64,000 nucleotides of DNA from Candidatus Bathyarchaeota archaeon (GTDB lineage Archaea; Thermoproteota; Bathyarchaeia; TCS64). This document shows, one piece after another, positions 1 to 64,000 of this stretch; positions within the stretch are counted from its first letter, which is position 1, and the number at the start of each line of letters is the position of its first letter. The stretch is from NCBI GenBank assembly GCA_043826455.1, contig JBDRQD010000015.1, positions 160,001 to 224,000 on the forward strand. Reading direction: 5' to 3'. A model generated the notes under the pieces. The model searched no databases, had not been told where the DNA came from, and saw nothing but the letters and a program-made list of their open reading frames with translations. The position numbers and the translations under genes were made by a program.

Positions 1-2
1 TG

Positions 3-1163
3 TACGACGAGCAGGTGTTCACGGGCATCTTCGACCTCATGCTGCTTCTATCGGTGACCCTCTTCAGCTTCGGGACGGGCATCAACATCAACACCCAGCA
101 GTTGGTGGGTAGTACCCGGAAGGCCGCGAGCCTAGCCTTCACTAGCTTCGTCGTCGTAACCGTGTCCACGGGGCTGGTGGTCCACTACGCGTTGCCGGAT
201 ATGTTCAGCCTCATGGACGGCCTGATACTGGGGGCCATGATGGGTGCCATGAGCGGCGTCTCCCTGAGCAGCCTGATATCGGCTGTCAAGAGCAGCTACC
301 AGGACATGGGGAACGCCGACGTGCTTCTCCAGTTAGAGTCCACCGTCGGCGACCCTCTCAGGGTGGTTGCCGTCCTCACCCTCATCAAGATGGTGCTCCT
401 CATGGAGGCTGGGCCCAGGACAGCGGCCCGGGACATCCTGTTCCTGCTGCTGTCCAGCGTGGCCATCGGCGTCGTAAGCGGCCTGGGCTGGGGTGAGCTT
501 CTCAGCAGGCTCAGGGACAGGCCCCTAAACTACATGATGACCATGGCCTTCGTGTTCCCCGTTTACGAGCTGGCGGAGTACGTGGGCGGGAGCGGTGGCG
601 CCATCGCGGTCATGGTCATGGGCGTCGTGTTGATGAACTACGGGTACGTCACCAAGCTGCTGAAGCTGAACCGGAAGGCACGGATCGACCGCAGGAAGAT
701 ACAGGAGTACCACAACGAGATCACCTTCCTGGTGAAGTCCATGTTCTTCGTCTACATGGGCATCATCGTGAGGCTCAGCGTTGTCAGCCTGGCCGTGGGC
801 ATCCTGGTGGCGTCCCTCATCGTCCTCACCAGGTACGTCTCGGTGAGCCTGGTGGGTCGGTTCCACAGGCTGACCACCAACGAGGTGGCCTTCACCCGGA
901 TGATATTCATCCAGGGGGCGGGCACCTTGGTGCTGAGCCAGTTCCCAGCCAAGTTCGACCCCCTGCGGCTGAGCTTCACCAACCCGGACATCTTCACGGA
1001 CCTGGCTATCCCCATCGTCATCGTCAGCATCCTGTTCAGCAGCGTGGTGGCACCCATTATTGCTCACCGGCAGCTGCTGCCTAGGAAGAAGCCGGGGGAG
1101 GCCCCAGTGAACGGGGTGAAGGAGAACGGGGAGGAGCCCTCCGCCGTGGAGCCCGTGGAGTAG
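3..1163 (+). CDS. Cation:proton antiporter (CPA1/NhaP-like), 5'-truncated by window edge
   Basis: Frame open from window start; ~11 hydrophobic segments; LESTVGDP motif resembles the CPA1 ES...D motif; EITFLVKSMFFVYMG and TRY motifs. Confidence 0.75.
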   Translation, partial: YDEQVFTGIFDLMLLLSVTLFSFGTGININTQQLVGSTRKAASLAFTSFVVVTVSTGLVVHYALPDMFSLMDGLILGAMMGAMSGVSLSSLISAVKSSYQDMGNADVLLQLESTVGDPLRVVAVLTLIKMVLLMEAGPRTAARDILFLLLSSVAIGVVSGLGWGELLSRLRDRPLNYMMTMAFVFPVYELAEYVGGSGGAIAVMVMGVVLMNYGYVTKLLKLNRKARIDRRKIQEYHNEITFLVKSMFFVYMGIIVRLSVVSLAVGILVASLIVLTRYVSVSLVGRFHRLTTNEVAFTRMIFIQGAGTLVLSQFPAKFDPLRLSFTNPDIFTDLAIPIVIVSILFSSVVAPIIAHRQLLPRKKPGEAPVNGVKENGEEPSAVEPVE

Positions 1164-1168
1164 TGGGT

Positions 1169-3133
1169 TTAGCCGAGGTACTTCTTGAACCAGCGGGCCA
1201 TGTGCTCCAGGCGCTCCTTCCTGTGCTTGGGCTTGCCGCTGCGGCTCAGCTCGTGGCTCTCACCGGGGAACCTGATGAACTCGGTGGGCACCCCCAGCAC
1301 CTTGAGGGCCGTGAACAGCTGCTCGCCCTGCTCCATGGGGCACCTGTAGTCTTCCTCCGAGTGGATGATCATGGTGGGGGTCACCATGTTCTTCACGTAC
1401 CTTATGGGGCTCCTGGCCATGAACTCCTCCTCCATGTCCCACCAGTATCCGCCCAGCTCGGTCTTGCCGAAGGTCCAGCCGATGTCGCTGCACCCGAAGA
1501 AGGTGACCCAGTTGGTGATGCTGCGGAGGGTGATGGCTGCGGCGAACCTGTCCGTGTGGCCGATGATCCAGTTGGTCATGACGCCGCCGTAGCTGCCACC
1601 GGTGACCCCCAGCTTGGAGCCGTCCACCCACTTGTTGCGCTCCATGACCACGTCCACAGCCCTCATCAGGTCGTCGTAGTCCTGCTCAAAGTAGTGGCCC
1701 GGAAGGGCGGCCTGGTACTCCTCATAGTAGCCTCCGCTGCCCCACGGGTTGACGTAGAGGACGGCCCAGCCCTGGGCGGCCAGGTACTGGAACTCGTGCA
1801 CGAAGGCGTCCCCGTAGGCGCCCCTGGGGCCGCCGTGGATGTGCAGTATCAGCGGGTACTTCTTGGATGGGTCGAAGCCGGGGGGCTTCATGAGCCAGCC
1901 CTGCACCGTGTGGCCTGCGCTGCTCTTGAAGGTGAGCTCCTCGTGGGGCATTATCTCCGTCTTCTTCACGTAGTCCTTGTTGAGGTCGGTGACCTGCTTA
2001 GACTTCTCTCCGTCCCAGAGCCAGAGCTCCATGGGTTTGGTGGTGTCCAGCACAGTGTACGCCACCTTTCCGTCGTCGGTGACCGTGAAGGCCTCCACGC
2101 TGTGGTCTCTGCCCCCCAGCACCTTCTCCACGGGGCCGCCGCTCATATGCACTCTGTAGAGGTAGGCGTCGCCGTCCATGGGGCTGTTGAAGTAGAGGTG
2201 CTCGCCGCCCCAGGCCGGAAGGCTGTCGGGGCTGCTCACCCTGATGTCGCTGCTGAGCTTGGCGCCCAGGTCCTGGTCGAAGCCCGATGTGAGGTTCACG
2301 GGCTCCTCCCCCTCGGTGAGGGTCCAGACGTCACTGTTGGTGCCGCTGCCGTTGTGGTAGTCGTGGCCCGAGAAGGCTATGAGCCTCTTCTTGGGGTGGG
2401 GGCTGACGCCGCCGATGCTCATAAGCGTCCTGGTGAGCTGAGCCGGGTCGCCGCCCTTGGCGTCCACCTTGTACAGGTAGCTCCGGCGCACTATGTCCGC
2501 GTCGGGGTCCAGGTTGCTGGCGAACACGATGCTCTTGCCGTCGCTCATCCACTCAGCGTTGGACACGTCATACTCGCCCTTGGTCACCTGCTTCGCCTTG
2601 CCCCCCTTAGCGGGCACCGTGAACAGGTGCTTACGCAGGTTCTCGAAGAAGCCCCTTCCGTTGAACTTGTAGACTAGGCGGTCGATGACCTTGACGTCGC
2701 TGTCGCCCCTGTCCACCCGCTTCACGTTGCTGAGGAAGAGGATGCTCTTGCCGTTGGGGGCCCACCTAGGGCTGTCCACGCCGCTCTCCACGTCCGTCAG
2801 CTGCCGGGCCTCTCCGCCCGAGACGTCGATGACGTAGAGCTGGGTCTTCTTCTTCTCCCCGTTCTTGCCCGGGGGAGGCGTCGAAGTGAAGAGGATGCGG
2901 CTACCGTCGGTGCTCCACAGGGGGTTCTTGTCCTTCCTGCGGCCCGAGGTGTACTGGTAGACCTTGCCGGCGTCCAGCTCGGCCATCCAGAGGTCGCTGA
3001 GGTACTCGTCCTTCTCGAAGTCCAAGACGGTGTGGACGAAGACGGCGCGACCCCCGTCTGGGCTTATCTGGGGGTCCGATACTGCCTGGATGCTGGCCAG
3101 GTCCATGATCTCGACAGGCTTCCTGTCAGTCAT
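1169..3133 (-). CDS. S9 family peptidase (acylaminoacyl/dipeptidyl aminopeptidase), paralog 1
   Basis: SDPQISPDG beta-propeller repeats, IHGGP, GGSYGG nucleophile, EEDYRCP Asp, HELSRSG His. Confidence 0.93.
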   Translation of the reverse strand: MTDRKPVEIMDLASIQAVSDPQISPDGGRAVFVHTVLDFEKDEYLSDLWMAELDAGKVYQYTSGRRKDKNPLWSTDGSRILFTSTPPPGKNGEKKKTQLYVIDVSGGEARQLTDVESGVDSPRWAPNGKSILFLSNVKRVDRGDSDVKVIDRLVYKFNGRGFFENLRKHLFTVPAKGGKAKQVTKGEYDVSNAEWMSDGKSIVFASNLDPDADIVRRSYLYKVDAKGGDPAQLTRTLMSIGGVSPHPKKRLIAFSGHDYHNGSGTNSDVWTLTEGEEPVNLTSGFDQDLGAKLSSDIRVSSPDSLPAWGGEHLYFNSPMDGDAYLYRVHMSGGPVEKVLGGRDHSVEAFTVTDDGKVAYTVLDTTKPMELWLWDGEKSKQVTDLNKDYVKKTEIMPHEELTFKSSAGHTVQGWLMKPPGFDPSKKYPLILHIHGGPRGAYGDAFVHEFQYLAAQGWAVLYVNPWGSGGYYEEYQAALPGHYFEQDYDDLMRAVDVVMERNKWVDGSKLGVTGGSYGGVMTNWIIGHTDRFAAAITLRSITNWVTFFGCSDIGWTFGKTELGGYWWDMEEEFMARSPIRYVKNMVTPTMIIHSEEDYRCPMEQGEQLFTALKVLGVPTEFIRFPGESHELSRSGKPKHRKERLEHMARWFKKYLG

Positions 3134-3255
3134 AACACATCAAAATAGATTCACTGTTCAATGATAAAAATGCAGCTAAGTCGCCCTGGCCCGCCGCACC
3201 TTCTCTCTTCATACCCTTTGTAGATCTTTGAGCCACCATATATTATTCAGGGGAG

Positions 3256-4164
3256 ATGCCTGTATACTTGATGGGTTTGAGCCGAGGCAGAGAATTCTTC
3301 CTAGACCGCTACAGGATGCTTGGCCAGGGCTTGACGGGAGACGAGTCAACCCCTCAGGCCATTAGAGTGAACTCCCTAAAGATCAGGGACGCGGAGCTCC
3401 TGGAGGTCATGTCCTCCATCGGCGTCGAACTGGAGAAGCTGCCTTTCCTTGACCACGGCTACAGGGTTATCCGCACCGAGTTCAGCCTTGGCTCCACCAT
3501 CGAGTACCTTCTGGGCCTCTACAGCCTACAGGAGGCTGCAAGCCAGCTGCCTGTCCAGGTACTGTGGCCGGAGCCGGGCGACGTTGCTCTCGACATGTGC
3601 TCGGCTCCAGGCGGAAAAACAACCCAGATGGCCGCCTTCATGGGGAACAGGGGGAGACTCTACGCTGTGGACTCCAGCAGGGAAAGGCTCTACGCGGTGG
3701 AGAACAGTCTTGAGAGGTGTGGCGTCACCAACTGCCTCGTATACCATGGAGACGCCGCGGAGATCGAGCTGGGGCTCATTTTCCAAAAAATACTCTTGGA
3801 CGCGCCGTGCAGCGGCAACTACGTCACAGACTCCCTTTGGTTCAGCAGGAGGACTCTGAAAGACGTGGAGATCAACGCCGAGCATCAGAGGAGCCTCATG
3901 TCAAGGGCGCTGGAGCTATTGGAGCCTGGAGGCTGGCTCCTGTACAGCACATGCAGCTTGGAGCCCGAGGAGAACGAGCTCAACGTCCAGTGGCTCCTGG
4001 AGAACCACGCCGTGGAGCTGAGCCCCGTGGACGGCCCTGGCCACCCGGGGCTAACAGACGTCTTCGGCGTCGAGCTGGACCCGTCTCTGTCAAGGTGTAA
4101 GCGGTTATGGCCCGACGACGCCGGGACCCAGGGCTTCTTCGTGGCGAAGGTGGTGAAACGGTGA
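3256..4164 (+). CDS. RsmB/NOP2 family RNA m5C methyltransferase
   Basis: DMCSAPGGKT, LLDAPCSG and YSTCSLEPEENE motifs; start may be ATG 3271. Confidence 0.92.
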   Translation: MPVYLMGLSRGREFFLDRYRMLGQGLTGDESTPQAIRVNSLKIRDAELLEVMSSIGVELEKLPFLDHGYRVIRTEFSLGSTIEYLLGLYSLQEAASQLPVQVLWPEPGDVALDMCSAPGGKTTQMAAFMGNRGRLYAVDSSRERLYAVENSLERCGVTNCLVYHGDAAEIELGLIFQKILLDAPCSGNYVTDSLWFSRRTLKDVEINAEHQRSLMSRALELLEPGGWLLYSTCSLEPEENELNVQWLLENHAVELSPVDGPGHPGLTDVFGVELDPSLSRCKRLWPDDAGTQGFFVAKVVKR

Positions 4165-4619
4165 GGCTGCTCAGGAGACTACTCAAGGAGCTGAACTCAG
4201 GCTACAAAGCAGATGAGTCAAGTGTCATCAGGATCAATGACCAGTACTTCACCTTAGACGCGGAGTTCTGTGAGCCGCCGGCGAGAAAAGACCTAGTCTA
4301 TGCTGGCCTGTACCTTGGACGGGATAAGAGGATATTTGAGCCCAGCGCCAAACTTCTGGATTTGCTCTCCAAGGAGAAAGAGACCAGAAAGGTAACAGTG
4401 GACAGGGAAACAGCGTGGCTCTTCGTGTGCGGTAGGGACATCTTTCAAGAGAACATCCTCCGCGTGGAAGGTGAGCTTAGTCCTGGCTCATACTGCCTTG
4501 TGATCTTTGACGGGTGGTGCCTTGGTTATGGGCGGTATGAAACAGTCTGGAGTAGCAGGATGATTAGAAACTACTTTAACATCGGCGATTTTTTACACCG
4601 CGAAGCCTCAACACCATGA
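4161..4619 (+). CDS. NIP7/PUA-like ribosome biogenesis protein
   Basis: GTG at 4161 overlaps the upstream TGA; AWLFVCGRDIF and CLGYG segments typical of NIP7/PUA domains; coupled to the NOP2 gene. Confidence 0.65.
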   Translation: MRLLRRLLKELNSGYKADESSVIRINDQYFTLDAEFCEPPARKDLVYAGLYLGRDKRIFEPSAKLLDLLSKEKETRKVTVDRETAWLFVCGRDIFQENILRVEGELSPGSYCLVIFDGWCLGYGRYETVWSSRMIRNYFNIGDFLHREASTP

Positions 4620-4744
4620 CTCTAAGTCAAATGGATCATCTAATCAGCATCAATATGCAGGGTCTGGCATAATGTTATACAGATTATAGAAACCCGTACC
4701 TACCTCTACATTGAAATTATCATTTTTTAAAAAAGGGTTGGAGA

Positions 4745-4963
4745 TTATTTTTTTGTTTTCTTGGGCTTCTCGCTCTTCTTGTGGGTTTTTCCGCAGGCCT
4801 TGCACCAGTACTCCCACTCAAAAACAGGTCCTCTTGCTTGGTCGACAGGGTCCATGCTCGCTCCTATGGATACCAGTACAGCTTCTCCTCCGCACTCGCA
4901 TGGTTCCCTTTTTTTCATCCCAAGTGCATCTTTCATAGCTTCCTTCACTTTTTCGAGTGCCAT
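4745..4963 (-). CDS. Small Zn-ribbon-like protein
   Basis: CECGG...WCKACG, Lys-rich tail; ATG start next to an AT-rich promoter region. Confidence 0.6.
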   Translation of the reverse strand: MALEKVKEAMKDALGMKKREPCECGGEAVLVSIGASMDPVDQARGPVFEWEYWCKACGKTHKKSEKPKKTKK

Positions 4964-5123
4964 ATGTCTACACCATTTTATTATTACCGTCTCCTGTAGA
5001 TAAATGCTATTTCAATTATTTATAGTTAATTTAATTTTATTAAAATTTAAAATAGCTAGTATCTTAATAATGTAACTTATCTTATATACATCTTATCATA
5101 ATAACTATCTTTCGGAGAACTAT

Positions 5124-5918
5124 ATGTCTTCAGTGATAGTTCCCGGTACAAGTTTAAGCGCAGTGGTTTTACTAGTAATCGCAGCCGCTTCCTACTACTA
5201 CTTCGAGAAAATTAAGGACCCAACATATCAACCAACGCTCAGGGACATCCCTGCTATAACCGCCATCAAGGAGGGCGTCGGGAAAAGCTTGGAGGAGGAT
5301 AAACCCGTCCACTACCAGATGGGCGCCAGTGGAGGACAGTTGTACAGTACACTTGTCTCGATGACCCTGGTCGCTTTGACGTTCCTGCGGTACATCAGCC
5401 GTCTATGCGCGGAGATGGGGGCGAGGCTCATTGTCCACATGCCCTACCAGGCCGAGAGCATCCCTCTGATCGAGGGTACGACTCTTGAAGGCTACAAGGA
5501 GGCTGGTAAACCTGAGGAGTTCAAGAGAGAGAATCTACGCTACTATGGACGTGGCGCACTCACGTGGACTCAAGGTGTTACAAAAAGCTTTTCTCAGGAA
5601 GGTGTGGGTCTCAATCTCGCCATAGGCATCTTTTACAGTGACTGCCCAATAAGTCTGGAGATGGCTAAGTACATGGGCGGGCTTAACGTCGGCGGCACAG
5701 GTCGCTGGATCATGGTATACGCTTTTGCCATGATGTGCGACTATGTCTTCTTGGGAGAAGAGATCTACGCAGCCGCAGCCGTTGTGAGCCAGGACAAGAT
5801 GATGCTGGTCGGAATGCTGATAGAAGAGGTCGGGAAGTTCTTCGTCTTCCTGCTACTAGGGTTAGGGTTAATCCTCTCTCTGGTGGGCATGGACATAGTG
5901 TCATTGTTATCGATGTGA
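5124..5918 (+). CDS. DUF6754-like membrane protein (gene 1 of four-gene membrane cassette)
   Basis: N-terminal TM, LRDIPAITAIKEGVGKSLEEDKPVH, DYVFLGEEIYAAAAVVS, C-terminal TM; resembles DUF6754 (recognised from memory). Confidence 0.65.
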   Translation: MSSVIVPGTSLSAVVLLVIAAASYYYFEKIKDPTYQPTLRDIPAITAIKEGVGKSLEEDKPVHYQMGASGGQLYSTLVSMTLVALTFLRYISRLCAEMGARLIVHMPYQAESIPLIEGTTLEGYKEAGKPEEFKRENLRYYGRGALTWTQGVTKSFSQEGVGLNLAIGIFYSDCPISLEMAKYMGGLNVGGTGRWIMVYAFAMMCDYVFLGEEIYAAAAVVSQDKMMLVGMLIEEVGKFFVFLLLGLGLILSLVGMDIVSLLSM

Positions 5919-6568
5919 TGAATATGTCTGCAACATGGAGAACCTTAATACCAACCCTGTTAGTGTCCGTGACAGCAATCCTAGTATTGGTGCCCTTCTT
6001 CCTCAACATCCCATTTCTGAATGACTTTAAGAGCACACTCAGCAGCTGGACCGTTATCATCAGCGCAGTCACCGGTGCCGCTCTTGGGGTAGTCTACATG
6101 ACTCACGCCATCTACGCCAGCTACCAGAGAAATAAGGATACCGAGCAGCTGATAATGGGTGTAACCACCTATGTTTTCATAGCACTTCACATAGGTCTTG
6201 CTCTGACTCAGCCTGGTGGCGTCAACAGCTCCGCGTACCAGTGGTGGTACACGGTGGTGTACCAGAACGTGGGCGCAACGATCTACGCCTTCATGTTCTT
6301 CACCCTCGCAAGCAGCGCATACAGAACAATGATTCTGAACAGCGTCGAGGCAACATCCCTAGCGATAGGTGGACTAATATACACTTTGAGACAGATACCC
6401 CTCTTCCAGACCTGGCTCCCGTGGATAGTTCCACTCGGTGAGTGGATACTTCTAGTCCCCAACGTAGCCGGAAGCCGTGGCGCCGTAATCGCGGCCGCCC
6501 TGGCAGCAACGGTGTACGGAGTCAGAACCATCTGGGGCAAGGAGATTAGCCTCAGGGAGGTGTCCTAA
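5918..6568 (+). CDS. Conserved hypothetical polytopic membrane protein (cassette gene 2)
   Basis: ATG overlaps upstream stop (TGATG); ~6 TM; ASSAYR, WILLVPNVAGSRG, GVRTIWGKE motifs. Confidence 0.75.
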   Translation: MNMSATWRTLIPTLLVSVTAILVLVPFFLNIPFLNDFKSTLSSWTVIISAVTGAALGVVYMTHAIYASYQRNKDTEQLIMGVTTYVFIALHIGLALTQPGGVNSSAYQWWYTVVYQNVGATIYAFMFFTLASSAYRTMILNSVEATSLAIGGLIYTLRQIPLFQTWLPWIVPLGEWILLVPNVAGSRGAVIAAALAATVYGVRTIWGKEISLREVS

Positions 6569-6569
6569 C

Positions 6570-7424
6570 ATGAGTGACAGACCCGCAGGCAAAGACGAGA
6601 GCATCATCGTAAAGCTAGGCACATTACCGCCCAACCTATACTTCTGGGTCCACCTCGCAGGCATCATACTGATGTTCATCCCGTTAATCTATCCCCTCGG
6701 TCTACCTGTTCAAACCAGCCAGCCAGTAATAGACTACGTTAATACCCTTGACGCTCTACCAGAGGGCAGCGTCGTGGCCGTTAGCTTCGGCGCAAGCGCC
6801 TCTCTCCTCGACGAACAGGAGGCACAGTTCCTGGCGACGTGGAAGATACTCTTCAGCAACAAACTGAAGGTAATATTCTATAGCACGACAGAGGACGCCA
6901 ATATCATCCTCGACCGTGAGCTAGGAGTGGTTAAGCCAAGTAGCTACGGCTACACCTATGGAGTTGACTATGTACTGCTGGGCTACAGCCCCCTAGGTGA
7001 AGCAGGTGAAGCAGCGTTTGTCCAGAACATCCGCAGCCTGTACCCAGTTGACTACTACGGTACCCCGTTGAACAATATACCTTTGATGAAGGACATAAAC
7101 GACGCGAGTGGAATAGATCTAGTAATCTTCGAGTACACAGCATGTACGAGCGTCGAGTGGGTGATCCGTCAGTGGGTCGTGCCCTTCAACAAGCCTGCAT
7201 TAGGAACGACTCTTGGCTGCTGTGGACCTATGGCTGCGCCCTATTACCCTAGCCAGCTCAAGGGCTTCCTGAGTGGAAGTGGAGCCGGGACCGAGATCGA
7301 GGTCGTGTCCGGTTTCCCTGGCCCAGGGGCAGCTATGAGTGACAGCAAGAGCTTAGGCATACTACCGTGGCTGTTAAGCATGGTTTTCGCGAACCTTGCT
7401 TGGTTCCTTAGGAGGTCGAAGTAG
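6570..7424 (+). CDS. Conserved hypothetical membrane-anchored protein with soluble alpha/beta domain (cassette gene 3)
   Basis: Starts 1 nt after upstream stop, preceded by GGAGGTG; TM at both ends; YGVDYVLLGY and PVDYYGTPL motifs. Confidence 0.75.
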   Translation: MSDRPAGKDESIIVKLGTLPPNLYFWVHLAGIILMFIPLIYPLGLPVQTSQPVIDYVNTLDALPEGSVVAVSFGASASLLDEQEAQFLATWKILFSNKLKVIFYSTTEDANIILDRELGVVKPSSYGYTYGVDYVLLGYSPLGEAGEAAFVQNIRSLYPVDYYGTPLNNIPLMKDINDASGIDLVIFEYTACTSVEWVIRQWVVPFNKPALGTTLGCCGPMAAPYYPSQLKGFLSGSGAGTEIEVVSGFPGPGAAMSDSKSLGILPWLLSMVFANLAWFLRRSK

Positions 7425-7425
7425 C

Positions 7426-8052
7426 ATGGCTGATCTATTAATGGGACTCGTGGGCACCTTCTTCATAGTCGCAACTCTATCCGTTCTGTGGAAAGACAAC
7501 ATTGTATTCCGCTTCGGACAGGCAGCCGTTATGGGCGCTGCCACCGCTCACTACATGATTATGAGCGCGACGAGCATCCAGAGCATGGTCCTGTCGCAGA
7601 TGCAACTGATACCGATAATTGGCCTAATACTGGGTTTGCTGATGTACACGAGGCTATTTAGCAAGATCGCGTGGGTCAGCAAGTACCCGAGCAGCATCCT
7701 GGTCGGCGTAGGCATAGGCGTTATGCTGGCTGGGACGATTAAAGGCCAGATACTTCAGCAGGTAGGTATGACACTCGGCGACATCCAGACCGCGTTGTTC
7801 ACCACAGGCGACTCCGTAGCCATACTGAACAGCATACTGATCTTCATAGGCGTGGTAACCAGTCTAACCTACTTCCTCTTCACGATAGAGCACAAGGGGA
7901 CGGTGGGCATCCTCGCGAAGGTTGGACGCGTATTCCTGATGATATCATTGGGAGCCAACTTCTCAGGGGAGCTCGTCTGGTACCAGACGCAGATGATCGG
8001 TAGGCTAATGTTCATAATACAGAACCTTTTAGCGCCTCTAGGATTAGCTTAA
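7426..8052 (+). CDS. Conserved hypothetical polytopic membrane protein (cassette gene 4)
   Basis: GGAGGT RBS, ATG 1 nt after upstream stop; LWKDN, YFLFTIEHKG, FLMISLGANF, IGRL motifs; ~6 TM. Confidence 0.75.
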   Translation: MADLLMGLVGTFFIVATLSVLWKDNIVFRFGQAAVMGAATAHYMIMSATSIQSMVLSQMQLIPIIGLILGLLMYTRLFSKIAWVSKYPSSILVGVGIGVMLAGTIKGQILQQVGMTLGDIQTALFTTGDSVAILNSILIFIGVVTSLTYFLFTIEHKGTVGILAKVGRVFLMISLGANFSGELVWYQTQMIGRLMFIIQNLLAPLGLA

Positions 8053-8062
8053 ACTAACAGAT

Positions 8063-8075
8063 CCTTCCTTTTTTT
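8063..8075 (+). terminator. Oligo-T archaeal terminator after four-gene cassette
   Basis: CCTTCCTTTTTTT ~10-20 nt after the stop at 8052. Confidence 0.5.
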
Positions 8076-8127
8076 ATCCAAACTAGATCATAATATATGT
8101 TACCTGTATATGATCTCATTTTGATTC

Positions 8128-9465
8128 ATGATGAGTACAAATCTTTGGAAAAGGAAATCAGCTCAAGTATCCGAGATCCCTGGAACAAAGGTCAAAGAAG
8201 CATTAGTCAAAGCCGGGCTCCCCCTGGACTCAGTGTACCCCCTAGCTGAGAGGGCTGAGGGCGTTTGGATCCAGGACATAGACGGCAACGTCTTCATGGA
8301 CTTCATCAGCGGCAGATGCACAGTGAACTGTGGTCACAACCACCCACGCCTACTGAAGGCGGTTCAGGAGCAGGTCGGGAAGGTGACTCATGGTCTCACA
8401 CCTAACAGGCTTCAACTCCTTGAGTCGTTGAAAAAAGTATCACCCTTCAAAGGCGAGGAACAGGCAATGACGTTGGCCCTCAGCGGTAGCGCGGCCAACG
8501 ACGCGGCCATGAAGCTCGCCCGAAGCTACACCCGCAGACAGAACTTCATCGCCTTCGCGGGCGCCTACCATGGCACCACGTTCGGCGCCATGGCTCTCAG
8601 CAGCTACGTGACGAGGATGAGGGAGCAGTTCTACCCCATGGTGCCAGGCGTGTGCCACATGCCCTTTCCGCACTGCTTCAGGTGCCCGTTCGGCCACAAA
8701 TCCAATGAGGAGTGTGGCATGGCGTGCCTCGACTACATTACAAAGTATGCGGCGAAGACTTACTGTCCACCGAGCGAGGTCGCGGCCGTGATCATGGAGC
8801 CCATCGCAGGCGACGCAGGGTGGCTGGTGCCCCCGAAGGAGTTCGTCGTAGGGATCAGAAAATGGTGCAGTGAAAACGATATCCTGTACATAAGCGAGGA
8901 GGTGCAGGCAGGCTACGGCAGAGCCGGCGAGTGGTGGGGCGTAAACCTCTGGGGCGTGGAGCCCGACGCCATAATCCTGGGCAAGGCCATGGCGGGCGGG
9001 ATGGCCCCCATGAGCGGCGTCCTCTACAAGAGTGAGCTGGGTAAGAACGGCTTCTACCACGGCCACACCATGGGGGGCCACCCGGTGGGCTGCGCAGCTT
9101 CAATAGCCAACATAGGCGTGATCCGGGACGAGCGCCTTTGCGAGGCCTCCAAGAAAATGGGTAAACACCTGATGAGCCGCCTCAACAAGATGAAGGACGA
9201 CTACGAGCCCATCATCGATGTCAGAGGCAGGGGCCTCCTGATAGGCGTCGAGATCGGAGGCGTACACGGCCGTACCAGTAAGGAGATGGCCGGCGAGATA
9301 TGCAAGAGCGCTTTCAGGAAAGGGCTGTACATAATAGAGATGGGGAGCTGGGACACGGGTGTCCTGAGGGTGGCGCCTCCTCTGGTGATCACGGGTGAGC
9401 AGGCGGACTGGGCGCTGAACACCTTGGAAGAAGCCGTCCGCGAGACCTTGAGGAAGTATAAATGA
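8128..9465 (+). CDS. Class III PLP-dependent aminotransferase-family enzyme (possibly amino-acid racemase/epimerase subtype)
   Basis: DIDGNVFMDFISG, SGSAAND, YHGTT, EPIAGDAG, EEVQAGYGR, LGKAMAGG (PLP Lys), DVRGRGLLIG. Confidence 0.88.
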   Translation: MMSTNLWKRKSAQVSEIPGTKVKEALVKAGLPLDSVYPLAERAEGVWIQDIDGNVFMDFISGRCTVNCGHNHPRLLKAVQEQVGKVTHGLTPNRLQLLESLKKVSPFKGEEQAMTLALSGSAANDAAMKLARSYTRRQNFIAFAGAYHGTTFGAMALSSYVTRMREQFYPMVPGVCHMPFPHCFRCPFGHKSNEECGMACLDYITKYAAKTYCPPSEVAAVIMEPIAGDAGWLVPPKEFVVGIRKWCSENDILYISEEVQAGYGRAGEWWGVNLWGVEPDAIILGKAMAGGMAPMSGVLYKSELGKNGFYHGHTMGGHPVGCAASIANIGVIRDERLCEASKKMGKHLMSRLNKMKDDYEPIIDVRGRGLLIGVEIGGVHGRTSKEMAGEICKSAFRKGLYIIEMGSWDTGVLRVAPPLVITGEQADWALNTLEEAVRETLRKYK

Positions 9466-9755
9466 AGCTGTTCGACTGGTGGGGTAAGATCGTCACAGAG
9501 GAAGAGGAGACGCAGATGCTCCACCGGATCGAGGCGAAGATAAAGACGTATGGAGGCGAGACAGCGGCGCTCCTGGCCATCAGGGCCTTCAAGTACGTCA
9601 GCTACATAGGAGTGATGATGGGCCGGGTCTTTCTGGGCCCGCTGACTCCCATAATCACCCACGAGCACGACATTTTCCTCACCACCATCGGCAGGCGCGA
9701 AAACCTTGAATTACTGGAGGAGGCCCTCGATGAGTCAAGACGCGCCAAAACCTAG
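9462..9755 (+). CDS. Hypothetical protein
   Basis: ATGA overlap with the upstream stop; plausible composition. Confidence 0.6.
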   Translation: MKLFDWWGKIVTEEEETQMLHRIEAKIKTYGGETAALLAIRAFKYVSYIGVMMGRVFLGPLTPIITHEHDIFLTTIGRRENLELLEEALDESRRAKT

Positions 9756-10113
9756 CCCCCGGGAAATATTGATATCGTTAGTCGTGGCCTTCAGTATTTT
9801 CCTCATAACCGCTCTCCTAGCGCTCCCCCCCAGTTACAACGACTACAACGATCTTGTCATCAACTTCTTTTACATGGCTCCAGGCCCCCTGGTGGCGTCT
9901 CTGGTGCTGGCCAAGGTCTACCAGCGGAACGCCGTGAACAGGGGCGTCCTGATAGGCATCGTCACATACTTCCTGAGCCCCCTGGTGCTGCCCAGCGGGG
10001 GGATGGTCTGGGTTCTAGAGGCCGCCAGACTGGGCGGCGCAGGATTTGGCGGCGCCATAGGCGCCAGAATCATGGAGCTGTACCGGGCTAAGGGCTCCAG
10101 TGAGGAGAGGTAG
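9730..10113 (+). CDS. Hypothetical membrane protein (~4 TM)
   Basis: GGAGG upstream of ATG 9730; hydrophobic segments. Confidence 0.55.
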   Translation: MSQDAPKPSPREILISLVVAFSIFLITALLALPPSYNDYNDLVINFFYMAPGPLVASLVLAKVYQRNAVNRGVLIGIVTYFLSPLVLPSGGMVWVLEAARLGGAGFGGAIGARIMELYRAKGSSEER

Positions 10114-10238
10114 GCGACGCGGAGCCATGTGTTGAACGCCTGCCAGTCAATGAAGGTTTATCGGGAAGCGCCTCGGAAAATGCTTAATATTTTACGGGTA
10201 ATCAGGTTAGAGGGGGAAAGTGACTGGAGATAGGAGGC

Positions 10239-11390
10239 TTGAGGGGAGCTATCCCCCGGATTTCTCACATCGCAATCCTCGTGATAGTCATTCTAGCCGT
10301 TAATACGCCTCAGCCACCCGCTTCGTGTTCAACTGGAGCACTGAGACTCTACGTCATCTCCTGCGAAGGATGTGAAGGTTACAGGGATCGCGTCGATATG
10401 CTGAGGCGCACGTTTCCTACCGCGGCGATTACCTTCTATGAGATAGAGGAGGGGGAGAACGCCAGACGCTTTAACGAGGTATCGAAAGCCGTGGGGGAGA
10501 CTCTGTATATGCCTCTGGTCGGCGTGTATCTTGACGATGCCCTGGTCTCCATCGCTAGTGGAGGGTTCTCGCCTGAGGGATGGGTGGAAGCGGTTGAGAG
10601 TCCGGTCGGGGTTGTTACAGTGTACATCGCCGGCGAGGGTGGGAGGGCGGACATTAAGACCACTATTGAGGACCCCGACACTGTGAACACCGTCTCGAGG
10701 CTCTTCGTCGAAGAGGAGATAGGTTTCCTGGTGGAGGACCTGGGCCAACTCGTCCTCATCGTCGCGTCGGCTGCGATAGTTGACGCGATCAACCCCTGCT
10801 GCGTCGGTGTCTTCACGGTCCTGTTGACGTTGGTCTTCTACGGGGTGGGTAAGAGGGCCGTCCTTGGCGTTGGCCTGGCCTTCACCCTCGGCCTCTTCGC
10901 GGCTTACCTGCTGCTCGGCCTGGGCCTGGGCAGGGTGTTCAGGCAGTTACCTGAGATAGAGTACCTGGCGTCAGGGTTCGCCATAATTCTGGGGGCGATG
11001 CGCATCATTGAAGCCTCAGGCAGGAAGGTGAAGTATCTCCCGGATGCCCTCTCGAGTAGGATAACCCGGAGGATAGAGGAGGTCACCACCCCCAGGAGTG
11101 GGCTTGTCGCCGGGGCGGTGACCGGTTTCCTGCTGTTGCCCTGCTCGTCGGCTCCCTACTTCATAGTTATAAACATGATCGCGGACAAGCCGTCCGTGCT
11201 GGGCCTGGCCCTTCTTGTCTTCTACAACCTGATAATCGTCGCTCCCTTCATCGCGATTACACTGATTGTGTACGGTCTGGTGTTCTCCACCATGGAGGTG
11301 AAGCAGTGGTCCCTTGAGAGTCGCTGGTGGATCAACGCATTGATCGGGGTCACGCTTGTGGCGCTGGGCTTCCTAAACCTGTTACTGTAG
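10239..11390 (+). CDS. CcdA/DsbD-type transmembrane protein with N-terminal thioredoxin-like CxxC domain
   Basis: Signal/TM, CEGC, then TM domain with DAINPCC and LLPCSSAPY cysteine-proline motifs. Confidence 0.75.
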   Translation: MRGAIPRISHIAILVIVILAVNTPQPPASCSTGALRLYVISCEGCEGYRDRVDMLRRTFPTAAITFYEIEEGENARRFNEVSKAVGETLYMPLVGVYLDDALVSIASGGFSPEGWVEAVESPVGVVTVYIAGEGGRADIKTTIEDPDTVNTVSRLFVEEEIGFLVEDLGQLVLIVASAAIVDAINPCCVGVFTVLLTLVFYGVGKRAVLGVGLAFTLGLFAAYLLLGLGLGRVFRQLPEIEYLASGFAIILGAMRIIEASGRKVKYLPDALSSRITRRIEEVTTPRSGLVAGAVTGFLLLPCSSAPYFIVINMIADKPSVLGLALLVFYNLIIVAPFIAITLIVYGLVFSTMEVKQWSLESRWWINALIGVTLVALGFLNLLL

Positions 11391-11467
11391 TTAGGGTACG
11401 AGGTTTTATCTTAAATGGACGTGTGGCATACTTAGCTAGCGAAAAAATGGTGAAGATTCTCAGCGCC

Positions 11468-12547
11468 CTACTTGCTCAGAGTCCTCCCGTACTTCTTGAA
11501 GATTCTTTCCACCTGGTCGTAGGGTAACCCGTGCCTGATGTTGCCGTCCCTGCCTGTCATGGTCTCCGCCTTGAAGAGGGCGTTAACGATGGCCTCCTCG
11601 GTGGCCTCCACCGCCGCCCTGTAGGCGAAGCTGAGGTACCCTTCGCCGCTGAAGGCGCGAGCCTCGGGCGGCATCGCTTCTCGGAGCTCGTCCACGGTCT
11701 TCTTCCCGGTGGTGAAGGCTATGGTGAAGTCGCCGCTGCTGTTGCCCCCGATTGTTCCTGTGCGTGCAAGGCCGAAGGCGACTCTTTTGGCCACCTTCCA
11801 GAGCTGTCGGGACTCCAGTTTCAGGTCCGTGGCAAGGATCATCATTATGGAGTTGCCGGGGCTCCTCGCGGGGACGGTGGGCAGCTCCACCTCCCGGCCG
11901 ACGGGCACACCATCTATCCTAAGATCATCCTTTGAGCCGCAGTTCAACTGAACCAGGACGCCGACTGTGAAGTTGGCGAACTTTCTCGAAGACGTCCCTA
12001 TGCCTCCCTTGAAGCCGTAGCCCGTCATCGGGGTTCCGCCCCCCACGTTGCCCTCAGGGACGGGCCCCCGACCCTTGGGGCTCCGGGCGGCATCGATAGC
12101 CTCGAACACGTGCTTCTTTCCGATGTGCCGGCCGAAGTTATCTGTCAGGTAACCTCCGTTGGTCTCCCCGACGACCACGTTCAGGGAAGCTGGCGTCGTG
12201 CCATACCCTTCCTTCATGTAGTCGACCACCGCGTCCGCGACGCGCCATGTGTTGAGGGTCTCCGTGAGAAGCAGCGGGACCTCCATCACGCCCTCGAACA
12301 TGATCTGAGGAAGACCGGTGCATTTACCGTAGGCGTTGAAGAGGTCCACCGCCGCCGTGACCTTCTCCTCGTAGGGGTTCCCCTGGTGAGGGACTATGGC
12401 GGTGACGCCGGTCCGCACGTCCTCTCCCTTGATGAGCGTCGAGTGGCCTACGCCGACACCCTCAACATCGGTGATGGCGTTAAGCTTACCCGTCTCCAGC
12501 TGCCCTATGTTTATCCCGAATTCTCGGGCTCTTACTCTGCCTGTCAT
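11468..12547 (-). CDS. DmpA/BapA-like P1 (S58) aminopeptidase
   Basis: RAREFGI, NAITDVEGVGVGH, TGVTAI, EGNVGGGT, FKGGIGTSSR, NSIMMILATD, SSGDF, ATEEAIVNAL. Confidence 0.9.
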   Translation of the reverse strand: MTGRVRAREFGINIGQLETGKLNAITDVEGVGVGHSTLIKGEDVRTGVTAIVPHQGNPYEEKVTAAVDLFNAYGKCTGLPQIMFEGVMEVPLLLTETLNTWRVADAVVDYMKEGYGTTPASLNVVVGETNGGYLTDNFGRHIGKKHVFEAIDAARSPKGRGPVPEGNVGGGTPMTGYGFKGGIGTSSRKFANFTVGVLVQLNCGSKDDLRIDGVPVGREVELPTVPARSPGNSIMMILATDLKLESRQLWKVAKRVAFGLARTGTIGGNSSGDFTIAFTTGKKTVDELREAMPPEARAFSGEGYLSFAYRAAVEATEEAIVNALFKAETMTGRDGNIRHGLPYDQVERIFKKYGRTLSK

Positions 12548-12750
12548 GATGATCTGTATACATGGGCCGCACATAGAGAAAAATGTTGCCGGCGGCGGGT
12601 CTCGTCGGAGGAAACCTGTTCTTTGTGGGTGGTCTTCCTGGTAAGGAGGAATGGGGTTAGTTTATGTTGTGTTTCATGAGGCACTGTTTGTTGTTATTGA
12701 GGATTAGTCAGTTTTAGACACATTAAAATGACCATTTAGGTGTTCTATAG

Positions 12751-13653
12751 TTGGCGGTAAATTTGATCAAATCAAACGTCGAATCCCTTGTCAGACAGAA
12801 ACTAGTTGGAGAGGTGATCCACCCCGAACTCTGGGTGGAGCGCAACTATGTCACCACCTGGGATGGTAGGCCCAAGCTGACCGTGGGGATCGGAGGCATC
12901 GTCTACAACGTCAGGGTGGGCGACCCGGTTTTCGGTTGGTCGTCTGACCATCTGAACGCAGGGGCAGCTGTCTCCCACAAGGATCAGTCGAGGATGATGG
13001 CGCTCAACATATTCAGCTGCATAGGGAACAAGGCCAGGGTCATCAGCGGCGAGGCGAAGGGGACGGAGGGCGTGGTAGTGGGCAAGACCTACTTCTACCC
13101 GGGCCACTCATACAGGATTGTAGTCGATTTCCCTCATGACGGCCTCTCCAAGCTGGCGATAGAGGACAAGGTTGAGGTGGAGGCCTGGGGCTCAGGTCTG
13201 ACCATCGAGGGGTTCGAGGATGTGAGAGTCCTCTCCCTCTCACCTAGGCTGCTTGAGGCGATGGGCGTTGAGGCTCATGACGGTAAGCTGAGGGTGCCAG
13301 TGGTCAAGGAGCTGCCAGGGAAGATGATGGGGGTTGGCGTGGGCCGAGGGCCGACGGAGTGCGGTGCCTGGGAGATCCAGTCCTGCAGCCGCGAGCTCAA
13401 CGAGGAGCTGGGGCTTGAGAGGTTGAGGTTCGGGGACTTGGTCGCGGTGAGGGACGTGGACTCCGACTGGGGGCACGGCGTCTACGAGGGCGGCGTCGTG
13501 GTCGGCGTCGTCTCTCATGGCGCCAGCGAGATAGGCGGCCACGGCCCGGGGATAGCCGTCATATTCTCGTCCAAGAGGGGAAGAATCGAGCCCGTCATCG
13601 ACGAGGGGGCCAACGTTGGCCGGTACCTCGGCCTCAGAGTAGACCTGGAGTGA
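12751..13653 (+). CDS. DUF4438 family protein (paralog 1)
   Basis: TTG start; GIVYNVRVGDP, SDH, SCIGNKARVISGEAKG, LRFGDLVAV, GHGPG motifs. Confidence 0.75.
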   Translation: MAVNLIKSNVESLVRQKLVGEVIHPELWVERNYVTTWDGRPKLTVGIGGIVYNVRVGDPVFGWSSDHLNAGAAVSHKDQSRMMALNIFSCIGNKARVISGEAKGTEGVVVGKTYFYPGHSYRIVVDFPHDGLSKLAIEDKVEVEAWGSGLTIEGFEDVRVLSLSPRLLEAMGVEAHDGKLRVPVVKELPGKMMGVGVGRGPTECGAWEIQSCSRELNEELGLERLRFGDLVAVRDVDSDWGHGVYEGGVVVGVVSHGASEIGGHGPGIAVIFSSKRGRIEPVIDEGANVGRYLGLRVDLE

Positions 13654-13659
13654 GGAAGC

Positions 13660-14538
13660 TTGCGTACTAACGTTGATCGTCTCGTGAAGCAGGCGGTCAT
13701 GGGGGAGGTGTCACACCCCATGGCCGGGACGTACAGGACCACCTTCGAGGGGAGGCCCAGCATGGTGCCGGGGATGTACGGCGTCAAGCTCAACTTCAGG
13801 GTCGGTGACCCCGCCTACGGTTACGTCTCGGACCATCTTGAGCCCGGCGTATGCATCGTGAACCCTGGCTCGGTGCGGCAGCACACGGCCCTCAACGCCT
13901 TCGCCTGCATAGGGAACGAGGCGAGGGTGGTGTCAGGCGACGCGAGGGGCGCCGCAGGTGTCGTGACGGGTAAGCACGGATGGCAGAACACGTTCATAGA
14001 CTTCCCCCCGGAGGTCCTCGGGAAGCTGGTGTCGGGGGATAAGGTTCAGGTGACGGGCTGGGGCACTGGCCTCACGGTGGAGGGCTACGAGGACCTTCGG
14101 TTCATGTCCATGTCGCCGCGCCTCCTCAAGGCCCTGGGGGTGGAGGATGAGGGCTCCAGCCTCTCCGTCCCGGTTGTGATGGAGGTTCCCGGCAGGATGA
14201 TGGGCTCCGGGATGGGAGGAGGGACGGGAGGCATGCCGGACCTTGGGGACTTTGACATCCAGAGCACCTGCCCGGAGCTCACCGAGAGGTACGGCTTTTC
14301 GCGGCTCCGCATAGGCGACATAGTGGCCATAAGGGACATCCTGGCTCACTACGCCCGGGGTATACACCCGGGGGCTGTCACCATTGCTGTCGTTTCCCAT
14401 GGGGCGAGCGGGACCACAGGCCACGGGCCTGGGTGCGCGCCCATCATCTCTAGTCCTCCGGGGAGGGTTAGCCCAGTCGCAGACGAGGGGATGAACGTCG
14501 CCCGCCTGTTGGAGCTGCGGCCAGACATTGCCTGGTGA
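13660..14538 (+). CDS. DUF4438 family protein (paralog 2)
   Basis: TTG start; NFRVGDP, DHLEPGV, ACIGNEARVVSGDARG, GKHG, LRIGDIVAI, GHGPG; colinear with paralog 1. Confidence 0.78.
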   Translation: MRTNVDRLVKQAVMGEVSHPMAGTYRTTFEGRPSMVPGMYGVKLNFRVGDPAYGYVSDHLEPGVCIVNPGSVRQHTALNAFACIGNEARVVSGDARGAAGVVTGKHGWQNTFIDFPPEVLGKLVSGDKVQVTGWGTGLTVEGYEDLRFMSMSPRLLKALGVEDEGSSLSVPVVMEVPGRMMGSGMGGGTGGMPDLGDFDIQSTCPELTERYGFSRLRIGDIVAIRDILAHYARGIHPGAVTIAVVSHGASGTTGHGPGCAPIISSPPGRVSPVADEGMNVARLLELRPDIAW

Positions 14539-14728
14539 ATCCCCTTGGTCTCCTTTGAAACCCTTTTTATCGTATGCAGTCCAATAAGGAATCCATGAAG
14601 GCATTTTCTAGGTATGGAGACATATTGGCTGATAACTGGAGGCGAAGCAGCGACGCAGCTCTGAGCCTCGATAGAGGGAGCAACAGGACAACCGTGAAGT
14701 CTATCAGGGAGACACTCGGGTAGCCCAT

Positions 14729-15958
14729 TTGACAAGCCTTATTCGTGTGCCTGAAGGTTTCGACAGGGACATCAAGCTCCTCACCACCAGCATGTTCACC
14801 CGCCGGATAGTCATGGGGTTCCTGGGGGTGGTGCGGGCCCTCTACTTCGCTTACCTGGGCTACACCGCTGTGGAGATCGGGTTGCTCCTGAGCGTGGCCA
14901 CAGGGGTGAGCGCCATCCACAACGTGACCTTCGGGTACCTCTGCGACAGGTACGGCCGCAAACCCTTCTTGGTGCTGGGCTCCGTCTTCGCCGCCCTCAG
15001 GATGGTCATCTTCGCAGTAAGCACCGACTTCTGGATGCTGGCCCTGGGCCAGGGGTTCGGCGCTCTGGGGGAGGGCGTGGGGGCGGGCCAGCCCGTGGTG
15101 TCCGGGTACATAACCGACAAGGTGGAGACTAAGGACAGACCGGGGGTCTACAGCGGCATAGCCATCACTAACAGCGTAGCCGCCACCATAGGCTCCGCCC
15201 TCGCCGGGCTACCTGTTTACCTTCAGGCGTCCCAAGGTCTAGGGCTGGTACAAGCCCACCAGGCTCTGTGGTGGGCCTGCGCCGCGACCTCTGCGCTGAG
15301 CCTCCTCATGGTGCTACCTTTGAGGGAGTCCAGCCGCCGCGTCGAGGTGTCAGCGGAACCTAAGGCTCCAGGGCGCCTTAACTGGGGCGCCATAACCAGG
15401 TTCAGCCTGATAAGAGGCACCAACGGACTGGCCTGGGGCCTGGCGGATAGCCTGACGCCCCTCTACCTGTTCTACAGGTTCGGGGTCGGCTCCGACGCCC
15501 TGGGACCCGTCTACGCTTTAGCCCGGCTCCTCTCAGTATTCAGTTACCTTGTCCTATCCAGGATCGTCGACAGATTCGGGGACATCCACACGCTGATAGT
15601 TAGCCGGATGGCGTCCGCGGTGCTCACCCTGGCCTTCGCCCTAGCCGGGTCCTACCCTGTGGCCGTGGGGCTGCTGGTGGCCAACAGGCTGGTGACCCTG
15701 TTCAGCATGCCCATCAGGCAGACCTTCGCCTCGGGCTTCGTGGACCCGGAGGAGACGGCCACAGCCATCGGCGTCAGCAGCTTCGCCAGGATGGGGGCCC
15801 AGACCGCGGCACCCACGTTGGCGGGGTACATGTTCGAGGCCCTGAGCCTTTCAGCGCCCTTCATGGTGGGGGCTTCGCTGATGGCGGTGAACGGCGCCCT
15901 CTACTGGGTGTTCTTCAGGTCGGGGGAAGATCAGGCTGCTTTGGCGGAGGCTGGCTGA
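14729..15958 (+). CDS. MFS transporter
   Basis: GYLCDRYGRKP motif A, ~12 TM, second motif IVDRFG. Confidence 0.88.
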   Translation: MTSLIRVPEGFDRDIKLLTTSMFTRRIVMGFLGVVRALYFAYLGYTAVEIGLLLSVATGVSAIHNVTFGYLCDRYGRKPFLVLGSVFAALRMVIFAVSTDFWMLALGQGFGALGEGVGAGQPVVSGYITDKVETKDRPGVYSGIAITNSVAATIGSALAGLPVYLQASQGLGLVQAHQALWWACAATSALSLLMVLPLRESSRRVEVSAEPKAPGRLNWGAITRFSLIRGTNGLAWGLADSLTPLYLFYRFGVGSDALGPVYALARLLSVFSYLVLSRIVDRFGDIHTLIVSRMASAVLTLAFALAGSYPVAVGLLVANRLVTLFSMPIRQTFASGFVDPEETATAIGVSSFARMGAQTAAPTLAGYMFEALSLSAPFMVGASLMAVNGALYWVFFRSGEDQAALAEAG

Positions 15959-15960
15959 GC

Positions 15961-16368
15961 CTAAGGGCAGAACACAGGTGAGCCCTTCCGCCGCTGCTCC
16001 TCCAGCCACGCCTCCAAGCCCATCTCCCTGATCCTTTTCAGGTTCTCCACTGTGCGCCTGTGGTGGTCCATGCCGTCGCCGGCGAAGACCTCCAGCCTGC
16101 TGCAGACGAAGTCGGGGCACTCGCTACAAAGCTCAACGCCCTTCTCCCTGGCGCACAGCATCATGCCGCAGTCGGGGCTCCAGTGCCGATCCAAGCTCCC
16201 GGTGCACCCGTCGCACCGTATCTTCTCGGGGGCCACGTCCAGGTTCTTCTTATCCTTGAACCATCGGACCGTCTCCATCTGCTTCTCCGTGTCGCCTTTT
16301 CCTGCCTTGTAGATGTCGCATACGCCGCAGTTGAGGCCGCAGGCCCCCAGGACCCAGTCGTCACCCAT
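15961..16368 (-). CDS. DUF3795-like Cys-rich protein
   Basis: ACGLNCGVC, CDGC, C-x4-C, CSECPDFVC, NLKRIREMG pattern. Confidence 0.75.
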   Translation of the reverse strand: MGDDWVLGACGLNCGVCDIYKAGKGDTEKQMETVRWFKDKKNLDVAPEKIRCDGCTGSLDRHWSPDCGMMLCAREKGVELCSECPDFVCSRLEVFAGDGMDHHRRTVENLKRIREMGLEAWLEEQRRKGSPVFCP

Positions 16369-16430
16369 ACTCGGAGAAGAGGCTCGGTCTTCAATAAATG
16401 TTAATGCGTCATGTGGCGCATGTATCATGC

Positions 16431-16919
16431 ATGATCTCCAGAGTCGAGGCGGGCCGCCTCATCGAGTACAGTAGCAGGTACATGCACGGGGTCCTAACGG
16501 GTCGCATCATGGCGGCCCTCGCCGAGGCCATGGAGGAGGATGCGGGGCTCTGGGAGACTGTGGGCATTCTCCACGACCTGGACTATGACCAGACGCGGGT
16601 GGGCGCAAGCAGGCACGGGGTGGTGGGGGCCGAGGTGCTCAAGGGGCGGCTGCCCGATGAGGCCCTCCACGCCATAGCCAGCCACGACCACAGGTCCGGT
16701 GTGAGGCCTGAGACCCTCCTGGATCACAGCCTCATACTGGCCGACGCCCTCGCCATACTGATGGAGGAGGTGGAGATGCGTAAGCCTGTGTCAGGCTGGG
16801 CCTTCCAGACGGCCCTCCTCAAGGTGGCGGGCTCCAAGCCCTGGATCAGGGACCTGATAACGGGGTACCCGTACGCCGACGAGGTGAACCTGAAGGCGGT
16901 ACTGGACGCGGTCCTCTAG
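16431..16919 (+). CDS. HD/HDIG domain protein
   Basis: WETVGILHDLDY, HG, AIASH, ADAL motifs. Confidence 0.8.
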   Translation: MISRVEAGRLIEYSSRYMHGVLTGRIMAALAEAMEEDAGLWETVGILHDLDYDQTRVGASRHGVVGAEVLKGRLPDEALHAIASHDHRSGVRPETLLDHSLILADALAILMEEVEMRKPVSGWAFQTALLKVAGSKPWIRDLITGYPYADEVNLKAVLDAVL

Positions 16920-16963
16920 GTGGATTCTTTTAGGCGTAGCCCGATACTTGTTCAGGTGATGTT

Positions 16964-17803
16964 TTGAGTAAGCCCATGACGGTTCACGGGTACACGGAGG
17001 AGCAGCTCATGGCCATGAAGCCCGACGATCTGAGGGCTGTCCTACACGAGCGCACCCACCACACCATAGAGGTGCTCATATACCGTATCCTCAAGGAGAG
17101 GCGGGATGTCCCCAAGGACTTCGGCGTCGTGGCCGAGTACCTGCTGGGGCTGTGGAAGAGGAGGGGGCTGCCCCTGGACCCCCCGGACATCAAGTGGTGC
17201 ACCAGGTACATCGAGTACGCGGCGAAGATGAGGGAGGGCAAGAAGGTGAGGCTGACGCCTACCCCCTGGGAGAGCTTCACAGAGGAGGAGGCCGGGACAG
17301 TGGAGCGCCTCATCTACGGCAGGAAGAGCATACGCCAGTTCAAGCCGGAGCCCGTGCCCGACGAACTGATAAGACGCATCCTGAAGGCGGGGCTCTACGC
17401 GCCCCACGGCTGCAACGTGGGCTGCACCCGGTTCCTGGTGCTACGCGACCCCGAGGAGCAGAAGCTGGTGCGCAGCGACATACCCATAGAGAACTGCGTC
17501 ATGATCGTGGTCCTCCAGGAGCTGAGCATGTACAAGACCCTCCGCTTCGACGAGTACGTGCCCCAGAACCTGTACTTCGACGCCGGGGCCGCCGCCGACC
17601 ACATATGCCTCATGGCCCACGCCCTGGGTCTGGGCAGTTGCTGGCTGACCCACGGCGAGGAGACCCAGAAGAAGCTGAGAGAACACTTCAAGTTGAGCCC
17701 CACCATGACCAGTCGCAACCACATAATAATCGGGTGGCCCGACGAAGACACCATCAAGTCTGAGAGGATGAGCCTGGACGAGGCCATCCTCAACAAGCCC
17801 TAA
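16964..17803 (+). CDS. Nitroreductase family protein with N-terminal extension
   Basis: RKSIRQFKPEPVP, AP, DAGAAADHICLMAHALGLGSCW, IIIGWP. Confidence 0.85.
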   Translation: MSKPMTVHGYTEEQLMAMKPDDLRAVLHERTHHTIEVLIYRILKERRDVPKDFGVVAEYLLGLWKRRGLPLDPPDIKWCTRYIEYAAKMREGKKVRLTPTPWESFTEEEAGTVERLIYGRKSIRQFKPEPVPDELIRRILKAGLYAPHGCNVGCTRFLVLRDPEEQKLVRSDIPIENCVMIVVLQELSMYKTLRFDEYVPQNLYFDAGAAADHICLMAHALGLGSCWLTHGEETQKKLREHFKLSPTMTSRNHIIIGWPDEDTIKSERMSLDEAILNKP

Positions 17804-18369
17804 ACCATGTGGGTGAACACGATCCTGACGCCGATGAGCACCAGCACCAGCCCGCCGATTATCTGAGCCCGCTTACCCACGGCCTGCCCCGTCCGGTTCC
17901 CGATCATCAACCCCACGAAGGTGAAGATCAGGGTCCCCGCCCCCATGAAGAGGCTGGGGACGAAGATGGCGATCCTCTCAAGGCTGAAGCTGAGGCCTAC
18001 GGCCAGGCTGTCCACGCTCACAGCCACAGTGAACATGAGGAGGCCGAGTCCGCCCAGGACGCTCTGGGGGTTAACCTCCCCGTCCCCGTCCAGGCCCTCC
18101 TTCATCATCTTGCCGCCCACGAAGGCCAGGAGCAGGAAGGCCAGCCAGTGGTCGAACCCCGAGATGAGGTCAACGACAGTCGCGCCCAGGTACCAGCCCA
18201 GGGTCGGCATCACTACGTGGGCGGCGCCGAAGCTGAGGCTCATCCTGGCCGCGTCTTGGAGCCTGACCCTGCCGAGGCCGAAGCCGGTGACGGTGGCCAC
18301 GCTGAAGGCGTCCATGGCTAGACCTATCGATAGGATTATCAGGGTAGCCAGGTCCACGCCCAATTCCAT
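17800..18369 (-). CDS. mntP: Manganese efflux pump MntP
   Basis: LAMDAFSVA, FDHWLAF, AVSVDSLAVG, GGLVLVLIG motifs. Confidence 0.88.
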   Translation of the reverse strand: MELGVDLATLIILSIGLAMDAFSVATVTGFGLGRVRLQDAARMSLSFGAAHVVMPTLGWYLGATVVDLISGFDHWLAFLLLAFVGGKMMKEGLDGDGEVNPQSVLGGLGLLMFTVAVSVDSLAVGLSFSLERIAIFVPSLFMGAGTLIFTFVGLMIGNRTGQAVGKRAQIIGGLVLVLIGVRIVFTHMV

Positions 18370-18458
18370 CGACGGTCTCATCATGTGCGAGTTCGGCGTG
18401 GTTTAAGTGTTTCTGGTTTTTCTGAAATTAGCTAAAAAATTTGAGGGTAAAAAAGCCC

Positions 18459-18533
18459 CTACTTGGATTTCTTCTCTTCCTTCTTCTTGCCGCCGCCGCA
18501 ACCGCAGCCGCAGCCGCCTTTCTTGGTGGACAT
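18459..18533 (-). CDS. 24-aa micropeptide MSTKKGGCGCGCGGGKKKEEKKSK
   Basis: Translated by hand (below ORF-track cut-off); TTTATAT box 24-30 nt upstream of ATG; T-runs right after TAG. Confidence 0.6.
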   Translation of the reverse strand: MSTKKGGCGCGCGGGKKKEEKKSK

Positions 18534-18616
18534 GAAGCATCCGCCGCCTTCCCGGGATATAAAGCATTGTAGCCCACGGGCTTTTATCTTCAGCCGGCAA
18601 CACTAGGTTGATCTCA

Positions 18617-20071
18617 ATGTTGAAGGAGAAGGCTTGGAACTGGATCGATGAGCACAGGAAGGAGTTCATCGATGTAAGCGACAAGGTGTGGGAATACGCG
18701 GAGCTGGGCCTCGTGGAGTTCAAGTCGGCCGAGCTACACGCCAAGACCCTTGAGAGGCACGGCTTCAAGGTGGAGCGGGGCGTCGCCGGGATGCCCAGCG
18801 CCTTCGTGGCGTCATGGGGCAAGGGCAAGCCCATCATCGGCTTCATGGGCGAGTACGACGCCCTACCCGGCATAAGCAACAAGCCGGTGCCCAGGAAGGA
18901 GCCGCTGGTGGAGGACGGCCCCGGCCACGGCTGCGGCCACAACGTCCACGGCACAAGCGGCTTCATGGCCGCCATCGCCACCCGCTACGTGCTGGAGACA
19001 GAGAAACTCCCCGGCACCGTCAAATGCTTCGGCTCACCGGCCGAGGAGAACTACGACGGCAAGGCCTACATGGTCCGCGCCGGCAGCTTCAGGGGCGTGG
19101 ACGCGTGCCTCAGCCACCACCCCAGCAGCATGAACGTGGCCGGCCTCGCCAGCAGCAACTCCGTGAACAGCGTCAAGTACGAGTACCGGGGCAAGACGGC
19201 ACACGCGGCGGGCAGCCCCGAGATGGGTCGCAGCGCCCTGGACGCCATAGAGCTCATGAACGTGGGTGTAAACTTCCTCAGGGAGCACGTCATCCAGGAC
19301 GCCCGCATCCACTACGTCATAGAGCAGGGCGGAGGACAGCCTAACGTGGTCCCTGATTATGCTCGTAGCTGGTACTACATCAGGGCCCCGGAGAGGGACC
19401 AGGTGGCATCCATCTACCAGCGCATCAACAAGATCGCTGAGGGCGCTGCGTTGATGACGGAGACCGAGCTGAAGATCGACTTGATAGCGGCCATCTACAA
19501 CAAGCTGCCCAGCAAGACCCTCAGCGAGCTGGTCACAGCCAACATGCGTCTGGTGGGCGCACCCACGTGGACCAAGGAGGAGCTGGCCGTCGCCGCGGAG
19601 ATCGCCAAGACCATCGACAAGCAGAACAAGATCGACAGCCTCCGCAAGAACAAGGTGCCCAACTGGGAACGGTACGTGGACGTGAACCTAGTGACGGACA
19701 TCCTGGACGCCTGGAACGACGGCGAGATCAGCCACGGCTCAACGGACGTATCGGACGTGAGCTGGCAGACCCCCACCATGGAGTTCAGCACCGCCTGCAA
19801 CGTCCTGGGCGGGCCGGGCCACGACTGGAGGTTCACCGCCGTCAGCGGCATGAGCATAGGCCACAAGAGCCTGGTGTTCGCGGCTAAGACCATGGCGGCC
19901 AGCGCCCTGGACCTGTACACGAAGCCCGAGGTTCTGGAGAAGGCTAAGGAGGAGCACACTAAGAGGCTTGCGGGGCGCAAGTACACGTCGCCCATACCGC
20001 CTGAGATCGACCCGCCCCTGGAGATAGCCAAGGAGGCGTGGGAGAAGCTGAAGGGGAAGCGGGACATATGA
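18617..20071 (+). CDS. M20 amidohydrolase, AbgB-like, paralog 1
   Basis: GEYDALPG, GHGCGHN, PAEE, HHP, AHAAG, GRSALDA, NVVP, GSTDVSDVSW. Confidence 0.9.
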   Translation: MLKEKAWNWIDEHRKEFIDVSDKVWEYAELGLVEFKSAELHAKTLERHGFKVERGVAGMPSAFVASWGKGKPIIGFMGEYDALPGISNKPVPRKEPLVEDGPGHGCGHNVHGTSGFMAAIATRYVLETEKLPGTVKCFGSPAEENYDGKAYMVRAGSFRGVDACLSHHPSSMNVAGLASSNSVNSVKYEYRGKTAHAAGSPEMGRSALDAIELMNVGVNFLREHVIQDARIHYVIEQGGGQPNVVPDYARSWYYIRAPERDQVASIYQRINKIAEGAALMTETELKIDLIAAIYNKLPSKTLSELVTANMRLVGAPTWTKEELAVAAEIAKTIDKQNKIDSLRKNKVPNWERYVDVNLVTDILDAWNDGEISHGSTDVSDVSWQTPTMEFSTACNVLGGPGHDWRFTAVSGMSIGHKSLVFAAKTMAASALDLYTKPEVLEKAKEEHTKRLAGRKYTSPIPPEIDPPLEIAKEAWEKLKGKRDI

Positions 20072-21030
20072 GCACTGTAACCGTCGGCGGCGTAAAGGCG
20101 GCCCCGGGTGAGAAGGCTAAGGGGTTCCTGGACGCGGGCACCACCAGCGTCAACACCTACAGGGTGCCCCTCGCCATAATAAACGGCTCAAAGAAAGGTA
20201 AGACCATCGGCATCATCGGGGGCACCCACGGGACGGAGTTCGCCAGCATCGACGCCGTCATCAGGGCCATCCGTGAGCTGGACCCCCGGAAGATGAAGGG
20301 CACGGTGCTGGCTGTGCCCGTCCTCAACGGGCCCCAGTTCGAGCACAAGACCCAGTTCCTCAGCCCCTTCGACCAGATGAACCTCAACAGGGTGTTCCCC
20401 GGAGACCCCGTGGGCACCCTCAGTCAGCGCATAGCGTACACGGTCTACGAGAACGTCATCAAGAGGTGCGACGCGTTGATGGACTGCCACGGTGGAGACG
20501 TCAACGAGGACATCAAGGGCTTCGTCATAGCCGGCAAGGGCGACGACGAGGAGGTGAACAAGGTGGCTCTGGATATGGCCCGGTGCTTCCCCACGAGGTT
20601 CATCAACCTGTTCCCCGTGGCCCAGACGGGGCTCACCATGTGCGCCCAGAGCAGGCTCGGGATACCGTGCATAACCTCTGAGGCGGGCACCCCGTTCCCG
20701 GTCCGTGAGGACGAGGTCCGGTTCCATTATGAGGGCATAATGAACGTGCTCAGGTACTTCGGGGTCATCGAGGGAAAGCCGAAGATGGTGGAGCCCGTCA
20801 TCAGCAAGGGCAGCGCCAGGCTGAGGGCCGAGGAGGGGGGCATATGGAAGCCGGCCGTGGTCACAGACCAGCTGGTGAAGGCTGGGGACACCCTTGGCGT
20901 GGTGACGGACCTGTTCGGTGAGGTGAAGCAGACCGTCAAGGCGCCCCAGGGCGGCGTCGTGGGGATGATGAGGTGCTTTTACTCGGTGAACTGCGGCGAG
21001 CTCCTGGTCAGCGTCACCCTCCTGGAGTGA
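20068..21030 (+). CDS. Succinylglutamate desuccinylase/aspartoacylase (M14-like) family
   Basis: GGTHGTE, NLNRVFPG, DCHGG, TSEAG, C-terminal biotinyl-like domain; ATGA overlap. Confidence 0.88.
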   Translation: MSTVTVGGVKAAPGEKAKGFLDAGTTSVNTYRVPLAIINGSKKGKTIGIIGGTHGTEFASIDAVIRAIRELDPRKMKGTVLAVPVLNGPQFEHKTQFLSPFDQMNLNRVFPGDPVGTLSQRIAYTVYENVIKRCDALMDCHGGDVNEDIKGFVIAGKGDDEEVNKVALDMARCFPTRFINLFPVAQTGLTMCAQSRLGIPCITSEAGTPFPVREDEVRFHYEGIMNVLRYFGVIEGKPKMVEPVISKGSARLRAEEGGIWKPAVVTDQLVKAGDTLGVVTDLFGEVKQTVKAPQGGVVGMMRCFYSVNCGELLVSVTLLE

Positions 21031-21103
21031 GTCATTAGACCACTCCGCCACCACGCCTCCACAGTTTTTTACGCTCCGGACGCTTTTTCCTATCTGAGTT
21101 TTC

Positions 21104-22552
21104 ATGTTGAAGGAGAAGGCTTTGAACTGGATCGACGAGCACCGTGAGGAGCTCATAGAGGTCTCTGACGAGATATGGGGCTACGCGGAGCTGGGCCTCT
21201 GCGAGGACAGGAGCAGTAGGCTGCTGGCTGAGAAGCTTCGGCAGTACGGGTTCAGGGTTAAGCACGGTGTGGCGGGGATGCCCACAGCCATCACCGCGGA
21301 GTGGGGTAAGGGCAAGCCCGTGATCGTGTGCCAGGGGGAGTACGACGCCCTGCCGGGGATCAGCAACAAGGCGGTGCCCTGGAAGGAGCCTCTGGTCCGG
21401 GACGGGATGGGCCACGGGTGCGGCCACAACATCCACGGGACGACGGCCCTGGCTGCGGTCATCGCGGTGAAGCAGGTGCTGGAGGCGGAGAAGCTGCCTG
21501 GCACCATCAGGTTCTACGGTACGCCGGCGGAGGAGAACTTCGGGGGCAAGGTGTACATGGTCCGGGAGGGCCTATACGGGGACGTTGATGCTTGTATCAG
21601 CCACCACCCCAGCAGCATGAACGTGGCGGGGCTCAGCAGCAGCAACGCCACCAACGGCGTTAAATTCTATTACTACGGTAAGACGGCCCACGCCGCCGGG
21701 AACCCGGAGATGGGTAGGAGCGCCCTGGATGCTATAGAGCTGATGAACGTCGGGGTGAACTTTCTCCGTGAGCACGTGATCCAGGAGGCCCGCATCCACT
21801 ACGTCATCGAGAACGGTGGCGGCCAGCCCAACGTGGTGCCTGATTATGCTAGCAGCTGGTACTACATCAGGGCGCCTAGACGCGACCAGGTGGACCCCAT
21901 CTTCGAGCGCATCAAGAAGATCGCGGAGGGTGCCGCGTTGATGACGGAGACGGAGCTGAAGATCGACCACACCGGCGGCCTGTATAATCTGATACCCAGC
22001 AGGTCGCTGAGCGAGGTGGTGACGGCCAACATGAGAGCCGTCGGAGCTCCCAAGTACACTGAGGATGAACAGGAGTTCGCAGCCAAGATAGCGGAGAGCT
22101 TCACACGGGAGTCCAAGGTGGACGGCCTCAGGAAGTACAAGGTGCCAGACTACGAGAAGTACGTGGACGTGAACCTCATGACCGAGATACTTGACCCGTG
22201 GAACGAGGGTGAGACCAGCCCGGGCAGCACAGACGTTGCTGACGTCACATGGGTGACCCCCGCCATAGAGTTCGGCACCACCTGCAATGTCCTCGGAGCG
22301 CCGGGTCACAGCTGGCAGTTCGTGGCGTGCAGCGGCTCAAGCATAGGCCACAAGTCGCTGATGTTCGCATCCAAGACCATGGCTGGCAGCGTCCTGGACC
22401 TCATGACGGACCCCGAACTGCTGAGGAAGGTGAAGGAGGAGCACAGGAAGCGGCTAGAGGGCCAGGTCTACAGGCCGGTGGGCGATCCTGACCGGAAGCC
22501 GCCCCTGGAGCAGGCCCGGGAGATGGCCGAGAAGCTTAAGGGCAAACAGTAG
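21104..22552 (+). CDS. M20 amidohydrolase, AbgB-like, paralog 2
   Basis: Same motifs as paralog 1; colinear. Confidence 0.9.
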   Translation: MLKEKALNWIDEHREELIEVSDEIWGYAELGLCEDRSSRLLAEKLRQYGFRVKHGVAGMPTAITAEWGKGKPVIVCQGEYDALPGISNKAVPWKEPLVRDGMGHGCGHNIHGTTALAAVIAVKQVLEAEKLPGTIRFYGTPAEENFGGKVYMVREGLYGDVDACISHHPSSMNVAGLSSSNATNGVKFYYYGKTAHAAGNPEMGRSALDAIELMNVGVNFLREHVIQEARIHYVIENGGGQPNVVPDYASSWYYIRAPRRDQVDPIFERIKKIAEGAALMTETELKIDHTGGLYNLIPSRSLSEVVTANMRAVGAPKYTEDEQEFAAKIAESFTRESKVDGLRKYKVPDYEKYVDVNLMTEILDPWNEGETSPGSTDVADVTWVTPAIEFGTTCNVLGAPGHSWQFVACSGSSIGHKSLMFASKTMAGSVLDLMTDPELLRKVKEEHRKRLEGQVYRPVGDPDRKPPLEQAREMAEKLKGKQ

Positions 22553-22629
22553 CCCTTTCAACCCCCTTATTGCTGGTTTCGATGATAGGTTTTTATCCCT
22601 ATGGGGCTTTATCCCTTTAGGGACGACTG

Positions 22630-22911
22630 TTGGGTGAGCTGAAGATCTATCTCCCGGAGGACCTTAAGAGGGAGTTCAAGAAGAGGTCAATGGAGGCCTT
22701 CGGCTACGGCAGAGGCTCCATAAGCAAGGCGGCGGAGGAAGCCATTCAGAGGTGGGTCTCCGAGAGGGAGAGGATCATGGAAGTTGCTCCTCCGGAGGAC
22801 CCTGTCAGGGCTCTGAGGGGCATGCTGAGCCACGTGGAGGAGTCCTCCGTGGAGCTACAGCATGAGGCAGGTAGGATCAGGGCCGAGAGGGCGCGGTCCG
22901 GATGCTCCTGA
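22630..22911 (+). CDS. Putative antitoxin (ribbon-helix-helix-like, VapB-type)
   Basis: LKIYLPEDLKREFK...SISKAAEEAI RHH-like pattern; overlaps the downstream PIN gene. Confidence 0.7.
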   Translation: MGELKIYLPEDLKREFKKRSMEAFGYGRGSISKAAEEAIQRWVSERERIMEVAPPEDPVRALRGMLSHVEESSVELQHEAGRIRAERARSGCS

Positions 22912-23327
22912 TAGACGCCAATATCTTCTTGGAGCTAATGCTCAACCAAGCCCGGGCCGACGAGTGCGAGGCGTTCCTGACCGCCGTGGAGACGGGTTCT
23001 CAGGAAGCAGCCATGACAGACCTAACCCTTGACAGCGTCCTCATCATAATGGAGAACAGGGGAAAGGACGCCTCGGAGCTGGCCAAGTTCATCTCATCCA
23101 TTGTGGCGTACAGGGGCCTGAAGCTGTACTGGCTCTCGGTGGTTGACCGGCTCCACGCCACGGTGCATATGAGTCGGACCGGGCTCGACTTCGAGGACTC
23201 CACCCTGTTGGAGGCGTGTATGAGGCTCAGGGCTGAAGGCGTAGTATCGTTTGACAGGGACTTTGATGGAGTCCAGGGGATTCAGAGGTTTGAGCCTAGA
23301 GACCTTCTTCACAGGTACAGGAAGTAG
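22902..23327 (+). CDS. vapC: PIN-domain toxin (VapC family)
   Basis: LIDANIFLE, GLDFEDS, VVSFDRDFD. Confidence 0.85.
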   Translation: MLLIDANIFLELMLNQARADECEAFLTAVETGSQEAAMTDLTLDSVLIIMENRGKDASELAKFISSIVAYRGLKLYWLSVVDRLHATVHMSRTGLDFEDSTLLEACMRLRAEGVVSFDRDFDGVQGIQRFEPRDLLHRYRK

Positions 23328-23475
23328 GCTACACTGACTTGTATTTTTCAGAGTGGACTATTGCGCTGGTTTCATGAACTGGGCCCTCCCCATGACCGTG
23401 GATTCGAATTCCAACCTTTGCGCAACTTACTCGCCAGTTTATTACATCGGTAGTCCCTCTTTCATGTGATTCATC

Positions 23476-24921
23476 ATGTTAAAGGAAAAGGTGTGGAAGT
23501 GGATCGATGAGCACCGGCAGGAGTTCATCGACGTATCCGACAAGGTCTGGCAGTACGCCGAGCTGGGCCTAGTAGAGACCAAGAGTAGTAAGCTCATAGC
23601 AGACAAGCTCAGGGAGCACGGCTTCAAGGTAAAGCACGGTGTCGCCGGTATGCCCAGCGCCTTCGTGGCATCATGGGGCAAGGGCAAACCCGTCCTCGGG
23701 TTCCAGGGAGAGTACGACGCCCTGCCCGGCATCAGCAACAAGGTGGCCCCCGAGAAGGACCCCCTCGTCAAGGGCGCCCCGGGCCACGGCTGCGGTCACA
23801 ACATCCACGGCGCGACCGCTTTAGCCTGCGTATGCGCCCTTCGCCACGTCATGGAGCAGGAGAAGCTTCCCGGCACCATCAGGTTCTACGGGACGCCGGC
23901 TGAGGAGAACTACGGCGGCAAGGTCTTCATGGTCAGGGAGGGCCTCTACGACGGCCTAGACGCCTGTCTCAGCCACCACCCGGGAAGCATGAACACGGCC
24001 CGCCTCATGAGCAGCACCGCCGTTAACGGCGTCAAGTTCATCTACCGGGGCAAGACGGCCCACGCCGCAGGCAACCCCGAGATGGGCCGCTCGGCCCTGG
24101 ACGCCATAGAGCTGATGAACATAGGCGTCAACTTCCTCCGGGAGCACGTCATTGCCGACGCCCGCATCCACTACGTCATCGAATCCGGCGGAGGACAGCC
24201 CAACGTGGTCCCCGACTACGCCCGCAGCTGGTACTACATCCGGGCCCCGGAGCGGGACCAGCTGGACCCCATCTACAGGCGCATCATCAAGATCGCCGAG
24301 GGGGCCGCTCTCATGACCGAGACCGAGCTGGAGGTCCAGTTCATCGACGGCATCTACAACATCATCCCCAGCAGGACCCTCTCCGAGCTGGTGGTCAAGA
24401 ACATGCGGGAAGTAGGCGCACCCGAATACACCCCGGAGGAGCTGGAGTTCGCAGCCAAGATCGCGGCCCAGTTCCCCAAGCAGCAGAAGATCGACGCCCT
24501 ACGCAAGTCCAAGGTCCCAGACTACCAGCGGTTCATCGACGTGGACCTCCCCACCGAGGTCCTCGACCCCTGGGGCGAGGGAGAGACCAGCCCCGGCAGC
24601 AGCGACGTCGGCGACGTGAGCTGGGTCACACCCACCATGGAGTTCGGCACAGCCTGTAACATCCTGGGCGCCCCGGGCCACAGCTGGACCTTCGTAGCCT
24701 GCAGCGGCAGCACCATAGGCCAAAAGAGCCTCGTCTTCGCCGCCAAGACCATGGCCGGGGCAGCAGCCGAGCTACTCACAGACGAGAAACTCCGCGAGAA
24801 GGCACGGGACGAGCACAGCAGCCGCCTCAAAGGACGCAAGTACACCACCCCCCTACCAGTGGGACTCCAGCCACCCCTAGCCATCGCACAGGAGAACTGG
24901 GAGAAGACTCCTAAACAGTAG
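23476..24921 (+). CDS. M20 amidohydrolase, AbgB-like, paralog 3
   Basis: Same motifs as paralogs 1 and 2. Confidence 0.9.
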   Translation: MLKEKVWKWIDEHRQEFIDVSDKVWQYAELGLVETKSSKLIADKLREHGFKVKHGVAGMPSAFVASWGKGKPVLGFQGEYDALPGISNKVAPEKDPLVKGAPGHGCGHNIHGATALACVCALRHVMEQEKLPGTIRFYGTPAEENYGGKVFMVREGLYDGLDACLSHHPGSMNTARLMSSTAVNGVKFIYRGKTAHAAGNPEMGRSALDAIELMNIGVNFLREHVIADARIHYVIESGGGQPNVVPDYARSWYYIRAPERDQLDPIYRRIIKIAEGAALMTETELEVQFIDGIYNIIPSRTLSELVVKNMREVGAPEYTPEELEFAAKIAAQFPKQQKIDALRKSKVPDYQRFIDVDLPTEVLDPWGEGETSPGSSDVGDVSWVTPTMEFGTACNILGAPGHSWTFVACSGSTIGQKSLVFAAKTMAGAAAELLTDEKLREKARDEHSSRLKGRKYTTPLPVGLQPPLAIAQENWEKTPKQ

Positions 24922-25074
24922 CCCCCCTTCCGGGGCACCCACTCTCCCGATTTCGGGGTAACCGACGTTTAAAACAATAATGCTCCTACCCTAAACCAGA
25001 GCCGTGGAGCTGAACCCGAGCGGACAACAAACCCCGGACCTCCAAAAACAGCGGCGGACACCGCCACCCACCAT

Positions 25075-25179
25075 CACCGCCCAAAGAAACCCGAAAAAGC
25101 CCCCAAAACACAAAACAAGCTTAAAAACGGGGAATCGCGGTGGCGGTGATGGGACCCCCCCTCCCCTCCACGTGCACGC
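25075..25179 (+). repeat. Dispersed ~105-bp intergenic element, copy A
   Basis: Aligns by eye to the reverse complement of 45531-45634; identical blocks CCAAAACACAAAACAAGCTTAAAAAC and GAATCGCGGTGGCGGTGA. Confidence 0.85.
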
Positions 25180-25268
25180 ACACAACAAAGACACGCCAAA
25201 AAAAGACCTAGAACGGCCCACAAAAAACCAATAACCAGAACCCTAAACCATAACAAGAAAAAAAAGGG

Positions 25269-26462
25269 TTAAGGAACCGTCGGAGGAGCCCTGGGCGGCA
25301 GATTCTTCACAAACCTCTCCAGCCTGGTACAAGTCTCCTCCAGATCCTTCAATGGCGCCACCAAGGCAAACCTGATATGCCCCTCACTGGCCGCACCGTA
25401 CTGGGTACCCGGCGCACACCGGACCTTCTCCTGCATGAAGAAGTCCATGGCGAACTTCTGGCTCGGCACCCCCAGCTCACTGATGTCAGGGAACAGGTAG
25501 AACGCCCCCTCAGGGTAAGCGCACTTGATGCCCTTGATCTCGTTGAGCCTCTTCACCATATAGTCAATGCGCTTCTTGTAGGTCTGCCTCATCTCCTCCA
25601 CAAAGTCCCAGCCCTCCCCCAGCGCCTTCACAGCCGCCTTCTGGAAGGGCACAGGCACACTGCAGATGCCCACAGGCACCCCGTTCACCACCTTCATGAG
25701 CTCCGGACCCGCGATGATGTACCCGGCCCTGCACCCCGTCCACGCGAAGGTCTTGCTGAAGCTCATCAACACCATGGTCTTCTCCCACATCCCATTGATG
25801 TCGATGATGGTCTGGTGCTTCCTGTCGCCCCACACGAACTCGGTATAGATCTCGTCGCTGATCACCACCACGTCCTTCCTGTTGGCGATGTCAGCCAGCT
25901 TCTCCAGCTCCTTCTTCGTCCAAACAGTCCCCGAGGGGTTATCCGGGTTACATATGAGGACAGCCTTCGTCTTAGGAGTAATCGCGTTCTCGATGTTCCT
26001 GAAGTCGGGCCTGAATATCCCCTTCTTGTCCTTCACCTGCCTGGCCCTGGTCAGCTTGGCCCCGAAGTAGGCCGCCGGCTGGTTATACCCCTGGTAAGCC
26101 GGGTCCATGATGAGGATCTCGTCCCCGGGGTCCAGGATACCGGCGAAGGCCTGGAAGATGGCCTGGCTTCCGCCGCTTGTGATGAGAACCTGGGTCTTGG
26201 GGTCCACCGTCACCCCGTACTTCTTGTAGTACTCCGCGATGGCCTCCTTGAAGTCAGGCTCACCATTGAAGCTGTAGTGGGTCTGACCCGCCCTCATAGC
26301 CTCATACACAGCCTTGTTGATGAACTCAGGCTGGTCAAAGTCCGGGTCACCCGCGCCCAGGTTGATGAGCCCCGGGATGGGCCCCACCGAAACTCTGGTG
26401 GAGCTGCCGGCAATCCTCATCAGGTCCTGAACCTCTTTCTTTGCGAATTTTTCGACTCCCAT
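25269..26462 (-). CDS. Class I/II PLP aminotransferase (aspartate aminotransferase-like)
   Basis: NLGAGDPDF, NPDNPSG, SDEIY, SFSKTFAWTGCRAGY, GAFYLF. Confidence 0.92.
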   Translation of the reverse strand: MGVEKFAKKEVQDLMRIAGSSTRVSVGPIPGLINLGAGDPDFDQPEFINKAVYEAMRAGQTHYSFNGEPDFKEAIAEYYKKYGVTVDPKTQVLITSGGSQAIFQAFAGILDPGDEILIMDPAYQGYNQPAAYFGAKLTRARQVKDKKGIFRPDFRNIENAITPKTKAVLICNPDNPSGTVWTKKELEKLADIANRKDVVVISDEIYTEFVWGDRKHQTIIDINGMWEKTMVLMSFSKTFAWTGCRAGYIIAGPELMKVVNGVPVGICSVPVPFQKAAVKALGEGWDFVEEMRQTYKKRIDYMVKRLNEIKGIKCAYPEGAFYLFPDISELGVPSQKFAMDFFMQEKVRCAPGTQYGAASEGHIRFALVAPLKDLEETCTRLERFVKNLPPRAPPTVP

Positions 26463-26570
26463 ATCTGATCACGAATCCTTTTAGCTACACTGAGGGCGTA
26501 TAAAACGTCTTCGATTATTCAGCGGAGTGTGAAAATACTGTAAAAAGGGAGCCGGGATTGCCGTAAACGG

Positions 26571-29102
26571 CTACCCCAGGAGGGCGTTGAAGAACAGCTT
26601 GAAGGTGGCGTCCGTCTGAGCCCTCATCTGGGGCTGGAACCCGTAGAGCACCACCCTGCCCTTGCCCAGCCCCGCCTCCACCATGGCAGCCTTCCGGCTC
26701 AGGTGCTCCTCCCCCGACAGCCAGCCACTCTCCATGATGTGCTTCTCCGGGTAGCTGAGCACCACCCTGTACGCCTCGTTGTTTACCCGTGGCTTCACCG
26801 CAAAGGCCGGGTGGCTCCTGAACACTACCAGCAGGTCGTCCTGGACGCCCCACGCCAGGTGGTGGCCGCGGTCCACATCCACGTGCAGTGTGCTGCCGGG
26901 GCAGGTGAAGCTGGTGTTCTTCACGTCCTTCAGCACGTTCTGGACGGGCAGCCCCAACTTCTCTATGGCGAAGTCGCAGGACTCGCCCCAGCAGAGGAGG
27001 GTCCCCCCCTCCTCCACGAACTCCTTCAGCCGCTTGGCGCCGTCCTCCCCCAGGCCGCTCCGGTACTCCGGCGGGTAAACGGGCAGGGTGCTGCCCCCGC
27101 CCCACCGCTTCTCATAGTACTCCTCGATCTTCTCCCCGGTGATGAGCTCCGTCGCGTCGCTGGGCACCACTATCACGTCGTACTTGGAGGCCAGCTTACC
27201 CCTCATTATGTCCTTGTCCATGAGGGTCCTGTACCTGAACCTGTACTGCTCCAGGAGCCACCTGGTCCAGCCCTCGTCCGAGTTGCCGCCCCAGTACCTC
27301 TGGTAGACGCCCACCCTAAGCATCTTCACCGGCCTGGACTTGAGGGCCGGGGGCGCGGCCTCCACCTTCACGTGGTGCCTCTTGGCCAGCTTATCCAGGT
27401 CCCCCGCCAGGCCCTCCGCATTGGGGACGTAGAAGCTTCCGGCCTCGAAGACGCCGGCCCCAGTGGCAGTCCTCTCCTGGAGCCTGTGGACCTCGGCGCC
27501 CCTCCTGAGGAGCCGGGCAACCACCTGGAACCCCTCGTTCACCCTTCCGTCGATGAGCCACCCGTTGGGCGCCTCCTCCTCCAGGCCGCCTCTGGGGTAC
27601 CTGATGCTGGTCAGCGCCTCGAAGCTGCCCTCGAAGGGTTTCTCCACCCCGGCCACACGGACCCCCATGAACTCGGCGACCGTGTAAGTCGATAGATCAT
27701 AGGGTATGACGGGGGTGTTATCGGGGTACTTGCTGAAGGCCCCCAGATGGTAGAAGGTCCTCTTCAGGAGGCTGACCACGTAAGGCCTGCAGTGCTGAGA
27801 CGCGAACACCACGTGGGTGCCCCGGGGATAGGTCACCCCGTCGGCCACGAACTCCCGCTGGCTCCTGTGGACCTCCACACCCATGTCCATGAGCGTCTTC
27901 AGCAGCTTGTAAGCCACCAGCTCGTCGTGCTGCTCAGGCTTCACTATGAAGGCGTAGGGGGGCTCCTCCAGGCCTTTTCTGATGCTGTGCATGGCCTTCC
28001 TGTGCATGTTCCTGAGGAGGAGCTCCCTGAAACTGGCGGCGGCTCGGAGCGTCCCGTAGGCACTTATCTTCTGCTGCTCCACTACGTCGCGGAGCCTCCA
28101 CCAGCCACCCGGCCACGGGTGGGGGAACCCCATCTGGGTCCTGTACTCGGGGCGGCCCCTGCGGCTGGGCTTCAGCTGGTGGTAGTGGATGTATAGGGGC
28201 GTGGCCAGCTTGGCTGAGGCCGACTCGGTGAGCATTCCGCACATGTTGTGCCAGCAGGGCACGTAGTTGAAGGTGGGCATGAACTCCCCGGGGTAGGTGG
28301 CCGAGCTCTCTATGCCCGTCTTGTCCTCAGCCTCCAGCAGCACGTGGGTGAGCCCCCCGTAGAGTTCCTGCTCGGTCCAGACCAGGGGGTCCACCTTGTC
28401 GTCCACGGGGTTGGCGAAGGGGGCTATGTAGAACCTGGCCCCGTAGCTGCCCATGTGGTGGTAGTCTATGTAGGCCTGGGGGCTCCACTCCCTGTACATG
28501 ACCTGGGTGACTATCTGGCTCTCCACCATGTTGTTGTGCATGGCGTCCCTGTTGTTATCATGCCCCGTGTACTTATGGTACAGCCAGGGCGGGCTACAGC
28601 CCTCGTACTCGGTGCCCAGGTACTTCTCGTAGAACTCGGTGACCATGACCTGGCCGTCGGGGTTGAAGCAGGGGAACATGAGGAGAACTGTGTCATCCAG
28701 TATCTCCCGGTTCTCGGGCAGGGTTATCAGCTCGTAGGCCAGCTCGGGGGCCATCTGGGTGCCCCCCACCTCCGTGGCGTGGATGCTCATGCTCATGGCC
28801 ACCACCGTCTTGCCCTCCGCGACTAGGCGGTCCAGCTCTTCCTGGGGCAGGTCCCTGGGGTGAGCCAGCCTCCAGCTCATCATCCTGAGCTCCTCCAGCC
28901 TCTTCATGTTCTCCTGCGAGGTGATGACCGCCAGTAGGAAGGGGTAGCCCTCCGTGCTCTTACCGAGCTCCGTAACCTTGACCATGGGTGACTTGTCCAG
29001 CGCCCAGAAGTACTCTACTATACGGTTCCAGTGGGCCAGCCTCCTATCGGCGCCCATCCGGTGACCGAAAAACTCCTCCGGTGAAGGTATTTGAGTGGAC
29101 AT
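26571..29102 (-). CDS. Large M14 zinc carboxypeptidase-family protein with C-terminal GATase-like domain
   Basis: SIHATE, NPDG, HDNNRD, DYHHMG; C-terminal DEGWTRW, FVEEGGTL, GKGRVVLYG. Confidence 0.85.
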   Translation of the reverse strand: MSTQIPSPEEFFGHRMGADRRLAHWNRIVEYFWALDKSPMVKVTELGKSTEGYPFLLAVITSQENMKRLEELRMMSWRLAHPRDLPQEELDRLVAEGKTVVAMSMSIHATEVGGTQMAPELAYELITLPENREILDDTVLLMFPCFNPDGQVMVTEFYEKYLGTEYEGCSPPWLYHKYTGHDNNRDAMHNNMVESQIVTQVMYREWSPQAYIDYHHMGSYGARFYIAPFANPVDDKVDPLVWTEQELYGGLTHVLLEAEDKTGIESSATYPGEFMPTFNYVPCWHNMCGMLTESASAKLATPLYIHYHQLKPSRRGRPEYRTQMGFPHPWPGGWWRLRDVVEQQKISAYGTLRAAASFRELLLRNMHRKAMHSIRKGLEEPPYAFIVKPEQHDELVAYKLLKTLMDMGVEVHRSQREFVADGVTYPRGTHVVFASQHCRPYVVSLLKRTFYHLGAFSKYPDNTPVIPYDLSTYTVAEFMGVRVAGVEKPFEGSFEALTSIRYPRGGLEEEAPNGWLIDGRVNEGFQVVARLLRRGAEVHRLQERTATGAGVFEAGSFYVPNAEGLAGDLDKLAKRHHVKVEAAPPALKSRPVKMLRVGVYQRYWGGNSDEGWTRWLLEQYRFRYRTLMDKDIMRGKLASKYDVIVVPSDATELITGEKIEEYYEKRWGGGSTLPVYPPEYRSGLGEDGAKRLKEFVEEGGTLLCWGESCDFAIEKLGLPVQNVLKDVKNTSFTCPGSTLHVDVDRGHHLAWGVQDDLLVVFRSHPAFAVKPRVNNEAYRVVLSYPEKHIMESGWLSGEEHLSRKAAMVEAGLGKGRVVLYGFQPQMRAQTDATFKLFFNALLG

Positions 29103-29197
29103 TAAAAAGAAGTTGTGTATTCACCCATAGAAATAGTCATCGATTGCCTCCGGGGCCACGAAATATAGCCGTTTTCCCGGTTTTTCCTATATAACCT

Positions 29198-32092
29198 TCA
29201 TCTAGTGTGGCCTTTAGCCTGGCCCAGGTCCACCGTCCACTGGATCATCAGCTTCCTCATGAAAACGGCGGTGGCCTCCACAGCCTCAGGGGTGCCCTTG
29301 GACTCCAGGACCGCGCCGTGGGTACCATCGCCGCCTGCGGCCTCCACTCTGAGCCTGTTGTAGCTAGTCTTCGCCCCAATGTTAGAGGGAGCTTCCCTGA
29401 AGGTGAAGGAGACATCAAGGGCGCCGTTTTCAGACTTGGAGGTCTTAACCGCATAAATGAAGGGGGATGCTTCTCTGTAGTTGTACCTGGCCAGAGCCTC
29501 CACCATGTAGCTGTGGAAGCCCTCCGCCTCCCCCGCCTTTATCTTGGTGGGCAGCGGCACCGTCCAGACATCCCCCGTGGAGGCGGCGCCCGTGAGCTTC
29601 CAGTTTCTGGTGAATGAGGGCGTTATCAGGGTGGTGTTCCTCAGAGCTAGGAGGGTGCCCGCCACCACTGCGGCCACGGCTACTCCTATGGAGGCCAGCA
29701 CCCAGACGGCTGAGACCTTCTGGTTTACTACTGGTGCCTCGACCAGGGCCCTCATGGTGGGGTACCAGCCCAAGCCCAGGAGGTAGCCCAGGCCCCCCGC
29801 GGTGACGCCCGTTATGAGGGCCTCACCCATGAAGACCCCGGATATGTGGGTGGGGTTCAGCCCCACGCTTGACAGGATGTTGATCTCGGCCCGCCTCTCA
29901 TACATACTGCCCATCATAGTTGCCAGGACGTTGAGCACCACTATGAGCCAGGGCACCGAGACGCCTATGCCTTTACCGGCCACGGTGTCTGTCATGGTGG
30001 CCCTGAGGACAGCTCCACCGGTGCTCACCCAGACCCTGTACTCGCGGGCCAAAGCCATGGATTTCCCCAGTACAACGTCGTCGACGCCCTCCTCCAGGAG
30101 GACGCTCACCCTTGAGGCCCTGACTCCTCTGATCCTCTGGGCAGTCTGGAGCGTCGTCACCACCACCTGGTATGGCTCCACTGAGCGGACCTCGATGCGG
30201 GGCATGTCGTCCCCAGGGTTGGTTATCACCTGGTGGCCCGGCAGCACCGTCTCACCGTCCATGTCGGTGACGTCCCGGATGCGGTTATCGAAGGCCCCCA
30301 CTATTGTCATGGGTACGCCCCCCACCGTGAGGGTGTCCCCCAGCCCCAACCTAGTGTACAGCAGCACCGACGTGTGAACAAGGCAGGCGCCATCATCCTT
30401 CAGCGGGGTCCCCTCCACGACGCACTCGTCCACGTGAGGCATTATGGGCTCCCCCTGGACGTCCAGGCCGATGACGCCCTGGAGCTCGTAGCCGTCCACC
30501 GTGGCCATGGGCCTCACCTGGGGCGTGTTCTCGGCCTTCAACACAGCCGATGTCACCCCCTCGTAGCTGGACACCCAGTCCACTGCTGGCTGGATCACCG
30601 TGTAGAACTGGCCCTTCTCGAACTCCGTCTTGGGTACGAACTCGTTCATCCGTACAAGGATGCCGCTCGCGTCGGGGGTCGCGTTGGGGACCCACTGGGA
30701 GACCAGGCCGTACCCTGAGGATAGGGAGGTGAGGGCCACGAAGCTCATGGTCAGGAGCATTATGGGGAGGAAGGTGAAGGCGAACCTGAGCTTCCTTCTC
30801 CGCAGGTTCCTCTTAGCGAAGCTGAACATGGACACCCACTCCCCCACCCGCAGCGAGAACCACCCCGAGCCTCCACCCACGAACCTTGTCACCACGAAGG
30901 GGGCAGCGAACAGTGAGATGGACACCAGGGAGACCGCGGTGAACTCCTCCAACGGGATCAGCGCGCTGCCGGGGTAAACCCTGTAGAGGTAGGCCACCAT
31001 CAAAGCGAAGGAGGCAGCCGATACAGCCAACGATACGCCCCTGCGCTCGGTGACGAAGCCCCCGAGGACCACCGCCGTCAGAGCAACGAACACTATCAGG
31101 GCCTTCACCGAGATGGAGGCCTCAGTGATCAGGGAGCCCAGACGCTCGTTGAGCACGGCCAGCCCTATGTAGGCGCTGCTGAGGTCTACGTAGCTGGCCT
31201 CGTACTCGTCTGCTGCGTGCCTCGCCATGGCTCCGCTCAGCTGGTTCGAGGCCTCCTTCAGGTCGAAGCGCTCAGCCGTCACGTAGAAGCCCTCCGCCTC
31301 CAGCTCGGTTAGACCGCTGCCCGTCTGGTTGAGGCTCACACGCATCTCCTGGATGTCCTTGGCTAGGCTGTACTTCCTGTAGTCCAGCTTCAGGACCTGG
31401 CCCTCAACCAGCGTGAAGGGGTCTTCTTCTCTTATGGTGAAGCTCAGGGTTTTCTCAGGCTGCTGCCCGTAGGGGGCTCCGAATCCCCAGAACCTTGTGG
31501 TCCTTGGGGGGATCTCGGTCTGGGACCTGAACTCCAGCACCAGGGGCATTCCAAGGGGCAGTATGAGGGTGTCCGGGTTGAGGCCGAGGTCGCCGCTGAC
31601 GGCTTGGCTGGCTGAGCCGTAGATGAGGGTCAGGTTACCCGCCTTGAGCTGGGCCCCTGTGGCCGGGTCCAGGGCCTTCACAGTGTAGAGCCTTATGGTG
31701 CGGGTGGTCTCCACGGGCTTGATCTGCCCGGCCATCACCACGGTGGCCGCGGGGGGCAGGGTGAAGTTGGTCCTCCTTTCTCCATCGGTGCTGATCTCTT
31801 TCAGCTGGGGTAGGTGGCTGTAGGCCCCTGTCTCGGGGTCTCCGTGTACCGCGTAGATGCTAGCCTTGTCCCGTGTGGGCTCGAAGGTCAGCTGGTAATA
31901 ACCATCCGTGTCCGTGGCTGCCTCATGTGTTCTGGTTCCGTCACGAACCAATATACGGGCGCCCACAAGGGGCCCGCCCTGTTCGTCCTTAACGTAACCG
32001 CTGAGAGTGAACTGCGAGGCTTTGACGTGGGCCGGCGTCCACAGCATGGCTGTGAGTATAAGCAATGCGAACCATGCAGCCTGCGGAGTCAT
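29198..32092 (-). CDS. FtsX/MacB-like permease with N-terminal carboxypeptidase-regulatory-like domain
   Basis: Signal peptide, LSGYVKDEQGGPLVGARI; AKRNLRRRKLR; SMYERRAEINILSSVGLNP...FMGEA FtsX signature. Confidence 0.8.
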   Translation of the reverse strand: MTPQAAWFALLILTAMLWTPAHVKASQFTLSGYVKDEQGGPLVGARILVRDGTRTHEAATDTDGYYQLTFEPTRDKASIYAVHGDPETGAYSHLPQLKEISTDGERRTNFTLPPAATVVMAGQIKPVETTRTIRLYTVKALDPATGAQLKAGNLTLIYGSASQAVSGDLGLNPDTLILPLGMPLVLEFRSQTEIPPRTTRFWGFGAPYGQQPEKTLSFTIREEDPFTLVEGQVLKLDYRKYSLAKDIQEMRVSLNQTGSGLTELEAEGFYVTAERFDLKEASNQLSGAMARHAADEYEASYVDLSSAYIGLAVLNERLGSLITEASISVKALIVFVALTAVVLGGFVTERRGVSLAVSAASFALMVAYLYRVYPGSALIPLEEFTAVSLVSISLFAAPFVVTRFVGGGSGWFSLRVGEWVSMFSFAKRNLRRRKLRFAFTFLPIMLLTMSFVALTSLSSGYGLVSQWVPNATPDASGILVRMNEFVPKTEFEKGQFYTVIQPAVDWVSSYEGVTSAVLKAENTPQVRPMATVDGYELQGVIGLDVQGEPIMPHVDECVVEGTPLKDDGACLVHTSVLLYTRLGLGDTLTVGGVPMTIVGAFDNRIRDVTDMDGETVLPGHQVITNPGDDMPRIEVRSVEPYQVVVTTLQTAQRIRGVRASRVSVLLEEGVDDVVLGKSMALAREYRVWVSTGGAVLRATMTDTVAGKGIGVSVPWLIVVLNVLATMMGSMYERRAEINILSSVGLNPTHISGVFMGEALITGVTAGGLGYLLGLGWYPTMRALVEAPVVNQKVSAVWVLASIGVAVAAVVAGTLLALRNTTLITPSFTRNWKLTGAASTGDVWTVPLPTKIKAGEAEGFHSYMVEALARYNYREASPFIYAVKTSKSENGALDVSFTFREAPSNIGAKTSYNRLRVEAAGGDGTHGAVLESKGTPEAVEATAVFMRKLMIQWTVDLGQAKGHTR

Positions 32093-32194
32093 GTAACTGT
32101 ATCCTCTTAACGGTATCCAACAAGTATATGATTATTCAGGTGAGGCGGGTCCCCAAGTTTTAACTCGGCGTCCAGCCCATGTACAGTGATTGTT

Positions 32195-34147
32195 ATGCCC
32201 AGGAGAGGCGTAGAGATAGAGGACCTGCGGGGATTCGTCTTCGTGTCGGACCCCCAGGTGAGCCCCGACGGGGGCAAAGTGGCCTTCGCCCACACAGCCA
32301 TCGACTATGATGGCAATGATTACGTGAAGCACATCTGGATGGCTGACGCTGAGACGGGGGAGGCTGCCCAGTTCACTGGTGGGCAGGGCAAGGACAGCAA
32401 CCCTAGGTGGAGCCCGGACGGCGCAAGGCTCCTCTTCCTGTCAAGCAACCGGGAGCCTGATAAGAAGAACCAGCTCCTCGTTATAAGCGCTGGAGGCGGC
32501 GAGGCGGTACCTGTCGCTGACATGGAGAACGGGGTAATGAACCCTGAGTGGTCGCAGGACTCCAAGAGGATACTGTTCACCAGCCGGGTCTGGGAGCCTG
32601 AGAAGCCTGAGACCGACGTGGTGGTGGTTAAACGCATATACTTCAAGCTCAACGCCGTGGGCATGTTTCCGGGCAAACGTGTCCACCTCTTCACGGTGAG
32701 GCCCGGGCAGAAGCCCAAGCAGATCACCAGGGGGGAGTTCGACGTGGGGGCCGCGTCTTGGAGCCCGGATGGCAAAGAGATCGCTTTTGTGACTAACCCT
32801 GCTGATGACGCCGACAGGACCCATGTCCGGGACATATACGTGGTGCCGTCGAAGGGCGGCGACTGGAGGAAGGTCACCGGCGGAAGGCACAGCGTCGGAG
32901 GCATCTCCTGGAGCCCCGACGGGCGCATGATCGCATACCTGGGCCACGACTTCCACGCCAGGGGAGCCACCAACACGGACACCTGGCTGGTGCCCAGAGG
33001 AGGAGGCCCACCGGAGAACCTGACCCTGGGCTTCGACAGGAGCATCGGCAGGGGCGTCGGAAGCGACCTCCGGGTGGCATCGCCAGACCCCCGCCCAATG
33101 TGGGGCCACGACAGCAGGCACCTGTACTTCATGACGGGGGACGTACCGTCGACTAACCTCTACAGGGTTGAGGTGGAAACAGGAAATGTGGAGCAGCTCA
33201 CGGAGGGCTTCAACCTTGACGGGTTCAGCTTCTCCCGGGACATGGGGGTTATGGCTTACTGCACCATGGACTCCACCCACCCCTGCGAGCTATGGGTAAA
33301 GGACGATATGGGCGCACGCCGAGCCACGTCCTTCAACGACAAGCTCCTCGAGGGCTTGGACCTGGTTAAACCTGAGCACTACACGTGGGTTAATGAGTTA
33401 GGCGACCCGGTTGACGCGTGGGTGATGAGGCCCGTGGGGTTCGAAGCATCTAAGAAGTACCCCGCCATACTGCAGATACACGGCGGGCCACTGGGCATCT
33501 ACGGCGACGGCGTCTTCCACGAGTTCCAGGTCATGGCTTCGTCAGGCTACGCAGTAATCTACACCAACCCCAGGGGCAGCGGCGGCTACGGGGAGGAGTA
33601 CGCCGCAGCCCTAAACGGACGATACGGCACCGTGGACTACAGGGACATCATGGATTTCACACGGGACGCTGTTGATCGTTTCAACTTCATAGACCCGGCC
33701 CGGCTTGGGGTGACAGGCGGAAGCTACGGCGGATACCTCACCAACTGGATAATAACCCAGACCGACACCTTCAAGGCAGCAGTAACATGCCGCAGCACAT
33801 GCAACAGGCTCAGCCACCACGGGTACAGCGACCTGGGGTTCCAGCACGGGGAGTCCGGCAACATGGGGTACCCGTGGAGGGACGAGGAGAAGCTCCTGGC
33901 CCAGAGCCCCATAAGGTACGCGGCCAACATCAAGACCCCCACCCTGCTCATCCACAGCGAGAACGACCTGCGCTGCCCCATACAGCAGGCCGAGGAGTTC
34001 TTCGTCGCCATGAAGGAGCTGGGCGTGGACACGGAGCTGGTCAGGTTCCCCGAGGAGAACCACGAGCTCAGCAGGTCCGGTAAGCCGAAGCACCGGGATG
34101 AAAGACTCAGGCACATAATGCGGTGGTTCGACAAACATCTGAAGTAG
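32195..34147 (+). CDS. S9 family peptidase, paralog 2
   Basis: IHGGP, GGSYGG, ENDLRCP, HELSRSG. Confidence 0.93.
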   Translation: MPRRGVEIEDLRGFVFVSDPQVSPDGGKVAFAHTAIDYDGNDYVKHIWMADAETGEAAQFTGGQGKDSNPRWSPDGARLLFLSSNREPDKKNQLLVISAGGGEAVPVADMENGVMNPEWSQDSKRILFTSRVWEPEKPETDVVVVKRIYFKLNAVGMFPGKRVHLFTVRPGQKPKQITRGEFDVGAASWSPDGKEIAFVTNPADDADRTHVRDIYVVPSKGGDWRKVTGGRHSVGGISWSPDGRMIAYLGHDFHARGATNTDTWLVPRGGGPPENLTLGFDRSIGRGVGSDLRVASPDPRPMWGHDSRHLYFMTGDVPSTNLYRVEVETGNVEQLTEGFNLDGFSFSRDMGVMAYCTMDSTHPCELWVKDDMGARRATSFNDKLLEGLDLVKPEHYTWVNELGDPVDAWVMRPVGFEASKKYPAILQIHGGPLGIYGDGVFHEFQVMASSGYAVIYTNPRGSGGYGEEYAAALNGRYGTVDYRDIMDFTRDAVDRFNFIDPARLGVTGGSYGGYLTNWIITQTDTFKAAVTCRSTCNRLSHHGYSDLGFQHGESGNMGYPWRDEEKLLAQSPIRYAANIKTPTLLIHSENDLRCPIQQAEEFFVAMKELGVDTELVRFPEENHELSRSGKPKHRDERLRHIMRWFDKHLK

Positions 34148-34316
34148 CTCATAAAACGCCCAGTAACCCTGAATTAGAACGTCATAGAAATGAAACTTAT
34201 CAGGATTCAGCTAAATGCAACCCGAAAAAATATCACATTCTTCCACGCAGTTGTCATCAAATATTCTACCCCTGAAACCTTTAACACTCCAAACAGCCAA
34301 CAATAATGGAAGCGCC

Positions 34317-36269
34317 ATGGCCAAACGCAGCATCAAGATAGAGGACCTGCGCAGGTTTAAGTTCTTATCAGACCCCCAGATGCGGCCCGATGGCTCGAGG
34401 ATAGCCTTCGTGGTCAGCACCATCAACCACGACGAGGACAGGTACGAGCGCCACATCTGGATGGCCGACACCGAGACCGGCGAGCTCACCCAGTTCACCG
34501 GAGGGCCGGGCAGCGACACCGGCCCCAGGTGGAGCCCCGACGGCACGAAGCTCCTCTTCCTCAGCAGGGGTCGTGAGCCCGAGAAGAAGACCCAGCTCTA
34601 CGTGATCAAAGCGTTCGGCGGCGAAGCCACCAAGGTGGCGGAGACCGAGGAAGGCGTAGGCGGCCCCCAATGGGCCCCCAACGGCCGCGACATCCTGTTC
34701 ACCAGCAAGATGTGGACCGAGAAGAAGCCCGAGGGCACCGACGTAAAGGTCATCAAACGTATCAGGTACAAGATGAACGCTGCAGGCTACTTCGAGGGAC
34801 GCAGAAACCACCTATTCACTGTCCGGGCCGGAGGCAAGCCCCGACAGGCCACAAAGGGCGAGTTCGACGCCGAGGCCGCGACGTGGAGCAGCGACTCCAA
34901 AAGCATTCTCTTCGTCACCAGCATGGCGGAGGACGCCGACACAAGCCGGGTCCGAGACATCTACAGAGTCCCAGCCAAGGGCGGCGAACCCGTCAAGGTC
35001 ACCGGCGGAGGCTACAGCATAGCCGACCTATCCATCAGCCCCGACGGAGGCACCCTGGCCTTCGTGGGCTACGACAGGCCCGAGGAGCTTGCAGCCGACT
35101 ACGATCTCTATGTAATGCCTGTTGGCGGCGGCGAGCCCCGCTGCCTAACCTCAGTGTTCAATAGGAGCCTCCTGGAGGGCGTGGGCTCCGACCTCAGGGT
35201 CTCCACCCCCAGCTCTACGCCCGTCTGGAGCGGCGACCACATATACTTCGTAACCGCGGACACCCCCCACTGCAACGTCTACAGGACCCACGTGAAGACA
35301 GGCAAAGCGGAGACCATCATAGGCTGCAGGACGGTGGACGGGTTCAGCCTCAGCGACGACGGCTCCAGGATGGCCTACATCGCCATGGATAACACCCACC
35401 CCTGCGAGTTATACATCAGAGAGAACGGCAAGGAAAAGAAGCTCAGCGGCTTCAACGACAAGCTGCTAAACGAGCTCAGCCTCGCAGAGCCGGAGCACTT
35501 CACCTTCAAGAACAGGCTGGGGCGCATGGTGGACGGCTGGGTCATCAAACCCACGGACTTCGACCCAACAAAGAAGTACCCATGCGTCCTGGAGATGCAC
35601 GGCGGCCCCAGAGGCGTCTACGGAAACGGCATATTCCAGGAGTTCCAGCTCCTCGCAGCGGAGGGCTGGGCCGTCATATACACAAACCCCCGGGGCAGCG
35701 CTGGCTACGAGGAGGAGTACACCATGGGGGTCATGCGCCACTACGGCGAAGTAGACCTCGAAGACTTCATGGGCTTCACAGACGAAGCCATCAGACGCTA
35801 CAGGTGGATAGACGAGACCCGGCTGGGCCTCACCGGCGGCAGCTACGGCGGCTACACCACCAACTGGATCATCACCCAGACGGACAGGTTCAGGGCAGCC
35901 GTCACCTTCCGCAGCATATGCAACTGGGTCAGCAAGTTCGGCGTCAGCGACATAGGCTTCATGCAGCCCGAGAGCATCAGCGGAGCCAAGACCTACTGGG
36001 GCGAGGACCTGGTGAAGCAGATGCTGCACAGCCCCCTATACTACGTGGACCGCGTCAAGACGCCCTGCCTCATAGTCCACAGCGAGGAGGACTACCGGTG
36101 CCCCATAGAGCAGGGTGAGCAGTGGTTCACGGCGCTGAAGCTCAACGGGGTCCCCACCGAGCTCGTAAGGTTCCCAGGGGAGAACCATGAGCTCAGCCGC
36201 AGTGGCAAGCCCAAGCACCGTGAGGAGAGGTTCAGGCACCTGATACGCTGGTTCAGAGAGTACCTCTAA
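34317..36269 (+). CDS. S9 family peptidase, paralog 3
   Basis: MHGGP, GGSYGG, EEDYRCP, HELSRSG; start chosen by alignment with paralogs. Confidence 0.93.
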   Translation: MAKRSIKIEDLRRFKFLSDPQMRPDGSRIAFVVSTINHDEDRYERHIWMADTETGELTQFTGGPGSDTGPRWSPDGTKLLFLSRGREPEKKTQLYVIKAFGGEATKVAETEEGVGGPQWAPNGRDILFTSKMWTEKKPEGTDVKVIKRIRYKMNAAGYFEGRRNHLFTVRAGGKPRQATKGEFDAEAATWSSDSKSILFVTSMAEDADTSRVRDIYRVPAKGGEPVKVTGGGYSIADLSISPDGGTLAFVGYDRPEELAADYDLYVMPVGGGEPRCLTSVFNRSLLEGVGSDLRVSTPSSTPVWSGDHIYFVTADTPHCNVYRTHVKTGKAETIIGCRTVDGFSLSDDGSRMAYIAMDNTHPCELYIRENGKEKKLSGFNDKLLNELSLAEPEHFTFKNRLGRMVDGWVIKPTDFDPTKKYPCVLEMHGGPRGVYGNGIFQEFQLLAAEGWAVIYTNPRGSAGYEEEYTMGVMRHYGEVDLEDFMGFTDEAIRRYRWIDETRLGLTGGSYGGYTTNWIITQTDRFRAAVTFRSICNWVSKFGVSDIGFMQPESISGAKTYWGEDLVKQMLHSPLYYVDRVKTPCLIVHSEEDYRCPIEQGEQWFTALKLNGVPTELVRFPGENHELSRSGKPKHREERFRHLIRWFREYL

Positions 36270-36316
36270 ACCCCACCCTTATTATATTAAACCACCAATA
36301 AACACCATGAAGCGCC

Positions 36317-37189
36317 ATGCCCTACTGCGCTAACTGCGGGAAAGAGGTGGCCGAGGACGACCAGTACTGCTCAAAGTGCGGCGCCGCCCTAAAACAGGGC
36401 AGCGGCGAGCTTGCCACGGAGTCCATAAGCATAGGCTACCCTGAGGCGGAGAACCCTGAGCTGGAGATAAGCGTCGCCATCGCCGGCTACATCAAGGCGG
36501 AGCCCGGCGGAGACAAGCTCATCGAGGGCACCATCGAGTACAACCTCCCCGAGTGGAGGCCTGAGATCACCCAGACCAGGGACACCGTAGCCATAAGGCA
36601 GCTGGAGCGGTACAGCTGGAGGGCCTGGGACAACCCCGTCAACGACTGGGACATAAAACTGGGCGCCGCGAAACCCTACAGGCTCAGGGTCAAGGCGGGG
36701 GTGGGACGCGGAACATGGAGCCTAGGCGGCCTCCCCCTGACAGGCCTCAACGTTGACACCGGGGTCAGCCAGAGCCAGATCAGCTTCGAAGCGCCTAACC
36801 CCCAAACCATGCAGCTATTGCGTATACAGACAGGTGTAGGAGAAACCAAGCTTACGGGGCTTCTAAACGCCAGGTTCAGGGAGATGAGGCTCAGCGGAGG
36901 AGTGGGCGAGGTCAAGATGGAGTTCTCCGGCTCCAAGCCGGAGCAGGACACCCCCGTTAAGATCGACGGAGGCGTAGGGGCGTTCGACGTGAAAATCGAC
37001 CAGGCTGTCTCAGCAGTCTTCTACGTAAGCGGCCTCACAGGGGTCACCACCAGAGACGGAGTGGTGAAGAAGCGAGGCGGCTTCGGGCGAGGCGAGTACG
37101 CCACAGAGGCGTTCGAGAGTAAGGGTGGACCCAAAATTGTATTCGACATAAGCCTAGGCGTAGGTGGCGTAACCTTATCCACCATCTGA
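36317..37189 (+). CDS. Zinc-ribbon plus toast-rack (LiaF/DUF2154-like) beta-solenoid protein
   Basis: YCANCG...YCSKCG; repeated GVG-x beta motifs. Confidence 0.7.
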   Translation: MPYCANCGKEVAEDDQYCSKCGAALKQGSGELATESISIGYPEAENPELEISVAIAGYIKAEPGGDKLIEGTIEYNLPEWRPEITQTRDTVAIRQLERYSWRAWDNPVNDWDIKLGAAKPYRLRVKAGVGRGTWSLGGLPLTGLNVDTGVSQSQISFEAPNPQTMQLLRIQTGVGETKLTGLLNARFREMRLSGGVGEVKMEFSGSKPEQDTPVKIDGGVGAFDVKIDQAVSAVFYVSGLTGVTTRDGVVKKRGGFGRGEYATEAFESKGGPKIVFDISLGVGGVTLSTI

Positions 37190-37250
37190 CAAGAGAATCA
37201 CCTTCATCGAGGCAACCCAAACCACTTTAAACCTTGCAGATAAAGGTAAC

Positions 37251-37745
37251 TTGATGTCCGGCGGCTTCAAATGCCTCACGTGCGGCTGGTGCTGCAGCCA
37301 CCTAGCCGAGGGCAGCTGGAGCGGCCTCAGCCTTTTCCCCTGGGAGACCCACCTCTTCACCGGAGACAAAGTCCTACCCCACCTGGGCTACGGAGCCAGC
37401 CCAGAGGACGACGGGTTCAGGGTCATCCTCTACAGGTACGTGGGCGCGGTCTGCGAGAAGCTGAGGGACAACCGGTGCACCATCCACGAGACCAGGCCCC
37501 TGGTCTGCCGCAGCTACCCCTTCCGGTACATGAAGAAGGGGGACACCATAGCCTTTGAGGCCGCTCCCGAGTGCCGGGCCATCGACCCGGAGGCCACCAC
37601 ATGGCCCTCCAGAAAGTTCCCCGAACTGTACGCCGCCGAGGAGATAGGGATGCAGCTGGAGCTCTTCTATAAGCGGGGAGACTCTAAATGGGTGTACGAC
37701 CCCGTCTCCAGCCACTGGATACCCTTCCACATGAGAAAGGCATAA
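37251..37745 (+). CDS. YkgJ/CxxCxxCC putative Zn/Fe-chelating protein
   Basis: FKCLTCGWCC, CTIHETRPLVCRSYPF. Confidence 0.82.
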   Translation: MMSGGFKCLTCGWCCSHLAEGSWSGLSLFPWETHLFTGDKVLPHLGYGASPEDDGFRVILYRYVGAVCEKLRDNRCTIHETRPLVCRSYPFRYMKKGDTIAFEAAPECRAIDPEATTWPSRKFPELYAAEEIGMQLELFYKRGDSKWVYDPVSSHWIPFHMRKA

Positions 37746-38300
37746 GTCACAGCGCTCATTGATCATCCTGCTCCGTCGATTACGACGCAGCCGTGCAGAC
37801 GGACCTCGCGGAGACACCACGATGATTCGGGGTTTACCCACGCACGGTACAGGCGGGGCGGGGCGCCGCGCCGCATCTCACTGCAATTTGAGAGAGCTCA
37901 GCCGAGTACGGCGACGCCGGTTCAGTGAGGCTGAAAGTTTGTTGCAGGGAACAGGCGCGGCCCCAAAAAGGGAAGAGGTTTTCGGTTAACCGTGTTTTCG
38001 GGGTCTCCAGAGCCGAAGACGAGGAGGCGTCTCACCGAGGAAAAAGCATGAAGCATGAGATGGAATTTTTTTTCCGCCTTATCCCGGCTGGCACGGGATA
38101 AGCCACCCAGGAAACTACACGCCAGCGCAGCGGCCCTAGGAATAAGGAGGGGGTAGAGCAGGTGAACCGGAAACGGCCGCCCCACACCAAAAGGAGCCAC
38201 GGAAACACGCCTTCACCATCCCATTCTATGCACTAACGGCGTCCATTCCACACAGAAACACGGCCTATTCAGCACATCAGACACGCTGCATCGGAGCCTA

Positions 38301-38325
38301 TGTGAAAAAAGGTAGGGGGGTATCA
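38301..38325 (+). repeat. 25-bp direct repeat TGTGAAAAAAGGTAGGGGGGTATCA, copy 1
   Basis: Identical to 40196-40220. Confidence 0.85.
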
Positions 38326-38450
38326 ATTATTGGAGAATTTTTTTATTATTATAAGTACAAGTGCCCGCCCCGACGAATCAGATGACCGCGACACGAGTAA
38401 CATCCAACTCCTCAAAGTAAAGTGTATAGAGGACCCCGCTTAATTGTAGA

Positions 38451-39011
38451 ATGATCGAGTTGAGCACTGCAGTCCTCGTAGTAGACCTAATCCAGGAATT
38501 CGTGACCGGACGCCTAGGCAACCCCAGGACCCAGACCGTTGTCCCCAGGGTCAAGAAGCTACTCGACGCCGCCAGAAGAAAGGGCCATAGGATCATTCAC
38601 GTGACCGACGCGCATATCCCCGGCGTGGACGCCGAGTTCGAGGTGTGGGGCAGCCACGCCGAGGCCGGGACACCCGGGGCTAAGATCGTGCCCGAGCTCA
38701 CCCCAAGGAAGGGCGAATTCCATCTCCACAAGCGCAGGTACAGCGCCTTCTACGCCACCGGCTTGGACGAGCTGCTCCGAGAGCTGGGCGTAAAGGAACT
38801 CATAGTCGCCGGAGTCCTCACCAACATCTGCATACAGCACACGGCCGCCGACGCCTTCTTCCGAGGCTACAAGGTCACCGTGCCCAGGGACTGCGTAGAC
38901 GCTTTAACGGACGAGGAGCAGGAGGACAGCCTGGCCTTCATGAAGCGCATGTACGGCGCCGAGATAACTGACTCAAAGACACTCATAGAGCGGCTGGAGG
39001 CCAAGAAATGA
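38451..39011 (+). CDS. pncA: Isochorismatase-family cysteine hydrolase, likely nicotinamidase
   Basis: VVDL, TDAH, WGSH, KRRYSAF, TNIC; coupled to pncB. Confidence 0.8.
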   Translation: MIELSTAVLVVDLIQEFVTGRLGNPRTQTVVPRVKKLLDAARRKGHRIIHVTDAHIPGVDAEFEVWGSHAEAGTPGAKIVPELTPRKGEFHLHKRRYSAFYATGLDELLRELGVKELIVAGVLTNICIQHTAADAFFRGYKVTVPRDCVDALTDEEQEDSLAFMKRMYGAEITDSKTLIERLEAKK

Positions 39012-40210
39012 AACTCTTCCACACCGCCACCGACGAGGACATCAAGAGGGGCAGAACCACTGACATCTACTTCCACCGCACCAAGCAGATACTCCGGGCC
39101 AAGGGCAAAGACAAGGTGCGCGTAGTCGCGGAGGTCACCACCGGCTCACCCCCCGACAACCACAGCTGGGGCCTCCTCTGCGGCGTCGCGGAGGTGGCCA
39201 GGCTCCTGGAGGGCCTGCCCGTGGACGTGTACAGCATGCCGGAGGGCAGCGTCTTCCACAGCGTAGACAGCCTAGGCTACAGGAGCCCCGTGATAACCGT
39301 GGAGGGCACCTACATGGACTTCTGCGAGTACGAGACACCACTCCTAGGCCTCATATGCCAAGAGTCCGCCGTCGCCAGCAGAGCCGCCTACATACGCAAG
39401 GCAGCGGGCAGCAAGCCAGTCGTGGCCTTCGGAATCCGCCGCATCCACCCCGTCCTGGCCCCAGCCATGGACCGGGCCGCATACATAGGGGGCATGGACG
39501 GCGTCTCCAGCATCCTGGGCGCCGAGGCCTGCGGCATAGAGCCCACAGGCACCATGCCCCACTCCCTCATAATCATCTTCGGGGACCAGGTGGAGGCCTG
39601 GAAGGCCTATGACGAGGTCGTCGATCCCGACTCACCCCGGATCATACTGGCTGACACCTACTATGACGAGAAGACTGAGGCCATCATGGCCGCCGAGGCA
39701 CTGAAGGAACGGTTACATGGCGTCAGGCTGGACACCCCGGGTAGCAGGCGAGGCGACTTCCCCAAGATAGTGAAGGAGGTGAGGTGGGAGCTGGACCTCA
39801 GAGGGTTCCAGGACGTGAAGATATTCGTGTCCGGCGGCCTCAACGAGAAGACCGTGGCGGAGCTCAGCGAGGCTGGCGCCGACGCCTTCGGCGTAGGCAC
39901 CTGGGTCAGCGGCGCCCCCACCCTGGACTTCGCCATGGACATCGTGGAGGTAGACGGCAGACCCCACGCCAAGAGAGGCAAGCTCGGCGGAAGGAAGCAG
40001 GTTTGGAGGTGCAAGGAGTGCCTCATGGACTCGGTGAAGCCGGCTGACCAGCCCGCCCCCAGGTGTATGGTCTGCGGAGGCGAGACCGAGCCAATGTTGA
40101 AGCCTCTTCTTAAGAACGGCAAGATAGTAGAGCCACTCCCCGAGCCAACGGAGATCAGAGATAGGGTCCTGAGACAGCTGGAAAAACTTGAAAGCTGTGA
40201 AAAAAGGTAG
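39008..40210 (+). CDS. pncB: Nicotinate phosphoribosyltransferase
   Basis: TDIYF, FGIRR, GTMPH, DTY, VRLDTPGSRRG, SGGL, AFGVGT. Confidence 0.92.
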   Translation: MKLFHTATDEDIKRGRTTDIYFHRTKQILRAKGKDKVRVVAEVTTGSPPDNHSWGLLCGVAEVARLLEGLPVDVYSMPEGSVFHSVDSLGYRSPVITVEGTYMDFCEYETPLLGLICQESAVASRAAYIRKAAGSKPVVAFGIRRIHPVLAPAMDRAAYIGGMDGVSSILGAEACGIEPTGTMPHSLIIIFGDQVEAWKAYDEVVDPDSPRIILADTYYDEKTEAIMAAEALKERLHGVRLDTPGSRRGDFPKIVKEVRWELDLRGFQDVKIFVSGGLNEKTVAELSEAGADAFGVGTWVSGAPTLDFAMDIVEVDGRPHAKRGKLGGRKQVWRCKECLMDSVKPADQPAPRCMVCGGETEPMLKPLLKNGKIVEPLPEPTEIRDRVLRQLEKLESCEKR

Positions 40211-40220
40211 GGGGGTATCA
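40196..40220 (+). repeat. 25-bp direct repeat, copy 2 (contains pncB stop)
   Basis: Identical to 38301-38325; TAG at 40208-40210 lies inside it. Confidence 0.85.
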
Positions 40221-40352
40221 TATTATGGAGCGAAAAACCTCCATAAAATACAAAAAGCCGCCTCGACGTAGCTGCAGCTTCCAGTGGGCAGCCCGTTCTG
40301 CCCTCAACCCTTAAAAACCGTGCTGCTGATACCAGTTACTTGGCGAATTGAT

Positions 40353-41435
40353 TTGGACACAGAGACCCGCTTCAGGCTAGTCACCCAGGACCTCCAGGAG
40401 ATCATCACAGTGGATGAGCTCCGCAGCCTCCTCGAAACCAACGATCACCCCCGAGGCTACGTGGGCTTCGAGCCCAGCGGTATAATGCACGCAGGCACAG
40501 GCCTCATAGTGGGCAAGAAGATGCGTGACTACGTGGAGGCGGGCTTCCACTTCATCATATACTTGGCCGAGTGGCACGGCTGGATCAACAACAAGATGGG
40601 CGGAGTAGCCGAGAACCTGGCCATAGCAGCCGAGTACTTCAAGGACTGCTTCACGGCCCTGGGCCTACCCGAAGGCAAGGTAGAGTACCTGTGGGCCAGC
40701 GACATCGTGGACACCAAGGACTACTGGGAGAAGGTGGTCCGCGTCATGAAGTCCACCAGCCTCAGGCGCACCCTCCGCTCCATGCCCATCATGGGCCGCA
40801 GCGCCGACACCACCGACGTTGAGACCGCCTGGGCCCTCTACCCGGCCATGCAGGCAAGCGACATCTTCCAGATGGACCTGGACTGCGCCTGCGCAGGCAT
40901 GGACCAGCGCAAGGTGCACATGCTGGCAAGAGAGGCGGCCCCCAAGCTGGGGTTCAAGGTCCCCGTCTGCCTCCACAACCCGCTGCTACCAGGCCTTCAG
41001 GTGACGGACCTCAACGGCAGCTTCGACGAGGACGAGGGCATCGACCAGAGCATCCGGCACAAGATGAGCAAGAGCGTATCCAAGGGTGCCATATGGGTCA
41101 ACGACACCCCCAAGGAGATCAAGGAAAAGTACCACGACGCATTCTGCCCCGAGAAGGTGGTCAAGGACAACCCGGTCCTCGACCACGCCCGCATGGTAGT
41201 GTTCCCCCAGCTGGGCAAGCTGGAGATCGAGCGCCCAAAGAAGTACGGCGGAGACATCACCTTCCACAGCTTCGACGAGCTCTCCGAATCCTACGGCAAA
41301 GGCGAGCTTCATCCGCTGGACCTGAAGAAGGGCGTCACCGAGTCCATGATAAAGCTGCTTGAGCCAGTGGCCAAGTACTTCGAGAGGAAGCCCGAGAACC
41401 TGGAGCGGATGAAGCAGCTCACAGTAACCAGGTAA
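40353..41435 (+). CDS. tyrS: Tyrosyl-tRNA synthetase (archaeal type)
   Basis: YVGFEPSG, YPAMQASD, GMDQRKVH, KMSKS, LHPLDLK; TTG start after CTTAAAAA box. Confidence 0.93.
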   Translation: MDTETRFRLVTQDLQEIITVDELRSLLETNDHPRGYVGFEPSGIMHAGTGLIVGKKMRDYVEAGFHFIIYLAEWHGWINNKMGGVAENLAIAAEYFKDCFTALGLPEGKVEYLWASDIVDTKDYWEKVVRVMKSTSLRRTLRSMPIMGRSADTTDVETAWALYPAMQASDIFQMDLDCACAGMDQRKVHMLAREAAPKLGFKVPVCLHNPLLPGLQVTDLNGSFDEDEGIDQSIRHKMSKSVSKGAIWVNDTPKEIKEKYHDAFCPEKVVKDNPVLDHARMVVFPQLGKLEIERPKKYGGDITFHSFDELSESYGKGELHPLDLKKGVTESMIKLLEPVAKYFERKPENLERMKQLTVTR

Positions 41436-41461
41436 ACCTGTAATCAAAAAGGGGGATGCTG

Positions 41462-42454
41462 CTACAGCATCTTCTCAGCGACATCCACCAGTCGGCAGCA
41501 GTAGCCCCACTCGTTGTCGTACCAAGCCAACACCTTCACCGTCTTGCCCATGCTTCTGGTCTCCAGGCTGTCCAGAACCGCGGAGTAGGAGCTGTGAACA
41601 TAGTCAACAGACACCAGCGGCTCGTCACTGTAGCCCAGTATTCCTTTGAGCTTACCCTCGGAAGCCTTCTTGAAGGCGGCGTTGACGTCCTCCACCGAGA
41701 CCTGGCTCTCAAGGTTGGCCACAAAGTCCACCACGCTAACGTCTGGGGTGGGCACCCTGAAGGATATGCCGTCCAGCTTGCCGTCAAGCTCGGGCATGAC
41801 CTCCCCTATGGCCTTGGTGACCCCTGTCGTCGTGGGGATGATGCTCAGCGCAGCGGCCCGGGCCCTCCTGAGGTCCTTGCTGCTCTTATCCAGAACCACC
41901 TGAGTATTGGTGTAGGCGTGGATGGTGGACATATACCCGTTGACGATGCCGAAGCTATCGTGGAGCACCTTGGCGACGGGCGCGAGACAGTTAGTGGTGC
42001 AGGACGCGTTGGAGACGATGTGATGCTTCTTGGCGTCGTAGAGGTGGTCGTTGACCCCGAGCACCACCGTCAAGTCGGGCTTTTTAGCAGGCGCCGCTAT
42101 CAGCACCTTCCTAGCCCCCGCTTTCAGGTGCTTGCTCGCGCCTTCCCGGTCCTTGTAGACGTCGCTGCACTCCAACACCAGGTCCACGTCCAGCTCCCTC
42201 CACGGCAGCCTCTCGGCGTCGCTCTCGTAGAGCACCTTCACAGGTTTACCATCCACCACCATGGTGTCCCCTTCCACCTCCACAGTGAAGGGGGCTCTCC
42301 CGTGCACACTGTCATATTTCAGGAGGTGGCTTAGGGTCTCCGCGTCACCCCTGTTCACGGCGACGAACTCCAAATCCTTGTTTAGCTCAATGGCGGCCCT
42401 CAGGGCCAGACGCCCGGTTCTACCGAACCCGTTGATGGCAACCTTCACACCCAA
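41462..42454 (-). CDS. gap: Glyceraldehyde-3-phosphate dehydrogenase, class I (bacterial-type)
   Basis: INGFGRTGR, KYDSVHG, SNASCTTNCLAP, RVPTPDVS, WYDNEWGY. Confidence 0.95.
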   Translation of the reverse strand: MGVKVAINGFGRTGRLALRAAIELNKDLEFVAVNRGDAETLSHLLKYDSVHGRAPFTVEVEGDTMVVDGKPVKVLYESDAERLPWRELDVDLVLECSDVYKDREGASKHLKAGARKVLIAAPAKKPDLTVVLGVNDHLYDAKKHHIVSNASCTTNCLAPVAKVLHDSFGIVNGYMSTIHAYTNTQVVLDKSSKDLRRARAAALSIIPTTTGVTKAIGEVMPELDGKLDGISFRVPTPDVSVVDFVANLESQVSVEDVNAAFKKASEGKLKGILGYSDEPLVSVDYVHSSYSAVLDSLETRSMGKTVKVLAWYDNEWGYCCRLVDVAEKML

Positions 42455-42567
42455 ATTCCATGCCTCGGTTAAACGCGGGTTCACGGCTTCTTAAGATTAA
42501 CCTGTTCGGGAACCTTTTTATTCTTAGAACGGTGAGAGATAGGCGAGCGTCAAAAAGGAGACGCGTA

Positions 42568-42710
42568 AATCAAAGGATCACTCTCACTCGCAGGGGGAAC
42601 CGGAAATCTATGGTTCTCCTGCAATCAAGTCCGTGGCATAGGAAGAAGGGTTTGATTCTATCACACCCGAGCAGGCCCAGGAAGAGCGGTGGCCTCTGCG
42701 GTAAGGGTGA
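42568..42710 (+). promoter_or_regulatory. Putative structured 5' leader of dnaG
   Basis: Hairpins 42590-42622 and 42664-42709; AATCAAA/TTTGATT closing stem. Confidence 0.4.
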
Positions 42711-42744
42711 CACAGACAAAGACAGACAATAGAGATGATCAAAA

Positions 42745-43914
42745 GTGAAAGACACAGAGAAGTTCGCGGGCGCAAAATACGTAATTAAAGCAACATTCAC
42801 CGTGGACGGCGTCGTGGAGAAGCACGACGTCATCGGGGCCATCTTCGGCCAGACCGAAGGCCTCTTCCCCAAGGAGTTCGAGCTACGCGAGCTGCAGAAA
42901 TCAGGAAAGATCGGAAGAATCGACATAGAACTATCCTCAGCCAAAGACAAGACCACAGGCACCATCATCGCCCCCAGTAGCCTAGACAGAGCCGAGACAG
43001 CCATCATTGCCGCGGCCATGGAGACCGTGGACAGGGTAGGCCCCTGCGAGTCCACCGTTAAGATACAGCAGATAGCCGATGTCCGGAGCGAGAAAAGATC
43101 CCAGATAGTTCAGAGAGCCAAGGAGCTCATGAGAGGCTGGGTCGTCAAGGACAGCCAGGAGATCGACAAGCTCCTGGACGAGGTTCAGCGAGAGGACAAG
43201 AAGGTCAAGGCCATCCACTACGGGCGTGAGAGGCTCACAGCCACCCCCGACATAAGCAAGAGCGACGAGATCATCGTCGTGGAGGGCAGGGCCGACGTCA
43301 ACAACCTCATCAAGAGCGGCGTCACCGGCGTCATAGCATTGGAGGGCGTCAAGGTCCCCAACACCATAAAGAACCTGACCCAGAAGAAGGACGTCACGGC
43401 CTTCCTTGATGGGGACAGGGGCGGTGACCTCATCCTCCAGGAGATGATGCAGGTAGCCAAGCCCACCTACGTAGCCCGGGCACCCCGAGGCAAGGAGGTG
43501 GAGGAGCTGACCCCAGAGGAGATCCGTGAGGCCTTGGCAAACAAGGTCCCCATAGTTGAAGCCGGAGCCAAGCCGATGCCCCCGGAGGAGGCCCCAGCCA
43601 AGAAGGTTTCCCCTGAGAAGATCGCTGCCAGGAACGAGCTGGTCGAGGTGGCCAACGGCCTCAGAGGCACCTTGGAGGCGGTCCTCCTTAAGAGCGACGG
43701 GTCCCAGGCCGGCCGCATGCCTGTAAGTGAGCTTGTGGACAAGCTCAAGGACGCAGAGGGCGTGTCCGTGGTGGTATTCGACGGCATTGTTACCGGTAGG
43801 CTCATCGACACGGCCAAGGATAAGAACGTCAACACCATAGTGGGCGAACGGGTGGCCGAGGGAGTAAGGATCCCTCGGGGCCTGGACGTGAAATCTTTCC
43901 GAGACCTTAACTAA
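42745..43914 (+). CDS. dnaG: Archaeal DnaG (primase-like, exosome-associated)
   Basis: GVVEKHDVIGAIFGQTEGL, LRELQKSGKIGRI, VVEGRADV, FLDGDRGG, APRGKEVEEL. Confidence 0.95.
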   Translation: MKDTEKFAGAKYVIKATFTVDGVVEKHDVIGAIFGQTEGLFPKEFELRELQKSGKIGRIDIELSSAKDKTTGTIIAPSSLDRAETAIIAAAMETVDRVGPCESTVKIQQIADVRSEKRSQIVQRAKELMRGWVVKDSQEIDKLLDEVQREDKKVKAIHYGRERLTATPDISKSDEIIVVEGRADVNNLIKSGVTGVIALEGVKVPNTIKNLTQKKDVTAFLDGDRGGDLILQEMMQVAKPTYVARAPRGKEVEELTPEEIREALANKVPIVEAGAKPMPPEEAPAKKVSPEKIAARNELVEVANGLRGTLEAVLLKSDGSQAGRMPVSELVDKLKDAEGVSVVVFDGIVTGRLIDTAKDKNVNTIVGERVAEGVRIPRGLDVKSFRDLN

Positions 43915-43919
43915 ACCCC

Positions 43920-44606
43920 TTATTTTCTTTTTCTAAGCCTTCTACGAAGCGCAGCCTTACCGTCAGCCAACTCCATGAAGACCGTTGAGATGTCCTCGTC
44001 CTCGGCGAGCTCTCGTTTCAGGTAGACGCCGGTCCGGCCCACCTTCTCCCGGCGCTCAAGGGTCCTGACCCTCTCCAGCACTATCCTGGTGTCCACTCCT
44101 AGCTTGGACGCCACGACTCCTTCGACGCCCTTCACGGGGGTCTCCCTATGTCCTCTATCTGTGGGTTCTACCAGAATGAGCCTCTTGTCCACGCCGGGCA
44201 CTCGCTTCTCCTCCTGCAGCTCCTTGTAGGTTATGGCGCCCGCGAAGGAGTAGAACTCCGCCTCGTTGGGTCTGAGGTTCACTAGTGGGTAGCTGTAGCC
44301 GCGTCTGTCGTCCGTGTAGAGGTACGCCTTGGCCGCGTAGCTGGGTGTCGCCTGGATGATCTCTCTGCTGTTTATTCGTACGCCGTGCCTCTCCAGGGCG
44401 GCTTCGACTATGGCTGGGGCCGGGGGTGTGGGTAGAAATATGTCTATGTCGCTTCCGCTGGTCACGTCGCCTCTGGCGATGCTTCCGTAGACCAGGGGCT
44501 CCAGGTGGGCTTTCACCAGGGGCTCCATCATGCGGCCCGCCTCCGCACGTAGAGCTTTCAGGAGGGTCCAGTGGGCCTCAGTGTAGGTGACTTCTACGCC
44601 GTTCAT
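43920..44606 (-). CDS. Minimal nucleotidyltransferase-domain protein (conserved archaeal)
   Basis: YGSIARGDV..SDIDI, QATP, RVPGVDKRL, GRTGVY. Confidence 0.82.
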   Translation of the reverse strand: MNGVEVTYTEAHWTLLKALRAEAGRMMEPLVKAHLEPLVYGSIARGDVTSGSDIDIFLPTPPAPAIVEAALERHGVRINSREIIQATPSYAAKAYLYTDDRRGYSYPLVNLRPNEAEFYSFAGAITYKELQEEKRVPGVDKRLILVEPTDRGHRETPVKGVEGVVASKLGVDTRIVLERVRTLERREKVGRTGVYLKRELAEDEDISTVFMELADGKAALRRRLRKRK

Positions 44607-44669
44607 GGAGGGGTCATGTAGAACTGGGGGCGGTCGCCTTATATTTTAAGCCTCGTCCACATATGCTGC

Positions 44670-45512
44670 ATGGCCTCGGAGCAGACGTTTACCCTCGCCT
44701 TCATCGTCGTTGCCTGGTTCCTATTCTACTTCCTGGCTAAGAAGATGAAGCTGGATGAGAGGGGGTGGGATGTCCAGCCTTACTATGCTCTCTATAAGTC
44801 CACGAAGCTGAACGACCTCATCAAGAGGATCGCTGGGTGGAACCCGGGCTTCTGGCGGGTTCTGGGTAACATCGGGATAGCTGCTAGCGTCGGGCAGGTC
44901 ACCTTCCTCACATATATCCTGAGCAGGAACCTGTGGAACTTCGTCTTCAGGCCTGAGCAGGCGTCGCCCGTGCAGCCTCTCATCCCTGGGGTCACCATAA
45001 GCGTGAACAGCCTTCCATGGTTTCTATTGGGGGCGGGGATCATCATTCTCACCCACGAGATCGGCCACGGCCTCATGTGTGTGGTGGAGGGCATCCCTGT
45101 GAAGTCGTCGGCCCTCATGTTGGCGGTGGTGACCTTTGGCGGGGCCGTGGAGCCGGATGAGGAGGGCATGGAGAGGGCCAGCGTCATGAGCAGGATGCGG
45201 GTCTTCGCCATAGGCAGCCTCATCAACCTGTTGACGGGGCTATTTACTATTCCCGTGTTCATAGCATTCGGGCGTGTCCTGCCCTCGCAGCTGCTGGCGT
45301 TTCTGAACTGGCTTTACTTTATCTCCATCAACTTGGCCATGATGAACATGTTGCCCATTGGGCCCTTGGATGGGGGGCAGATGTGGCGTACCTTCACAGG
45401 CTCCATGAGGAATGGGGCGTTTCTTCAGAGTGCGGCCTCTTATGGGTTCATATCCTTGATATTGATGAATCTGGGGTTGAGTTTGGCTACCTTCGGGTGG
45501 GTGCCCATCTAG
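44670..45512 (+). CDS. Site-2 protease (M50)
   Basis: HEIGH, NMLPIGPLDGG, TM segments. Confidence 0.9.
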   Translation: MASEQTFTLAFIVVAWFLFYFLAKKMKLDERGWDVQPYYALYKSTKLNDLIKRIAGWNPGFWRVLGNIGIAASVGQVTFLTYILSRNLWNFVFRPEQASPVQPLIPGVTISVNSLPWFLLGAGIIILTHEIGHGLMCVVEGIPVKSSALMLAVVTFGGAVEPDEEGMERASVMSRMRVFAIGSLINLLTGLFTIPVFIAFGRVLPSQLLAFLNWLYFISINLAMMNMLPIGPLDGGQMWRTFTGSMRNGAFLQSAASYGFISLILMNLGLSLATFGWVPI

Positions 45513-45530
45513 GGTTTTTTGTTTCTCGTC

Positions 45531-45634
45531 GCGTGTGCGTGGGGGGAGGGGGGGGGACCGTCACCGCCACCGCGATTCACGGTTTTTAAGCTTGTTTTGT
45601 GTTTTGGAGGCTTTTTACGGGTTTTTGGGCGGTG
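45531..45634 (-). repeat. Dispersed ~105-bp intergenic element, copy B
   Basis: Reverse complement matches 25075-25179. Confidence 0.85.
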
Positions 45635-45789
45635 GCGGAGGGTGTCAGTGGAGTGTAGTTGTCGCCGCGGTTTTATGCATAGGGTGGGTGGCCTCTTCTG
45701 GGTGGGACGTGGGGTTCGTTGCGGTTTTGGGATTAACTGATGCGGGTTTGGAGGCGGCGTTGTATCCCGCCGCCGGGGTCTGGCGGGCT

Positions 45790-47049
45790 TTAAGGGGCCT
45801 TGGGCCCTGTTTTGAGTCCCTCGGGTTTCTCCGTGTTGTGCTCCAGTCTGTTGGGCTCTGGGACGCCTAGTAGGGTTATGACGAAGCAGATGGCCGCGGT
45901 GGCCGCGCCTATTAGGAAGATGACGCCGAAGCCCCGGGTGTCCTTGATCCATCCGCTGAGGACGGCGCCCATGGTGCTGCTCTCGTCCACGATGGTCATG
46001 TATAGGCCCATGCCGAAGCCCCGTATCTCGGGCCTCATAAGGTCGGCGGCGTAGGTCCGGGTGCTGGTCTGAAGCACGGCGTTGCTGATGCTCTCCAGGG
46101 CCCTGATGACCAGGACGTGCTCGAAGGCCCTCACCTGGGTGTAGCCCAGCATGGTGACTACCAGGAGCACTATGCCGCCGAGGAACACGGGTTTCCGGCC
46201 GACACGGTCCAGGAGGTACCCCACAATTGGGGCGAATATAAGGGTCATGAGGGCCCTGATGGCGAAGAGGTAGCTGATGCTGCCCATGTCGAAGCCCAGG
46301 TCGTTCTTAAGGTAGCTGCTCAGCAGGGGGTTCACCATGGTGTTTCCCGTCCTGTAGACCAGGATGGCTACCAGGAATATGGCGACGTATCTGCCGAGGC
46401 TCCTGATGTCGGAGCCCAGGGTCTTCAGGTTGACGTCGTGCCCGGCTCTGGACCTCTGGTGCTCGGCCACCGAGTCGGGGCGCGTCTCCTTCACCAGCAG
46501 GAATATCATCACGGCGCTTATGGACACGAAGACGCCGCAGAACAGGAAGTACTCGTAGAAGGTGTACTGGGCGAGCAGGAAACCCGCGACGAGGGGCCCG
46601 ATGAGCTGGCCGACGCCGTTGGACATGGTGTACATGGCCATGGCCTTTCCCCTCTGCCTGGAGGGGTAGATGTCCGCCACCATGGTGGTGATAGCCACTG
46701 GGGTCATGTAGAAGGCGAAGCCCTCTATGAACCTCAGGACGGCGAAGGTGGTGAAGTCCTTGCCCGCGAAGGCGAACAGGAAGAAGACCACAGCGTAGAT
46801 GAGGACGCCCCCGAAGAGTATGGGCTTCCTGCCGTGGCTATCACTGTACTTGCCCGCGATGACGCTGCTTATGATGCCGGCGAAGGTGCCCACGGATATG
46901 AGCAGCCCCACCTGCGTTCCACTCATGCCGTGGTCCTCGAAGAAGACCGGCAGCACCATGTAGATGGTGCTGGTGGTGACAAACATGGAGACCATGGACA
47001 GCACAATCAGGTAATAGTTCACTTTCTGGGCCTGCGATGGTTCAGACAT
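45790..47049 (-). CDS. MFS transporter
   Basis: GKYSDSHGRKP, LRFIEG, GYLLDRVGRKP; ~12 TM. Confidence 0.9.
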   Translation of the reverse strand: MSEPSQAQKVNYYLIVLSMVSMFVTTSTIYMVLPVFFEDHGMSGTQVGLLISVGTFAGIISSVIAGKYSDSHGRKPILFGGVLIYAVVFFLFAFAGKDFTTFAVLRFIEGFAFYMTPVAITTMVADIYPSRQRGKAMAMYTMSNGVGQLIGPLVAGFLLAQYTFYEYFLFCGVFVSISAVMIFLLVKETRPDSVAEHQRSRAGHDVNLKTLGSDIRSLGRYVAIFLVAILVYRTGNTMVNPLLSSYLKNDLGFDMGSISYLFAIRALMTLIFAPIVGYLLDRVGRKPVFLGGIVLLVVTMLGYTQVRAFEHVLVIRALESISNAVLQTSTRTYAADLMRPEIRGFGMGLYMTIVDESSTMGAVLSGWIKDTRGFGVIFLIGAATAAICFVITLLGVPEPNRLEHNTEKPEGLKTGPKAP

Positions 47050-47124
47050 CCCCACACTGCGCCTCGATACAGTTCAGCATGGGGGCCCAGCCGACAATAT
47101 AAGGTTTCGCCGCGACTCACAACG

Positions 47125-47130
47125 TTTAAA
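47125..47130 (+). promoter_or_regulatory. TATA box of SRP RNA gene
   Basis: TTTAAA ~20-25 nt before the 5' end of SRP RNA helix 1. Confidence 0.6.
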
Positions 47131-47149
47131 CCAACGCGGGTTTAGGAAT

Positions 47150-47478
47150 AGGTGCAGCGGTAGGTAGGACCGGGGAGCTAGCCCTGCCCCCACGCCTCTA
47201 ACGGGCTACAAGAGGGGTCAGTAACCTTCAATGGGATCGGGGGCGCGGCGCGTAAGGCGCACCGCCCTCCGTCGATGTCCTGCCCCGCGGGGCCGGCGGC
47301 TGCCCCGCTTGCACTCGTAGGGGTGCAGGCGGGCACTCGACGGGCGAACCTGGCCAGGCCCGGGAGGGAGCAACCTAAGTCCGAACGTTTGGCGCTCGCG
47401 GGATCACGGGGCGGAGGAGGGTAATGCGAGTCTGCACGCCGTCAACCCGTGAACGGAGGGGGGGCTGCCGCTGCACCT
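47150..47478 (+). ncRNA. ffs: Archaeal SRP (7S) RNA
   Basis: Terminal helix AGGTGCAGCGGTAG/CTGCCGCTGCACCT; Alu loop-loop complementarity TAGCCC/GGGCTA; helix 6 with GTAG loop; helix 8 CAGGCCCGGGAGGGAGCA. Confidence 0.92.
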
Positions 47479-47494
47479 GTGTGGTGGCCCAGTT

Positions 47495-48793
47495 TTGTCA
47501 AGGATAAGGGACCTGTTCTTCGACGAGTTCTACGACGAGCTTGAGCGCGTGGCCGTCGGTTTAGAGAAGGAGGAGGCGCCGGAGGGGCCACCCCTTCTCG
47601 CTGAGGAGGTTAAGCGTAGATGGCACGGGTTCAGCCCCGACCCGGAGGGCAGAGAGGGGGCACTGGTGTCTGTAGATGGGGGCGTCCAGTTCAGCAGCTT
47701 CGCCTACGGGGACTTCGTGTCCGTGGGCCGCGCCTGCGCCCTCACCCACTGGCCCGGCCGCGAGCAGCCCGTCTCCAAGGACGTGAAGATATACGTGGGG
47801 GAGGTCTTCGACGACAGGGACAGGGGCTTCATACCAGGCTACGTCAGAATGATCACAGAGTACAGGGTGGCCTACCAGGCGGCCTCCAGGGTTCTGGAGC
47901 AGGGGGGACTGCCCGTGGTCCTCATGGACGGGTCCCTGTACTTCGGAAGGTTCCCCTACGCCGTCAGGGAGTACCTTCATCATGGTGAGCTTCTCACAGA
48001 GCTCTTCGACGCCATCACGGGGCTCAGGTGCCTGGCCAGGGACCACGGGTTCCCCTTGGTGGGTGTCACTAAGGATTCCACAGTCTTCTACATGTACATG
48101 GCTTTGATGAGGAAGGCCGTGTTGGACGCAGGATTAGGGTGGATGGGGGCCGACGTGAAGGAGGCGTCCAGCCCCCTTAGCCTCAGACTAAAGGCGGAGC
48201 AGTGGCACCCGGACAAGCGGGCCCAGGCTGAGGTCTTCCTGGAGAGGAGGCCCCTCTGTGACACGGCCCTAGTCAACGAGGTGGCGAAGGGGGAGGGCTA
48301 CACCCAGCCGCTGCTGCTGGCCCCCTCCATCTACTATGGCAGGGACACGGGCACCCCCGACCTCTATAAAAGAATCAGGAACAATGTGGGGGACCTGAAG
48401 GCCGACCCCATGATCAGGGCCCTCGAAGGGTTCTTCAAGTGCCCGGGCGTGGCCGTCACCTACTGGAGGCCCAGCGATAAGGCGAGGCCCTTCAGGGTAG
48501 ATGTCTCGGCGTCCTGGCTGGGGCACAGCGACCCCTGGGACAAGCTGAAGTCCAACATGTTCGTGGACCCGGGCACCGACCTAAAACCGTTGGAGATGGT
48601 GCTCAACCACCTGGGGTACTGGCACGTGAACCCCATAGAGTACAACGTGCCGCTGATGCAGGCCGACATGCTGGCCAGGTTCGACCGAGAGCTTTACAGG
48701 CAGAAGTACGAACCATTTATTGTGAAGAGGCTGGAGCGGGCGGGCCTCCTGGTCACCGACTCCAGGCGCGACATAAGGGAGGTAGACGGATGA
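47495..48793 (+). CDS. nurA: NurA nuclease
   Basis: SVDGG, LMDGSL, VGVTKDS, D-TAL, PLMQAD; directly upstream of herA. Confidence 0.82.
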   Translation: MSRIRDLFFDEFYDELERVAVGLEKEEAPEGPPLLAEEVKRRWHGFSPDPEGREGALVSVDGGVQFSSFAYGDFVSVGRACALTHWPGREQPVSKDVKIYVGEVFDDRDRGFIPGYVRMITEYRVAYQAASRVLEQGGLPVVLMDGSLYFGRFPYAVREYLHHGELLTELFDAITGLRCLARDHGFPLVGVTKDSTVFYMYMALMRKAVLDAGLGWMGADVKEASSPLSLRLKAEQWHPDKRAQAEVFLERRPLCDTALVNEVAKGEGYTQPLLLAPSIYYGRDTGTPDLYKRIRNNVGDLKADPMIRALEGFFKCPGVAVTYWRPSDKARPFRVDVSASWLGHSDPWDKLKSNMFVDPGTDLKPLEMVLNHLGYWHVNPIEYNVPLMQADMLARFDRELYRQKYEPFIVKRLERAGLLVTDSRRDIREVDG

Positions 48794-50367
48794 AAGAGTA
48801 CGGGCTGATTGTGGGTCAGAGCAACCCAAGCTTCTACGAGTTCAACATCATCGACCCTGACTACAGGCCGGTGAACTACGAGTACGTCCAGGTGGAGGTG
48901 GAGGAGTTCAAGCCCGACGGCTCCCGGGAGAAGCACCAGGTCCTGGGCCAGGTCAAGTCCCTCACGGCCAGGCACCCCTTCTACGACCAGCGCACCACCC
49001 CCGGCGCCGCCTGGAGGCAGCGGGAGCTGGGCGTCGCCGAGGACATGATCCAGGTCATAGCCTCCGCCAAGGTCCTGGGCTACATAATCGAGGAGGGAGG
49101 CCGGAGAGACGTGAGGCGCCCCAGGTCGCCCCCCATGCCCGGGACTCCGGTACATAGGGCGAGCGACGAGCTCCTACAGCAGCTGTTCACCGTGCCCGAG
49201 GACGAACTGCCCCTGGACGTGGGCAGCCTCCTCCACAGGCAGCAGATCAAGATACCCATCAGTGGCAGGGAGCTCCACAGGCACACCGCGGTCCTCGCTA
49301 TGACTCGGTACGGTAAGAGCTACTTCGCGGGCCGCATCATAGAGCAGCTCCTCAAGCAGGGGGCCACCATCCTAACCATAGACGCCCACGGCGACTACGC
49401 CAACATGACATTGGACGCCCAGGGCAGGCAGCACCCCCTCTTCTGGGACAAAGTCAAGGTCTTCAGGCCCGAGGCGGCCGAGTACTTCGAGGGGCCCCAC
49501 GTCAGGCCCCTCCGCCTCAGTGTATCCGGGTGCAGCCTGGGCGAGCTCTGCGCCCTGGCTAGGATAACGGGCGCCAAACAAAAGCTTGTCCTTAAACGAG
49601 CTATAAAGAGGATAAACTCAGTTAGCTACACACTCGATCAAATTATAGATGAATTGGAGAAGGAATATGATCAAGAGACCGCAGAAAATCAGAAAAGAAT
49701 ATCAGACATCATGAATTACATCGACGATTTAAACGATTGGGGGATTTTTACAGAGGGAGACTTGGATATTAAGGATTTATTCAAACCCATGCAGATGAAC
49801 GACATTTACCTAAGTGGCATCAGCGACTACGTCCAAGATGTTCTCGTGGGAATGATACTGAGACGTGTATTCGATGCCAAGTTCAAGCGGAAGCCCTGGG
49901 CCAGGCTCCCCATATTTATATTTGTGGAGGAGGCCCACAGGTTCGCGGCGCCCCCCGACATGGGTGGCGGTAGGTTCAGCCGTGACATCCTGGCACGTAT
50001 CGCAGCGGAGGGGGCTAAGTTCGGTGTCTTCCTCACTATCATCAGCCAGAGGCCCCGGAAGATAGACCCCGACATCCTCAGCAACTGCAGTAACCTGGCC
50101 ATCCTCAGGGTCGTCAACAACACGGACCAGCACACCATACAGGCGGCCAGCGAGAGCTTCAGCGAGGACCTGCTGGACGACCTACCCGCCTTGGAGCAGG
50201 GGGAAGCCGTATTGGTAGGCCCCTTTGTCCCGGTGCCAGTGATGATAAAGACGGCCACCAGGGAGACTAAGCATGGGGGCACCACACCCGACGTCTTCGG
50301 GCTCCTCAAGGAGGCCAGAAACCAGCTTGAGGAAGAGGAAGAGAAGAAGAGCATACGGCTCCACTAG
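48790..50367 (+). CDS. herA: HerA ATPase/translocase
   Basis: N-terminal HAS-barrel-like region, RHTAVLAMTRYGKS, DAHGDY, VEEAHRF, EGAKFGV, SQRP. Confidence 0.9.
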   Translation: MKEYGLIVGQSNPSFYEFNIIDPDYRPVNYEYVQVEVEEFKPDGSREKHQVLGQVKSLTARHPFYDQRTTPGAAWRQRELGVAEDMIQVIASAKVLGYIIEEGGRRDVRRPRSPPMPGTPVHRASDELLQQLFTVPEDELPLDVGSLLHRQQIKIPISGRELHRHTAVLAMTRYGKSYFAGRIIEQLLKQGATILTIDAHGDYANMTLDAQGRQHPLFWDKVKVFRPEAAEYFEGPHVRPLRLSVSGCSLGELCALARITGAKQKLVLKRAIKRINSVSYTLDQIIDELEKEYDQETAENQKRISDIMNYIDDLNDWGIFTEGDLDIKDLFKPMQMNDIYLSGISDYVQDVLVGMILRRVFDAKFKRKPWARLPIFIFVEEAHRFAAPPDMGGGRFSRDILARIAAEGAKFGVFLTIISQRPRKIDPDILSNCSNLAILRVVNNTDQHTIQAASESFSEDLLDDLPALEQGEAVLVGPFVPVPVMIKTATRETKHGGTTPDVFGLLKEARNQLEEEEEKKSIRLH

Positions 50368-50375
50368 GTGATGTC

Positions 50376-51626
50376 ATGAGGTTCGCTGTCCTGGCGGACA
50401 CCCACATCGGGCGAAGCATACCTCTGGCCATCGCAGAGTATAGACGCGAGGCCTTCAATAGGGCATTTAGTCGGGCCGTGGACCTGTGCGTAGAGCGGGG
50501 TGTCGATTACGTGTTCATCGGGGGAGACCTATTTGAGAGACGCACACTCCGCCCCAATCTGGTCCAGTTTGCCCACGACGAACTGTACAGGCTGGCCCGT
50601 GAGAACCTGGAGCAGCACGGCGTCAAGGTCAAGATACTGGTGGTTAGAGGCAACCACGACGGCCGACCCCAGAGCGACACTCTGGACTACATTAAACACC
50701 CCTTAGCCGATTACCTCCATGTCTTCGGGGACACACAGGAGACAGTCGTCTACAGAGATGAACGGCTCTACGTGGTTGGCCTCAATTACTACGACCATAT
50801 TCAGAAAGCATTCGATTTTTTAGCTGTACCTGGGTTCAAGGAAGCCCAGGTGCTCAAGGTGCTCCTAGTCCACCATTTTATTCAAGGCTACAACAAGGTG
50901 CCCCCCTACAGTGAATACCTCACATTAGATCAGCTAGCTTCAGTGGACCTCGACTTCGTGTTCACAGGTCACCATCACGAGCATTGTGATCAAAAGAAAC
51001 TTTCCAACGGTGGCTGGGTGCTCACACCGGGAAGCCTTGAGATGTACGACTTCGCCGAGAACCCCGACAAGGGATTCTACTTCGTGGAGATCGGCGAAGG
51101 CGAGCCCAGGTTCGAGTGGGTGCCCCTGGAGCCCATGCACGTCATGAGGCAGGTGAAGGTTGAGGCAGACAGGAGGCGTCCACCCCAGTGGTTCATGGAC
51201 AGGATCAGAGAAGAGGTTCAGGGCTTCGCCGAGGAGCTCAAAAAAGCTGACAAACAGGGCTACCTGCGGGTCGTCGTGGAGGGCAAGCTCAGCGAGGGGT
51301 TCCCCAGCGACGTCACCACAAGGGAAGCCCAGGCCATCATGGAGCAGGAGCCTAGCCTCCTCTGGGTGGACGTGGAGACCATGAGGCTGGACCTGCCCCC
51401 CATGGCCGCAAGGCCCGAGAGTACCAGCGGCGACGTAGCCGAGTACTTCAATGACTTCGGAGAGTTCAGCGCCGACATCAGGGACATGCACAGGCGCGTC
51501 AAGGAGGCCCTGGAGAACGAGGCAAGCGAGCAGACGGGTCTCCTCACCCCCACCGTCAGGACCCCCTTCGTGGCGGACTGGGTTGAACGTTTCGAGGCCC
51601 GCCGCTTCAAGGAGGAGCAGCCATGA
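50376..51626 (+). CDS. mre11: Mre11/SbcD-like nuclease
   Basis: ADTHIG, GGDLF, RGNHD, GHHH, PGSLE, KGFYFV. Confidence 0.88.
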   Translation: MRFAVLADTHIGRSIPLAIAEYRREAFNRAFSRAVDLCVERGVDYVFIGGDLFERRTLRPNLVQFAHDELYRLARENLEQHGVKVKILVVRGNHDGRPQSDTLDYIKHPLADYLHVFGDTQETVVYRDERLYVVGLNYYDHIQKAFDFLAVPGFKEAQVLKVLLVHHFIQGYNKVPPYSEYLTLDQLASVDLDFVFTGHHHEHCDQKKLSNGGWVLTPGSLEMYDFAENPDKGFYFVEIGEGEPRFEWVPLEPMHVMRQVKVEADRRRPPQWFMDRIREEVQGFAEELKKADKQGYLRVVVEGKLSEGFPSDVTTREAQAIMEQEPSLLWVDVETMRLDLPPMAARPESTSGDVAEYFNDFGEFSADIRDMHRRVKEALENEASEQTGLLTPTVRTPFVADWVERFEARRFKEEQP

Positions 51627-53686
51627 TAGAGGAGCTCAGCCTCCGCGGCTTCAAGAGCTACAGGGAACGCCAGACCATCAGGTTCACCAGGGGCGTCAAC
51701 AAGATAAGCGGACGCAACGCCGCCGGCAAGACCACCATCCTGGAAGCCATCCTGTTTGGCCTCTTCGGGGAGGTCCCAGGCGTGGACAAACGGGACCTGG
51801 TGAGCCTGGGCTTGGACAGCCTCTACGTCAAGGTAGCCTTCACCAGCCCCCTCACAGGCCAGAGGGCCACCATCATCAGGGAGGGGGAGGTCGCCCAGAA
51901 CAACCGGACCGGGGAGCGGAGCTTCCGCTCCAAGGAGAACAACCTCCAGGTGGAGGACGAGGCCCCAGTCACCAAGATCACGGACATCCAGGCCCGCCTC
52001 AGGGAGCTCCTGGGCGTGGGCCGCACCACCTTCCTCAACGTGGTCTACGCCAAGCAGAAGGAGTTCATAGACATCGTCCGCCCCAGGGACGAGAAGCGGA
52101 TGGACGCCATGCTGGGCCTCACCACCCCCGCCGAGATCAGGGAGCAGCTCAGGGAGGCCAAGAAGGTCCTGCAGATGAAGGGCAGGGTGGACCAGAGGCC
52201 AGCCATCGAGGAGCGCATCAGGAACGCCGAGCAGGCGATAAAGGATGCAGCCGCCCAAGCCGAGCAGCTGGAGGGGCAGCTGAAGGAGCTGGATGAGGGC
52301 CTGCGGCAGAGGAAAGGGGAGGAGGCGGAGGCCCACCGGAGGCTGCAGGAGGCCGAGCGGCTCCAGAGCAGGCTCCAGGACCTGGAGAGGCAGAGCACGC
52401 GGCTGAACGAGGTGAGAGCCACCCGCGAATCCAAGGAGGAGGACCTCCGGCGCCTATCCGAGTCCTTCGAGGACGACCCCTCCAAGCTCCAGGCCGACTA
52501 CGAGACCCAGCTCCAGTCAGCCCAGAGCGCCGAGCAGAGGCTGCAACGGCTCCTGGACACCGAGCTGGACCAGGAGAGGCGCGAGCACATCGGGGCCGTC
52601 GAACGGCTGCAGCACCAGATAGACGAGCACACCTCCCTCAAGGAGCAAGGCTTAACCGTCTGCCCCAAGTGCGGCCAACACATAGACCACAGCCTCCTGG
52701 AAGAAGACGTCGAGAACTGGACCCGGGAGCTGGAGGAGAAGCGGAGCCGCCTAAAGGCCGTTGAGGCCGAGATATCCACCATAAGGGAGCAGGCCCAGCA
52801 GTCGAGAAGAAGGGCTGAGAAGGCCAGGGAGCGACTCACAGAGCTCAGAGCCCAGATCAGGCAGGTGGAGGAGGCCAGGGCAGCCATAGGGGACCTGAAC
52901 CGCCAGGCTCAGCGACTTCAGGCGGGAGCCCAGGACGCGGAGGAGACCGCCCTACGGGAAGCAGAGGAGCAGCTGGGCAGGGCCTTCGCGTCGCCGGCCG
53001 ACGCGTCCAAGTGGCTTGAGGAGAGGATCAGAGCCCAGAGGAAGGAGTACAACGCCCTCACCAAGACGGTGGGGGACCTGGAGGGTGAGCAACGATCCCT
53101 CAGACGCCAGAGAGGCGACTGCGAGAGCCGCCTGGAGCAGCAGAGGGCCATACTGGAGGACTCCAATGCCCAGCAGGAAGCCATGGAGGAGTACGAGGCC
53201 AAGATAAGGGCCCTGGAGGCCGTGCAGGACAGGTACACGGTCTACGAGAGGGAGCTACGGGAGAACACCGTCAGGCTCCTGGAGTACCGCACATACGAGT
53301 ACTTCCAGCGCCTCACCGACCAGCAGCTCTACAGCGGATGCCACATAGACAGAGACAAATATGTGCTGGAGGTGCAGCCCATAGGCAGCCCCAGGCTCCT
53401 ACCGGCCTGGAGGGCCGGCGGCGGCCACGAGAGCCTCCTGGCCCTGGCCGAGAGGCTGGCCCTCCTCAAGGTGATGGAGTTCCCCCACCTGCTGATACTG
53501 GACGAGCCCACCGACGCCGTGGACAGCGAGAACATACCCCAGCTCCTGGACTACATTGCCCGAACCAGCGAGCAGATAGAGCAGGTCATCCTGGTGACTC
53601 ACCACGGGTACGGCGAGGAGCAGGGCGTCAACCTGATAACGGTCAGCAAGAGCGGCAAGGAGTCCCGCGTGCAGCAGGGCCTCTAG
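51623..53686 (+). CDS. rad50: Rad50/SbcC-like SMC ATPase
   Basis: GFKSY, GRNAAGKTT, Q-loop YAKQ, coiled coil with central CPKCG hook, LILDEPT, VTH. Confidence 0.88.
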   Translation: MIEELSLRGFKSYRERQTIRFTRGVNKISGRNAAGKTTILEAILFGLFGEVPGVDKRDLVSLGLDSLYVKVAFTSPLTGQRATIIREGEVAQNNRTGERSFRSKENNLQVEDEAPVTKITDIQARLRELLGVGRTTFLNVVYAKQKEFIDIVRPRDEKRMDAMLGLTTPAEIREQLREAKKVLQMKGRVDQRPAIEERIRNAEQAIKDAAAQAEQLEGQLKELDEGLRQRKGEEAEAHRRLQEAERLQSRLQDLERQSTRLNEVRATRESKEEDLRRLSESFEDDPSKLQADYETQLQSAQSAEQRLQRLLDTELDQERREHIGAVERLQHQIDEHTSLKEQGLTVCPKCGQHIDHSLLEEDVENWTRELEEKRSRLKAVEAEISTIREQAQQSRRRAEKARERLTELRAQIRQVEEARAAIGDLNRQAQRLQAGAQDAEETALREAEEQLGRAFASPADASKWLEERIRAQRKEYNALTKTVGDLEGEQRSLRRQRGDCESRLEQQRAILEDSNAQQEAMEEYEAKIRALEAVQDRYTVYERELRENTVRLLEYRTYEYFQRLTDQQLYSGCHIDRDKYVLEVQPIGSPRLLPAWRAGGGHESLLALAERLALLKVMEFPHLLILDEPTDAVDSENIPQLLDYIARTSEQIEQVILVTHHGYGEEQGVNLITVSKSGKESRVQQGL

Positions 53687-53874
53687 CGGCTGGTCTTGGG
53701 CTTATACTTCTTCTCCTTGTACTTGCCCGTCAGCCGGACGTGGGTGCCACTGCGGGTAGCCGAGGACTCTATGGACTCGTCCATCTTCCTGCACTCCAGC
53801 TGCCAGTCGCACTCGGCGCAGTCCTCCTCGGAGCCGTACATGCCTATGCAGTCGGGGCGTCTGCTCATGCTCAT
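53683..53874 (-). CDS. Small Cys-containing hypothetical protein
   Basis: MSRRPDCIGMY...CAEC...EC..., basic tail. Confidence 0.55.
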   Translation of the reverse strand: MSMSRRPDCIGMYGSEEDCAECDWQLECRKMDESIESSATRSGTHVRLTGKYKEKKYKPKTSR

Positions 53875-53927
53875 ATCATGAGTCGTCCTGAAGCACACTG
53901 TAAAAACTTGTCGCTTAAAAAAGGGGG

Positions 53928-54149
53928 TTAGGGGCCTCTGGCGGCCTCTATGAGGTCCCCCATCTTGAAGGGGTACATCTCCGCCAGCTCCCTCGCCTCG
54001 GCCTTGGGGACCCCCTGGGATATGAGCTGCCTCCTGAAGGCGCCGCGGGCCCTCCTGTAGCCGGTGCTCCACTGGATGGCCCAGCCTGGGGCTCTGACCA
54101 TCAGCCCTAGGGCCTTCACTAAGGTGCGCAGGCTGAAGCGGCTGCTCAC
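53928..54149 (-). CDS. Small hypothetical protein
   Basis: GTG start after GGAG; shares the FRRxLIxxGVPxAEA motif with its upstream neighbour. Confidence 0.55.
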   Translation of the reverse strand: MSSRFSLRTLVKALGLMVRAPGWAIQWSTGYRRARGAFRRQLISQGVPKAEARELAEMYPFKMGDLIEAARGP

Positions 54150-54152
54150 GGT

Positions 54153-54464
54153 TTACTCCTCGTCTTTGTAGTAGCTGTGTTCCCCTATGCGGGCGTCCTT
54201 CATCATGCCCTTCCAGTTGGTGACGGTCTGCATGTACTCCCGGGTCATGGCCATGGCCTCGGCCTCGGGGACGCCGTTCTCTATGAGGGTCCTCCTGAAC
54301 TCTGCGACGCTCTTCGCCATGTTGGCCGCGGCCTCGGGGCTGAAGAAGCTGTCAAGGATTCCCTTTATCATCTTGGGCACCTTGTCGCTCACCGTGTCCA
54401 GCACGGCTGCCAGGTCCTCCGGGTCCTCCACGAAGTCTTTCCTTCGTCTTCTGTGTTCATCCAT
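54153..54464 (-). CDS. Conserved hypothetical helical protein
   Basis: VSDKVPKMIKGI...FRRTLIENGVPEAEA. Confidence 0.65.
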   Translation of the reverse strand: MDEHRRRRKDFVEDPEDLAAVLDTVSDKVPKMIKGILDSFFSPEAAANMAKSVAEFRRTLIENGVPEAEAMAMTREYMQTVTNWKGMMKDARIGEHSYYKDEE

Positions 54465-54575
54465 CTTGGATCAATATGGATATGGGGGTGATCAACGCCT
54501 ATAGGTGTGGTGGAAAAAACTGATCACCTTCTGATCAGTGAGCACTTTAAATCCAGTCCCTCCCCTTGATAAGGC

Positions 54576-55394
54576 ATGGTCGGAGAGGAGGCCTTGGGTT
54601 TCTTGACCTCAGTCTACGCATGGATAGACACCAACCTGGGGTCCATTGTGGCGTCGGCGGTCTTGGTGTTTCTACTGCTGCTGGTGTACAGGGTCATTAG
54701 TTCCAACATAGATCGGCTCAGGACGCAGGAGGTTCTGGACCCTAACTCGGCGTTCCTCATCAACAGGCTGGTGAAGTGGACCTTCTACCTGGTGGTCACC
54801 GTGGTAGTCTTCAACGTCCTGGGCGTCAAGGTGGACCTCTTCCTCGGCTTCTGGGTGCTGGCTGGGGGCACCATCATCGGGTTCGCGTCCATGAGCACCA
54901 TAGGCAACGCCATAGCCGGCCTCATACTCATGGTGAGCCGGCCCTTTAAGATCAGGGATAGGCTCCTCTTCCAGGACCAGTACGTGGAGGTGGAGGGCAT
55001 CGACCTCATATACACTAGGATGCGGACGCTGGATAACGTGCTGATATCGGTGCCCAACCAGATGGTGCTGGACACCGTCATCCAGGACTACAGCACCTAC
55101 AACGTGGTGAGGCGCCGGTGCGTGGTGACCGCGGACTACAGCGAGAAGCCTCAGCGGGTGAGGGAGCTCCTGCTGGAGGCGGTTAAGAAGGTTGATCTCA
55201 TCCTCGAGGAGCCTAAGCCCTTCGTCTGGGTCACCGATCTTCAGAGCTTCGCCATGGAGTACACTCTCTTCTACTTCATAGACGACGTGATGAAGATCAT
55301 TAGGATAGACTCGGGTGTGAGGGAGGCCGTTCACGAGGTGTTGACTGAGGCGGGCATCGATATGACCACACCGAACCTGATAAAAACGGTGTAA
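54576..55394 (+). CDS. mscS: Small-conductance mechanosensitive channel
   Basis: IIGFA...IGNAIAGL...RPFKIRD, TRMRTLDN..ISVPN. Confidence 0.9.
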   Translation: MVGEEALGFLTSVYAWIDTNLGSIVASAVLVFLLLLVYRVISSNIDRLRTQEVLDPNSAFLINRLVKWTFYLVVTVVVFNVLGVKVDLFLGFWVLAGGTIIGFASMSTIGNAIAGLILMVSRPFKIRDRLLFQDQYVEVEGIDLIYTRMRTLDNVLISVPNQMVLDTVIQDYSTYNVVRRRCVVTADYSEKPQRVRELLLEAVKKVDLILEEPKPFVWVTDLQSFAMEYTLFYFIDDVMKIIRIDSGVREAVHEVLTEAGIDMTTPNLIKTV

Positions 55395-55648
55395 ACTGTC
55401 TTTAAACCATACATTTCTTACCCTGTTTGTTTCAATTGGTTCCTATATCCTTATATCGTTTTTATATAAAGAAGTTAAAATCTTTATATATTCTAAAAAT
55501 AACATAATTATATAAGTAAATTACATTTTTATTGGAAGAAATACTTCTCACTCTAATAATATTTACATGTATAATTTTGAGAATCTGTTATTTGCACCTT
55601 GAAATCTTCCCAATATGCCCGTTAAGGCGACATGGAGAGAAAAGTAAG

Positions 55649-55840
55649 ATGCCCATATGTGCAATCTGTGGCGAGGAAGTGGAACACGTCACCAAGTGCA
55701 AGATGTGCGGTGAAAAGTTCTGCTCAGACTGCGGCGAACCAGACGAGAAGCTCTGCATCTACTGCGTGGACGAGGACGACGACTGGGACGACGACGAGGA
55801 CTTCGAGGACGAGGACGCGGAGGAAGAGGACGAAGAGTAG
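55649..55840 (+). CDS. Small multi-CxxC zinc-finger protein with acidic tail
   Basis: CAIC, CKMC, CSDC, CIYC then a D/E-rich tail. Confidence 0.7.
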   Translation: MPICAICGEEVEHVTKCKMCGEKFCSDCGEPDEKLCIYCVDEDDDWDDDEDFEDEDAEEEDEE

Positions 55841-55920
55841 CCTCCTCGCGCAGCCCACATCTTTCCTTTATTCCTCCTTTTTGGGGTCAACGTTATTAGC
55901 GGCGGATCACCTTAGATCGC

Positions 55921-57288
55921 ATGCCTGATTTTTCCGGTATTCTTGAGAACGTCCCCTATTTCAAGCGCTACTTGACGGTTGACGAGCTTCACAAGAGGTC
56001 AGCTGAGCTGGTTAATGAGCACTCCGGCAGGGTGGAGCTCATAGACCTGGGTGAGAGCACCAATGGAGAGACCATCGAGTGCCTGAAGATCGGTGAGGGC
56101 AGGTACAATGCCCTTATCCACGGGTTCCCCAACTGTGAGGAGCCCTTCGGGGGTAACCTTCTGGACTACCTGTCGTGGGCCCTGGCGGAGAACGACCAGC
56201 TGAGGGATGAGATGGATTATACCTGGTACCTGGTTAAGTGCAGTGACCCTGACGGGGCGCGGCTTAACGAGGGGTTCCACCTTGGGCCGCATACGCCCAT
56301 GAACTTCACCCTCAACTACTACAGGACGCCTAACGCGTTGACGCCGGAGAGCTGCTTTCCCTTCAGGTTCGGGCCCCTGAACTTGGATAGCCCGGTGCCT
56401 GAGACCCGGGCCCTGATGAGGGTGATGGATCGGGTTTCTTTCCAGTTCGTGAGCAGCCTCCACATGATGAAGTGGGGGGGCATTACCTACGAGGTGCCTC
56501 ATCCGTGCCCGGAGTTGTACGCGCCCCTGTGGGAGATGGCCAAGATGTTCAACGTGTTCCCCCGGAAGCGTCCTGGTACCACCATCGCGCCTGGGGTGAT
56601 GCAGGCAGTTTACCTGACGCCGGCCCGGGGCTACGTCCGGCACTGGGCTGCTGGTAACGCCAACATCGAGCCCATCCGGGGGTGCTATATCTATGAGTAC
56701 GGGCAGATGATGAACCCGAGCCTGTTCATGATGATCCCTGAGTGCTGCATCTGGTTTGACCCCAGGATGTGGGATGACACTCTCAGCGAGACCACCATAG
56801 GGGAGAGCCTAGCCTACGCCAAGGAGCGCTCGGACGAGGTGGACCAATACATGCTGGGGGTCTGGAACCGGGCTCTGCCCCACCTGAGGCTGGGATCGCC
56901 TTTTAAGGTGATGATGGACGAGCACATGGAGCCCATATTGAAGCGGTACACGAACGTGAGCAACCCGCCCTTCAGCTTCAACAAGAAGATTCACGCCAGG
57001 CCGGCGACGGAGGCGGAGAGGGTGGGCATTGAGGGCCGGGACGACCTATACAGGATGTTCTACCTGGGCGGCCTCATCAGGACCTTCGACGCGGAGCTGG
57101 AGGCCGGGGGTCCGGAGGCTCTGGCGGCGCTGAGGGACGAGGTGTACCTGAAGCTGCAGGAGTACGACAATTATCTTCATGATAACTACACGGTGGTGGC
57201 GCACCCCATCAGGAACCTGGTGGGTATGAGTCTGGGGGCTCTGCTGCACAGCGCCCTATACGCTAAGCGTGGGGCGTTGTGGTACTAG
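55921..57288 (+). CDS. M14 zinc carboxypeptidase-like protein (degenerate first metal motif)
   Basis: LGESTNGETIECLKIGEG, GFPNCEEPFG, DPDGARLNEG, PETRAL, SSLH. Confidence 0.75.
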   Translation: MPDFSGILENVPYFKRYLTVDELHKRSAELVNEHSGRVELIDLGESTNGETIECLKIGEGRYNALIHGFPNCEEPFGGNLLDYLSWALAENDQLRDEMDYTWYLVKCSDPDGARLNEGFHLGPHTPMNFTLNYYRTPNALTPESCFPFRFGPLNLDSPVPETRALMRVMDRVSFQFVSSLHMMKWGGITYEVPHPCPELYAPLWEMAKMFNVFPRKRPGTTIAPGVMQAVYLTPARGYVRHWAAGNANIEPIRGCYIYEYGQMMNPSLFMMIPECCIWFDPRMWDDTLSETTIGESLAYAKERSDEVDQYMLGVWNRALPHLRLGSPFKVMMDEHMEPILKRYTNVSNPPFSFNKKIHARPATEAERVGIEGRDDLYRMFYLGGLIRTFDAELEAGGPEALAALRDEVYLKLQEYDNYLHDNYTVVAHPIRNLVGMSLGALLHSALYAKRGALWY

Positions 57289-58017
57289 CCTCCGTTGTTA
57301 CGAGCCGCCTTTAATTTTTTTTGGGTTTGTACCCAGTGGCATAGTATAAGCGATTTTTAGGGATGGTTCTCCGGGGTTCCAAGGTTTGTTACAAGCTACA
57401 TGTAATTTAGCGAATTAGGGGAGTTGATGACAGCTGCGTGGAAGAACGTGATATTTTTGAGTTGTATTTGGCTAAATTCCACTATATGGGCCCTTTTTTC
57501 CTATTTCTGAGATCATGTGAATTATTACATGGAGTATGTATGTTCAATGATTATTAGGAACGTAAATTCTAATGATAAAAAGATGTGAATTAAATTACGA
57601 CATAATTCTTCGTCTGAAACAGAACCCATAATTGCCGATTTTAAGAGTCCATCCTTAATATAAACCTAGAGAGTCAGGAAAATATGCGTCGAATTAGAAA
57701 AAAGAGGCTATGATCTACTTAACATTCTTGGCAAAGTAGTATAATGTTCCCACAAGCAAGAATAACCCACCGAAAAAGAGAACCATTCCGATTGATGAGT
57801 CTACTTGCATTGCGGCCTCTACTAGTCTTGTCCCTATCATCTTTGTTACCGCTCCTACCTGCCCGTGAAAGATGCATCACTGTGGCATCTGTTTGGGTAT
57901 TGAAATCGATCAATCTCGTATACGCGAGACGAAAAGAATCAACAATATACTAATGCGTGCAGTTACTTATAAACTGGCGTAACATATTTGCGTGAGTTTG
58001 GGTGGTGTTTCTGTTGG

Positions 58018-58473
58018 CTAAGGAAGCTGGTCTCGGGCTTGTTGAGTGATCTCAGGTTTGTTTCTCTTTGTGAGTATGCCATTATGCATCAGGGTTCGAC
58101 GGGTGCTGTTGGGGAGGTTTCTGATGGCGGCCTCATGGTCTCCGCTTTTTAAGATAGTCATGAGCTCGGATTTATGGAAGTAGACCATGTTTTGGAACGA
58201 CTTCTCATGGAGAGTCATGCCAGTCATGTTATAGAACCTTTCCTCGCGTCTTTTAGAGGCAGACTGCTTCTCTTCATTAACCTTGGCTTGGCCGATGCGC
58301 TGAGCGTCACGTAGCTCGGGGTCTCTGCTTCGGCGCATGGCTTTGACGTCTTTAAGTAGGTCGCCGCGTCTAACTCCTATCTGAGCGGCTATCTCTATGT
58401 AGTTGAGGTTCTGGCTTATTCCATCGAGAAGGGCCTGTCGGCGTGTCTCGGGTTCTCCTGGTGTAAATGTCAT
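58018..58473 (-). CDS. Hypothetical protein, possible HTH
   Basis: 151-aa ORF in AT-rich segment; LNYIEIAAQIGVRR resembles an HTH. Confidence 0.5.
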   Translation of the reverse strand: MTFTPGEPETRRQALLDGISQNLNYIEIAAQIGVRRGDLLKDVKAMRRSRDPELRDAQRIGQAKVNEEKQSASKRREERFYNMTGMTLHEKSFQNMVYFHKSELMTILKSGDHEAAIRNLPNSTRRTLMHNGILTKRNKPEITQQARDQLP

Positions 58474-58587
58474 TTTGTTTTCACTGCGTGGTGCTTGCTT
58501 CCACGCCGGAGGCGTGGCTTAGCGAAGAATCCTGCATATAACTATATGGCGTGGATGCATTTAAAGGAGTGTATTAGGGCTGGGGCC

Positions 58588-58743
58588 TTATTTTCCGCCC
58601 TTGGCTGGACACTTAGGGTTCTTGGTGTGTTCAGCTATGTTGCAGGCGATGTATCTTCCGCATTTTCCGTTGTGGTCGGCATGGTAGCTGACGAATATAC
58701 CGCACTGTTTACTGGGAGTGGGGATCTTCGCGTGGGGTTCCAT
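58588..58743 (-). CDS. Small Cys/His-rich ORF (51 aa)
   Basis: Hand-translated MEPHAKIPTPSKQCGIFVSYHADHNGKCGRYIACNIAEHTKNPKCPAKGGK. Confidence 0.35.
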   Translation of the reverse strand: MEPHAKIPTPSKQCGIFVSYHADHNGKCGRYIACNIAEHTKNPKCPAKGGK

Positions 58744-59265
58744 GATTATTCTAGGTTTCTCTGTCACGGTGATTCACTGCCAATTGGTAGTGGATCTGGG
58801 TTACAAACAAGAGCTACACTTATATGGTTAATAATGAGTAGAAAAACTACATCAGTTAATTGAAAAACGTGATATTGGCGTAATAAATTGTTTATAATAT
58901 TTTGTCGAGGATTATTGATGTTATACAAGCATTAAATATCATTAATAAGATAATAATTGTGTTATATGGGAAATGTTAATATAAATATATTATTATGTGA
59001 GCATACTTCTTAAATTTAAAGATGTATTAAGTTGTATATAAATATCTGTTTCTAATAATTTTAATGCTTGGGTGGTGTTGAAGAAGACGCGTATTAAAAT
59101 GATGGTAAAATGTTATGTTATATGGTGTTGTTGAAGACACCTGTTTTGTATATGTGCACGACATTGAAAGATTCCATCGTTAAGAGATTTTCCATTAAAT
59201 ATCATATAATATTGTTATATTGAGAAACTAATTATCCGTATCACAGAGAACATGCATCCGGAGGC

Positions 59266-59700
59266 TTACTCGACAAGCCTGTAGCTGTGGCCCTCGCCGC
59301 GCTCCACCACGCCCTCCTCCACCAGCTCCAGGAGCTTCCCACGAACGGTGACCCTGCTGCCCTTCCCCCGCTCCCTCTGCACCTCCCTGGTGAGCTGGCT
59401 CACGTTCTGGGGTCCCCTCACGGCCAGAACGTTGAGGATGACCCTGCTAACCTCGTCCCTGTGCTCCTCACCTCTGCCCAGGACCCTGCGGACGCTCACC
59501 AGCCTCTGGATGAGCTTCAGGGGCTCAGTGTAGAGGCTGGCCCCGGCCCGGACGTCCCCCATGAGCTGGGCTATCTCGGGGTACTGCCTGGACTCGGTGA
59601 GCATGGCCTCCAGGCTGTCGAGGCGCCGCATCATGGCCTCCAGCTTCCTGTTAAGCTCCTTCAGGTCGTCCTCCAGGCCAGACAAAGTGATCCACGACAC
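59266..59700 (-). CDS. Coiled-coil plus winged-HTH putative transcription regulator
   Basis: N-terminal heptads; ILNVL..GPQNVSQLTREV...SRVTVRGKLLELVEEGVV. Confidence 0.7.
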   Translation of the reverse strand: MSWITLSGLEDDLKELNRKLEAMMRRLDSLEAMLTESRQYPEIAQLMGDVRAGASLYTEPLKLIQRLVSVRRVLGRGEEHRDEVSRVILNVLAVRGPQNVSQLTREVQRERGKGSRVTVRGKLLELVEEGVVERGEGHSYRLVE

Positions 59701-59704
59701 ACGA

Positions 59705-60127
59705 TTATAGCTCTGCGGACAGTATCTCCATGGTGCCGTGGCGCATGTACTGGAGCCTCACCGGCTTGAACTTCAGTAGCGTGAACTCGGGGTTCTCGGG
59801 CTGCCCCCAGAAGGCCTCCGCGAAGCCCACGCAGCCGAAAATCTCCGCCTTCACGTCCTCATCGTACACGAACTCCACTGAGCCCGTCAACCGTACACTG
59901 CCTTCTTTGCCAGCATCCCCCACGGGGATGCAGACCTCCACCCTGGGGTTCATCACCATCTCCTGGACCTTGGCGTCCCTGGTGCCCGTAGTGTAGTAGA
60001 ATCCGCCGCTCCGCTTGATGAGCATCATGGCTCGGACGTGGGGCTGCCCCTCCACGCTGGTGGCCACGAAGCTCGTGGTGGTCAACCCTAGGTGGCTGTA
60101 AGCCTCATCGACCAGCTTCCCGTCCAT
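59705..60127 (-). CDS. Pyridoxamine 5'-phosphate oxidase-like FMN-binding protein
   Basis: VATSVEGQPHVRAM, KVQEMVMNPRV, VRLTG. Confidence 0.8.
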   Translation of the reverse strand: MDGKLVDEAYSHLGLTTTSFVATSVEGQPHVRAMMLIKRSGGFYYTTGTRDAKVQEMVMNPRVEVCIPVGDAGKEGSVRLTGSVEFVYDEDVKAEIFGCVGFAEAFWGQPENPEFTLLKFKPVRLQYMRHGTMEILSAEL

Positions 60128-60210
60128 GGGTTAACCATGGGCGCTTCTTTTATTGAATTTATCTCAAGGTTAACCCATATATTTCAGAACTGCTGATATC
60201 ATTGATTCTC

Positions 60211-61242
60211 ATGAACGTCGAGCTACTGAAGAAGCTCTCAGACGCCTTCGGGCCTCCGGGGGCCGAGGACGAGCCGAGGATGATCCTCCGTGAGGAGCTT
60301 GAGGCCTACGCCGACGAGGTGCAGGTGGACAAGCTGGGGAACATCTTCTTCACCCACAGGGGCGACGAGGACGCCCCCACCATAATGCTGGCCGCCCACA
60401 CGGACGAGGTGGGCGCCCTGGTCACCTACATAGAGGAGTCCGGTGTCCTCAGGTTCCACCCCTGGGGCATCGTGGACGGCCTCCTCCTGGGCCAGCGGTT
60501 CAGGCTAAGGGGCAGGAAGGGGGACCTCTACGGCATCGTAGGCAGCAAGCCGCCCCACGTCCTCAGCGAGGAGGAGCGAAAGAAGCCCATACCCGCCGAG
60601 GAGCTGTTCATCGACGTCGGCGCCATGACCCGGAAGGAGGCCGAGGACAAGGGCGCCTATGAGGGCATGATGGGCGTCTTCGACGTCGAGTTCAGGGACC
60701 TGGGCGACGGGTACCTCATGGGCAAGGCCCTTGACGACAGGGCAGGCTGCTACGTCATGGCCGAGGTCTTCAAGTGGGCCAAGGGCAAGCCCTACAACGT
60801 GGTGGCCGTGGGCACCGTCCAGGAGGAGGTGGGCCTCAGGGGCAGCAAGACCGCCGCATGGCAGGTGTACCCGGACTACGGGCTGGCGCTTGAGGGTACC
60901 TTCGCAGTGGACATGCCGGGGGTGCCGCCCCACAAGCAGAGCGCGGGCCTCAAGAAGGGGCCCGTGGTCACCATCGCTGACCGGAGCGTCATCGCTCACC
61001 CCAAGGTGCTGGGCAGCATCATGGAGGCCGCTCAGGCCGAGAGGATACCCTACCAGTACAAGAAGGTGCCAAGCGGCGGAACCGACGCGGGCAGCATCCA
61101 CCTCACCAAGGGGGGAGTCCCCAGCGGAACCATCGCCTGCCCCTGCAGGTATATACACGGCCCCGCGGCCATAACCACGGTTGAGGACCTGGAGAACACC
61201 GTACGGCTGGTCAAGGCCTTCATTAAGCGCATAAGCAGCTAA
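60211..61242 (+). CDS. M42 (TET/FrvX) aminopeptidase
   Basis: AAHTDEVG, KALDDRAG, QEEVGLRG, GGTDAG, RYIH. Confidence 0.93.
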   Translation: MNVELLKKLSDAFGPPGAEDEPRMILREELEAYADEVQVDKLGNIFFTHRGDEDAPTIMLAAHTDEVGALVTYIEESGVLRFHPWGIVDGLLLGQRFRLRGRKGDLYGIVGSKPPHVLSEEERKKPIPAEELFIDVGAMTRKEAEDKGAYEGMMGVFDVEFRDLGDGYLMGKALDDRAGCYVMAEVFKWAKGKPYNVVAVGTVQEEVGLRGSKTAAWQVYPDYGLALEGTFAVDMPGVPPHKQSAGLKKGPVVTIADRSVIAHPKVLGSIMEAAQAERIPYQYKKVPSGGTDAGSIHLTKGGVPSGTIACPCRYIHGPAAITTVEDLENTVRLVKAFIKRISS

Positions 61243-61443
61243 CCCTTTTTTTCACCCTTCCACCAAGACCGCTACGCGGCTCCAAAAAGGCGGGAAATAT
61301 ACGAAACTTGGCGAGGTCGTCACCAAACAGTCACGGCCGAAGCCCCAATCAGGATATTACTGGAAGATGAAGGTAGAAAACTCAAACCATATGTTAAATA
61401 GGGACTAATCAAGAAAGAAAATGGTCCATCAGGAGCATAATCC

Positions 61444-61884
61444 ATGGGGGTAGTTTCCAGAAGCAGGCTCAAGTCGCCGTGGCTGTTCCACGTGAACACT
61501 GGCTCGTGTAACGGCTGCGACATCGAGATAGTGGCCGCCTTAACCCCCCGGTACGACGCCGAGCGCCTGGGGTGCGTACTCGTCGGCTCCCCCAGACACG
61601 CTGATGTCATCCTGGTCACCGGGCCGGTCACCCGGCAGATGTACCCGCGGCTCCTGAACGTGTACAAGCAGGTGCCTGAGCCCAAGGTCGTCGTTGTGGT
61701 AGGGTCCTGCGGCACCTCGGGCGACGTCTTCGTGGGCAGCTACGTCATGGAGGGCCCCGTGGACGTGAACATCCCCGTGGACATCTACGTGGTGGGGTGC
61801 CCACCCCGGCCCGAGGCTATACTCAAGGGCATCGCTGAGGCTGTGAAGAAAAAATTTGGGGGAAGGAGCGATGGAAGGGACTAG
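61444..61884 (+). CDS. Group 4 [NiFe]-hydrogenase small subunit (NuoB-like)
   Basis: GSCNGCDIE, SPRHAD, VGSC, GCPPRP. Confidence 0.9.
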   Translation: MGVVSRSRLKSPWLFHVNTGSCNGCDIEIVAALTPRYDAERLGCVLVGSPRHADVILVTGPVTRQMYPRLLNVYKQVPEPKVVVVVGSCGTSGDVFVGSYVMEGPVDVNIPVDIYVVGCPPRPEAILKGIAEAVKKKFGGRSDGRD

Positions 61885-63070
61885 GGAGCTCAAGTACGAG
61901 TACAGCCGGCTCATACTGCCCATAGGTCCCGTGCACCCGGCCCTCAAAGAGCCCGTCCACTTCAAGGTCACCGTCAAGGGGGAGGAGATACAGGACGTTG
62001 CCCTCAGCCTCAGCCACGCCCACAGGGGCATAGAGGCCCTGGCGGAGACCAGAAACATCGTCCAGAACATGTACCTAGTGGAGAGGATGTGCGGCATCTG
62101 CAGCCACACCCACACCACCTGCTTCGTCCAGGCCGTGGAGGAGATCAAAGGCCTCCAGCTCCCCGAGAGGGCCCTGTACCTCAGGACCCTAATATTCGAG
62201 CTTGAGCGCATCCACAGCCACCTCCTCTGGGCCGGGGTCATGGCCTACGAGATGGGCTTCGACACTCTGTTCATGTACACTTGGACGGCCCGGGAGAAGG
62301 TCCTCGACCTCTTCGAGGAGACCACCGGCAACCGGGTCCACCACTCCATGAACATCATAGGCGGCGTCCGCTGGGACCTCACCCCCGAGATGATCCAGAG
62401 GACGTCCCATGTGGTCGAATACATCGAGAAAGCGTGCGCATTCATAAGGAAGAGCTTCCAGTCCAGGACAGCCGAGAAGAGGCTAACCGGGGTGGGGCTC
62501 CTAAGCACTGACGACGCCAGAAGCCTCTGCGTGGTGGGCCCCACCGCCAGGGCAAGCGGCGTAACCCTGGACATAAGAAGAGACGACCCTTACGCAGCCT
62601 ACAGAGACCTCAAGGACAGCTTTTCGGTGGCCGTGGACAACGGGGCAGACTGCCGCGCCAGGCTGGAGGTGCGCATGAAGGAGCTCCAGGAGTCGGTGAA
62701 CCTGGTGCGCGCCATCCTGGACCAGCTTCCCAGCGGAGACATCAAGCCAGCCGACAGCCAGGTGAGGCTGATGCGGGTCCCCGTGGGCGAGGCCTTCTCA
62801 AGGGTGGAGGCCCCCAGAGGAGAGCTCACCTACTACGTCTTAACGGACGGCAAGGAGGGGCTGCAGAGGCTCAAGGTGAGGACCCCGTCCCTAGCCAACT
62901 TCGCCGGCCTCAAAGCCATGCTGGTGGGCGGCGAGATAGCCGACATCCCCGTGGTCCTGGCGTCCATCGACCCCTGCATGAGCTGCACCAACAGGGTAGC
63001 AGCGGTGGACGCGGAGACGGGCAAGGAGAGGCTTATAGACTTCAACGACATAAGGAGGAGACCGACATAG
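61871..63070 (+). CDS. Group 4 [NiFe]-hydrogenase large subunit
   Basis: GPVHP, HRGIE, L1 ERMCGICSHTH, EAPRGE, L2 DPCMSCTNR plus C-terminal extension. Confidence 0.9.
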   Translation: MEGTRELKYEYSRLILPIGPVHPALKEPVHFKVTVKGEEIQDVALSLSHAHRGIEALAETRNIVQNMYLVERMCGICSHTHTTCFVQAVEEIKGLQLPERALYLRTLIFELERIHSHLLWAGVMAYEMGFDTLFMYTWTAREKVLDLFEETTGNRVHHSMNIIGGVRWDLTPEMIQRTSHVVEYIEKACAFIRKSFQSRTAEKRLTGVGLLSTDDARSLCVVGPTARASGVTLDIRRDDPYAAYRDLKDSFSVAVDNGADCRARLEVRMKELQESVNLVRAILDQLPSGDIKPADSQVRLMRVPVGEAFSRVEAPRGELTYYVLTDGKEGLQRLKVRTPSLANFAGLKAMLVGGEIADIPVVLASIDPCMSCTNRVAAVDAETGKERLIDFNDIRRRPT

Positions 63071-63093
63071 TCGACATCTACTCTGTGCTGGCC

Positions 63094-64000
63094 ATGTTCC
63101 CCGTCGTGGTGGTGGTGAGCCTCCTCTTCTCAGGCGTAGACAGGAAGCTCCACGCAAGGATGCAGCAGAGGGTGGGGCCCCCAGTGATCCAGCCCTTCTA
63201 CGACATGGTGAAGCTCATCCACAAGGAGAGGATAGTACCGCTAACATCATCACCCAGCATATTCGTGTCCGCCACCATCATGGCGGCCGCAATGGCCCTT
63301 CTAGGCGCCTCCATAGCGTTGACCAACGTATTCACCGGCACCAGCTTCATGGGGGACATTATACTCATCCTCTATCTGCTGGTCATCACATCTATCCTCG
63401 TCATGATCGGGGGCTCCTCCTCGGGGAACCCCTTCGGCGCCGTGGGTTTCTCCCGGAAGATGACCCTCCTCATAGGCTACGAGGTCCCCCTGCTCATCAG
63501 CATCATCCTGGTCTCCACCAAGACGGGGTTCACATTCTCCTACCATACCATCATAAGCCAACAGGTCCAGACAGGGGCCCTCCTGGCCACCACCTCGCCC
63601 AGCATGGCCATCTCGGCCCTCATCTTCATGTTGTGCATCCCGGCCAGCGTCGGCGTCGTCCCCTTCGACCTCAGCGAGGCCAAGACCGAGATCGCCCACG
63701 GCTCCCTCATCGAGTACGGCGGCCTCTACTTGGCCCTGCTGAAGCTGGCCAAGGACATAACCGGCTTCACCATGTCCTTCCTGGGGCTAACCCTGTTCTT
63801 CTACCTGCCCGCGGTCATACAGGGGCACGTGGCTCTCAACCCCTGGAGCACCGTGGGGGCGTGCATCGCCGGGTCCCTTGTGGTAACCTTCTTCACCATA
63901 ACCCTCCCGCGGACGGTGTCCGCCAGAGCCAAGCTGGGGCAAGCGTTAAAATTCTACATGGCGATATGGGCTCTGTCCCTTATAGCGGTGGCCCTCACAC
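63094..64000 (+). CDS. NuoH/MbhM/HyfC-like membrane subunit, 3'-truncated by window edge
   Basis: Hand-translated GVDRKLHARMQQRVGPP..QPFYDMVKL, SSSGNPF, PFDLSEAKTEI...EYGG; no stop before window end; an in-frame ATA at 63067 may be the true start. Confidence 0.88.
   Translation, partial: MFPVVVVVSLLFSGVDRKLHARMQQRVGPPVIQPFYDMVKLIHKERIVPLTSSPSIFVSATIMAAAMALLGASIALTNVFTGTSFMGDIILILYLLVITSILVMIGGSSSGNPFGAVGFSRKMTLLIGYEVPLLISIILVSTKTGFTFSYHTIISQQVQTGALLATTSPSMAISALIFMLCIPASVGVVPFDLSEAKTEIAHGSLIEYGGLYLALLKLAKDITGFTMSFLGLTLFFYLPAVIQGHVALNPWSTVGACIAGSLVVTFFTITLPRTVSARAKLGQALKFYMAIWALSLIAVALT

Follow-up and report, generated by a model that had tools for sequence, protein, structure and literature searches.

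A conserved four-gene membrane module with a DUF6754 subunit in Bathyarchaeota, proposed as the substrate-specific part of an ATP-coupled importer

What does a compact run of four membrane-protein genes, one of them encoding a DUF6754 protein, do for an archaeon? The window considered here (the whole stretch of DNA analysed, 64,000 nt) is taken from Candidatus Bathyarchaeota archaeon, assembly GCA_043826455.1, contig JBDRQD010000015.1, positions 160,001-224,000 of the forward strand, and an earlier note made from its letters alone had seen in genes A to D an ATP-independent, four-gene uptake system. These genes form a conserved membrane module of no described function, which in archaea is tied to peptide and amino-acid catabolism. 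With a probability of roughly one half, we read A-B-C-D as the substrate-specific module of an undescribed ATP-coupled importer, in which one energising unit (proteins G and H) is shared among modules; that it transports, forms a complex and couples to ATP is what we infer. A literature search returned no paper on DUF6754, PF20539, PF13941 or the system, in a body of sources from which subscription journals were mostly absent.

Layout of the locus

The features of the locus are collected in Table 1. The tight coupling of the four genes described earlier is borne out by a TGATG overlap between A and B and by 1-nt gaps between B and C and between C and D, whereas GGAGG ribosome-binding sites occur only before C and D, A having GGAG (5114-5117) and B none. 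The intergenic region upstream of A, which also contains a TATA-like TTATATA at 5082-5088, likely acts as an archaeal promoter, judging from its composition and these motifs. An imperfect palindrome reported near 5040 does exist (arms 5030-5039 and 5041-5050, 9 of 10 positions complementary), but it was given no weight and rejected as a meaningful element, because the sequence there holds six other such pairs, as expected in DNA of 21% GC. The run of seven T after D is possibly an archaeal terminator; contigs of relatives in RNA libraries, stopping near 8030-8035 in two runs, give a weak hint of one. In four runs such contigs mainly cover 5124-8035, and one of 2,125 nt reaches from A into the start of D; they carry no information on level, strand or ends, and absence of cover elsewhere has no meaning.

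Table 1. Features of the module locus, in coordinates of the window
Feature	Position	Strand	Length and basis
Intergenic region, shared with a divergent 72-aa ORF	4964-5123		AT-rich, 21% GC; sequence
A, DUF6754 subunit	5124-5918	+	264 aa; Pfam PF20539
B, polytopic subunit	5918-6568	+	216 aa; hydropathy and charge alternation
C, Rossmann-like domain between two helices	6570-7424	+	284 aa; structure model
D, polytopic subunit	7426-8052	+	208 aa; hydropathy and charge bias
T7 run after D	8069-8075	+	sequence
Class-III PLP enzyme, likely an amino-acid racemase	8128-9465	+	PDB matches; catalytic residues D229, K286
E, small subunit, overlooked in the earlier note	9462-9755	+	97 aa; neighbour-family E profile (E 2.3e-12); blastp
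Small membrane protein, weakly DUF3792-like	9733-10113	+	Pfam E 2e-4, under cut-off

Three GC values counted by hand in the earlier note are exact (0.533, 0.517 and 0.692), but the 69% is a local high within the S9 gene, which as a whole has 63.4%, against 59.1% for the window, 57.8% for the genome and 52.3% for the A-D cassette. Since the genes of the other seven module copies span 45-60%, low GC is weak evidence for foreign origin, and a recent horizontal origin was rejected on that ground. The S58 DmpA gene said to lie close by is present, but 3.4 kb away and on the other strand.

Subunits A to D and their surroundings

Subunit A is indeed a DUF6754 protein (PF20539, E 8.6e-31), scoring 107 bits against the curated cut-off of 27, and is a divergent member of the family, the lowest-scoring of the eight DUF6754 copies in the genome; B, C and D have no match in Pfam or NCBIfam at E 0.05, the ECF families (S component, EcfT, EcfA/A') included. 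Of the membrane layout proposed earlier, the polytopic nature of B and D and the soluble domains of A and C stand, but A and C each have two helices, one per end. The structural models of A (pLDDT 95.7) and C (pLDDT 92.6) both run helix, Rossmann-like domain, helix. Charge bias and domain fusions predict that the two domains lie on opposite sides of the membrane: that of A is predicted to be cytoplasmic (mean K+R of 4.8 after TM1; homologues with signal-peptide-like starts and with fn3, propeller or PKD fusions) and that of C extracytoplasmic (basic N- and C-termini), making C a candidate substrate-capture subunit. B has four strong segments by hydropathy, and charge alternation over 102 sequences fits about six transmembrane helices with both termini predicted inside, while D has six by hydropathy and is predicted to start outside, from charge bias over 81 sequences.

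Searches for relatives of these subunits yielded little that is specific. With profiles of A-D, G and H, a PDB sequence search produced no match below E 0.04, an ESM Atlas search returned only unnamed or DUF6754 clusters, and a fold search with the A and C models found generic alpha/beta matches, with no specific solute-binding or transporter fold. The best Z scores, 9.7 for A and 9.6 for C, stand among near-ties: RCK/TrkA, sirtuin-like, SIS, transhydrogenase dIII and MTH777 structures share a generic likeness (Z 8-9.7, rmsd 3-4 Å) at about 10% identity, and none identifies a function. Binding-protein entries rank low for both models, with Z 7.5 (C) and 8.8 (A). As to internal duplication, a common origin of B and D is not supported (probability 1.8%, with a higher score for the reversed control); a duplication relating A and C is only suggestive and may be generic fold likeness, the comparison giving probabilities of 24-33% and E 5e-4 to 9e-4 (0.16-0.37 reversed) with the same order of helices and strands.

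The four genes co-occur elsewhere, as had been anticipated: among 79 GTDB loci from archaea and bacteria, 68 have all of A-B-C-D, nine are cut by contig ends and two are orphan A genes, and the order A-B-C-D is kept in 22/22 cassettes from 20 regions of the source genome and its relatives. The A family comprises 2,590 clusters at 50% identity, with up to 15 matches in one genome, and falls mostly in lineages without cultured members (Bathyarchaeia, Cloacimonadota, WOR-3, Zixibacteria and Bacillota among them); the source genome alone has eight diverged A-B-C-D copies (23-55% identical). The suspected link to peptide catabolism is upheld for archaea, where peptidase, amidohydrolase or aminotransferase genes account for 13/42 immediate neighbours against 3/42 distant genes (Fisher p 0.011), and is weak in bacteria (16/95 against 8/95, p 0.125), both p-values overstating the case because genomes and loci are related. 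In the source genome, such a gene directly adjoins seven of the eight copies.

The same layout and neighbours could belong to an envelope machine rather than a nutrient importer, one that senses peptides outside the cell, exports, or carries out G-H-driven remodelling. A receptor-like arrangement with one domain per membrane face, the fn3, beta-propeller or PKD extensions on A in many bacteria and the unrelated neighbours of many bacterial copies all speak for this alternative, which we nevertheless consider unlikely: the neighbours of the module show no recurrent kinase, cyclase or regulator family, and a set of about 16 helices in four membrane subunits, expanded beside varied catabolic enzymes, would seem to suit a transporter better.

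The co-occurring proteins G and H

Beyond the four genes, the module has recurrent companions. All five E genes of the genome adjoin a cassette, and the small membrane protein at 9733-10113 is possibly an archaeal accessory gene, F; family F matches the same Pfam entry (DUF3792) weakly and occupies the same position in two other loci (L041, L042), with no direct match between this protein and F members by profile search or blastp. G, a long GlmL-like actin-fold (ASKHA) ATPase, and its partner H are both encoded outside the window. G or H lies within 24/79 GTDB loci, typically as E-G-H-A-B-C-D. Within the class of the source genome, H is present in 50 of 52 A-positive genomes and in 0/99 A-negative ones, and the two exceptions also have no C or G, so they contain only an orphan A. 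In a sample of 301 genomes from one bacterial phylum, A and H occur in 25 genomes each and coincide in 24; among 49 A-positive genomes picked because H was absent from the fetched flank, 48 have H, 43 of them at E<1e-100; and G is found in 24/26 A-positive against 0/5 A-negative relatives. Against this pattern, neither A nor C was found in one bacterial genome that has G-H (G220). The label "ATP-independent" is doubtful, because H tracks A across genomes and the module is almost always accompanied by G and H; nor is this a four-gene system, G and H often standing in one operon with E.

The nucleotide-binding motifs of G are only partly uniform: phosphate-1 and adenosine (G[ST]GG) motifs are present in 24/24 rows, and the phosphate-2 position is Asp in 18 bacterial rows and Gly in all six archaeal rows, so ATP hydrolysis by archaeal G is uncertain. 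This missing Asp would agree with A-B-C-D acting alone as an ion-driven or facilitated transporter, in line with the view of the earlier note, which G-H-E would only regulate or assemble. The motif scan, in line with the earlier note, found neither Walker A nor LSGGQ in A-D; charged or polar residues are conserved in or near the helices (R136 and R187 in B, E244 and N275 in C, N25, E32 and R186 in D); and a single-contig bacterial genome (G307) retains a full, divergent A-B-C-D although it lacks H and its GlmL-like genes are all short. Yet the almost constant association with G-H, seen in two lineages independent of each other, and the identity of about 50-55% between archaeal and bacterial H exceed what a dispensable regulator would lead one to expect, which leaves this explanation with a rather small share of the probability.

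Membrane-coupled chemistry is a further alternative, in which a hydantoinase-A- or kinase-like G would activate the entering substrate and H would serve as a mobile carrier, as in the PTS. G has weak matches to Hydantoinase_A (19/24 members), MreB-like and BadFG models and invariant residues His248, His387, His433 and Cys486, and 15/22 H members match barrel-sandwich hybrid domains, with one weak match to a PEP-utiliser mobile domain. Such group translocation is nonetheless improbable: a PTS-type phospho-carrier residue is not evident, because no His or Cys is conserved in 60% of H rows and none in A-D above 72% (Cys205 of A), and one G-H would need to serve many substrates. That G is simply the reactivase of a B12-dependent mutase, incidentally linked to A-B-C-D, is what its family name implies (PF13941, E 4e-119; TIGR01319), MutL/GlmL being described in PMC4682846 as a reactivating chaperone of glutamate mutase, but is hardly credible, as G scores well short of both the GlmL (218/475) and the Or-4 (214/600) cut-offs and has about 125 extra residues, PF06368 and PF09043 had no match in the source genome (in searches with weak controls), and the recurring neighbours include no mutase.

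Proposed mechanism and relation to known systems

In the preferred reading, an importer energised by G-H, the Rossmann-like domain of C, predicted to face outward, would bind an amino acid, short peptide or amide, and the path across the membrane would be built from B and D together with the terminal helices of A and C. G-H, encoded elsewhere in the genome and probably common to all eight modules, might then dock, perhaps via E, on the cytoplasmic domain of A, its nucleotide cycle resetting the module, a step suggested by co-occurrence. The cargo would be consumed by the flanking enzymes, here by a likely racemase converting D-amino acids.

Group II ECF transporters combine many scattered, substrate-specific membrane parts with one common energising module, and the source genome, with eight modules and three G-H pairs, has a similar arrangement. 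Unlike in ECF systems, A-D do not match S components, EcfT or ABC ATPases in sequence, the common ATPase is of actin/Hsp70 fold, and each module comprises four subunits, with soluble domains predicted on both sides of the membrane. A predicted outward soluble domain, permease-like subunits and adjacent peptidases are reminiscent of ABC and TRAP importers with solute-binding proteins; however, no subunit matches an ABC or TRAP family, and C is modelled as one Rossmann-like domain between two anchoring helices instead of a two-lobed binding protein. The P-loop ATPase of ABC importers is likewise without a motif in A-D, the co-occurring ATPase being PF13941, and at the sequence level the membrane subunits match no TRAP, MFS or APC profile. 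As for Rnf/Nqr, B, C and D have no conserved Cys and thus lack its conserved Cys ligands, and H shows only a weak barrel-sandwich likeness to RnfC/NqrA. G resembles the accessory ASKHA proteins of B12 mutases, GlmL/MutL (PF13941, NF040745) and Or-4 (NF040744), in family and retained ASKHA motifs, and differs from them in scoring below the NCBIfam cut-offs, in its C-terminal extension, in its pairing with H and in its linkage to a membrane module instead of a mutase.

We know of no transporter family with an ASKHA ATPase as its motor. We tentatively suggest, with less confidence than the reading above, a new class of primary active transporter in which an actin/Hsp70-fold ATPase replaces the ABC motor, a shared G-H driving many interchangeable A-B-C-D modules of two oppositely oriented halves that feed amino acids and peptides to peptide-fermenting archaea and bacteria, D-amino acids in the case of this copy. 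If true, this would represent a new way of powering uptake, help to explain how these organisms take up the products of protein breakdown, and assign a testable function to DUF6754 as well as to those long "MutL/GlmL" proteins that have no mutase.

The enzyme downstream of the cassette, already noted as racemase-like, has the catalytic residues of an amino-acid racemase and is likely a fold-type-I enzyme of putative racemase activity. Its best solved relatives are the Ala/Ser racemase 9wqz (E 1.5e-88), 7vno, the broad-specificity racemase 9wrf and Ile 2-epimerase, and it aligns with ASR, the broad-specificity racemase BAR and Ile 2-epimerase at the catalytic Asp and Lys, but scores below the NCBIfam racemase cut-offs. 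D229 and K286 align with D234 and K291 of ASR, essential there according to PMC6047364, and share the ASR spacing of 57 residues; the 7vno row has Glu there. The PLP enzyme gene is a client of the module and is missing from two close orthologous loci. A divergent archaeal copy (L043) adjoins genes for a Zn-dehydrogenase, an FGGY kinase and an aldolase, and the cargo is therefore not always a peptide.

Conservation and copy number of the cassette

The cassette comprises four membrane-protein genes, A (the DUF6754 subunit), B, C and D, and this A-B-C-D module is conserved and multiplied in the genome, which carries eight copies with pairwise identities of 23-55%. The reading frames described in the earlier note were reproduced exactly, including coordinates, the TGATG overlap and both 1-nt gaps. 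Its quoted GC values were likewise exact, but the contrast built on them was overstated (cassette 52.3% versus genome 57.8%), and the GGAGG ribosome-binding sites it reported precede C and D only. Relatives include a named C protein from Ca. Bathyarchaeota (65% identical) and, for a paralogous A of the genome, a protein from Ca. Bathyarchaeia (82%), and the genome itself most likely belongs to Bathyarchaeia. In four RNA libraries, contigs from close relatives mainly span window positions 5124-8035, no more than a hint of expression. A small ORF with two CxxC motifs diverges from A, the two sharing the AT-rich region.

Features of the window and recurring partner families
Feature	Window position	Strand	Length	Matches and remarks
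Divergent ORF	4745-4963	-	72 aa	two CxxC motifs
A	5124-5918	+		DUF6754
B	5918-6568	+		TGATG overlap with A; no match in Pfam or NCBIfam
C	6570-7424	+		1-nt gap after B; no match in Pfam or NCBIfam
D	7426-8052	+		1-nt gap after C; no match in Pfam or NCBIfam
Class-III PLP enzyme	8128-9465	+		closest to solved racemases
E (small protein)	9462-9755 (homologue, E 2.3e-12)	+	~90-150 aa (family)	no family
Membrane protein	10239-11390		383 aa	CxxC motif; weak DsbD_2/SfLAP matches
Two tandem genes	12751-14538			DUF4438
G (putative actin-fold ATPase)			~610 aa	PF13941 MutL/GlmL
H (partner of G)			~375 aa	weak barrel-sandwich hybrid and KOW matches

The order A-B-C-D was found in 22 of 22 cassettes from 20 regions of this genome and its relatives. 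Scanning of GTDB genomes gave 611 confirmed stretches, and 79 loci were kept; the module is complete in 68, cut by contig ends in nine and reduced to A alone in two, so the genes clearly co-occur elsewhere, a point on which the earlier note had made its proposal depend. Record titles of these loci include Bathyarchaeia, Methanomethylicia, Bacillota, WOR-3, Zixibacteria, Eisenbacteria, Cloacimonadota, Fermentibacteraceae and Acidobacteriota. A profile search with A returned 2,590 clusters at 50% identity, while the family was absent from 14 of 14 control genomes. Three cassettes (L060, L080 and L057) lie together within a stretch of ~11 kb.

Partner genes E, G and H

The system exceeds the four genes to which it had originally been confined: clustering of genes neighbouring cassettes yielded three recurring partner families, E, G and H. 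G or H occurs within 24 of the 79 loci, usually in the order E-G-H-A-B-C-D. All five E genes of the genome adjoin a cassette; two of its three G-H pairs adjoin other cassettes and one stands alone; the pair closest to this cassette lies ~37 kb away, beyond the window.

G and H follow the presence of A across genomes. In the class, 52 of 151 genomes have A and 50 have H, every one of the latter being A-positive; neither C nor G is present in the two that have A alone. In a bacterial phylum (301 genomes; thresholds E 1e-8 and 1e-30), A and H each occur in 25 and together in 24. Because the genomes are related to one another, p-values are not to be taken at face value. For 50 of the 79 loci, chosen for the lack of H in the flank and representing 49 genomes, an H match was found in 48 genomes (43 at E<1e-100), and the remaining genome encodes full-length G. 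Two exceptions stand out: G220 has G-H, with A and C not found, and G307, a single-contig bacterial genome, carries a divergent complete cassette (L133, G307:C1:2549510-2552268), lacks H and, of GlmL-like genes, has short ones only, making it a natural test case for independence from G-H.

In Eisenbacteria and Fermentibacteraceae loci (L063, L075, L076, L088, L094 and similar), glycine cleavage genes and another small membrane-protein gene precede the E-G-H-A-B-C-D operon, which in L063 and L083 abuts a gene for a family-5 solute-binding protein.

Predicted structure and possible mechanism

A and C are predicted to share the same order of elements, a helix, a Rossmann-like domain and a second helix (pLDDT 95.7 and 92.6, respectively). 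Fold searches gave generic near-ties only, the best for A at Z 9.7 (rmsd 3.3, 155 aligned) and for C MTH777 at Z 9.6 (rmsd 3.5, 138 aligned). The two may be old duplicates (24-33% probability in the comparison); comparing B with D gave no duplication signal. Charge bias across 81-125 sequences predicts the soluble domain of A inside (mean K+R of 4.8 following the first helix), the termini of C inside and hence its domain outside, B as N-in and D as N-out. Most of the 47 listed long A homologues begin, as judged by eye, with a signal-peptide-like stretch, and long homologues have fn3 or propeller domains ahead of the core or PKD domains behind it, in agreement with the ends of A lying outside.

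We consider it about an even chance (roughly 0.5) that the system is an importer, in which C would capture the substrate, B and D would conduct it, and a shared G-H unit would act on the inner domain of A. Such a layout of many modules and few motors resembles that of group II ECF transporters, yet no subunit belongs by sequence to the ABC, ECF, TRAP, MFS, PTS or Rnf/Nqr families, and a literature search found no description of the system. An envelope machine with a function other than import is unlikely but the strongest competitor, an ion-driven carrier is slightly less probable, and group translocation is less probable again.

G itself appears to be an ASKHA-type protein rather than a plain GlmL, scoring under the GlmL and Or-4 cut-offs and being longer. 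That it serves in mutase reactivation, as its MutL/GlmL match might imply, is highly improbable; a search of the genome for glutamate mutase or lysine aminomutase subunits, with weak controls, found none. What we take to be the phosphate-1 motif is conserved in all 24 G proteins of the alignment. At the presumed phosphate-2 site the 18 bacterial rows keep Asp and the six archaeal ones have Gly instead, so that ATP hydrolysis is likely in bacterial G but uncertain in its archaeal counterpart. A stand-alone G'-H' pair (G000:C47:16821-19456), with a short H' of 288 aa, shows the reverse of the pattern in the two main archaeal G copies, the phosphate-1 motif of G' being degenerate and its phosphate-2 Asp kept. 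Similar copies (41-46%) occur in many relatives, and G' or the pair may serve G as a partner or regulator.

Genomic neighbours and likely cargo

Peptidases, amidohydrolases or class-III aminotransferases account for 13 of 42 immediate neighbours in archaeal loci versus 3 of 42 distant genes taken from a set of 58 (p 0.011; three near-duplicate loci excluded). In bacterial loci, where enzymes of amino-acid catabolism, glycine cleavage among them, were also counted, the figures are 16 of 95 versus 8 of 95 (p 0.125; the genes examined were 95 of 110 near ones and 95 of the 110 distant ones drawn). Seven of the eight genome copies directly adjoin a peptidase, amidohydrolase or aminotransferase-type gene.

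The racemase-like character earlier ascribed to the PLP enzyme after D held up, its D229 and K286 aligning with the catalytic D234 and K291 of the Ala/Ser racemase ASR, with numbering presumably offset by a 20-residue tag; according to PMC6047364, both ASR residues are essential. The enzyme carries EEVQ where solved relatives have DEVQ. It is followed by E downstream of D in L038, L039, L041 and L049, and is absent from L040 and L042. Homologues of the 383-aa membrane protein come after E and F (an archaeal accessory small membrane gene) in L041 (46%) and L042 (32%), so this linkage is conserved in the subfamily. Loci L120 and L053 likewise have DUF4438 close to their cassettes. One highly diverged archaeal cassette (L043:6590-11005) adjoins genes for a Zn-dehydrogenase, an FGGY kinase and an aldolase, which suggests a sugar or polyol as the cargo of some paralogues.
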